Source of the DNA: Piromyces finnis finn
Taxonomy: Eukaryota; Fungi; Neocallimastigomycota
Direction of reading: 5' to 3'
NCBI GenBank assembly: GCA_002104945.1
Contig: MCFH01000013.1
Location: 558,001-622,000 of the forward strand
DNA length: 64,000 nucleotides
The notes under the pieces were generated by a model. That model was given only the letters and a program-made list of their open reading frames with translations, ran no database searches and had not been told where the DNA came from. Every line of letters begins with the position of its first letter. The first letter of the stretch is position 1. Positions 1 through 64,000 of this stretch are shown here, piece by piece. A program made the position numbers and the translations under genes.

Positions 1-1089
1 ATCAAATGAATGGAATGAATACGAACAACTTTAACTTTAACTTTTAATATTTAACAAATTAATAATTTATGTTATAACACAAACATTTTAATCTTAGTAT
101 AAAAAATCTAGGTTATAGTTTTTAATATTTTATAATAGAATAATTAATAAGATATATTTATTAATGTGAATTATAACTATTATATAATTATATAATAAAT
201 ATATAAATATAAGTATTTCTTTTAAATTAAAATAATTAATATAAATAGAGATTAATTGAGGAGAATTGTAATTATTTATAATTTCTGTTTTAACTTTTGT
301 ATTTTATTGATATTACTTTTTCTGTATTAAAGGGTTAGTATTTACTTTAAAGTTAATTTTTTTTAAATATTTATAAATTATACAGAAATAATTTATAATC
401 GATATAATATTCAGATGATTATATATTTAATATATAAAATTTTATACTTATTTATATTATAAATATATATAGTTTATTGGTTCACAATAACCATAAAAAT
501 TATTAATTTCAAAAAAAAAAAAAAATATAAGTTTAATAATTAAGCGTTTTTTTTATATAAAGATTTTAATTGAAGATTAGGTTATTTATTTTTGTTTTAA
601 TAATATTTATATTTATAATATATTTTTAATATATGCTAACTAAATGTAATAATAAAAATATTTATAACTTTTTTTTTTATCATTTTTTTTTCTCATTATA
701 TTTTTTTATTTTTAAATTAATGGAATGTTTTTTTTTTTTATGTAATAAAGAAAATTGTAAATTAATAAAATAATTTTTAAGTAAAATATAATTATTTTTT
801 TATATAACATATATAATTAATTTTTGAAATATTGTTTAAATCAAGAATATAAAATATATTAAAATTAATAATATTTAGGCAAACCTTTGGAATAATTATT
901 TAATAATCCACATTTTTTTTAAAATAATATTTAGTTTAAACATTTTTTTATTTTCATTATTTTTTTTTTTTATATATTATATATTATTATTTTTAATAAT
1001 ATTTATAGTTATATAGTTATTCTTAAGGAATAAAGTCTATAATATTTTTAAAACATATAAAATCAAAAGTTAAGATAAATATAAATAAA

Positions 1090-1120
<31 letters not shown>

Positions 1121-1535
1121 TAATAATAAATCAAGTCAAAGTAAATAAAAAATATAAATATTTCAATCAATTTGGTACAGCATATTTATTTGGAGATTAT
1201 TAAGTGTTAAAAAATATATAAATAAAGTAAAAACAATAATATTTAAAAAGTATTCAAAGAAATTGTATTTTTAAAATTTTAAAATTATAATTTTTAAATA
1301 ATTATAGCAAAAGATTATTCCAGTAAAAAAATATTTTGATAAAAGGATTTTATTAAAGAAAAAAAAAAAAAAAAGAATAATTAAATAATAGGGATATTTC
1401 AGTATATATTTTTTTATTATTTATTTCAATTTTTTATTTAATCAAAACTACACTTACTTTTGCAGTTGTAGTTGGTATTATTAATTTTAAAGTTTAATAT
1501 TTTAATCCTAAATAAATAAATAATAAATAAAAAAA

Positions 1536-2980
1536 ATGTCTGTTATTTATTATAAGTTTAAGGTAATAATTAATATAATAAATAATAAATAAATATTTAT
1601 TTATTTCGAAGATTTTAAAAAGTAATAATTTATAATGTAAATATAGAGCGCAAAAGATTACGATACTGTAACTTTTGATGGAATAAGCTTGTCAGTATTT
1701 GATCTTAAACATGAAATTATGATATCAAAGAAATTGGGAAAAGGAACAGATTTTGATTTGTCAGTATATAATGCTCAAACAGGAGAAGGTTAATATAATA
1801 TTAAAATTTTAATAATTAATTATATTTTATAGTAATTTGAGATTGCTAAAACCATTGCTATTATTTTTAGAATATACTGATGATTTAGCGACAATTCCAA
1901 GAAATACTTCAATTATTGTAAGAAGAGTACCACCTGAAAGACCAGGAAAAGGAAATGCCCAAAAATATTTATCAGCATCTGGTCCTTCAACACATATAAT
2001 AGGTAGAAGAGTTGCAAATACTACTAAGCCTGCAGTTGGAAAGTCAAAAGCAGTTGCAATAAGGTATACATTATTGAATATCAAAAGTGTTTTTATTTTT
2101 TATTTAGTAATTTACTAAATGTATTACAATATATTAAATAAAGCAAACCAAATCAAAGTAATGGAATTAAAACATCAGAAGAAACTTTAGAAGGATTAAC
2201 CGAAGAAGAAAGAATTAATGCAATGTTTCAAAAATCAGGAGAACATTGGAAGCAATTGCAAGATGAAATGGCAAAGTAAATTTCAATAACATTCAAAATT
2301 TATACTTTATATTTATTTTAAATATAAATAAAATATGAAGTTGAAATTTCCAATTAATAACTACATTTATTAAAGATTTATATAATAATAACAAAATATA
2401 GTTTGTTATATAAATACATAAATAATATTAATTGAAATTTTCTCTTAAATAAAATTGTATAAATATATTAGTTATATTATAATATTAATTATTAACAATT
2501 TTAATTGATTATCTGTTAAAATATAGTGCAAAATCTGTTCCATTTAGACCTCATTTTACAGGTAGCCATCCATCTAACAGTACCCCAGGTTCTAAGCCAT
2601 CAAGTTCGAATCCAACTCCAACAATACAAAAGATACCCAATCCAACTTATGTTTGTTTTAGATGTAGACAAAAAGGTATAGAAATAGGGAATTTATATAT
2701 ATTATATATATATTTTTTATAATTTATTGTTATTTTATCTGTACATGTGAAGTATATATAATTTTTTCTTTTTCTTTTTTTTTTTTATAAGTTATTTTTA
2801 AAATAAAATTAACTTGATATAAAATATGTAAATATATTTTTGAAATGTTAATATAATATATATAATATTATATAACATATATTTTAAATTAATTCAATTA
2901 TGATACTGTAATTATATATATATATTTTATTTCTTTATTTTTTCATTCTTTTTAATAATCAAATTATATATTAGAAAAGC

Positions 2981-3011
<31 letters not shown>

Positions 3012-3410
3012 CATTAAATATAAAAATCAATAATAATAATATATATAAATAAATAAAATAAAATTAATATTTTATTTTAATTCTATTATGTTATTTTGTT
3101 ATATATTCATTAAATATGAATAATATAACACTTTAAAATCAAATATTTCAAAATCAATTTTTTGATTTTTTTTTTAGTATATCATGGTTAAACTTGAAGA
3201 TTACATTAATAATTAAATTTAATATATATATATCAATAGAAATATTCACTCAAAAATAATAATCAATTAAATATTTTTGAATAATGTATTTATAAATTAA
3301 TACTTAAAGAAGATAAATATACAATTTAACATATCAATTATAACATTTTTTGAAATCTCAATTATGAAATATAACTTCATATATTTTTAAAAAAGAAAAA
3401 TTTAACAAAA

Positions 3411-3446
<36 letters not shown>

Positions 3447-5138
3447 GTTATTATTATAATTTATAAAAGATATATTCAAGATTTTTTTATATTTTTATTT
3501 TCAATAAAATAAAAAAAAAAAAAAATATAATAGTAAATTAAGAAAATCTTGGAGAGGACCTGATTATAATATGAAATAATATGATATGAAATAATAATAG
3601 ACGTGATAGGAACCAAATTTTAATAAAAAAAGCCTATAAAAATAATTAAAAACAACTAATGAGAATTATATAACAATGATTTAGTTTTTATTTATTAAAA
3701 TTATATTAATACTACTTACATCTACATATATATTTTATAAAATTACTATCTATTTTTATTTTTTTATTTATTAATTATTTATTTATTCAATATCAATATT
3801 TATTCAATGATTTTTTTTTAATGATTTAATTATATATACTTTATATTTACATTTATATTGATTTTTTATAATTATATTTTTATTTTAAAAGCGAAAGCAT
3901 TATTTATTTTAAAAATATTTAAAGAAATCAAATGAAGATTTATTAACATTGAAAAAATAAATATTAATATAATAATAATAATAAAAATTAGGTCACTTTA
4001 TTAGCGATTGTCCAACTCTTGGTGATAAAGAATTCGACAGGCCAAAATTAAAAAGAACAACTGGTATTCCAAAATGTTTTTTGAAGGCTGTTGATACTAA
4101 ACAAGCTTCCGAAGGAGGTGTAATGGTTACTCAAAATGGTGAATTAGTTGTAGTTCAACCAAATGAACAGGAATGGAAAAAAATGACTTCTAAGGTTGGA
4201 ACAGTTTTTGGTGAAGATATATATAATTCGGTTCCAGTTCCTGATAATCTTCGTTGTTCTCTTTGTGAAAAATTATTTAAAGATGCAGTTTCTATTCCAT
4301 GCTGTAGTGAAAGCTATTGTGATGAATGTAAGCACTATATATTAAGAAATTATTTATTTATTATTGATTATTCATTTCTTCGTTTTCGTTTTCCTTTTTC
4401 TCTTATTTTAATATTAATAAAATAGGTATTAGAAATCATTTATTAAAGGAGAGTAATTCAAGAATGGAATGCCCCAATTGTCATCAAGAACAGTCCCCTG
4501 ATAATTTGGTTCCAAATAAAACATTACGTCAAGCTGTAGAGCAATATTTATTAGAATTTACTAATAAAAAATCAGAAGATAAGAATAATAATTCTAATAA
4601 AAATGAAACAAGTACTAATCCTAGTATTAATAATAAAAATACCAATAATATTAATAACAATAAAAATAATATAAATCAAAAACCTTTAAAAGCTAATGGT
4701 AAGAATACTGTAAGGCCAAACACTAATAATAAGCCACTAAAACCAAACGAAATGAAAAATAGAGGAAGAAACCAAGAAGGAAAACCAAAGCATAATTATT
4801 ATCAAAATAACAATCAATATAATATGAATTTTAACAATAATAATTATAAGAATGGTATAAATATGCAAAATGATTATAATAAGATGATACCAACTTATAT
4901 GAATGATAATAATTATAGAATGTTTCCAGATTATAATAATGGATGGAATACTGGTAGTTGGGATGGTGTTCCTGGTATAATGATGAATAATTCTAATAGA
5001 CCAATGATGAATCAAATGATAAATCCACAAAATATGGGCATGAATATGCGCAATAATAATATATATAATCAAATGAATCCAGAATATCCTATGACTAGAG
5101 GTCAAAAGGTTTATCAAACGTGAGTAAAATACACATTT

Positions 5139-5214
<76 letters not shown>

Positions 5215-5378
5215 TAATAATAATAATGATAATAATAATAATAATAGATGTCTAATTAAATATAATATATTTTATAAAAATATTTAGATATGAAAGAAGA
5301 ATTCAATTTAGACAACAAAAGAAACGTGCGAGAGAAATGGATGTTATTGATATCACTGATAAAAAAGCTAAACATTAA
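1536..5378 (+). CDS. MPE1: MPE1/RBBP6 cleavage-and-polyadenylation factor (DWNN ubiquitin-like domain, zinc knuckle, RING); multi-exon
   Basis: Spliced translation starts MSVIYYKFK|SAKDYDTVTFDGISLSVFDLKHEIMISKKLGKGTDFDLSVYNAQTGE|EYTDDLATIPRNTSIIVRRVP (DWNN). Zinc knuckle YVCFRCRQK|GHFISDCPT is split by intron 2676-3991. RING is CSLCEKLFKDAVSIPCCSESYCDEC...CPNCH. Last exon ends KKAKH-stop at 5376-5378. Confidence 0.95.
5141..5246. repeat. (AAT)n microsatellite in the last MPE1 intron
   Basis: Near-perfect aataataat run with a few gat variants, between the GTGAGT donor at about 5120 and the acceptor at about 5288. Confidence 0.9.
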
Positions 5379-5537
5379 TCATTAAATTATATAGTATGTG
5401 AAACATGAAACATAATAAAAAGTGAAGAATTATAATTAATTTTATTACTTTTTATATTTATATTTATTTTTGTTTTCATTTCATTTTATTCTTAATTTTT
5501 TAAACTACCTTCTAGAACTGAACTTTTTTCTTTTCTT

Positions 5538-5568
<31 letters not shown>

Positions 5569-5879
5569 CATAATTATTATCGTTTAATTATCTACTTATT
5601 TAAAAACAAAAAAACAAAAAATAAAAAACAAAAAAAAACAAAAAAAAAAAAAAAACAAAAAAAAAATACGCATTATTTTTCATATTTATTATATATTCTA
5701 CTCAATATACATATATAAATAAATATATAAATGAAATAATAATAATAAAATAATAATAATAATAAAACCCCTTTATTTTTATAAAATAATTGAAATACAT
5801 ATATATAGTGTATATTTTTACTTTTTTTTTTTAATTTTATATTTATTATTCAATTAGTGTTATATATTAGTTCTATTCC

Positions 5880-7150
5880 TGTTCCATTGTTTCTATGTTT
5901 CTATTCCAAGGACAAATGATCTTTTAGATTGTAATAATTATCGTGGTATATCTCTCATCAACATAGGTCTATAAATTATTTCAAAAATTGTAGCTGATAG
6001 AATTTCAAAGTATGCACTTTCTCATAACTTTATCAGGACCTTTCCAATCTGGTTTTCATAATAAAGAAGAATGTATTAGCTTATTTATATTCATTAGAGA
6101 AATATGTTATAGAAGAAAATTTAAAAGAAAAGCTACTTATGTTACTTTTATAGATTTAAAAAAAACATATAATTTTGTTCCTATTTTTAATATCCTTATA
6201 AAGCCATACAAATTAAGCATGCGTAGTAAATGTTTTAATTTCTCAATAATATATTCTACCTCAAATGCCTGTGCTTGTTTCTTGGATATACTTTCTAATA
6301 AATTTCCTATCAACTGTGGTGTAAGACAAGGATGTTCTCCTTTTCTTATACTCAATATGCTCTTAAGGAGATTTAAAGATATCTATCCTTGCAGGTATTT
6401 GTGCTGCGCAATAGGTGAAATGGAAGTAAAGCACTCAGATAGATTAACAACAAATTCATCAATTCAAATCGCCTATTGTATATTAGTCTCAACAAACCTC
6501 ACTTAAATTTTGGGAATTGAATTATTCGTATTTGATGCGATTATGAAAATACTACAAGAATTGGTATTGCTAGCAATAGAGCTGTTCCTGATTTTTCTCG
6601 TGTTTATTCATGTTGCGGATATGATGAACAGTCTTTTCATCTTTTTATATATAATAAATATAAGAATCAATTTACCACTTAATTACTCCTCGAAATGGAA
6701 ATAAAAAAAAAAATATTTATAACTATATTTTTATGTTCCGTATTGACGGAACTTTAGTTTATGATGAGCTACAAATCAATAAGATGGAACAGAGGCATTT
6801 AAATGAACAGTTTTACTGCTCATTGAGGTCTCATGCTCTCTATATAGAAGGTATAGAGGTTTTTTAAAGTAATCTCTATCATTCATAGCTCTATGAAGCT
6901 ACTTTTTGATAGGTTTAATAAGACACTTAATGTAATTAAGAGCACTGACATCGTACCAATATGCTGAAGGAACACTTCTAACATCAATGTTAGTATTTCT
7001 TTAAATGAAAACATTAAGAACTCCTGGGAAAAAGAATTAAGTGTCACCATACTATCATACCTGATATTACTTCTTTTTTTTTTTATTTCATTTAATTTAT
7101 TGGGAATGTGCTAATCTCTCACAGTATAAGCTACAGAGTTCATTGAACTT
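5880..7150 (+). mobile_element. Decayed, internally deleted non-LTR (LINE) retrotransposon ORF2 remnant
   Basis: From about 5900: SIPRTNDLLDCNNYRGISLINIGL*IISKIVADRI..FQSGFHNKEECISLF..TFIDLKKTYNFVP..CGVRQGCSP, i.e. the LINE RT motifs NYRxISL, F(L/I)DxxKAYD and GVRQG. The (Y/F)ADD box is not visible. A Cys-containing C-terminal-like segment follows (IIRI*CDYENTTRIGIAS..YSCCGYDEQSF). Stops and frameshifts throughout, no introns, GC higher than flanks. Confidence 0.88.
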
Positions 7151-7928
7151 TTATGCAACTTAAATAATTATCATTAAGAACTCGTAAAATAGTAGATATC
7201 ATACTATAATGTTTGAATTTCCTTTTTTATTTTATTTCATTTAATTTATTAAGGAGACATATATTTCAGTAGAATTTGCAATAATTTAAATAATTTATTT
7301 CATTTTTTTGTATATTATTAGTTTTGTTTATTTTTTATTCTATTTACAATACATTTTCACCAAATGTAAAAATTAAATAAATGGGCAAGAGATATATTCT
7401 CTTTCCTTTCTAATATATTATTATTATTATTATTATTCTTAGTTACTTTAGATTTCATTTAGCAAAAATATGATTATAAACATTTTCTTATAAAGATTCT
7501 TCTATATGAATGTTATTTAATATGTAATTATTCATTACTAAAAACATTTTAGTAATAAATAATAAATAAAGAAATGATACAATAATACTACCTCTTTTTC
7601 CTTATCAAAACATTAACAAGAAATTCAAATAAATAAACAAAAAAAAATTACGAACATTTATAGTATTTTAAAAATAAAGAATTCAGTGGAATAATTCATA
7701 ATAAAATTAATAAGAATACATCTTTTATATTGAATTTAAGGAAATTTATAATATTTTGAAAAAAAAAAAAAAAGATTTTATTACTAATAATTTACGATAA
7801 ATATAATACATTTAATTCTAATAATTGAAATTAAAAATGCTATAGTAATTTAATATTTGATAAAATAAATTGTAATTAATTTTGTTATCATTATATATAT
7901 TAATAAAAATATAATTAATTAACATAAT

Positions 7929-8290
7929 TCATTCATCATAATTTCCAAAAAGATTACTGATTCCTGTTTCTTCATTACTATTAAGAATATCTTTAGAGCC
8001 AGTTCTTAAGAGCATTTCTTGACTTAAGAAAGGTTTTTTATAAGATTCTTTATTTTTATGTAATTGAGATATTGAAACCTAAATTAGTTATATCAATAGA
8101 ATATTAGATTAATATTTAATATCAATTTGTTAATTTACAAGATTCTTTTTTTTTTTTTTTTTTTTTTAGTAACAACTTACTCCTTTGATGTCATTTAATA
8201 ATTTTCTTATAGCATATTGCTGATTTTTTACTGTAGTGCAATTAAATAATTCGTTTTCCATTTCCTATTTTAATTTATAATAATTAATTT

Positions 8291-8329
<39 letters not shown>

Positions 8330-9665
8330 TTTTCTTTTCAAAAAAGTTATATATTTATGTATATGAATAAATAAATAAATAAATAAATAAATAAATAGAT
8401 ATATAAATATAAAATAAGATAAAATACTTGAATTTTTGCTTGCGTCATATCATTTAATTGCATTAATGTATTATATGGGATATTGCATTTTGGTCTTAAT
8501 AATAAATAAATATCTGTTATTAAGGCTATTAAATCTACGTGCATTTCTTGATGATATGAATCATTATAAGCCTATTATTTATGTTTTAATTATTAATATT
8601 ATTATTAATTATTAATTTAATTAATTAATAATAATTAATATAACTTTTTACCATTAATACTGTTTTTAAAATATTATCTCCTATTATTTCATAAAGTTCT
8701 GGAATCTTTATTAATTCTGGTAATATTCTGATTAAAATACTAATACTTTTACTGGATGATTTAAAGTCCTTAAACATGATTATTTCCATTAAACTTTGTA
8801 ACAGTGGTATTATAATATTCTAATTGTGGCATATAATTTATATTAAAGAATGCGTATTATTAATATATATGTAATAGTAAAAATAATATTAAAGAAACAT
8901 AAATAACTAACTTTTGAATTAAAAATATAGTGAGCAATGCTTTTATAAGCTTCAGGATTTATCTCTCTTGCTAAATTTTCTTTTCTTCCTTTTGGAATTC
9001 GTGGTTCAATTAAATTACTATATAAATATACTAACGATCTTGTTAAATCTCTTAGAGTTTTATTATAAAAGATTTCTTCTTGTAATTCTTCATCTTCATT
9101 ATCATCATCATCACTATCATAATAAATTAAAAAGTTGAAAATTAATAATTAATATATATATAATATAATTATAAGATATTTACATTTGATAATCAACATT
9201 TTCCCATTCAGATATTAATTTTTTTGAAATATATTGGATAAGTTCAGGTAATATCTTCTCTAATATTATATTATATTTAAATTCTGGGCAATTTGATAAT
9301 AATGGAGAAATAACTGTACGTATGATCATTATAAAAACAAGAGTTAAGAATAATAAAATATAAAAAAGATAATAAAAATAATAATCAATGACTTTTTTTA
9401 TAAATAAAAATAATAAATGAATATTTAATTAATAATAGCAATAAAGGATATTTATTAAATTTTTCCATTGAGTATTAGTTAAATTTTCTGCTTCGAATAA
9501 AAGATCATTAATTAATATTGTTTCAATGTTATTATAATCATAAAACCTAGGTAATTTTGTTAATGCACCTATAATCAAATAACTAATTATTATTTAAAAA
9601 TAATCAATTAATTAAATGCTCATTTATTATTTAGAAATATTAATGAAAAAATAAAAATAGAAAAG

Positions 9666-9697
<32 letters not shown>

Positions 9698-12527
9698 AAA
9701 AATTACCATATTTCATATTCACTGGTAATAAAACCTTGTAATTGCTTTATGTATTTACCAATTGAATTTGTTGCTTTATTTTTAGATGCTTTATTAATTT
9801 TTATAATAATAATTATAGTTATAATTTATAATTCATTTTTAATTTATTGATTAATTAATATATTATAACTGTTAATAGTAAATAAATCTACCTAGAGTAT
9901 TATCCTTAATATTTATTTCTTTTAATAATTCTTTTAAAACAGGATTTATATTATTCCAGTTATTTAAATTCCATAAGCTATGTGATACTCTATTATATAA
10001 TTAGATTGTTAATATTGAATGCATTTTATAAATCATTATGTTAATAAATGTAATATTACTTAGCAACACTTAAGATATTTTGTAGAATAAATTCAAAATA
10101 TGTATTCCATATTTGCTTGTTTTCTTCATTCTTTTATTATTATTATATATTTTAAAAACATGTTATATCAAAAAATAAAATTAAATAAAAACATAAATTA
10201 GAAAAATGATGGTAATTATTATTTTATTAGCTTAATTACTTACTGATTCATTTTTAATAAATATTGTTTTTTTTATCAGAAGCCATATACAATTCATAAT
10301 TAAATAAAACTATTAAGAGATTATTTATATAATTAGTAAGTCTATTATATTCTTTAGATTTTGTTATAATAGATATTATATACTTTTGTTCTTTTAGTTT
10401 TTAATCCAACTATTTTATTTGCGAGATATTCATCCAACGAAGAAAGATCTGTATCCATTGAATATACCTTTAATACTAATAATATATTATAAAAAATAAT
10501 ATATATATAATTATTATGATATAATTAAAAATCTACTATTTATTTATTTATTCAATATATAATTATTCACCTTCCGAAAGCTCGTATATACCAATATATT
10601 CCATATATTTTTGAACATTACTGTATATATCACCATTTTTACTTTCTTCAATCCATTCTTGAATAATTGTATTAAAAACTTCTTCGATATTTTTCTTTTT
10701 TGTTTCAATATCTAAAGTAGAATGATAACTATAATATTATAATAGTACTTTTTTATAAGATTTAATTCAATTTTTTTTTTTTTTTTTTTTTTAATTTTTA
10801 ATAAAATATATTACTTTATTATTATAAGCAATTGCTTTAATGCTAAAAGATTATCATAAGTAATTTCATCATTGCAAGATATATTCATAATTGTATTACA
10901 AATTTCATTATAATAACGCTTTAAAAGTTTATTTTTAGTATCATAACTATTATATAATTATTTATTATATTAAGAATTAAGTTAATAAAATACCATAAAT
11001 ATATTTGGAATAATTAATGACATGTCTGTCAACGATGTAATAGCTTTTTGTCTTATTGATTTAGATATTTCATAATATTTTGTTGTATTAGCATTTAATT
11101 TATATGTAACATAACTAAATAACTATTAATTACATATAAAATAATTTGTTAATTAAAAAGCTAAATTACTTATTATCTTATTTATATTATACTTACTTTT
11201 TCAAATAACATTAACAAATAATTTGTCTCCTCACTATTTTTAATTAATATTACAAAGAATGATAACATTCTTATATATTTTATACTTAAAAATGGATCCT
11301 AATTATTTAAATTAATAATATTATGATATAAATAATGAAGAATTATGGTTGTTAAGTATAATAAATCAAAAATATATAAAAATTATTATTATTATTATTA
11401 TTTACATTAGTATTGAAATTAATTAAGAAATTATAGAATTGTATCATTGAATTTTTTGTTAACTCAAATTTATTTATATCATCACTTATTGAGCTAGCAA
11501 TAATTTGGTAAATTTTTACTGTAGCTGAATATGTTTTATAGTAAGTCGAATCATCTCGGTAACATCTAAATTCATCCGTTGATGATGGATCTGATGAACT
11601 CATAATTTTTGTAATTTTTTCAATAATCCAATTATAAACATCAAGAGGCATATAATTTGTAAATAATTTTATTAAATTAATTACTCTTTGTTCGAAAATT
11701 AAAGTAATTTCATTATCATCTGTTTTTAGTTCAAAATCAATATTTATGTAATACTCTTCAATAGGATCAGAGAAAACTTTTCCCTAAATAATTTATAGTT
11801 AATTTATAATACATTAAAAATAAATGAATAAATAAATATTTATATATTTATTATTATTAACCTTTGAGAATTCTTCTAAGATTCGTTCTAAAACAAGTGG
11901 AATATATTTTTTTAAAATATTTTTTTCTTTTAAATTCATACTTTGTAATGCAATAATCCAAAAATGTAAGGATGAACTTGATATAATAATTGATGGATGA
12001 TTAAGTAATAATATCATTGATTCTAAAAAATTATCTAAATTATTTGGGATAAAAGATAATTTTTTATTTGAAACATGATTAACTCCAAGTTCTGTTAAAA
12101 TCTATTAAAATAATACAAATAATTTAATATTTTTATTAAATTAAATAAAAAATGTTATTTATACACATAGAATTTTATTATTTATTTTTAGCTATGAATT
12201 AAAAACTAAATCTTACATTATTAATATTTAATAATAATTTGTAATTATCTTCAGATAAACTTTTTGTATTTTGAATTTGTTGAAGTTGTTGAATTGATAT
12301 ATTAGTAATATCGTATAAACTCATCCAGAAATTAAAAATATTACTTAAACCGTCACCATCAAATAAAGGATTAAAAAGCAATTTATTTCTTTCTTCATTA
12401 TTAATATGGAAATTTCTACTAGTTAATACATTAGCACATTCTAACGCAGCTTTTTTAATTTTATATGAAAAATTCTGCACTAACATTGATGTTAATTTTG
12501 GTAAGATATTTATATCATCTAAGGATC

Positions 12528-12560
<33 letters not shown>

Positions 12561-14103
12561 GATTTAGATTTTTTTTTGCTCTTAAAGTTTAATTTTTAAT
12601 AGTTTTAATGGTATTAATAATATTAACAAAACAAGAGATATTAACTTACTCAAAAATTACCCATTTAATAAAAGATGATAAAGTGTCTAATATATTTATT
12701 ATCAATTGTTCTAATTGCTGAATTTCTATTTCATTATTATTCATTTTCTATATTAAATTTTTATAAAAATAAATATTATTAAGTATTATATATATATATA
12801 TATATAATATATAAATATAAATTTATAATATTACATTAATAAGGTATTGTTCTTTATAACTTTCTAATGTATTAACCCAACGAATGAGCCAACCTTCATT
12901 TGTAAAATCACCTCTTACCATTTGAACCATCATTTCCATTTCAGCAACTTGTTCTTTTGTTACATTTTCAGGATGTTGTTGAAAGTAATCATAACGATTT
13001 AATAATACTTTTGCACTTGATGAAACTGCTATTAAGCCACTAGCTATTTGCTTTTTTCTTAATTCAGGAATAGAACATATTTCATCTAAATATACTTCTT
13101 GAGCTAAGTTTCGATATATCAATAAAACCAATTGTTGTGTATTTCTCTAAGAGTATTAGATAAAATATACAATATATATTGTTCATTAATATTAGAATTA
13201 ATTAATAATGCTAATGATAATAATAACAGTATTATTATTATTAAATTATTAAAATTATATGGTTAATACATCTTTATTGTATAAAGATCTTAATGTAGCA
13301 TCAAAATCAGTCCATTCATTTGGCCAAGAGCGTTTTGCAATTTCTACTATTAATATAACAATTTTTTCCTTTATATAGTTGGCTTCTTCTAAAATCCCTC
13401 CAGTTTCCTTTTAAATTTTCAATTTTTTTTTTTTTATTTTATCATTCATTTAAATGATTAATATGATTTTAGAGTTATTTGATTAAATGAAAATCATACT
13501 AATAATAATTAAGATTAAAAATAAAACAAAATAAAATCTAGAAGTATACAAACTTTTAATAAATTTAAAGCCATATTTCTTAACTCATTTCTTTCATTAT
13601 CAGTATAAGCTTTTTCATTCCATTTATATGTTACAGCATTAATAATCATACTTATACCAAAATGTCGAGCTTCATTATTTTGGTTATTATTTTTTAAAGC
13701 AAGATAGTACCCGTATACTGGACTTTTTGGGTCGTCTTTTATTAATTGTAAATACTATTTAAATTATTTAATAATTTATTAATATGAAAATTTCATTATG
13801 AATTAAAAAGCAAATTATAACATTTTTATTATATTATATATTTAATATATTAAGTTAAAACCTTTTCAGCTTCTTTTCTTTGTTCATTTGTCGATTTAAA
13901 ATCCAATACAATGCTTAAACAATCATTTATTTTACTTAGTACTAGTAAATTTATAATTAATTGTAATATAATAATATTAGAATTGAATTAAGCTTATATA
14001 TTTTTAATTATATTGAAAAAACAAAAATAAAAAAAGAATAAAACAAAAAACAAAAACAATATATATATATATAATTAAATAAAGAATTACTTGTATTATC
14101 CAT
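7929..14103 (-). CDS. XPO5: Exportin-5 / Msn5 karyopherin; many exons
   Basis: MDNTI|LSKINDCLSIVLDFKSTNEQRKEAEK|..KDDPKSPVYGYYLALK..EARHFGISMIINAVTYKWN (importin-beta N-terminus), then IKEKIVILIVEIAKRSWPNEWTDFD (Xpo1 domain) and RGDFTNEGWLIRW. C-terminal exon ends ETGISNLFGNYDE-stop at 7929-7931. Internal exon boundaries were only partly traced. Confidence 0.88.
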
Positions 14104-14306
14104 GTTTATTATTTATTTATTTTACTATTAACATATTAAAAAAAAAAAAGGAATTAAAGTATGAAATAATATTTTCTATTTAATATATTAATATAAAAAA
14201 GTATTTATAAAAATTTTTATTATTAATAAAACTTATATATTTATAAATATATAAATATATTTATTTTATTTTATTTTTATTTTTTTAAATACATTATTAT
14301 TTTAAT

Positions 14307-15526
14307 ATGAACAATTTCAAGTATTCAAGAATTAATCCTTTTAGAGGTTTTCTTTCTTTCTTTTTTTTTGTTATTTTTTTTGTTACTTTTCATACTATTT
14401 ATGTGCCATTTATTAACTGATAATATCTATTAAAGACATATCATTTAAACCTGCAAGGTATAAATCATTGTTTAATAATCTAAAAGTTGAAAATAAAAAA
14501 GAAAAAAGAGGGAATGAATCAAACAATGATAATTCATTATTTGAAATATGTTTAAAAAAATGTTCAAAATTAACTGACAGAATAGATTTCTATACAATAC
14601 CATATCATATAAAGGAAAAAATAATTTCAAGGGCTAAAGAATCTCAAGAAATTATCTCATTGGAAACAGTTCAACATTTAAGTTATGTATATGAAGAAGA
14701 AATACCAGAATTTCCTTATTATTTAAAACAATTAAGAATTTGGAATCGTATTTTAAGTTATGAACAATTTTGTAAGTAATATTTTAATTGGATTTAATAG
14801 TTTAAATGATGACAATGCTGCCAATAATAATATTAACAACAACCGCAATAATAATAATTAAATCAATTAATATTTATTATATTTTTTTAAAAAAATAATT
14901 ATAGTAGGATTGGGAAATCTTTCTCGGGTATTAACTCATTTAGATTTAAAATTGACTGATATAAATGATAATTCAATTGTTTTTTTAAATTGCTTAATAA
15001 ATCTAAAGTATCTTGATATAAGTTTAAATCCAAAATTGTCAGACTATGGAATAAGTAAAATGTTGGTACAATATTCTGATAATGATGAAAATGAAAAAGA
15101 AAAATATGAAAATATAAGTATGTGCTATGAAAATTTGGAAATGTTAAATTTATCTTATAATCCATTAATAACAGATAAATTTATGTTTAAATATTGTGAA
15201 CAATTTAAAAGTTTAAGAGTTTTAGAAGTGTCAAATACAAATATCTCTACATTAGGAATATCTTATTTTTTGAAACAACAGAAAAATAAGTGGGGATTAT
15301 TAGAATCTAATTACCCCCTTTTTGATGAATATAAGGACAAATCTCATTTAAATCCATTTATTGATTATTATAATAATTCGTATGATACATATCATAAAGA
15401 TAAAAATTATTTAAAAAACCCTTTACCAAACATGATATGTAAACCAGTTAAACCTATTGAAATTGATATAGAAAATTTAAAATTTTATCATTCAGAGAAA
15501 ATACTAGCTGAAAAGTCAGAAACAAC

Positions 15527-15579
<53 letters not shown>

Positions 15580-16004
15580 TTGAAGATATAAAAAGGAATG
15601 AACCAAAAAATGAGAATTTCCAAGAGTCAGAAATAGATGAAGAAATAGAAGAGGAGGAAGAAATAGAAGATGCACTTCTATATAATAGTGTATTTAGAAG
15701 AGAAGAGTGCTACATGGAAGATAGACCATTATTTAATTGGCATGAAAATAGAAAAATCATTAAACAAAACACATTGAATTATATTTGGAAATTATTTAGA
15801 AAAATCCCATTAAATGCAGGTGTAATAAGATTTAATAATAATAAAATAACAACAATTCAATTACAAAATATAAATCAAAATAAAAGAACTTTAAATTCTA
15901 TTTATGAAAATAAAAACAAAAATGAAAAAGTATCGTTTAAGAAACAAAAGAGTTCTACTTCTGATGGATTTGTAGATTTCGTAATAAATGATATTTTACA
16001 TTAG
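14307..16004 (+). CDS. RNI-type leucine-rich-repeat protein, LRRC42-like, with a possible N-terminal BC-box/VHL-box; 3 exons
   Basis: Exons at about 14307-14346, 14446-14771 and 14905-16004 splice in frame. LRRs: LTHLDLKLTDINDNS, LKYLDISLNPKLSDYGISKM, LEMLNLSYNPLITDK, LRVLEVSNTNISTLG. SLFEICLKKC..IPYHIKEKI resembles a BC-box plus cullin box. The LRRC42 resemblance is from recalled sequence. Confidence 0.7.
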
Positions 16005-16036
16005 AATAGTATCATCATTTTTAAATTTTAATCAAT

Positions 16037-16042
16037 TTAAAA

Positions 16043-16105
<63 letters not shown>

Positions 16106-16106
16106 A
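16037..16106. repeat. (TAAA)n microsatellite just 3' of the LRR gene
   Basis: Perfect taaa tetranucleotide run. Confidence 0.9.
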
Positions 16107-17126
16107 TATTAACTATCATTTTAATTATAATTTATATTAAAGTTTATTCTATATATAAAACTGATTGTAGTTTTTTAAATTTCTAATTTATATTTATATT
16201 GACTAGTAAATTAACCATAATAAATAATAATGATATTTGATATTTGATAATATTTCTTTTTCTATTTTATAATTATTTCAATTATTTTATTATAGTTTAA
16301 ACGTCATGCCTTATTATAAGTATCTTTCCATATACATAATCCTTTTTATTAATTTAGTTTAAAATATAAAACTAATTAAAATTTTTTATGTTTAGTATTT
16401 TTTGTGTTGCACAATTTTTAACATTTTAGAATTAAATTAATATTTTAAAAAAGTTTTTAAGAAAAGTAAAGTTAATTAAAATAAAGTCAATGAAATTAGT
16501 TTTGTCTTTTTTTTTTTGTTATTTCTACATAATTTACATATTTATTATTATTATTTCTTGTATTTTATTTTTATTATATTTTTAAAATAAAATAAAGCTA
16601 ATTCTTTCAAAAAAATATACCTAATGTTGTGATCTTGAAAATTGTTTATAAAAGATATGATACATTAAAGAAATAGTATAATAGAGAAGTGAAAAGTTGT
16701 GATATGTGCAATTTAAACTTAAAAAAAAGTGTTATCGAATTAATTTAATATATTATTTATATCATTTATATTATCGCTTTTTAAAATGTTCTTTTTTTTT
16801 ATTTTTTAAAAATTAATAAATTTTATTTTTTTAAATTAATTAATTAAAAATTTAATTTTAATTGTTTTTTTTATTTTTTTTTTATTTTTTATTTTTATTG
16901 TTTAAATAATTACTTTTTAATATTTTTTATTTTTTTTTTTTTTATTTTTTTTATGTATTCCAATAATAGTTTATAATTATAATAATTTTTTTTTTGTAAA
17001 AAAAATATATAATTAATTTAAAGGTATTTTTTATATGCATTTTTAATTTATAAATATGTATTTGAATTTATTAATATGATTAACATTTAAAAATTATATA
17101 TAGATATATTATTTAAATTAAAAGGA

Positions 17127-18950
17127 ATGGCAAAAAAGGCTTTAAAGAGAAAAAATTCTGAAGTTGAAGAACTTCCAGAAGAAGTAAAAGAAACATTAAA
17201 AAATAAAGAAAAAGATAAAAATTCTGAAGAAAGAAAAAAATTATCTAAAAAGAAGTCAAATGTCACTATGAAGGAAAAACCAGAGAAAGAAAAAGTAGTA
17301 AAGGAAGAAAATGCTAAAAAAACAGAATCTCCAAATAAAAAAAAAAAGGCATCAAGGAAGTTGAGGAAAAAAAAAAGAATGAGAAATTAACAAAAAAAAG
17401 TAAAAAAGAAGAAGAAGAAATAGAAAAAAAGGAAGATGTAAAGAATAAGGAATCAAAGGAAGAAGATAATGAAAGTGAAAATGTAAAGGATGAAGAAAGG
17501 GAAGAAGAATCTAAAAATGATAAACATAAAAAGATTAGGGATATTAAAAATAAGAAAGAGAAAGAAAAGACTGATAATAATAAAAAAAGTAAAGATGTTA
17601 AAATTAAGAAAGAAAAAGAAGAAACTGATAATAATAAAAAGAATAAAGATGTTAAAAATAAAAAGGAAGAAGAAGAAGGAGAAGAAGAAGAAGAAGAAGA
17701 AGAAGAAGCTGATAATAATAAAAAGAGTAAAGATGCTAAAAATATGAAGGGAGAAAAAGAAGAAGCTGAAAATAATAAAAAGAACAAGGAAATTAAAAAT
17801 AAGAGGGAGAAAGAAGAAACTAAAAAGAATAGAGATGTTAAAAATAAGAAGAAGGAAGAAGAGAAACATGAAGAAGAATCAGAAGAATCAGAAGATGAAG
17901 AATTAGATGAAAAGGAAGAAAAAAGTAATGAAAAAGAAGAGAATGATAAAAAAATAAAAAACAGTAATAAGAAAATGGAAGAAAATAAAGAAGTAGATGA
18001 AGAAGGAGAATCTGAAGAATCTGAAGAGGAGGAGGAATCTGAAGAAGAAGAATCTGATGATGATGAGGAAGAAGAATCTGAAGAGGAATCTGAAGAAGGA
18101 TCTGAAGAAGGATCTGAAGAAGATGATAAAGATGATAAAGATGATTCTGATAGTTCTGAAGTAACTGAGGAATCTGAAAAGGAGAAAGAAGAACATAAAA
18201 AAGGCAAAACAGAAAAAAATAAAAGTGAAGAAGCAGAACCTGAAGAAGAAAAAATAAAGTCAGTAGGAACTTCAAAGAAAGATGGTAAAATGAGAATAGG
18301 TATATTTTATATGAGTACAAATGGTAAAACCAAGCAAATTGCGAATTATATTAAGAAAGGAATTATGAAGAAATATAATATTAAAGTAGATACAATCCTT
18401 ATTGAAGAAAATATCAAATATGATGTTAAAAAGTATCAAGTATGTTATATAAAATTATGTAATTATTAAAATATAATTGTTCTAATTATAAAAATATATA
18501 TTCAAGGGTATAATAATTGGTGGTCCTGTATACTATGGTGGATATTCAAGACATTTAACATCATTTATTGAGGCCAATGCTGAATACTTAAATAGTATAT
18601 TTACAGCTTTCTTTTCAGTTTCCTGTTATTCTGTTTCAATTGCATCACCATTTGAATATGATCCATTTATTAAAAATTATTTAAAATCAACCCTTTCTAA
18701 TGTATATAAACCACGTATAACCGCTAGTTTTGGTGGTGATTTAGCATATTCAAAATATTCACCATCAATTAAATGGGTTGCTAAAACATCAGCTTCTCAA
18801 ATAAAACAATATGTTAAAGATATTGATATTACTGACACTACTAAAGACCACTCTTTAACAAATTGGAAATGGGTAAATGATTTTGCTAATAAATTTGCTT
18901 CTGAAGCTATACCAAAGAAACTTTTATTAAAGGCTAGATCAAAACTTTAA
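17127..18950 (+). CDS. hemG: Lys/Glu-rich low-complexity protein fused to a C-terminal HemG-type long-chain flavodoxin (menaquinone-dependent protoporphyrinogen oxidase family, Flavodoxin_5). One intron (18440-18506) and an apparent 1-nt frameshift in the A11 tract at 17337-17347
   Basis: Domain from ATG 18290: MRIGIFYMSTNGKTKQIANYIKKG..KYQ|GIIIGGPVYYGGYSRHLTSFIEANAEYLNSIFTAFFSVS..FGGDLAYSKYS..TDTTKDHSLTNWKWVNDFANKF. It aligns motif by motif with recalled E. coli HemG (STRDGQT, VVIGASIRYGHY, AFYSVN, IAGALRYPRY, TDTRKEVVYTDWEQVANFA). The intron has a GTATGT donor and a TTCAAG acceptor and is in frame. Confidence 0.85.
17535..17870 (+). repeat. About six degenerate 17-18 aa coding tandem repeats, consensus KDVKNKKEKEETDNNKK(S/N), in the N-terminal extension of the HemG fusion
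   Basis: Recurrent units such as agt aaa gat gtt aaa att aag aaa gaa aaa gaa gaa act gat aat aat aaa aag; one unit carries a poly-Glu expansion. Confidence 0.75.
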
Positions 18951-19394
18951 GTAAATATTATTAACATTGAAACATTTTTTATTTTTTTCTTAAAAGTTTT
19001 ATTAGCAGAGAAATCTATTATGTATTTTAAAAAGGAAAATTTTTAAAGTATATATTTACTTTTTTTATATAAAGAGTATTATAAAATCATTTATAAAAAT
19101 ATATAACAACACCAATAATATAATAAAAAATTAAAAGAAAAAATCTTTATTTTTAATTATTTTCAAATATGTTTTATTTATAATAATTAAGTTATATTAA
19201 TTATTTAAGTAAATTTAATATATATATATATAACTTTTATCTTTCTACTTTTTTTTTTTTTTTTTTTTACTTTTAATATTTAATAAATATATTAGCAAGG
19301 AATAAAACAATTTGATATTTGATAGATCATTTTTTTTTTAAAATTTGTTTAGTTTTGGATTCATATATTTATCTTTTTATTATTATATATATAT

Positions 19395-22300
19395 TTATTT
19401 AATTTCATTGTCATTATTTTTGTTAGTTGAGATATTTTCATTAGAATTACTCATAAGCATTTTTTCTAATGCAAGTCTAATATCAGCAGTTTTTTCATCA
19501 TCATATATATATTCTTCCATGTTAGTAATTAACGGGCTTTCATTAGTAGAAGATATATAAGAATTTGGCGATTCTAATGGAAGAGCAGAGTTATTTTCTT
19601 GACTCAATACAGCTTTAATTACATAATCAAAGTCTTGTTGATTACTGTTAGAACAACATGAGTAATTTCTTTTGGTGATTGTATCATCAACTTGTTCTGT
19701 CTTTGTTCTTATTCTTGTAACATTCTTAGATTTTTTTGAATCATAATTTGATACTTTTGTATCTTGTGATTTAGATCTATTAAATAGTGACCATGTATTA
19801 CGTTTAATAGTATTACTATATGCGGAAGAAACTGTTGGACTTTGAACTTTAGATCTATATGATTTTATTGAGTCTGGTGAATTCATGGTACTGGAAGATA
19901 AAATATCATTAGAACTAGAGAACTGTTTTGACAATATTCTTAATTTATTACTAGTTGTAGAAATGGCATCACTATCATCTTTATTAATTTTATTGTTAGA
20001 ATATGGCTTGAAATCATAATGAACATTAGCAAAGAATAATTGATTACAGAAATAGGTTCTTACGGCTTCTACTTCTTGAAGCCATACGTTTTTATCATAT
20101 CTTGAAATTGATTCAAATTCATATTTATCATGATGGAAATGAACAACTTCAATTATATTTTTAGATTCTTTTGCATATAATAGTATTAATAATGAAATCA
20201 TTAATAATGTTTTAATTGAAAATAAAAAAATATTAAAATTCGCTATATATTATTAATTTTATTTTAATACCTTCTGTATCTAGTTTATCTAAGAACAATA
20301 TATTCTCAAGAGGAATTGGTTGTCTATATAGTATATATTGTTCTTTATCTTTTTTACATTTTAAAAATAATACCATATCAGTAAATACTAATATAGTAAT
20401 ATCTACAGTATGAGTTCCTTTTTTATTATAAATAAATTGCTTTTCCGATATTAATTCCCTTCTATCATTATCTATGGCAAATTTCTAAAATATTTTTTTA
20501 TATGTATGAATATAAAATATTAATAGTTTAATTAATTTGAGATATTGAAAATCTTTAAATATATCAAATAAAATTATTATTACAGGGAATATATTATTCC
20601 ATTCTAATGAACTTTCAATAACTCCAATTCTATATTTTGCTTCAGATTTTCTAACCATTTCATTAATAGTAGAAATCTTATTTTCAATTGAAAATATTAA
20701 AGTTTCAATCATAGAATATTGTAATTGTTGTTTATCAATGTTTTCTAGTAAACGTTTAAACAATAAAGGATATCTTGTGATTCTATGCATTGGTCTTTGT
20801 AGATATTATATTAAAAAATATCAGTATTATAGTATTATTAAAAATGTTATTTTTTTTAATATTATGATTATATAAAATTTCATACTTAATCAAAAGGTCT
20901 TTTAATGTTAATTTATCAAGGTTTTCATTTTCTTGACATTCATTAATTTTTTTCTCAATATTAGAGTTTTGCAATAATTTCTCTAAATGTCTTGTTGCAT
21001 TTGCTTGATTAGCACAATAAATGTAGTATTCATCAAAATCAGATATCTATATAGTTATGTAGTTGTTAGTTGATGTAATTTTATAAAATAAATATTAATA
21101 TTTATTTATACCTTTGTTCTGTAAGCATTAATAACTTGGGCACACAATGTAGTTATTTCTAAGTCATCTTTCTTTTTTATTTCTTCAATGTCTTCATTCT
21201 ATTTTATTATTTAATTATTATTTAATTAATATGTAATGATTTATATTTTCATTATAATTTAAATATATAATAATAAGTGTATATATATTATAGTTTATTA
21301 TGTTTTTTTTTGAAAACTAACAAGTTCAGCATGAATATCTAAGATATCCTCAATATTACTAAAAATAATATCTATATCATTGCTAGTTAAAAATTTTGAT
21401 TGGGCTAATGGTTCTTTGAAATACTATTAATATTGATTAATTAAAAATTTTCAATATTATTAAATATTAATTATACTTTTTTAAAATAATTGATAAAATA
21501 ATTATTATATAATATATATATTATAATATTACTTTAACAATCATATTTAAACATTTTAAATAGTAACACTCCAAGTTGCAAATTTCTTCTAAAATTTCTT
21601 TTTGTTTTAAATCGTTTTTATTTTCAACTTGCTTTTTCTATAATGGAAATATAAAAATGAAATTATTTAATTAATATTTATAATATTACGGTATATATAT
21701 AATTAAAATTTCATTATCTTACAGAGTCTTTTAATTTAACATGAATATCTTTTAGTTTTAGATTAAATAAAGTTTCTTGGAAATTTATTTTATGCTTCAA
21801 TATTGGTTCTTTTGTATTTTCAATTTCTATTTTATATATTATAATATATTTTATTATTAATTAATATATAATATAATTGATATATTAGGATAAGTAAATA
21901 TAGAAATTATTTAAAAACTTAAATACTTTTTTCTTCTTTATCTATTGTATATGTTAATTCATAATCTTTATATGTTCCATCCAATATGAATTTTTCGATT
22001 GCATTAATTATTAGCATTTCAGTAGTTGTTTCATTTGTTGCGTAAAATGATTTTGTTAAGTCTGTACAATCTGTAATATTCTTACAACAAATTTTAATGA
22101 CTTCACCTTCACTAATATCTTCTTTCTATTTATTTGAAGAAACATTTATAATCTTAATTATATTTATTTATTTTTTAATTTTAAAAATATCTATAATATA
22201 TTAAAGGGATGTAAATTACATTAGATGAATCCATATTTCCCGTTTCATTTTTCTTTAATTTTGATTCTTCAAGTAATTTTGTAAGACATAATCTATATCT

Positions 22301-25047
22301 AGTCATTTCATGTTTTAATGAATCTAATTTTTTTTGTGATTTTTCAATTTGACCAAAAATTTCTGTTGGTTGTACATTTTTATGACTTTTAGAAGATCTC
22401 ATAAATGATGGTAATGGTGAATTTCTTGCTTTTGTTAATTTTTCAAGACCATCTCTAATCTTTAATTCAATATCGAGTTCATGTTGAATTGCTTTCATTT
22501 TCATTTGAATTCTATTTATATTTTGTGATTTTAATGCCTAAAGTAATTGAACAATATAATATTAGTTGTGTAACTAAATTAAATTTTAATAAAATAATTT
22601 ACATAATAATAAAATAATAACTTACATCTTCACCATATTCATCCATTAATACTGAAGATGTATGTTCTAAACAATTAACTTTGATAAGATTTCTACAATA
22701 TTTATGACAGGACATATTACAAACTAAACATTTGCCATATATTATATATGAAATAACAATTATTAAATTGAAAAACAATTTATAATGAATATTTATTATT
22801 ACCTTCGCATTTATAGGCCAGTGAATCATCATTTTTATCTATTTTTTCAAAAAGTAATTTTTTATAGCAATATTCGCAAAAGACACAATCTTTTTCAGTA
22901 TTTTGAACAAAAGTATGTCCAAATTTTAGTTGATCTACAAGATTATTTATATTAGCAGTCTATATTGATTTATTTAATATATTGTTAGTTTAATGATTAA
23001 TTATAAACAATTATTAATAAATAATTATTGAAAAACTCATTTTTTAATTAAAATATATTCATAAATAACATACAATTGATTTTCTAAAACTTTGCTCTTT
23101 TAATAATGGTGACATAATTGATTTTTCTTCTGGTAATCCATCAGTTTTTAATTTTTTAAGCCTTTGATTTTTATTATTGTCCCCATTAATTGATGTTTGA
23201 CTTATAGATGATGTAGTTTGATTTTGACTACTGAAACTTACTTTATCATTAATACTTTCAATACTCATTTTTACAGAATCTATCATTATCATTTATAATG
23301 TTATTTTATTTAGAAATTTAAATTATTAATAAAAATATGATATAAAATTTTATGTACTTTTTTTATCCATTTTTGCAAGGTTAGGTTTAACTTCTGATAT
23401 TAATTTTGAATTAAGAATATCACAAAAATTAATTTCAAAGCAATTTATATAACTCTCAACCTTTTCTACTATTTCTACTGAATCAAAAAAATCTATAGGA
23501 AGATCAAGTATTCTTTCGATTGCTCTTTGAAATTGACTTTAATAATAAAATAAATAAAAGTTATTCATATATCTAACAATTATTTATATATGTGTACGAG
23601 CAATTAATACTTACCTTGTTGTAATATTCATTGATCCCTCTATATATGGAATTAATTAGCATAAATTAATTTATTATTTTTTATTAGTATTTATGGTTTT
23701 ATCGTTCTTATTATTTCAATATTAATAATTCAAATATTATTTAACTTTAAAACTTTTATATTTACTTATGTCATTCTTTAATTCTTTATAGAATATACTT
23801 TTTTCAAATGATTCACCAGTTTCATCAATTCTTGAGTCATCAATATCAATTCTTGGGTATACAGATCTATCTACATATTCTGTTAACTCACCATAAAAAG
23901 CTTTTTCTAGAATAATCATAGACAAATATATAAATCTATCAAAAATTTGTGGATCAGGACAATCTAATTCTCTATATACAAAATAGTTTAAGTCTTCTAA
24001 ACAAGAACTATATATATCTTCAACAAATCTCCATTCAATATAATTTGGTGAAGATGGTACAAAATAACAATTATATATTTTTGTTGCTTGATTTTTTCTA
24101 CCACTTGTATTATATAAATAATAATTTGTTCTGAATTCTTCAGCTTCAGATCTAAAGAGCTTTTTATATAAATAATATATAAATAATTATAATATATTTT
24201 ATTACATATATTATTTATTAATAAAAATTATGAATTGTAAATATTTTATATTATATATTATAAATATTAATGTTTTTTTAAAAATAAAATTATTGACAGT
24301 ATATAGAGGTTTTATATTATAAATGTTATATTATTATTTAATTATCGATAAAAATATATTTACATATATTAATGAAAGTGTATTTCCTTTAGAAAGAAGG
24401 TACATGAAAAAATACAATCTTGTTAAAGGATGATTCCAAATATCTGGCATGTACAAAGATGAATTACTTAATTCATTTCTAGTTGAATTTAGTGCTAAAA
24501 ATGATAAATTTGATGAACATACTGATGGTTCATCCTGGAATGTATTAATTGAACGAACACTATCTAATAAATTCAATGAACTTCCAACTCCTTGTTTTTG
24601 TGGAGTTTTTGCAGATTTTAATACCTTTGATAATGAAGAATATTCATCAATTACCGAGTTAATTGAATAGGAAGATTTTGATCGACATAAACTATTATTT
24701 GTTTTTTTTTGAATTGGTTCTGAATCATCTTCATCTTTTAAACTTACAAAATAACTTCCTTCAATTTCATTATTACTATCTCTAAGATTGTTATTGCTTT
24801 CATCACAATTTCCTTGATCAATAATACTTTCACTATCACTATTTCTACATAAACTAGTTTCTGATATTATTTTAGATTTTAAAGATATACTATTTATTTC
24901 CCCATTATATGAACATATTGATAATTTTGATCTTGGTGTATAACTATTACTAGTTATTTCATTATCATTACTTCTAATTTTTCCAATACTTCCATGTATT
25001 GAGTTGACATAAATGTCGGATGAACTTTTATTAATACTACTTGCCAT
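19395..25047 (-). CDS. Multidomain Rho guanine-nucleotide exchange factor: RGS-like, C1, HR1, RA-like, DH, PH
   Basis: RGS-like: IWNHPLTRLYFFMYLL..LFRSEAEEFR..QATKIYNCYFVPSSPNY..CPDPQIFD..YPRI. C1: HTFVQNTEKDCVFCEYC..YKCE|VCNMSCHKYCRNLIKVNC. HR1: IQHELDIELKIRDGLEKL..EKSQKKLDSLKHEM. RA-like: VIKICCKN..TKSFYATNETTTEMLIINAIEKFILDGTYKDYEL. DH: QKEILEEICNLECYYLKCL..FSNIEDILDIH..MHRITRYPLLFKRLL. PH ends YEFESISRYDKNVWLQEV. The start codon is less certain. Confidence 0.85.
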
Positions 25048-25679
25048 TGATTTGTAAACTATATAATTGACATCAACATTAATTAAGCGATTCTGAATAA
25101 TGTATTTATTTAAAATTAATAATTAATACTAATTGATATTGATATATATTATTTTAAATAGGAAAAAAAATATCTATTAAATTACTAAATGAAAGAATTA
25201 ATAAAAATTTAATTAGGACTCTTAAAAAAAAAAAAAAACATAAAAATTAAATAAAAATAAAAAAAAGTAAAAATAAAATAAAAAAAAAAAAAAAAAAAAA
25301 AACTAATATAAATATACATATTATAAACTTTTTTTCTTATCGTTTTAAAAGTTACATTATTTAAGTTTATAATATAGAACAAAGTTCATTATTAAATATT
25401 AATAATAATTTACTTTTTTATTTTTTATTTTTATCCTTTAATTATTATCATTTTATCATTTAATATTTAAACTTTAATGAATAAAATGTTGCTTCATTTA
25501 AGAAAAAATATTGTTCTAGTATTCATTAATTAATTAATAATACATCATAATTTTTTATAAAAAATAAATGTATAATTTTATTTTTAATAAAGTTTTTAAA
25601 ATGCTATATATAGTAATACAAAAAATCCAAAATTGAATGATACATTTTATTTATTATATAGAAATAAATTTTATCAATT

Positions 25680-25686
25680 ATTATTA

Positions 25687-25765
<79 letters not shown>

Positions 25766-25782
25766 CATTATTATTATTATTT
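25680..25782. repeat. (TTA)n microsatellite, intergenic between RhoGEF and the giant coiled-coil gene
   Basis: Long ttattatta run; source of the spurious poly-Leu and poly-Tyr ORFs in the track. Confidence 0.9.
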
Positions 25783-26123
25783 CTTTTTATTTTTAACCTT
25801 ATTATTACTGTCTTTTTCTTTAAATATAAAAATTATCATTTTTATCAAGTTTTAATTTTTTTTTTTTTTTATTTTTTTATTTATAAATTATTCTTATTAG
25901 TGTAAATGGATATATAAATTGAAAAAAAAAAAAAAAAGAGATAAAAAATCAAAGATCAAAAAAAATAAATTAATAAAATATAAAACTATGAAAATGTTTA
26001 TGAAATGTGTTTTTAAATGGGTATATACAAATTTAGAATTTATCTGATATAAAAACTTATTTAACTATTAATAAAACGAAAATAAATAAAGAATGTATAA
26101 ATATATTATTTATATTAAATAAA

Positions 26124-39123
<13,000 letters not shown>

Positions 39124-39465
39124 TTTAATGTTTATATTATTTCTAGTTTTGACTTTTTTTTTTTATGAAAAATATATTAAAATATTTGTTACTTTTTTAA
39201 AAAATTACAAAAATGTTAAAATATTAATTTTATTAATTAATAACTATAATTTTCTATATATATATTTTTATTTTTTTAAAAAAAATATATATATAGAAAA
39301 TTAAATAAAATATTTTCATTTAAATTATAAAGTTTTTTCTTATTAAAAAAAAGAAAAAAAAAAAAAAATTAGAAAATAAAAGGATTATATTATAAATCTT
39401 TATATTTATTTTAATGATATTCTTTATATATTAAAATAATACATTTAAACAATATCAATTTAAAA

Positions 39466-42400
39466 ATGAATAATCTTTCAGACTCAGAATCAAAATTGAA
39501 ATCATCCATTGAATATATATCATTGTAATGAAAATTATATATATATCATATATATATAATTAATATTAAAAGTCAAGTTTTCTAATAATATATTTTATAC
39601 TTATTACTATTTTATTAGAACTATAAAAAATTATGAAAATCAATTGAAAACAAAGAGTAATGATCCAAAATTAATTAAATCAATGTAATTTCAATAATTT
39701 ATGTTAATAATTTAATATTATCTTTATCCTTAGTAAATTAATATAATTAAATAACAAAATTATAATTAAAAATAATTAAAAAAAATAGACTTATAGAATT
39801 GAATGAAAAACTTTTATCATTGGATTTGGAATATGCTATTTCTCAAGATACTGATAATAAATTATGGAATTTATTTTATTCAGAAGTGGAATATTGGAGA
39901 ACTTCAATAAATAAAGTATTATTACTAATTATATTATTTCATTTACGCAATAATAATATATTAAAATCCATTCTTTATTTAAATAAACTAAATAATAGTC
40001 TAATAGGAGAAATTCAAGTAGATATATAGAAAATAATTTATGGAAATTTCATAACTATTTAGATAAAATTATCTCCTATTACAAATTACTTAATTTAAAA
40101 TTGGTCCTGAATAAAAAGTATAATAAAAATCAAGGAATAGGTAAAATAGAAAAAAGAATGTATAAGATATTATAGCACAAATAGCAAATGATAAATAACA
40201 ACAACAAAAAAAAAATATTTTACTAATCAAACTAATATCGATTTGTATTATTCAAAAAGATATATTAAAATTAAAAGAACCGAAAAAAATCAATAGGAAT
40301 TCAAGTGAAATATATTTTTATACAGTACATAAAAATTTAATATTTCTTGGAGATATATGTAAGAAGAATTGTTATAATAATAAATGTTTTAGTTGTTATA
40401 ATTATATTAAAAAATGATTTATTAAATAAAAATAAATGTAAAATTACATATAGTGAGATATAAAATGATGTATAATTCATCAGAAGTAAAAGATTGGGAA
40501 GATGCATTAAGTTCGTATAAAAAAGCCTACACGATATTTCCAGATAATGGTAAAACAAATAATAGTTTTAATATATATTCGATGATAAAAAAGTTTTAAA
40601 TTATTTTTTCTTTTCGCTTTAATAACAATCAATATAAATTTTTTTAATAATATATAGGAAAACCACATGCACAAATTGCAATGATTGAAACTTATCGCTA
40701 TAATTATTTAAGTATGATATATTGGTATCTCTTAAGGTAAATAGTTATACTTATAAATAAATATACCATAATAACAATTAATAATTGGAAACAACAAATA
40801 TGTTTTAGTTATATGAAATTTTATCCACATCCAATTGCAAAAGATAATTTGGAAACATTCTTTAAACATATTCTAGAAAAATCACATCCGGCAATGTTTA
40901 TGTAATTAGAAGTGAATATAATTAACATTCAAATTAACATATATCAATTCGATTAAAATTTATAAATAATTTTCTAAATTTTAGAAATCCTAATATAAAA
41001 GAATTATTACTTTTCTTTAAGATTATACATGAAGAAAGAAATATTTCAAGAGATTTTAAAAGTCTTTATATTCATCAGTCCAATTGTTTATCAGATATTA
41101 TTAATGATAGAAATATTCCATTAAGTGATAGAATAAAAATGATTAAAGAAATATATATAATATTAATTGCCTATATAAATTTAATGAATGATAGTTTCAA
41201 AGCTACAGGTATAATTCAATTTATATCATAACTAATTCATAATAGTTACTAATTAATATACCATCATTAAACTATTTATAAATATATATATTAATATATT
41301 TACTCAGAATCAGCATCTATTCGCCAAAATATTAGAAAGCATCAAGCAATATGTATAATTCTATTGTTCGAAAATTTAGCTTCCAATGTTATTTCTCTTA
41401 ATAAAGTTTTAAAGAATGATGATAATTTAACCAATTTCTTGTTTAACAATGAAAATAATGAAAATAATATAATTTTCCAACTTTTAATTCCAATAAGTTT
41501 ATGTTGTATTTGGATTGCTAACAATAATGATATGTTATTAGTTTATGAAAGTTATACAAAGTTTTATGAAGAAAATGAAAAAGTATATTACTACTAAATA
41601 TAATTGTTTAATATAAATTTTAAAATAAGTATTTATATTTTTTTATTTATATATATATATTAATAATTTAATTTGAAAAAAAAAAAATTCTTTTTTATAA
41701 GAGCTATAAAAATTTCAAAGTAGCCATATTTGATTTAGTAAATTATGTAAGTTCAATATCAGAATTTGATGACACTATTGAATACTTGCCAGAGGATTGT
41801 GAATTATTAGGATTTTTACCTTTAAGAAATTATTATTCCTCGATGGATTTCAAGTCGGTTAATCAAATATTAAATAAAGATAAAAGTTTAAATAATAGAA
41901 ATCAATTTTATATAAGATTAGGAAGAATTCAAACTTTCATTAAATTCCTTGTTCAGGTTGATACATTTTATAATATTATAATTACCTTTTTAAAAGTTGA
42001 TTACTCATAAAACAGTTTTCTAATAATCTTTTTACTTGTTTAATAATTTTATATCTTTTTTAACATGAACTACGAACTAAAAGAAATATCCAGAAAAGTA
42101 TAAATACGATGAGACTTTAGAAAAATATATAATATATGATGATGAATATAAAGTAAATTAATATATTTATAATAAAGTAATAAACTATTTTTAATTATAT
42201 ATTAATTTTCTTAATTAATGTATATTTATATATGTGATATAATAAAAGAAAAAAGAAAAATCTAGAATTTCAAAAATGATGGCACAAGAACGTCTAAAAA
42301 AACAAGTTGAAGATTTAAAAGAAATTGCTGTAAAGCAAATGCAACCCTATGTGATTGTTGATGAAAATATTATTCTTAATGATTTACCTTTGTTAAAAAG

Positions 42401-43150
42401 ATGGATTTCATCAGAAACATGCAAAATAGTAATTCCTGTTAATGGTATAGATGATATATAGATATAATATGATATAATATTAAATATATTTCATTAATTT
42501 ACCTAAACGCCTATTTTATCTTATTTTGCAATAAAATAGTAATTAATATTATTGATATTCAGAAAAATGGAAACGCAAAAATTAATACAAGAGCAAGAGA
42601 AGCCATTCGTTTCTTAGAACAATATTCCATTAAACCAAACAAATATTTGAATATACAAAAAAAAGAAGAAAATTGTATAATTAACTATGAGGACTTTTAT
42701 ATATTTAAAGATCAAAAAGAAAATGAAGGAGCAGGAGGTGATAATGATTTATCAACTGATGATGATGAAGAAATAAAGAATATTTTTGAAGATACTAAAG
42801 CTGAAAGTATTAATAATTTATACTGGAATGAAAATGATGAAATTAATGAAAGTATTGATTATTGTCGTAATCATAAGCCTTCCCGTAAATATAGATCCTT
42901 TATTGAATGTATTAATTACTATAATAAAACAGCAAAGACAGAAATTGCACAAATTACAAAAATCAATAATAATATAGAGGACATGAATGAAAGTATATCA
43001 CCATTAATTTTAGTAACCAATAATAGAATATTATTAAAATATTGTGAAATTTATAATATCGATTGTAAATGTATGATATTACAAGACTTTATAAAGTTTA
43101 TGGCTGTAAAACGTCAAGAAAAAAGAAAAAATAATAATAGTTTTAACTAA
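39466..43150 (+). CDS. EST1/SMG5-SMG6-SMG7 family protein (14-3-3-like TPR domain plus C-terminal degenerate PIN domain)
   Basis: LLSLDLEYAISQDTDNKLWNLFY; FLGDI|LRYK..WEDALSSYKKAYTIFPDNG|KPHAQIAMI..ILYWYLL..PIAKDNL (Est1 TPR signature LGDLxRY..P.NG.P.NQLA). Also CELLGFLPL. PIN: YVIVDENIILNDLPLLKRW..IVIPVN|VINIIDIQK..RAREAIRFLE..LILVTNN. Confidence 0.88.
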
Positions 43151-43220
43151 TAATAATCTTTACTAATAATAATTAAAATAAAAAATTTAATTTCAATATA
43201 TTTAATTTTTATTTTAAATT

Positions 43221-43224
<4 letters not shown>

Positions 43225-43281
<57 letters not shown>

Positions 43282-43360
43282 GATACTACACTACTACTAC
43301 TACCACTACTACCACTACTACTACTACTATTATTATTATTATTGTTATTGTTATTATTAT
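43225..43360. repeat. Compound (TTA)n/(CTA)n/(CCA) microsatellite 3' of the SMG-family gene
   Basis: ttattatta run switching to actactaccact and back. Confidence 0.85.
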
Positions 43361-43754
43361 AGTGTATTTTTTAGTTTTTAGTTTGTTTTAAATTTTGTAA
43401 AAATTATTAAAAAAAAAAATCCACATTATATTCTGTATAATAAAAATTTATTAAATAAAATTTCGTTTAAAAAAAGATTTTTATAATAAAAAATTAATTT
43501 ATTTTTATTGTTTTCATGTTTTAAAATAAATGATAATCACAAATTTCAAAATTTAACAAATATTTATACTTTTATAATATATTTATAATTAATAATTAAT
43601 TTGAATTGATATAAAATAATAAACATAATTTATATTAAAAAGTAGAACCTTTTATCTTATATTCAAATTTAATTATTTATTTACAAGTAATATAATAAAA
43701 ATATATTTAAAAAAGTAGCAACCATACTATTTTATCTTTTTTTTTCAAATAAAA

Positions 43755-45147
43755 ATGAATACCACCGATATTACAAATAATGAAGCACAGCCTAGTGAAA
43801 CTCAAGTAATAACACCAGATTTAGATGCACCTATTTTTTTTATTGAGGATAAAAGAGGCCAAGGTACGAAATTTATTTTACTTTTTAATTAAAATTAATT
43901 TAAAAATAAAATATTAATCAATTCATATTTTCAAATATATAAAATATATATATATATATTTTTAAAAAAAAATAATAAAAAAAAATAAAAATAAAAACAA
44001 AACAATATATGGATGATTGTAAACATCTATATTAATGTAAAATTAATATATAAAGATTATGAACCAATTAGAAATTCAAGAAAAAAGTTAACAGGAGACA
44101 TGGATTTAATTTCACATTTCGGATTATATTATCTATATGAAATGTCAAAATACAAAAAAGTTGATGACAATTCAAATTTCCAATCTTATATAAATGATTT
44201 ACCAAGTAATATAATTGTTATTAATATAGTTGATATAATTTTATCATAAAGATTTCTAACAATATCAATTGAATTTTTTAAATTTAAATTAATATAAAAA
44301 AATGACAATAACAAAAATTGCAATTCTTTTAATAACTTTAGTAAAAGAAATAATAAAAAATACTAAATTAAGAGATTTAGTAATAGCTCAACCAACTCAA
44401 AAAATACCAGTAGTTCCAATTGACCAAGAAATTTTGGACACTGCATATACCTTAAAAGTTGGCCCATTTCCACAGGATGATAGTGTAAATTTTAAATTTT
44501 AAATAGTAATTCAGTAAAAACAAACTATAATCGAAAAGTTTTGAATACAACCAATAAAAGAAATATTAAATTTTCTATATATATATATATATTAAAGTTA
44601 GATACTTCTTTCTTTTCAGATCGTAAAAAAAAATTAGAAGCTCAAAAAAAGGATGAAAAAATAAAACAAGATAATGAGAGTACTTCAATAGACAATAAAG
44701 GATCAAAAGTTACTTTAAAAATAAGTAATTATCTAGAATTTTATTATATACATATAAATATTGAAATGTAATTAGTAATTTATTATATAATTTGATATTT
44801 TTAATTATTAGATATGTCATATAATGATTATGAAAATCCGAAAAGAAAGGTAATAATTAATAAATAGTTTTATATTTATTGAATAAAAATAAAAACATAT
44901 TAAATAAAATATTTAATAAATTAGAGGAGCTATACTATGGATCCTGAAGAAAGTGAAAAGTTAAAAAAGAAGCACAAGAAAAAAAAGGTATAATATATAT
45001 AATAATAATATAATAATCTTATTGTTTTTATTATTATAATTACAAATATATAAAAATACTAAACAATTTATCTTTTTTTTAAATAATAATAATAATAATA
45101 ATTTATATATATAGTATAGAATGGATGAATATCCTTCAAATATTTAA
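43755..45147 (+). CDS. MED19: Mediator of RNA polymerase II transcription subunit 19; multi-exon
   Basis: KLTGDMDLISHFGLYYLYE..FQSYINDLP..LRDLVIAQP..YTLKVGPFP, resembling recalled metazoan MED19 ELTGSTNLITHYNL..FLPDLPG..LRSLIEKP..FRLHTGPLP. Lys-rich C-terminus KLKKKHKKKK|YRMDEYPSNI-stop. Confidence 0.8.
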
Positions 45148-45419
45148 TTATTTATATTTAATAAAAAATATAATTTTACATGTATTTTTATATTCTTATA
45201 TATTAGAAATAGAATTATAAAACAAAGGATCTATTTGACTACCTAAAAACAATATCTTATTTATTTAATTTAAAAAACCATATTTATTTATGTAAATAAT
45301 AAAAAAATAAAAATATAAAAAATAATAAAAATTGAGATTATAAATAATAATGATGGTAAGATATGTAATTGATTATTCAGTTTTATTATAAATATAATAT
45401 AATAATTTTTGTTGTTGTG

Positions 45420-45455
<36 letters not shown>

Positions 45456-45957
45456 TTTACATTTGGAACAAAAAGTTACACTTGAAATTAAATTTGAAAA
45501 AAAAAATATTAATCTTTTATAATACAAATTCTTATAACCTATTTACTTTATATAAAAATGAAAGAGTATTTAACAAATTTAAGTTTTGTATTAATAATCT
45601 AAATATTATAATTTTTCGAAGGTTTAAAAACATTAAATATTAAACTTGAATTTTGAGAAATAAACTGTTTGAAATGTATTAAATAGAGTTAATAAAAAAA
45701 AAATTCAAAAATAATAAAACTCTATTTCATTTATATATAATAATAAAATTAGTTTTTATTTTTATCATTCTCTATATTTTATTTAAAAGTATAAAATATA
45801 GTGTTAAATATTATAATTAATATTAAGTTTTTATGACATTTTGAAAGGTTTGGATTATTACAATTTTGGCTAATAATAAGACATAAAAGAATAAAGATAA
45901 TTATTTATGATATTAACATAAAATCTAATAAGTCCTTAAATAAAAATATAATATAAG

Positions 45958-46065
45958 ATGTATCAAAGAAAAAACAAAGATAGTAATGAAGATGGAGAGG
46001 TAATTAGCATAAAATAAAGATAAAATCGAGAAAAAAAAATAAATGAAATTATATAAATCTAAAAA

Positions 46066-46100
<35 letters not shown>

Positions 46101-49043
46101 AAGGAAATATATCAAAAAAAAAAAAAAAAAGAAGTCATTAAATGATAAATATATTATGTATTTCTATTGATAAATTAATAGGTTATATCAATAACATATG
46201 AAGATATTGATCAAATACCAAGCAGAGTATTTAAAGTAAAAAGTTTAACAGCATTAAATTTAAGGTAATTTTTTAAGGGATAATCATATAAAACTAATTA
46301 ATACAAAAAAAAAAAAAGCAATTTTATCCTTGGAAAAAAACAAATTACTCTAACATTTACTAAACATTTATAAAAAAAATATAAAAATATAATTAAACAT
46401 GATATTTATTATCTGTGCTTTAAAAGTCATAACAAATTATCAGGAATTCCTCAAGATATAACCCAACTTAAAAAGCTTCAAAACTTAACAGTAAAGTAGG
46501 TTGACACAGCTTTTTTTATATAAAAATGAAAAATTAAACTAAACTAAATTACATTTCTTTTATATTATCCATAATTTTAATAATTGCTTATATGAAATTC
46601 AAATGAAAAAATAATAATAATATTATTATTATTAATATATTGTAATAGTTATAATTTATTATCTCAATTAGCAAACTTATCGAAATTATCCAATCTTCAT
46701 TCATTATCTTTAGCAGGAAATCAATTAACTGACAAAGAGATAGACTCAAGTGGTTTGTCGAATTTACATTTACAATCATTAAACTTAGCTAAAAATCAAT
46801 TAAACTGTATTCCGAAATCAATATTTTCTATCAAAACGTAATTCTTTATTTAAATATAATGAAAATTATAACTGAAATTAATAAATAATAATAATGAAGA
46901 CATTTTGATTATTGGTTTATATTCCTAAAAATATTATAATATAAAATATAATTACATTTTCAATATACATTTTATCTATATAAATATACATATATATATA
47001 TAGTTTAACAAAATTAGTTGTTTCTGATAATAAAATATCAGATATACCAGATCAATTTTCAAATTTAATTAATCTTGTAAGAATTAAAAATTTATTTAGA
47101 GAAAAATATTTTTAAAATTGAAAATTTTTAAAATTCTCAAATAATGAAATTAAATCGTACATATTATTTCTTTTTTCAATTTTATAAATATTTAAAACAG
47201 AAATTTTTGGGTTTGAATAATAATGAATTTAAATCAATACCGAAATGTATTCTCGGGTTACCATGCTTAAAAGGTATTATTTTAAAAATAATAATAATAA
47301 TAATAAATTTTAATATCCGTAATATTAAATATTATTTATATTTAAAATAATAATAATATTTTAATATTTTAATACATTATATAGGATTATCAATATCCGG
47401 AAATCCATTTGAAGATGAAGTTGATGCAATATATAGTTTAAGAAATTGTGCCCAAATTATAAGTACATATTATATTAGAAAAAACTGAATAAATATATGA
47501 TAATTTAATAATTTTTCATATTTTATATAAAAAAAAACTAAAAATCATTAGATTCTACAGTAGATTCTAATGCTATAAATGCAAAGATTCAACTCATTCA
47601 AAAGGCATCACATAATAGTACAGGTAATAATATATTTGATATAATATATTTAAAATATATTATATCAATAAAAAAATCACTATAAAACTATTTATTAAAT
47701 TATTGTTTTCTATTTTATATTAATAATTATTTCAATATAATAAAAAAATTATTCTTATATAAAAAAAAAAAGTTATTGATAGATCCAATACTGATATTTC
47801 AGATATTAGTAAGCATGTTAGTAAAGCTATATTTAATCTTCCAGAAATTATACCGGTTAATCATCATATATCTCAAATGAGTTCATTTAACCGTTCACCA
47901 TCAGCAACGTCAATAAATTCACACTCACAAGAAGATAGTGAATTCTTTAAGAGATTTAGACAATTAGAAGAGGAATCTATAATGAGTGGTATTAATAATG
48001 CTGCAAGTAGTTATAGTATTTCACATGAATCGCTTAATAGTGATAGTCCATGTGAAAATAAATTAATGGCAGCAAGTAAAAATTCATCAGTAATGTCACT
48101 ACCAAAAATATCATCACCATTAGTTCAAGAAGAAGCAGCTTTATTAAAATTAGAAGCAATAGTAAACAGTACATATGATGGAAATTTAAACAATGAATTT
48201 ATTGAATCAAAAAAAAATAAATCTTCGGTTAATGGTTCAACAGAAATTTGTGATGAGGAATACAGTAGAAAATCAAGTGTAGATGAGGATCAAGCTTATA
48301 TGATTAAAACACCTACTAGTCATCAAGCAAATGGTGATATAAATGATATGAATTTACAAAATATATGTGAAGAAAGTGATAGTTTAATGAATTTAAATAA
48401 AAATATTGGAAAACATAAAACACAAATATATAATATGGATAATTTTGTTCCAAGAAGAAAGAATTCAGCAGTTCGTCAATCTCTCATTAATCCCAAAGTT
48501 GAAAATACTACTAATAATGTAGTTATATGTCAAGGATGTAATCAAGAAATTGGTAATAGTGATTATATTGAAGCATTAAATGGTGTATGGCACACTTATT
48601 GCTTTAAATGCAAAGTAAGTGAAATTATCATATTAAAGTTTTTTTTAAAATCTAATATATCTTTATATACTTAATTATAACTTATTATTATTATTATTGA
48701 AATATCCTTTTTTTAAAAAAAATAGAAATGTGGTAAAGTTTTAGAAGTTACATTCTATGAAGTTGATAATGAACCTTATTGTGAACAACACTATACTGAA
48801 GATGAAAATTTGTATTGTGCAGAATGTAAACAATTAATTGTTGATACTTTTATTGACTTTGATGGTAAATATTATCATGAAGATCATTTTGTTTGTTCCA
48901 AATGTAAAACAACCCTTTCGGGAAAACAATGCTATATAATTGAAATAGAAAATGAAAATGGAGAAAAAATACAGCAAGTATATTGTGAACAGTGTTCACA
49001 AGAGAATGAAGATGAAGGAATTGAAAATGATAATGAAAATTAG
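45958..49043 (+). CDS. Leucine-rich-repeat plus two-LIM-domain protein
   Basis: About 7 LRRs over small exons (LTALNLSHNKLSGIPQDI, LQNLTVNYNLLSQL, LHSLSLAGNQLTD, LQSLNLAKNQLNCIP, LTKLVVSDNKISDIP, LKFLGLNNNEFKSIP, LKGLSISGNPF). Ser-rich linker, then LIM1 CQGC..WHTYCFKCK|KCGK..YCEQH and LIM2 CAEC..YHEDHFVCSKC..YCEQC. The start at 45958 is tentative. Confidence 0.85.
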
Positions 49044-49743
49044 GCAATACATATATATTTAATATATTATTATATTGTAATGCTTAGTTTTTTTTTTAAT
49101 TATATTTAAAAATAATAATTATTAAAAGTATTTTTATTAGTACTATTGTACTTTATTTTGAAAATCAAGTATAATTAAAAAAAAAAATTGTTTTTTATAC
49201 TTTTAGAATTTATTATTATTTTTTTTTTTTTATTTTATTTTATTATGATTAATTTTATTTTATTTTATATATTAATATTAAATAACTAAAAATTATTAAA
49301 ATATTTTCTTGACATAATGAAAGTAATATCGTTAAACATCTAAAATATATTTATATTTATATAAATATTTTTTATATAGTATTATAAAAATATTTCGAAT
49401 TATTTAAATAAAAAATTTGGTGTAATTTTTTTTTTGACTTTGTGTAGTTTTAAGGAAAAATAAATAACTAAATTAATTTTTAATTAATTATATTTAATAA
49501 ATTAATTAAAAAAAAAAAAAAGTATAAATATTAATAAGACTATGGATACTTCATCTGTTTAAAAAAAAATAATTAATTAATATTTTAAATAAGATAAATT
49601 TAAATTTAAAATATAAAACTTAATAATAAATAAAAATATCAATAGTTAACAAAAAATAGATATAATAATATTATATCAAGAATATTAAACCTTTCAACAA
49701 TATATAATAAAATTATATAATTTTTTTTTACTAAAAAGGAAAA

Positions 49744-51033
49744 ATGAGTATTGATTTAAGTAAATTCCCAGACAATTATGTCAATTGTTATAAATATTTA
49801 TACGACAAGCTTCCAAACGAACTCAAAAGTGTCAAAATGGCAATTGTTTGTGGTAGTGGATTAAATAATTTAGCTGATAAAATTAAAAACACCGTCACAT
49901 TTGACTACAAAGTAATTATAAAATTTTTAAATTCAAATATAAATGAATTTGGAAACAATTGAATAAATATTTTAATATATATATAGAGAGAGAAAAAAAA
50001 AGAAAAAACAAAAAACAGAAAACTTAATAATTCAATTATTTAAATTACCTTTTTTTTTTTTTAATAATAATAATTAATAAAAAGGATATTCCAGGATTTG
50101 CAGTTAGTACTGTTGCAGGTCATCGTGGTAAATTAGTATTTGGTATTCTTGCTAATTCACCAGTAGTATGTATGGTTGGAAGATTCCATTTCTATGAAGG
50201 TAGAAAAATAAGCAAAGTACACATATATATACACGCAAAATAAAAATATTAATATTTTAAAGTTTTTTTTTTTTTTTTTTAGTTTATTATTATTTTATTA
50301 ATTTTATAAATATTATATGTATATATATATTAACTTTATGTAATTTTATACAATATAATACTATAAAATAATACTAAATAAATAAAAATATTTAGGTCAT
50401 TCAGCTCAAAAAGTTTCCTTCCCAATAAGAATTTTTAGAATGTTTGGTGCTAAAGTATTAGTTTTAACAAATGCTGCTGGTGGTTTAAATCCAAATTATA
50501 ATACTGGAGATTTAGTTATCATTCGTGATCATGTTTCCTTCTTAAACTTTACCGGTTCTAATCCACTTATTGGACAAAATGAATCTATATTTGGAGAGCG
50601 TTTTCCACCAATGTTAAATGTATATAATCATCATTTACGTTATCTTTTCACACAAGCTGCAGCTCAATGTAATTATACCAACTTAAAAGAAGGTACTTAT
50701 ATTTGTTTAAGTGGACCAAGTTATGAAACACCAGCAGAAGCTCGTTTCTTCAGCACTATTGGTGATGTTGTCGGTATGAGTACTGCACCAGAAGCTACTG
50801 TTGGTAACCATTGTGGAATGCAAGTCATTGGTATTAGTTTAGTCACAAATATGGTTAATCAAAAGCCAACACTTTCATCCTTTAAATCACCTGAAGAAAT
50901 AGCAGCTCAAAATTATGAAGCTCCAACTATTTCACATGCTGAAGTTATTGAAGTTGGAAATCAAAAAGCTAAAATACTAGAAGGTATTGTTGAAAAATTT
51001 ACTGAAATTCTTGAACAAAATAATTTTGAATAA
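49744..51033 (+). CDS. PNP1: Purine nucleoside phosphorylase (trimeric eukaryotic type); 3 exons
   Basis: AIVCGSGL, STVAGHRGKLVFG, GRFHFYE|GH, TNAAGGLNP, GPSYETPAE, VGMSTAPE, ISLVTN, HAEV motifs. Confidence 0.97.
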
Positions 51034-51574
51034 ATTGTATAAAATATTATCATGGTAAATATTTATAATGTAAATATATTATGTAAATTATTAAAAATAA
51101 TAATAGTGATGATGATAATGATGATTTTCAAGGAATAAAGAAATCTTGTTTTTAAATAAAAAAAAAAAAAAAAAAAAGCAATAAAATAAAATTTTATAAA
51201 ATAAAAAATAAAAATAAAAATAAAAACTAATATATTTAATTATAAAATGGATTTTATAACGGATTTTATTTTTGTTCTGTTAAATATATTATTATTTTAA
51301 TTAAGCCTAATTATTCATATATATAAAATAATAATTATATTTATAAAAAGTATGATAATAAAATTTTTTATAAATTTGAAAAATTTTTTAATGAATTTAT
51401 TATTTAAAAAAAAATAAACAACTTAATAATTAATTAATAAATAAGAAAGAAAAATAAATTCATTAAAAAAAAATAATAAATCTTTAGGTTTAAATTAGTA
51501 TTAATTTCAATATATTATATATAATATGAAAAGAATGGTATTAATACGTTTGTAATTCTGATTTTAACAATGAT

Positions 51575-52187
51575 TTATTGGAAAGCTATACCAGCTCTTT
51601 TTGCTTCAGCAACTCTTGTTGTACTACTAAAACCAGTACCTTCTCTTTCTAATTCAATCATATCTTTTTCCTTATTTTTCTTCTCACAAAGCATACATTT
51701 TTGAGACTTTAATAAAAATTTCTTTTTACAATCATTACAAAATACATGACCACAATTTTTTAATACTATTAGACGTGTACCATTTGTAAAGGTTTTAACA
51801 CAGCATGGACAATTATATATAACTTCTTTTTTTCCTGTTGAAGTCAATGCTTCCTTAGCTATAGAAAAATTGACTGGAATTAATTTCTTTATACTAATTC
51901 AAGTAATGATTATTAAAAATAATAATAATAATAGTTAGTTAAACTAAACTCATTTAAAATAATAATAATTTAAATTGCTATAGTATTATAATAATTTAAA
52001 AAAACAGTTCTTTTAATTATATATTTACTTTATTTTATGTGGTTTTTCACCAGCATAGCACTGTGGATGTAAATCTGCTTTTTTAATTTGTTCTGGATTA
52101 TTTTCTGGGGTTAAATCAGGCTTTATTATATATTAATAATAATTTTTTAGTCTATTTAATTCCAAATCTTTTTACTTTTAATCTTTT

Positions 52188-52224
<37 letters not shown>

Positions 52225-53215
52225 ACAATCCAAAAACAGTTCATATTATTATTTGATTTGTTCTAATAATATCGATAAAAGTCATACAAATTAGATAATA
52301 AAAAAAGTTTTATTGTTATTTACTGATAATTACTTTATCTAAATAATAGGGTTTATTTTTAATTAAATAAAAAAGTTTACATTTTGCTTTTCAATAATTT
52401 CAAGTGCAATTTTCTTTTCTCTCTCTGAAGCGGATATATCTTTCAATTCATTTTCTATATTACGTATCATCATATAAATTTTTTTTATTATATTTTAAAA
52501 TGATAATAATGTAATTAGCTCCATAGTTTTGTTATATATAAAAATGAATATTCATTTATTTATCTATTTATTATTGAAAAAATAAAATAATAATAATAAT
52601 TGATATACCATTTATATTAACTTGAGCTTTTAATGGTTTTACTTCTAAATAACTATTTTGTGTTTTTTCAAATTGTTTTATTAATAAATCTTGTGCCATC
52701 TGATCCTTTCTTATTTTTTCATTCTTTCAAATATTTTAAAAAACGATATATTAATTATTATTAGTTTATTGATATTGTTATGATTATTTTTTTTTTTTTT
52801 TCTTAGAAATATATATAATAATAATAAAAAAATAATAGTAATTTATTAATGTAAATTTAAATTATAATTTTAATTCTTTATCTTAGAAATAAAAGGAAAA
52901 TAAGACTTGATATACCTTAATCTCATCTTGTTGAATTTCATGAAGTTTATTTTGTCTTGCAATTTCTTTCTTTTGTGTTAATATCTTTGTATATATATAT
53001 CATTAATAATATATATTAATAATTCTATAGAAAGTTTTTATTTTTATCTATATAAAATTATCTTTCCTTTTAAAATTACTTACACTTTCATATATACATT
53101 CTTTACACATTAAATGACCTTTAGGGCTATAAATATTAAAATAAAATTATAATGAATTTAATAAACATGAATATTATATATGTTGTTTTATTTCTTTTTG
53201 TTTCACTTTTTTATA

Positions 53216-53249
<34 letters not shown>

Positions 53250-54086
53250 TAATAATTATTATTACCATATCATAGGTGACCTTGCTTTTTGTAAGCATAA
53301 AAAGCAAGCATCAAAATCACGTAATGATTCTCTACCTACACGTAACTTTATATCAAATATTTAACCAATATATAATTAATAAATACTGGAATTTTTTATT
53401 TTATTTTATTTTATTTTTTTGGGGGGAGGGGAGTTCTTTACATTACAAAATTAATATAATAGTCATTATATAATTTTATTTTCTATATTTCCATATAATT
53501 CTTTTAATTAATAAATATACCTTTTGTGTACCATAATTTAATTTTTGCCTTTCAGCATAGGTGAAGAAACCAAGAGCTTTTTAAGTACATTTATTTTTAT
53601 TTATAAAAAAAAAAGTATATGTATATATATAATTTTTTTTAAAATTTGATTATTTAATAATTCTTTTTAAAATACATTTTATTACAAATGTCTTAATAAT
53701 GTTGATGTACAATAAAAGAAATTATATATATTAATGCATTTAAATATATATACCTGTGTTGTTTTTCGAATGTCTTTATAAATAGTTTTTAATATATATA
53801 TATGTTTGTTTGTTTGTTTGTTTTGTTTTGTTTTATTTTTTTCAATGTTTATTACATTTTAAAATTATATTAAAAATAATAATATTGTTAACATAATACT
53901 ATATAGAGCATTTAAATAATAATAATAATATATATAATAAAAATAAAAAAAAAAAAAAAAAAAAGAGAAAAAATAAACATGTATAATCATATTTTCAATC
54001 GAATTTTAAAATACAATTCTTTAACTTTGGAATATGATACTATTAATTTATATTCCTTATTTAATATAATTTATTTACCTAGACAT
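51575..54086 (-). CDS. NOSIP: Nitric oxide synthase-interacting protein homolog (U-box/RING-like E3 ligase, spliceosome associated); many small exons
   Basis: MSR|HSKNNT|ALGFFTYAERQKLNYGTQK|LRVGRESLRDFDACFLCLQKARSPMIC|PKGHLMCKECIYES. C-terminal RING CPCCVKTFTN..LKNCGHVFCNDC..CMLC..LEREGTGFS. Confidence 0.93.
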
Positions 54087-54640
54087 ATTTAACCAAAAGT
54101 CACTTTATAATTTTTTATTTCTTTTTAATTTTTTCTTTTAAAAAAAAAAGTAAATTTTTTAAAATTAATTTTTTTTTTTTTTTTTCATTTACTAACCAAT
54201 AGAACAAAATATTTAATTTAATAATTATTAAGTATTCAAAATCTTTTAACTTTTCTATTAAATATCACAAAAAATACTCCAAAAAAAAAAAGATTGAATA
54301 GAATAATATCGATTACATTATGAATGACTTGAATTCGATTCAATTTAATATTATTTTTTTTTTTTATTTTATTTTAAAACTATAGGTTAAAATTTTCTTA
54401 TTACATATTTTTATTTATAATTATTTATAAGATTTCTTATATATAAAAAAAAAAAAAAAAAACAAATAAAACGATAGGATTATTATCAAAATAAAACTAT
54501 TAATAAATATTTATGAAAATAGTCTAGTATTGACTTTTCGATGTAATTATTTATTATACTATTATTACTGTTATTATTACTACTTTTTTTTTTTTTTTTA
54601 GTATTGATTATGTATTCATTTTATTATAATAATAATAATT

Positions 54641-58809
<4,169 letters not shown>

Positions 58810-61800
58810 TTTTAATTTAATTTTACTTTTTACTAAATATTATATTCGACATAAAATAACTTTTATTATTTTTCATGATTCTTTTTGTTTATTAGTAATA
58901 TTTTGAATAATAAAATAAATTTTGGAATTTATTATTGGTATTATTATTATCTTTTATTATCTTTATATTTTTTTTTGCTACTTTTTCTTTAATCGATAAT
59001 TCTAATTGATATTAAACAAAAAAAAAAGTCACATAATTTCATTTTTATATATATGTATTTATTTATATATTTATTATAATTATTGAAAATATTATAATTT
59101 GAATTTCTACTTTTGTTTTTTGTTTTGCTTTTGATTTAAATTAAATTTATATTAAATAATTAATTATTTCAATTTTTTAGATTTTTTTTTTTTTAATAGA
59201 ACAAAAGCTTTAAATTAACGTAAAAAAAATAATATAATAATTATATATTACAAAATTTTATTATATTATTATTTTATTTTCGGTTTTGTTTTGTTAGGAA
59301 AATAAGTTTCTTTAATAATTCATTATTGCTATTGAAATTATGTTTAAACCAATTAATTAAATTTTTTTTGAAATTAAAAATTAAAGATATTTACTAAACA
59401 CCTTTATCGACTCTAAAAATGTAAAATATAATTTATTGATTTCTTTTTTTTTTTAAAGAAAATATGAATTTTCAAAAGTTTGGAATATTAATGTTTTATT
59501 TCAAATAATTATTATTTAGGATTTAGTTTTTTTTGTTTATTTATTTATTTGCTTGTTGAAATTATTGCTTTTAGTTTATTTTATCTGTTTTTTTTTTTAA
59601 AAAAATATATATATATGTTGTGAAATATTATCACATTAATTATTCATTAAAATGGAATTAATCTATAATGTCTTTAAAAATATCATTAACATATAAAGAT
59701 TTGATTTAGAAAATTTTAATACTTTCAAATATATTTAGTAAAATATAAAATATATATATTAAAGATGAATTTATTTTTCTAATTCAATCAAAAATATAAT
59801 ACGAATTAACATAAAAATAATATGTCATTCTAATATTTACTAAATTTTTTTAAAAAAAAAAAAAAGATAATATTAATAAAGAAAAATAAATATAAAATTA
59901 GGTAATTTCAATAGAAATAAAATAAAATTGCACTACCAATCCCAATCTACAATTGGTAAATTTCTCTTTCTATATCCTAATCCTATGAATGATTTATTTG
60001 ATTTTATTTCTTTTATTCATTTATATTTTTAATATTTATTTATTTTATATTTATTTATTCATTTATATATAGTTTTGATATTTCAAATTGATATCAAACT
60101 ATAATAAGTTATTAGCAATATAATAGGTTAATAATATATTATTTAATTTTTATGTAATTAGTTATCATATATTAAAATAAATTAAAATATTGATGTAGGA
60201 CAAAAACCTATGGTTTTAAATATTATAAGAAATAAATACACCACTTTTTTATAATATAAAATTTTTAATATTATATTGTATTTTAATTTATATTTAATAT
60301 AATAATATATCTATAATATATAGTAATTTATCAATACAATACTTTAAATATTTCAAAAATTTATAATAAAAAGTATTAACAAATTAAATTTTACATTTAT
60401 CTATTTAATTATTATAAACTTTTTTTCTTTTGACTTAATTCACGATGGGCTATTCCGAACTCTAATTGTTTTTTAAAGTATTATTTTTTATATCTTTACA
60501 GTATTAAACATTAATATATTATATATTATTTAAAGAATTATTGATTAAATCTTATTTAAATAATTTATATCTATATAGAAATATAATTTGATTTTAGAAA
60601 ATTTAGGAAAAGTTTTATCTGTTTGATTTGCTGTTGTTGTTTTTCTCAAAATATTTTTCTTTTTCCAAAAGCTAAGCAGAAAAAGCTTAGTAGGTTTAAA
60701 ATAATATCAAATGGTATTATTTATATATTAGCCTCAATTAAATGTTATATATTATTTATAAATTAAAACATATAGTAATTAAATTAATTTTAAATAATAA
60801 TTAAGAAAAATTTTAATTATTATAAAAATTTTCTTTGTGTCACCTTTATTCTAATTAAAAATTATTAGGAAAACAATTTAAATTAGTATTGTTTTCTTTA
60901 TATTTTTTTAAAAAAAAAAATAAATTATTATGAGAATATTAATTAATAATGTAATTAATAATGTAATAAATAATGTACAAAAATTATGTAGATGTTAATG
61001 GAACATTCTATTAAACAAATAAAAAAGAAAAAAAAAATTGAGAAAGAATTATATTATCATTATGTAAAAGTGTTAAAAAGATATAACAAATAATAATAAA
61101 TTGTAAAATAAAACCATCAAATGTTAAAATTGCTTTAATAAAAATGAAATGTTAATTGTCATTGTTTTAATAAATAAAAACTTTTTTTATCAATTCATTT
61201 CCTATATTTATTTATTCATTTATTTATTCATTTATTTATTTATTTATTTATTTATTTACAACTTTAATGTACAATACATGATCATAATTCAATTTATTGT
61301 ATAATGTATGATTTATACATAATAAATTGAATTTAATTCTACCTTTTTTTTTCAGTTAATTTTTTTAAAATATAGCAAAACTATATAATTATTATATTGC
61401 AATGAAGTAATGATTTTCATATATATAGTAAATAAGAATAGTAATATCAGTTATAAAATCACAAAAGTAAATGTAAATATATATATATAAAGAAATTTTG
61501 GGGAAAATTCTTAAACAAAAAAAATTTTATAAACTACTTGGCACATGAAGAATTAAAAAAAAATATTAATTAGTATTAATATATATATTATTTTTTATAA
61601 TACTGTTTTTATACACAATAACATTAATAGAAATTCAAAAAAATTTAATAATAAATTTTCTTTGAGGATTTTATAATTAGTATTGCATTGTTATTACTAA
61701 TAAAGAAAAATAAAAATTTTCAAATGCCACTTTGAATTAATATATAAAACATAAAAGGATATCTATTTATTTTAATGGTAAACTTTTATATGAAAGAAAA

Positions 61801-62878
61801 TATGATCTTTTATAAAAATTACCACTTTTAAATAATATAATTTATCAAATTTTGAATTTATACACTATTAATAACTACACTAATTAATATTTTTAATAAT
61901 AAATAACATTTTCAATATCTTTTCTTTAATTATTTATTATGTTCTTACTTTAATAAAAAAAAACTATTATATATAATATATAACAATTTCTTATTTTTCT
62001 TTTAAAAAAAATGAATGACTTTCAAAGAATTTTTTATAGAGAATCCTTTTCATAAAATATAAGAATACTTTTTTTAATATTAAAAATTTAAAATATATAA
62101 TGTATATGTATGGGAATGGGAATACTTTTTTTATATACATAAAACCTATATTTCTTATAATTTAATAGTTATTACTTTTTTTCTTATTTTTTATAAATAC
62201 TTGTTTCATTATTCATATGTTATTCTAAATAATAATAATTATTAAGAGTAAATAGAATTGTCAAATAAAAAAAAAAGGAGTTAACCGAAAAGAACCAAAA
62301 GAAATATTCTATGTTTAGAATGTTTCCTTTATTTATACAAATTAATAAAAATTAAAATTAAAATTTATTAATTAATTAATTATTAATTAAAGTTCAAAAA
62401 AAAATAAATATAAATTAAATTGAAATTTTTTTTTTTTTTATCTATTTTTAATAGTGAAAAAGAAAAAAAGTAAAAACATTTCAAAAAAAACAAAAACTGA
62501 AAAAAAAAAAAAAAACATATCTATATTTATTTTATATTATTATTAAAATTCAACTAAAGGCTATAACATTAGCATACTTTTTTTTTTTTTACTTTAAACA
62601 TCGAAATATCGAAAATAATATTAAAGTGTATAAATTTATAAATTATATAAATTCAAATTTTAACAAATTTTCTTTTTTTAAACAATAAAATAATAATTAA
62701 TAAATAAAAATAATAATAAATAAATAAAAATAAAACAATATATAACAAACAATATATAACATAATATATACATTTCAATTTATCATTTTAATAATATTTT
62801 GTATAATTCACAATAATAATTTAATTAGTATTATTCATTTCAAAAATATTATAATAAAAAATAAAAATAAAAATAAAA

Positions 62879-64000
62879 ATGTCAACCGTTCAATTTCTTA
62901 TAGATAAAGCAACAAATAAAAAAAACGTTACTGAAAATTGGGCTACAATTATGGCCATTTGTGATAAAGCTAATTCAAAGTTAGTATATCTATATTAATA
63001 TATAATATTTTAAATTTAAAATAAGAAAAAGAAAAAAGAAAGAAAAAAAAATAATTTTCTAATAATATTTATGTACAATAATATTAATATATGTTTTTTT
63101 AAATAATATTTACATTTCATTTTTCTTAAAATTAAAATATAACCATTAGCGCTAGTGTAACAGTAAACTATTTAAAAAAGAAAATTGTTGATAGTAATAC
63201 TAATGTAAGATACAATTTATATTTTAGTATAAATGATACTTTACATATGTTAAAAATATTATAATTTAAATTTAATTTATAAAAATTTAACATATTAAAT
63301 ATGTTAATAAATTATGCTTATTCATATTCCAAATACTTAATATTGGATGTTTCTCATAATCTTTTTTATAATAACAATATTAATAAAAATATTTCTATGA
63401 ATCTACAATTTTATCATATAATAAAACAATACTATTATTTTATAAAGGTTGTATTATACGCTTTAACTGTAGCAGATGCTTTAGTAAAAAATTGTAATAT
63501 TGATGTTCATAGAGAAATTTCTTCAAGGTTTGTTATATATTAAAATATATCAATAATTCATAAATGTTAATAAATTAATTAATATCTGAACTATATAAAT
63601 ATATTGATAGAGGTTTTTTAGATTTATTGGTTAAACAACTTCAAAATAATGTAATTTCCATTTATTTATAATTATATATATATATATATGACTAGATATT
63701 TATAATAATAAATTTTATTATATTTTATCATCTATAATATATATTTCCAATAGAATGTTCATGAAATTGCCAAACAAAAGATATTATACTATATCAAACA
63801 ATGGAATAATGCTTTTTCAAAAGATCCAACCTTAAGGTAATTCCTAAATTTATACACCTTTTTTTTTATAATTATATGTATTAAATATATATTTTTTAAT
63901 ATTGTTGTTGGCGTCGTTGTTGTTAGTTATTGTAGCGAGGTTTATAACAAACTTAAAAGACAAAGTAGGTTTTTTTTATTCATAAAAATACAATATGTAT
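62879..64000 (+). CDS. HSE1: VHS-domain ESCRT-0 subunit Hse1/STAM, 5' part only (runs off the window)
   Basis: MSTVQFLIDKATNKKNVTENWATIMAICDKANS..KKKIVDSNTN|VVLYALTVADALVKNCNIDVHREISSR|GFLDLL..WNNAFSKDPTL|SYCSEVYNKLKRQ. This is a VHS domain with Hse1-type residues. Vps27/GGA is not fully excluded because the SH3/UIM region lies outside the window. Confidence 0.8.

Follow-up and report, generated by a model that had tools for sequence, protein, structure and literature searches.

A HemG-like gene with spliceosomal introns in Piromyces finnis

The window analysed here, a 64,000-nucleotide stretch of the Piromyces finnis genome (contig MCFH01000013.1, positions 558,001 to 622,000), carries a gene whose 3′ end encodes a HemG-like domain of 197 residues (Table 1). 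Direct reading of the window identifies a first domain exon opened by an ATG codon, an intron with GTATGT...CAAG borders that contains an in-frame stop codon (18467-18469), and a second exon ending with TAA. The product of the spliced exons includes the motifs STNGKT, IIIGGPVYYG, AFFSVS, FGGDLAYSKY, TDTTKDHSLTNW and VNDFA, so that all the motifs and the intron quoted in the first-pass annotation were recovered. This annotation had also described a complete long-chain flavodoxin of 197 aa. The domain is indeed present with every motif, but it is not a stand-alone protein, since in relatives it forms the C-terminal part of an ORF of 433-452 aa. In the window itself, the ATG at 18290 lies inside an ORF that extends from 17744 to 18469, so the frame is already open before it.

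Table 1. Features of the HemG-like gene in the window.
Feature	Coordinates	Strand	Remarks
Probable 5′-UTR intron (GT 17024-17025, AG 17123-17124)	17024..17124	+	Homology only: the window has donor and acceptor motifs where L004, L005 and L008 have their intron
Lys/Glu/Ser-rich disordered N-terminal arm, ~388 codons, start ATG 17127	17127..18289	+	Collinear with the intact ORFs of relatives (alignment)
Tandem 54/57/102-nt repeats (18-19-aa Lys-rich units) lengthening the arm here	17514..17921	+	Tandem Repeats Finder scores 167-220
12/33-nt tandem repeats, acidic and rich in GAA/GAT, inside the arm	17996..18145	+	Tandem Repeats Finder
Domain exon 1: codons 1-50 of the HemG-like Flavodoxin_5 domain, including the FMN phosphate loop STNGKT	18290..18439	+	ATG 18290 is the junction codon
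Domain intron: spliceosomal, 67 nt, GT-AG, phase 0 after ...KKYQ	18440..18506	+	Same site split in relatives and spliced out in transcripts
Domain exon 2: last 147 codons of the domain and TAA; GGPVYYG and AFFSVS loops, HemG-type insert LAYSKYSPSIK..., TDTTKDHSLTNW motif	18507..18950	+	Flavodoxin_5 44 bits; HemG model positions 51-173

The site of the domain intron is interrupted in four genomic lineages, always at the same phase-0 position and with GT-AG borders, by introns of 67 nt (window), 73 nt (L004), 133 nt (Neocallimastix californiae) and ~187 nt (L108). This intron is spliced out in all four transcript contigs from related gut fungi (L001, L097, L098 and L099). For instance, the transcript L001 and the genomic contig L004, which correspond to the same species, are 99.6-100% identical, and two introns are missing from L001. 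The second of these is a 110-nt GT-AG intron located just 5′ of the MAKKAL start codon in the genomic contigs L004, L005 and L008, and the corresponding motifs in the window point to a probable 5′-UTR intron in the P. finnis gene as well. The domain intron is a genuine spliceosomal intron, as first proposed, with splicing observed in the RNA of relatives.

The GC content varies from 14 to 24% across the window and is 18% in the HemG-like gene itself. Moreover, synteny comparison indicates that the same LRR and RhoGEF neighbours are found in N. californiae/lanati and in metagenome contigs. With its two introns, its host-like GC content and a fungal synteny conserved in several assemblies, the gene is integrated in the host genome, in agreement with the fungal setting described in the first-pass annotation, and bacterial contamination was ruled out.

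In relatives, the domain is fused to a fungus-specific arm

In relatives, the HemG-like domain is the C-terminal portion of a single ORF beginning with MAKKALKRK, whose start is equivalent to position 17127 of the window. Such single ORFs (439, 452 and 433 aa) are present in the transcripts L097-L099, and the ORF is also uninterrupted in the genomic contigs L004, L005, L007, L008 and L108. The N-terminal arm of these proteins (240-255 aa) is Lys/Glu-rich and disordered, and it matched no family in Pfam. The HemG-like domain thus forms, in relatives, the C-terminal end of a protein that also carries a long arm specific to these fungi. This corrects the public annotation, in which two separate short genes of 167 and 169 aa are given for N. 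californiae. A word-index protein search, with exon 1 included in a long query or with the domain in the 452-aa relative, yielded no matches and no long annotated homologue, and the protein databases searched contained no full-length model of the fusion.

In the window, the arm is longer, with ~145 residues that are missing from the aligned relatives, and it is encoded in two frames: frame 0 up to ~17336 and frame 2 from 17339, the break being located within a run of 11 A (17337-17347). The product of the window gene would be ~585 aa long, with this single frame break. N. californiae/lanati also shows a frame break, together with an in-frame stop codon in place of Trp170, and two assemblies agree on it. 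In these genomes and in that of P. finnis, the gene may thus be decaying or its fusion interrupted. If the breaks are real, the 197-aa domain could be produced alone, translation beginning at the junction ATG (18290) on a shorter transcript or by re-initiation. The agreement of the two assemblies on the N. californiae break and the annotation of two separate genes in that genome speak for this scenario. The distribution of the junction residue is also consistent with it, since a Met is found exactly in the window, L004 and N. californiae, two of which have an upstream frame break, while the residue is Phe in L097, L098 and L108 and Ile in L099. However, L004 has the junction Met without any break, the window break lies in a homopolymer, a typical site of assembly errors, and the arm downstream of it remains open and collinear with the intact ORFs of relatives. 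Moreover, the four known transcripts (L001 and L097-L099) all begin upstream of the MAKKAL codon. We consider production of the domain alone unlikely, though not negligibly so.

Assignment of the domain to the HemG/Flavodoxin_5 family

Exon 2 alone matches the Pfam family Flavodoxin_5 (PF12724) with 44.2 bits, well above the gathering cut-off of 27 bits, and full-length relatives reach 69-70 bits. The two exons of the window cover positions 1-49 and 51-173 of the NCBIfam HemG model; since the two pieces map end to end on this model, the domain is one unit across the splice. The scores obtained with the window exons are 51.4 and 20.2 bits. The best NCBIfam match over the whole length is also the HemG model, with 77 bits compared to 33 bits for FldA. 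The relatives P0002 and L099 score 77.3 and 73.3 bits, respectively, with this model (NF008316). The fungal domain retains the family-invariant residues Gly12, Thr14, Gly127, Tyr131, Tyr134, Thr168 and Trp170.

The AlphaFold model of P0002, which is 90% identical to the window domain, has a pLDDT of 94.5 and matches a cluster of the ESM Atlas named 'protoporphyrinogen IX dehydrogenase [quinone]' (TM 0.82/0.91, rmsd 1.8 Å over 175 residues), both structures being predicted. Two PDB searches recovered no solved structure of the HemG type, and the similarity of the P0002 model to solved ordinary flavodoxins is limited to TM values of 0.4-0.5 (Z 13-14.5). With long-chain flavodoxins and with FldH, a flavodoxin that binds haem (PDB 8g64), the fungal domain has in common an alpha/beta fold of the flavodoxin type and an FMN site. 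The insert of these proteins is different, and they resemble the domain only marginally in sequence (E 0.005 or worse, restricted to the N-terminal half). According to these models, the fungal domain has the three-dimensional architecture of the HemG type. Profile scores and predicted fold thus agree with the family assignment of the first-pass annotation.

A divergent HemG-like protein outside the canonical clade

The first-pass annotation had further identified the gene as a bacterial-type HemG. The family assignment stood, but the identification as a canonical HemG did not. The equivalog cut-off of the model NF008316 (HemG/PgdH1, menaquinone-dependent protoporphyrinogen IX dehydrogenase) is 142 bits for the whole protein; canonical members score 180-205 bits and other bacterial homologues 115-148 bits, whereas the fungal proteins reach only 73-77 bits. 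In a tree of 71 rows, the fungal sequences are kept apart, with 100/100 support, from the canonical clade of 14 rows that includes E. coli HemG. They share with this clade only one of nine signature residues, the equivalent of E. coli Y59, and do not have the clade-specific Asn88, Arg92, Lys93, Asn102, Tyr104, Val121, Ile139 and Met143 of E. coli HemG. On these sequence criteria, the fungal domain appears to be a divergent member of a broad HemG-like group, outside the validated gammaproteobacterial/Leishmania HemG (PgdH1) clade. An AU test did not reject the grouping of the fungi with the canonical clade (p 0.83), and the fungal clade might thus still be the sister group of true HemG.

The fungal domain and E. 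coli HemG share the Flavodoxin_5 family, the full-length architecture and a predicted fold with a long insert. Both also have the FMN phosphate loop and a GxxxYG loop, a Tyr-x-x-Tyr motif within the insert, and T-x-W. E. coli HemG nevertheless aligns with the fungal domain with only 53 bits, compared to 95-153 bits with bacterial homologues, and the fungal domain differs by the absence of the ARK segment, by its intron and by a disordered N-terminal arm of 240-390 aa. In canonical proteins, the insert loop (E. coli residues 124-149) contains conserved Tyr, Tyr and Arg residues (L. major Y134, Y137 and R142), of which L. major Y137 is essential (PMC4114063). Tyr131 and Tyr134 of the fungal insert are the counterparts of Y134 and Y137, and a Lys replaces the key arginine R142. 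The fungal insert is 4-6 residues longer than that of E. coli HemG, and its helix deviates from the family consensus by the replacement of Met by Ala and of Ile by Ser. Non-canonical members generally have the insert motif too.

The nearest relatives, by score and in the tree, are HemG-like Flavodoxin_5 proteins found outside Gammaproteobacteria (in Gemmatimonadota, Acidobacteriota, Myxococcota, Bdellovibrionota and haloarchaea). In these proteins, as in the fungal domain, a Ser-rich loop in the 90s replaces the canonical Asn...Arg-Lys; unlike the fungal proteins, they are stand-alone (~180-200 aa) and score higher with the HemG model. HemG homologues outside the gammaproteobacterial clade have been held to be probably not protoporphyrinogen oxidases, and the Bdellovibrio protein BD2899 failed to complement a hemG mutant (PMC4231631).

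A genuine oxygen-independent protoporphyrinogen IX dehydrogenase, which would oxidize protoporphyrinogen salvaged or taken up from the rumen and pass electrons from FMN to a quinone or to fumarate reductase, as in E. coli or Leishmania, is nonetheless an alternative to be weighed. It would account for the best and full-length match to the HemG model, for the resemblance to PgdH1-named clusters and for the HemG-type insert with both tyrosines, all the more as Lys is found at the position of the arginine in some canonical members, such as P0034; the result of the AU test is also compatible with it. Against this reading stand a score of about half the equivalog cut-off, the position outside the validated clade and the absence of eight of nine signature residues, which weaken the case for a true HemG function, as well as the behaviour of the non-clade homologues and a highly charged disordered arm, which the bacterial proteins, being stand-alone, do not have. 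Moreover, haem synthesis is incomplete in N. lanati, for which haem is essential (PMC8561657). We regard a true HemG activity as unlikely, and protoporphyrinogen oxidation by this domain as possible but unsupported.

Likely bacterial origin of the domain

A search of 1.84 billion representatives gave a single match below 1e-30, corresponding to the gut-fungal cluster, and the next match was only 31% identical (2e-18). No other fungal or eukaryotic homologue was found in this search. Many of the 150 best matches carry no taxon label, and all the labelled relatives beyond gut fungi are prokaryotic, with at most 33% identity. The 80 named loci retrieved with an alignment of eight sequences are all bacterial or haloarchaeal, and the look-alike clusters among those listed in the ESM Atlas are bacterial or archaeal. 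Since all the labelled relatives outside gut fungi are prokaryotic, an origin of the domain by horizontal transfer from bacteria, as put forward in the first-pass annotation, is likely.

A quick tree of 129 rows was suboptimal, a constrained search having reached a tree better by 41 log-likelihood units, and placement was therefore judged on the careful tree of 71 rows. This tree shows no supported nesting among prokaryotes, the support for the nearest rows being 55/70. The stem leading to the fungi is very long, at ~2 substitutions per site, and the sequences have a strong AT bias with a composition warning. The tree thus gives no supported sister group for the fungal clade. Such a topology would also be compatible with an ancient flavodoxin-like gene of eukaryotes or fungi, inherited vertically and lost elsewhere, or with bacterial contamination. 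Vertical descent was rejected in view of the exhaustive search described above and of a survey of 33 eukaryotes in which no hemG was found (PMC4231631), and contamination conflicts with the introns, the low GC content and the synteny, making these explanations extremely improbable.

The nearest neighbours in the tree, P0023 and P0024, are encoded in tightly packed operon-like contexts. In a weak and partial test, the neighbours of bacterial homologues included regulators, P-type ATPases, an ABC transporter, a hemerythrin and Pyr_redox_2 proteins, and no haem genes were present among the real neighbours scanned. When the neighbours around the 80 bacterial homologues were clustered, shadow ORFs from genomes of high GC content dominated the result.

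The only other HemG-family gene reported in a eukaryote, that of Leishmania major (LMJF_06_1280), has also been explained by bacterial transfer (PMC4114063). The L. major protein is ~50% identical to E. coli HemG, complements a hemG mutant, and is encoded beside HemF, working with ferrochelatase in a partial pathway (PMC4114063). In contrast, identity between the fungal domain and prokaryotic homologues does not exceed 33%, and the haem pathway of its hosts has been reported as incomplete (PMC8561657). HemG-family genes have been regarded as essentially bacterial, with Leishmania as the sole eukaryotic exception, and a 2026 review states that HemG is present 'only in enterics' (PMC13564367). 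In the literature searched, we found no paper linking HemG to gut fungi, which represent a second eukaryotic lineage with a HemG-family gene. In this lineage, the gene has gained introns, has been fused to a long arm, is transcribed (in relatives) and is under purifying selection, yet the hosts are haem auxotrophs.

Putative function and selection

Taken together, these data lead us to favour, with slightly better than even confidence, a gene restricted to anaerobic gut fungi, the product of which would have as its last 197 residues a HemG-like, FMN-binding Flavodoxin_5 domain of bacterial ancestry, non-canonical with respect to HemG. After the transfer, this gene would have gained spliceosomal introns and would have been fused, or extended in 5′, to the long Lys/Glu-rich disordered arm, producing proteins of ~433-452 aa in relatives and ~585 aa in P. 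finnis. The presence of the FMN-loop motifs suggests that the domain still binds FMN and works most likely as a redox module (a dehydrogenase or an electron transfer protein); it should not be taken for a functional haem-synthesis enzyme in a fungus auxotrophic for haem.

The first-pass annotation had mentioned that Neocallimastix needs haem and that haems trigger the release of zoospores. Both points are present in the literature: passages of PMC7609409 and PMC8561657, citing Orpin & Greenwood 1986, mention the haem requirement and the induction of zoospore release by haems and porphyrins. The domain could accordingly be imagined as a protein that binds tetrapyrroles or flavins in a regulatory or non-catalytic role, for instance a haem/porphyrin carrier or sensor related to auxotrophy or zoospore release, with the arm as a tether. 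Besides the biology of the hosts, the unusual helix of the insert agrees with such a role, and FldH aligns with the P0002 model over 163 residues (Z 13.8), further than any other solved structure in the comparison. However, this match is tied with those of ordinary flavodoxins and is not accompanied by sequence similarity, and it was set aside as a functional clue. The conservation of all the FMN-loop residues better fits a working flavoprotein, and we consider a purely binding role quite improbable. More speculatively, gut fungi, unable to make haem, might have retained remnants of the last steps of a bacterial-type haem pathway (HemN-, HemG- and ferrochelatase-like proteins). The arm-tethered HemG-like domain would then still oxidize or bind porphyrins or porphyrinogens, within a machinery for the salvage or sensing of external haems and porphyrins and for the zoospore release that they trigger; we give this scenario little credence. 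The gene allows one to test whether the handling of tetrapyrroles by gut fungi uses co-opted bacterial parts. More generally, it offers a concrete candidate, which can be cloned, for studying the role of non-canonical HemG-like flavoproteins, in bacteria as well.

The domain is kept by purifying selection, with dN/dS of 0.12-0.15 at dS of 0.44-0.95, across lineages differing by up to ~1 synonymous substitution per site. The strength of this selection fits the favoured FMN redox module and would be expected from a true HemG as well. For the first 70-100 codons of the arm, dN/dS ranges from 0.07 to 0.33 among the closer lineages.

Gene structure and splicing

Direct reading of the window between 17900 and 19400 showed that splicing of the two exons (Table) gives a product of 197 amino acids, in which all the motifs quoted in the first-pass annotation are present. 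The sequence between them starts with GTATGT and ends with CAAG, and the ORF that enters it from exon 1 stops at 18469 because an in-frame stop codon sits inside this interval. Both exon pieces match Pfam Flavodoxin_5 and they cover positions 1–49 and 51–173 of the NCBIfam HemG model (NF008316). These positions adjoin, so that the splice restores a single uninterrupted domain; the exons thus match both models proposed earlier as a check. The G+C content is 14–24% along the entire window.

The claimed GT-AG spliceosomal intron is borne out by transcript and genomic contigs of relatives. The transcript-type contig L001 (1458 nt, JGI sample) is 99.6–100% identical to the genomic metagenome contigs L004, L005 and L008 and lacks two of their segments, both GT-AG, one of 110 nt in the 5′ UTR and one of 73 nt at the site of the window's intron. 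Contigs L097, L098 and L099, transcript-like and from further lineages (82–84% nucleotide identity to exon 2 of the window), are likewise uninterrupted at this site. In genomic DNA of four lineages, the intron occupies an identical phase-0 site after …KKYQ and varies in sequence as it does in length. These comparisons argue strongly that the domain intron is real, the RNA support coming from related lineages. The 5′-UTR intron of the L001/L004 pair ends 2–3 bases ahead of the start codon and has a probable counterpart in the window.

Features of the HemG-like gene, its relatives and its surroundings
Feature	Contig	Position	Strand	Remarks
5′-UTR intron, probable	window	~17024–17124
Equivalent start ATG	window	17127		arm ~388 codons
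A11 run	window	17337–17347		frame break
Tandem repeats, 54/57/102 nt	window	17514–17921		within arm
Tandem repeats, 12/33 nt	window	17996–18145		within arm
ORF entering intron	window	17744–18469
Domain exon 1	window	18290–18439
Domain intron	window	18440–18506		67 nt
Domain exon 2	window	18507–18950		product read from 18507–18947
RhoGEF gene, large	window	19395–25047	minus	HR1, RhoGEF and PH domains in orthologues; syntenic in all related contigs
Domain intron	L004			73 nt
Domain intron	N. californiae/lanati			133 nt
Domain intron	L108			~187 nt
5′-UTR intron	L004	4934–5043		110 nt
Gene copy	L002/L003 (N. californiae/lanati)	6001–6760		GCA_050613775.1, GCA_002104975.1
HemG-like gene and neighbours	L094	3860–5588
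HemG-like gene and neighbours	L093	136–1336

The domain is part of a longer predicted protein

The flavodoxin had been described as complete at 197 residues. This is contradicted by the reading frame, which remains open 5′ of the ATG at 18290, and by the continuous ORFs of relatives: 439, 452 and 433 amino acids, one per transcript, in L097, L098 and L099, respectively. In the genomic gut-fungal contigs L004, L005, L007, L008 and L108, one ORF opens with MAKKALKRK, continues across a Lys/Glu/Ser-rich stretch and leads directly into the domain. The junction residue is Phe in L097, L098 and L108 and Ile in L099, so that a domain-level translation start is impossible in these lineages. Judged from these sequences, the 197-residue unit is a domain of a longer predicted protein, and not the whole protein. 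The N-terminal arm is rich in Lys (~26%) and Glu (~30%), gave no match in a Pfam search, and shows dN/dS of 0.07–0.33 over its first 70–100 codons among the closer lineages; it is therefore coding. In the window it is ~145 residues longer than in five related lineages, through tandem repeats. A search of a word-indexed protein collection found no long homologue on record.

The window arm contains one frame break, either genuine or introduced during assembly. L001 has one A fewer (~497) in a different A-run than L004, L005, L007 and L008, which breaks its ORF and could reflect assembly error, reverse-transcription error or transcriptional slippage. In the N. californiae/lanati copy, a stop codon in frame takes the place of Trp170 (HSLTK*KW), past which frame and conservation persist up to the normal stop; the frame is also broken between arm and domain, within a run of Lys codons. 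Both features are the same in the two assemblies. They could mean that the gene has recently decayed or undergone fission in this lineage, and in the public annotation it appears as two separate short genes (167 and 169 aa).

The gene is present in six gut-fungal lineages, including N. californiae/lanati. The domain evolves with dN/dS of 0.12–0.15 (dS 0.44 between the window and L004, ~0.95 between the window and N. californiae). The embedding among fungal genes reported previously is confirmed by flanks conserved in relatives: an LRR gene lies upstream, and the RhoGEF gene, oriented the opposite way, lies downstream.

A HemG-like domain outside the canonical clade

The best NCBIfam match is the HemG model, at full length. 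Gut-fungal proteins reach 73–77 bits on it, where the curated cut-off is 142; proteins of the E. coli clade reach 180–205 bits and other bacterial homologues 115–148 bits. In direct comparison with E. coli HemG, the window protein gives 53 bits and bacterial homologues give 95–153 bits. Family-wide residues are retained (Gly12, Thr14, Gly127, Tyr131, Tyr134, Thr168 and Trp170). Tyr131 and Tyr134 correspond to Y134 and Y137 of Leishmania major HemG, of which Y137 is essential (PMC4114063), whereas its R142 is replaced by Lys. The fungal protein has one of nine signature positions of the canonical clade, rare outside it, and lacks the canonical Asn…Arg-Lys segment past the third strand. The assignment to HemG thus holds for family membership, but not for canonical HemG.

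The AlphaFold model of a gut-fungal protein 90% identical to the window's domain (pLDDT 94.5) resembles ESM Atlas clusters that bear the name protoporphyrinogen IX dehydrogenase [quinone] (TM 0.82/0.91). Among solved structures it has only generic flavodoxin matches (Z 13–14.5), and two PDB searches found no solved HemG-type structure. FldH (8g64), a flavodoxin with bound haem, ranks level with the other flavodoxins; a non-catalytic tetrapyrrole or flavin binder, which such a protein brings to mind, appears improbable.

Origin of the domain

In an exhaustive search of 1.84 billion representatives, only the gut-fungal cluster came in below 1e-30, and the match ranked after it was 31% identical (2e-18). 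The 80 genome loci with a name belong without exception to bacteria or haloarchaea (21–33% identity), most commonly to Gemmatimonadota, Acidobacteriota, Myxococcota and Pseudomonadota. Placement was judged on a careful 71-row tree, in which the fungal clade (100/100) has a stem of ~2 substitutions per site and lies outside the canonical HemG clade (100/100). The nearest rows, P0023 and P0024, are joined with support of just 55/70, composition bias was flagged for the fungal and canonical groups, and a grouping of the fungi with the canonical clade was not rejected by an AU test (p 0.83). Overall, a bacterial origin is the best reading of the sequence data. The proposed horizontal acquisition is therefore upheld as to prokaryotic affinity, but not by a well-supported donor group.

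Possible function

In the literature searched, we found no paper tying HemG or protoporphyrinogen oxidase to gut fungi, and the gene is absent from the text of two horizontal-transfer surveys and from those of their supplements that were examined. The haem requirement and haem-triggered zoospore release mentioned earlier are indeed reported for gut fungi: in N. lanati the haem pathway is incomplete and haem is required (PMC8561657), and zoospore release can be induced by haems and porphyrins (PMC7609409, citing Orpin & Greenwood 1986). Validated HemG is known from Gammaproteobacteria and Leishmania, and Protox activity of outlying homologues is doubted (PMC4231631; PMC13564367). A true protoporphyrinogen dehydrogenase, as the model match and retained tyrosines might suggest, is unlikely, albeit less so than the non-catalytic binder. 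The product would rather be a conserved FMN redox domain carried on a fungus-specific charged arm.

No haem genes occur among the neighbours of those bacterial homologues that were examined. The bacterial genes nearest to the fungal clade in the tree, P0023 and P0024, lie in tightly packed, operon-like settings at loci L094 and L093, where gaps of 1 nt separate the HemG-like genes from a Pyr_redox_2 flavoprotein gene and from a hemerythrin gene. This is a hint of redox or oxygen-linked function in the non-canonical group, rather than of a haem-synthesis context.
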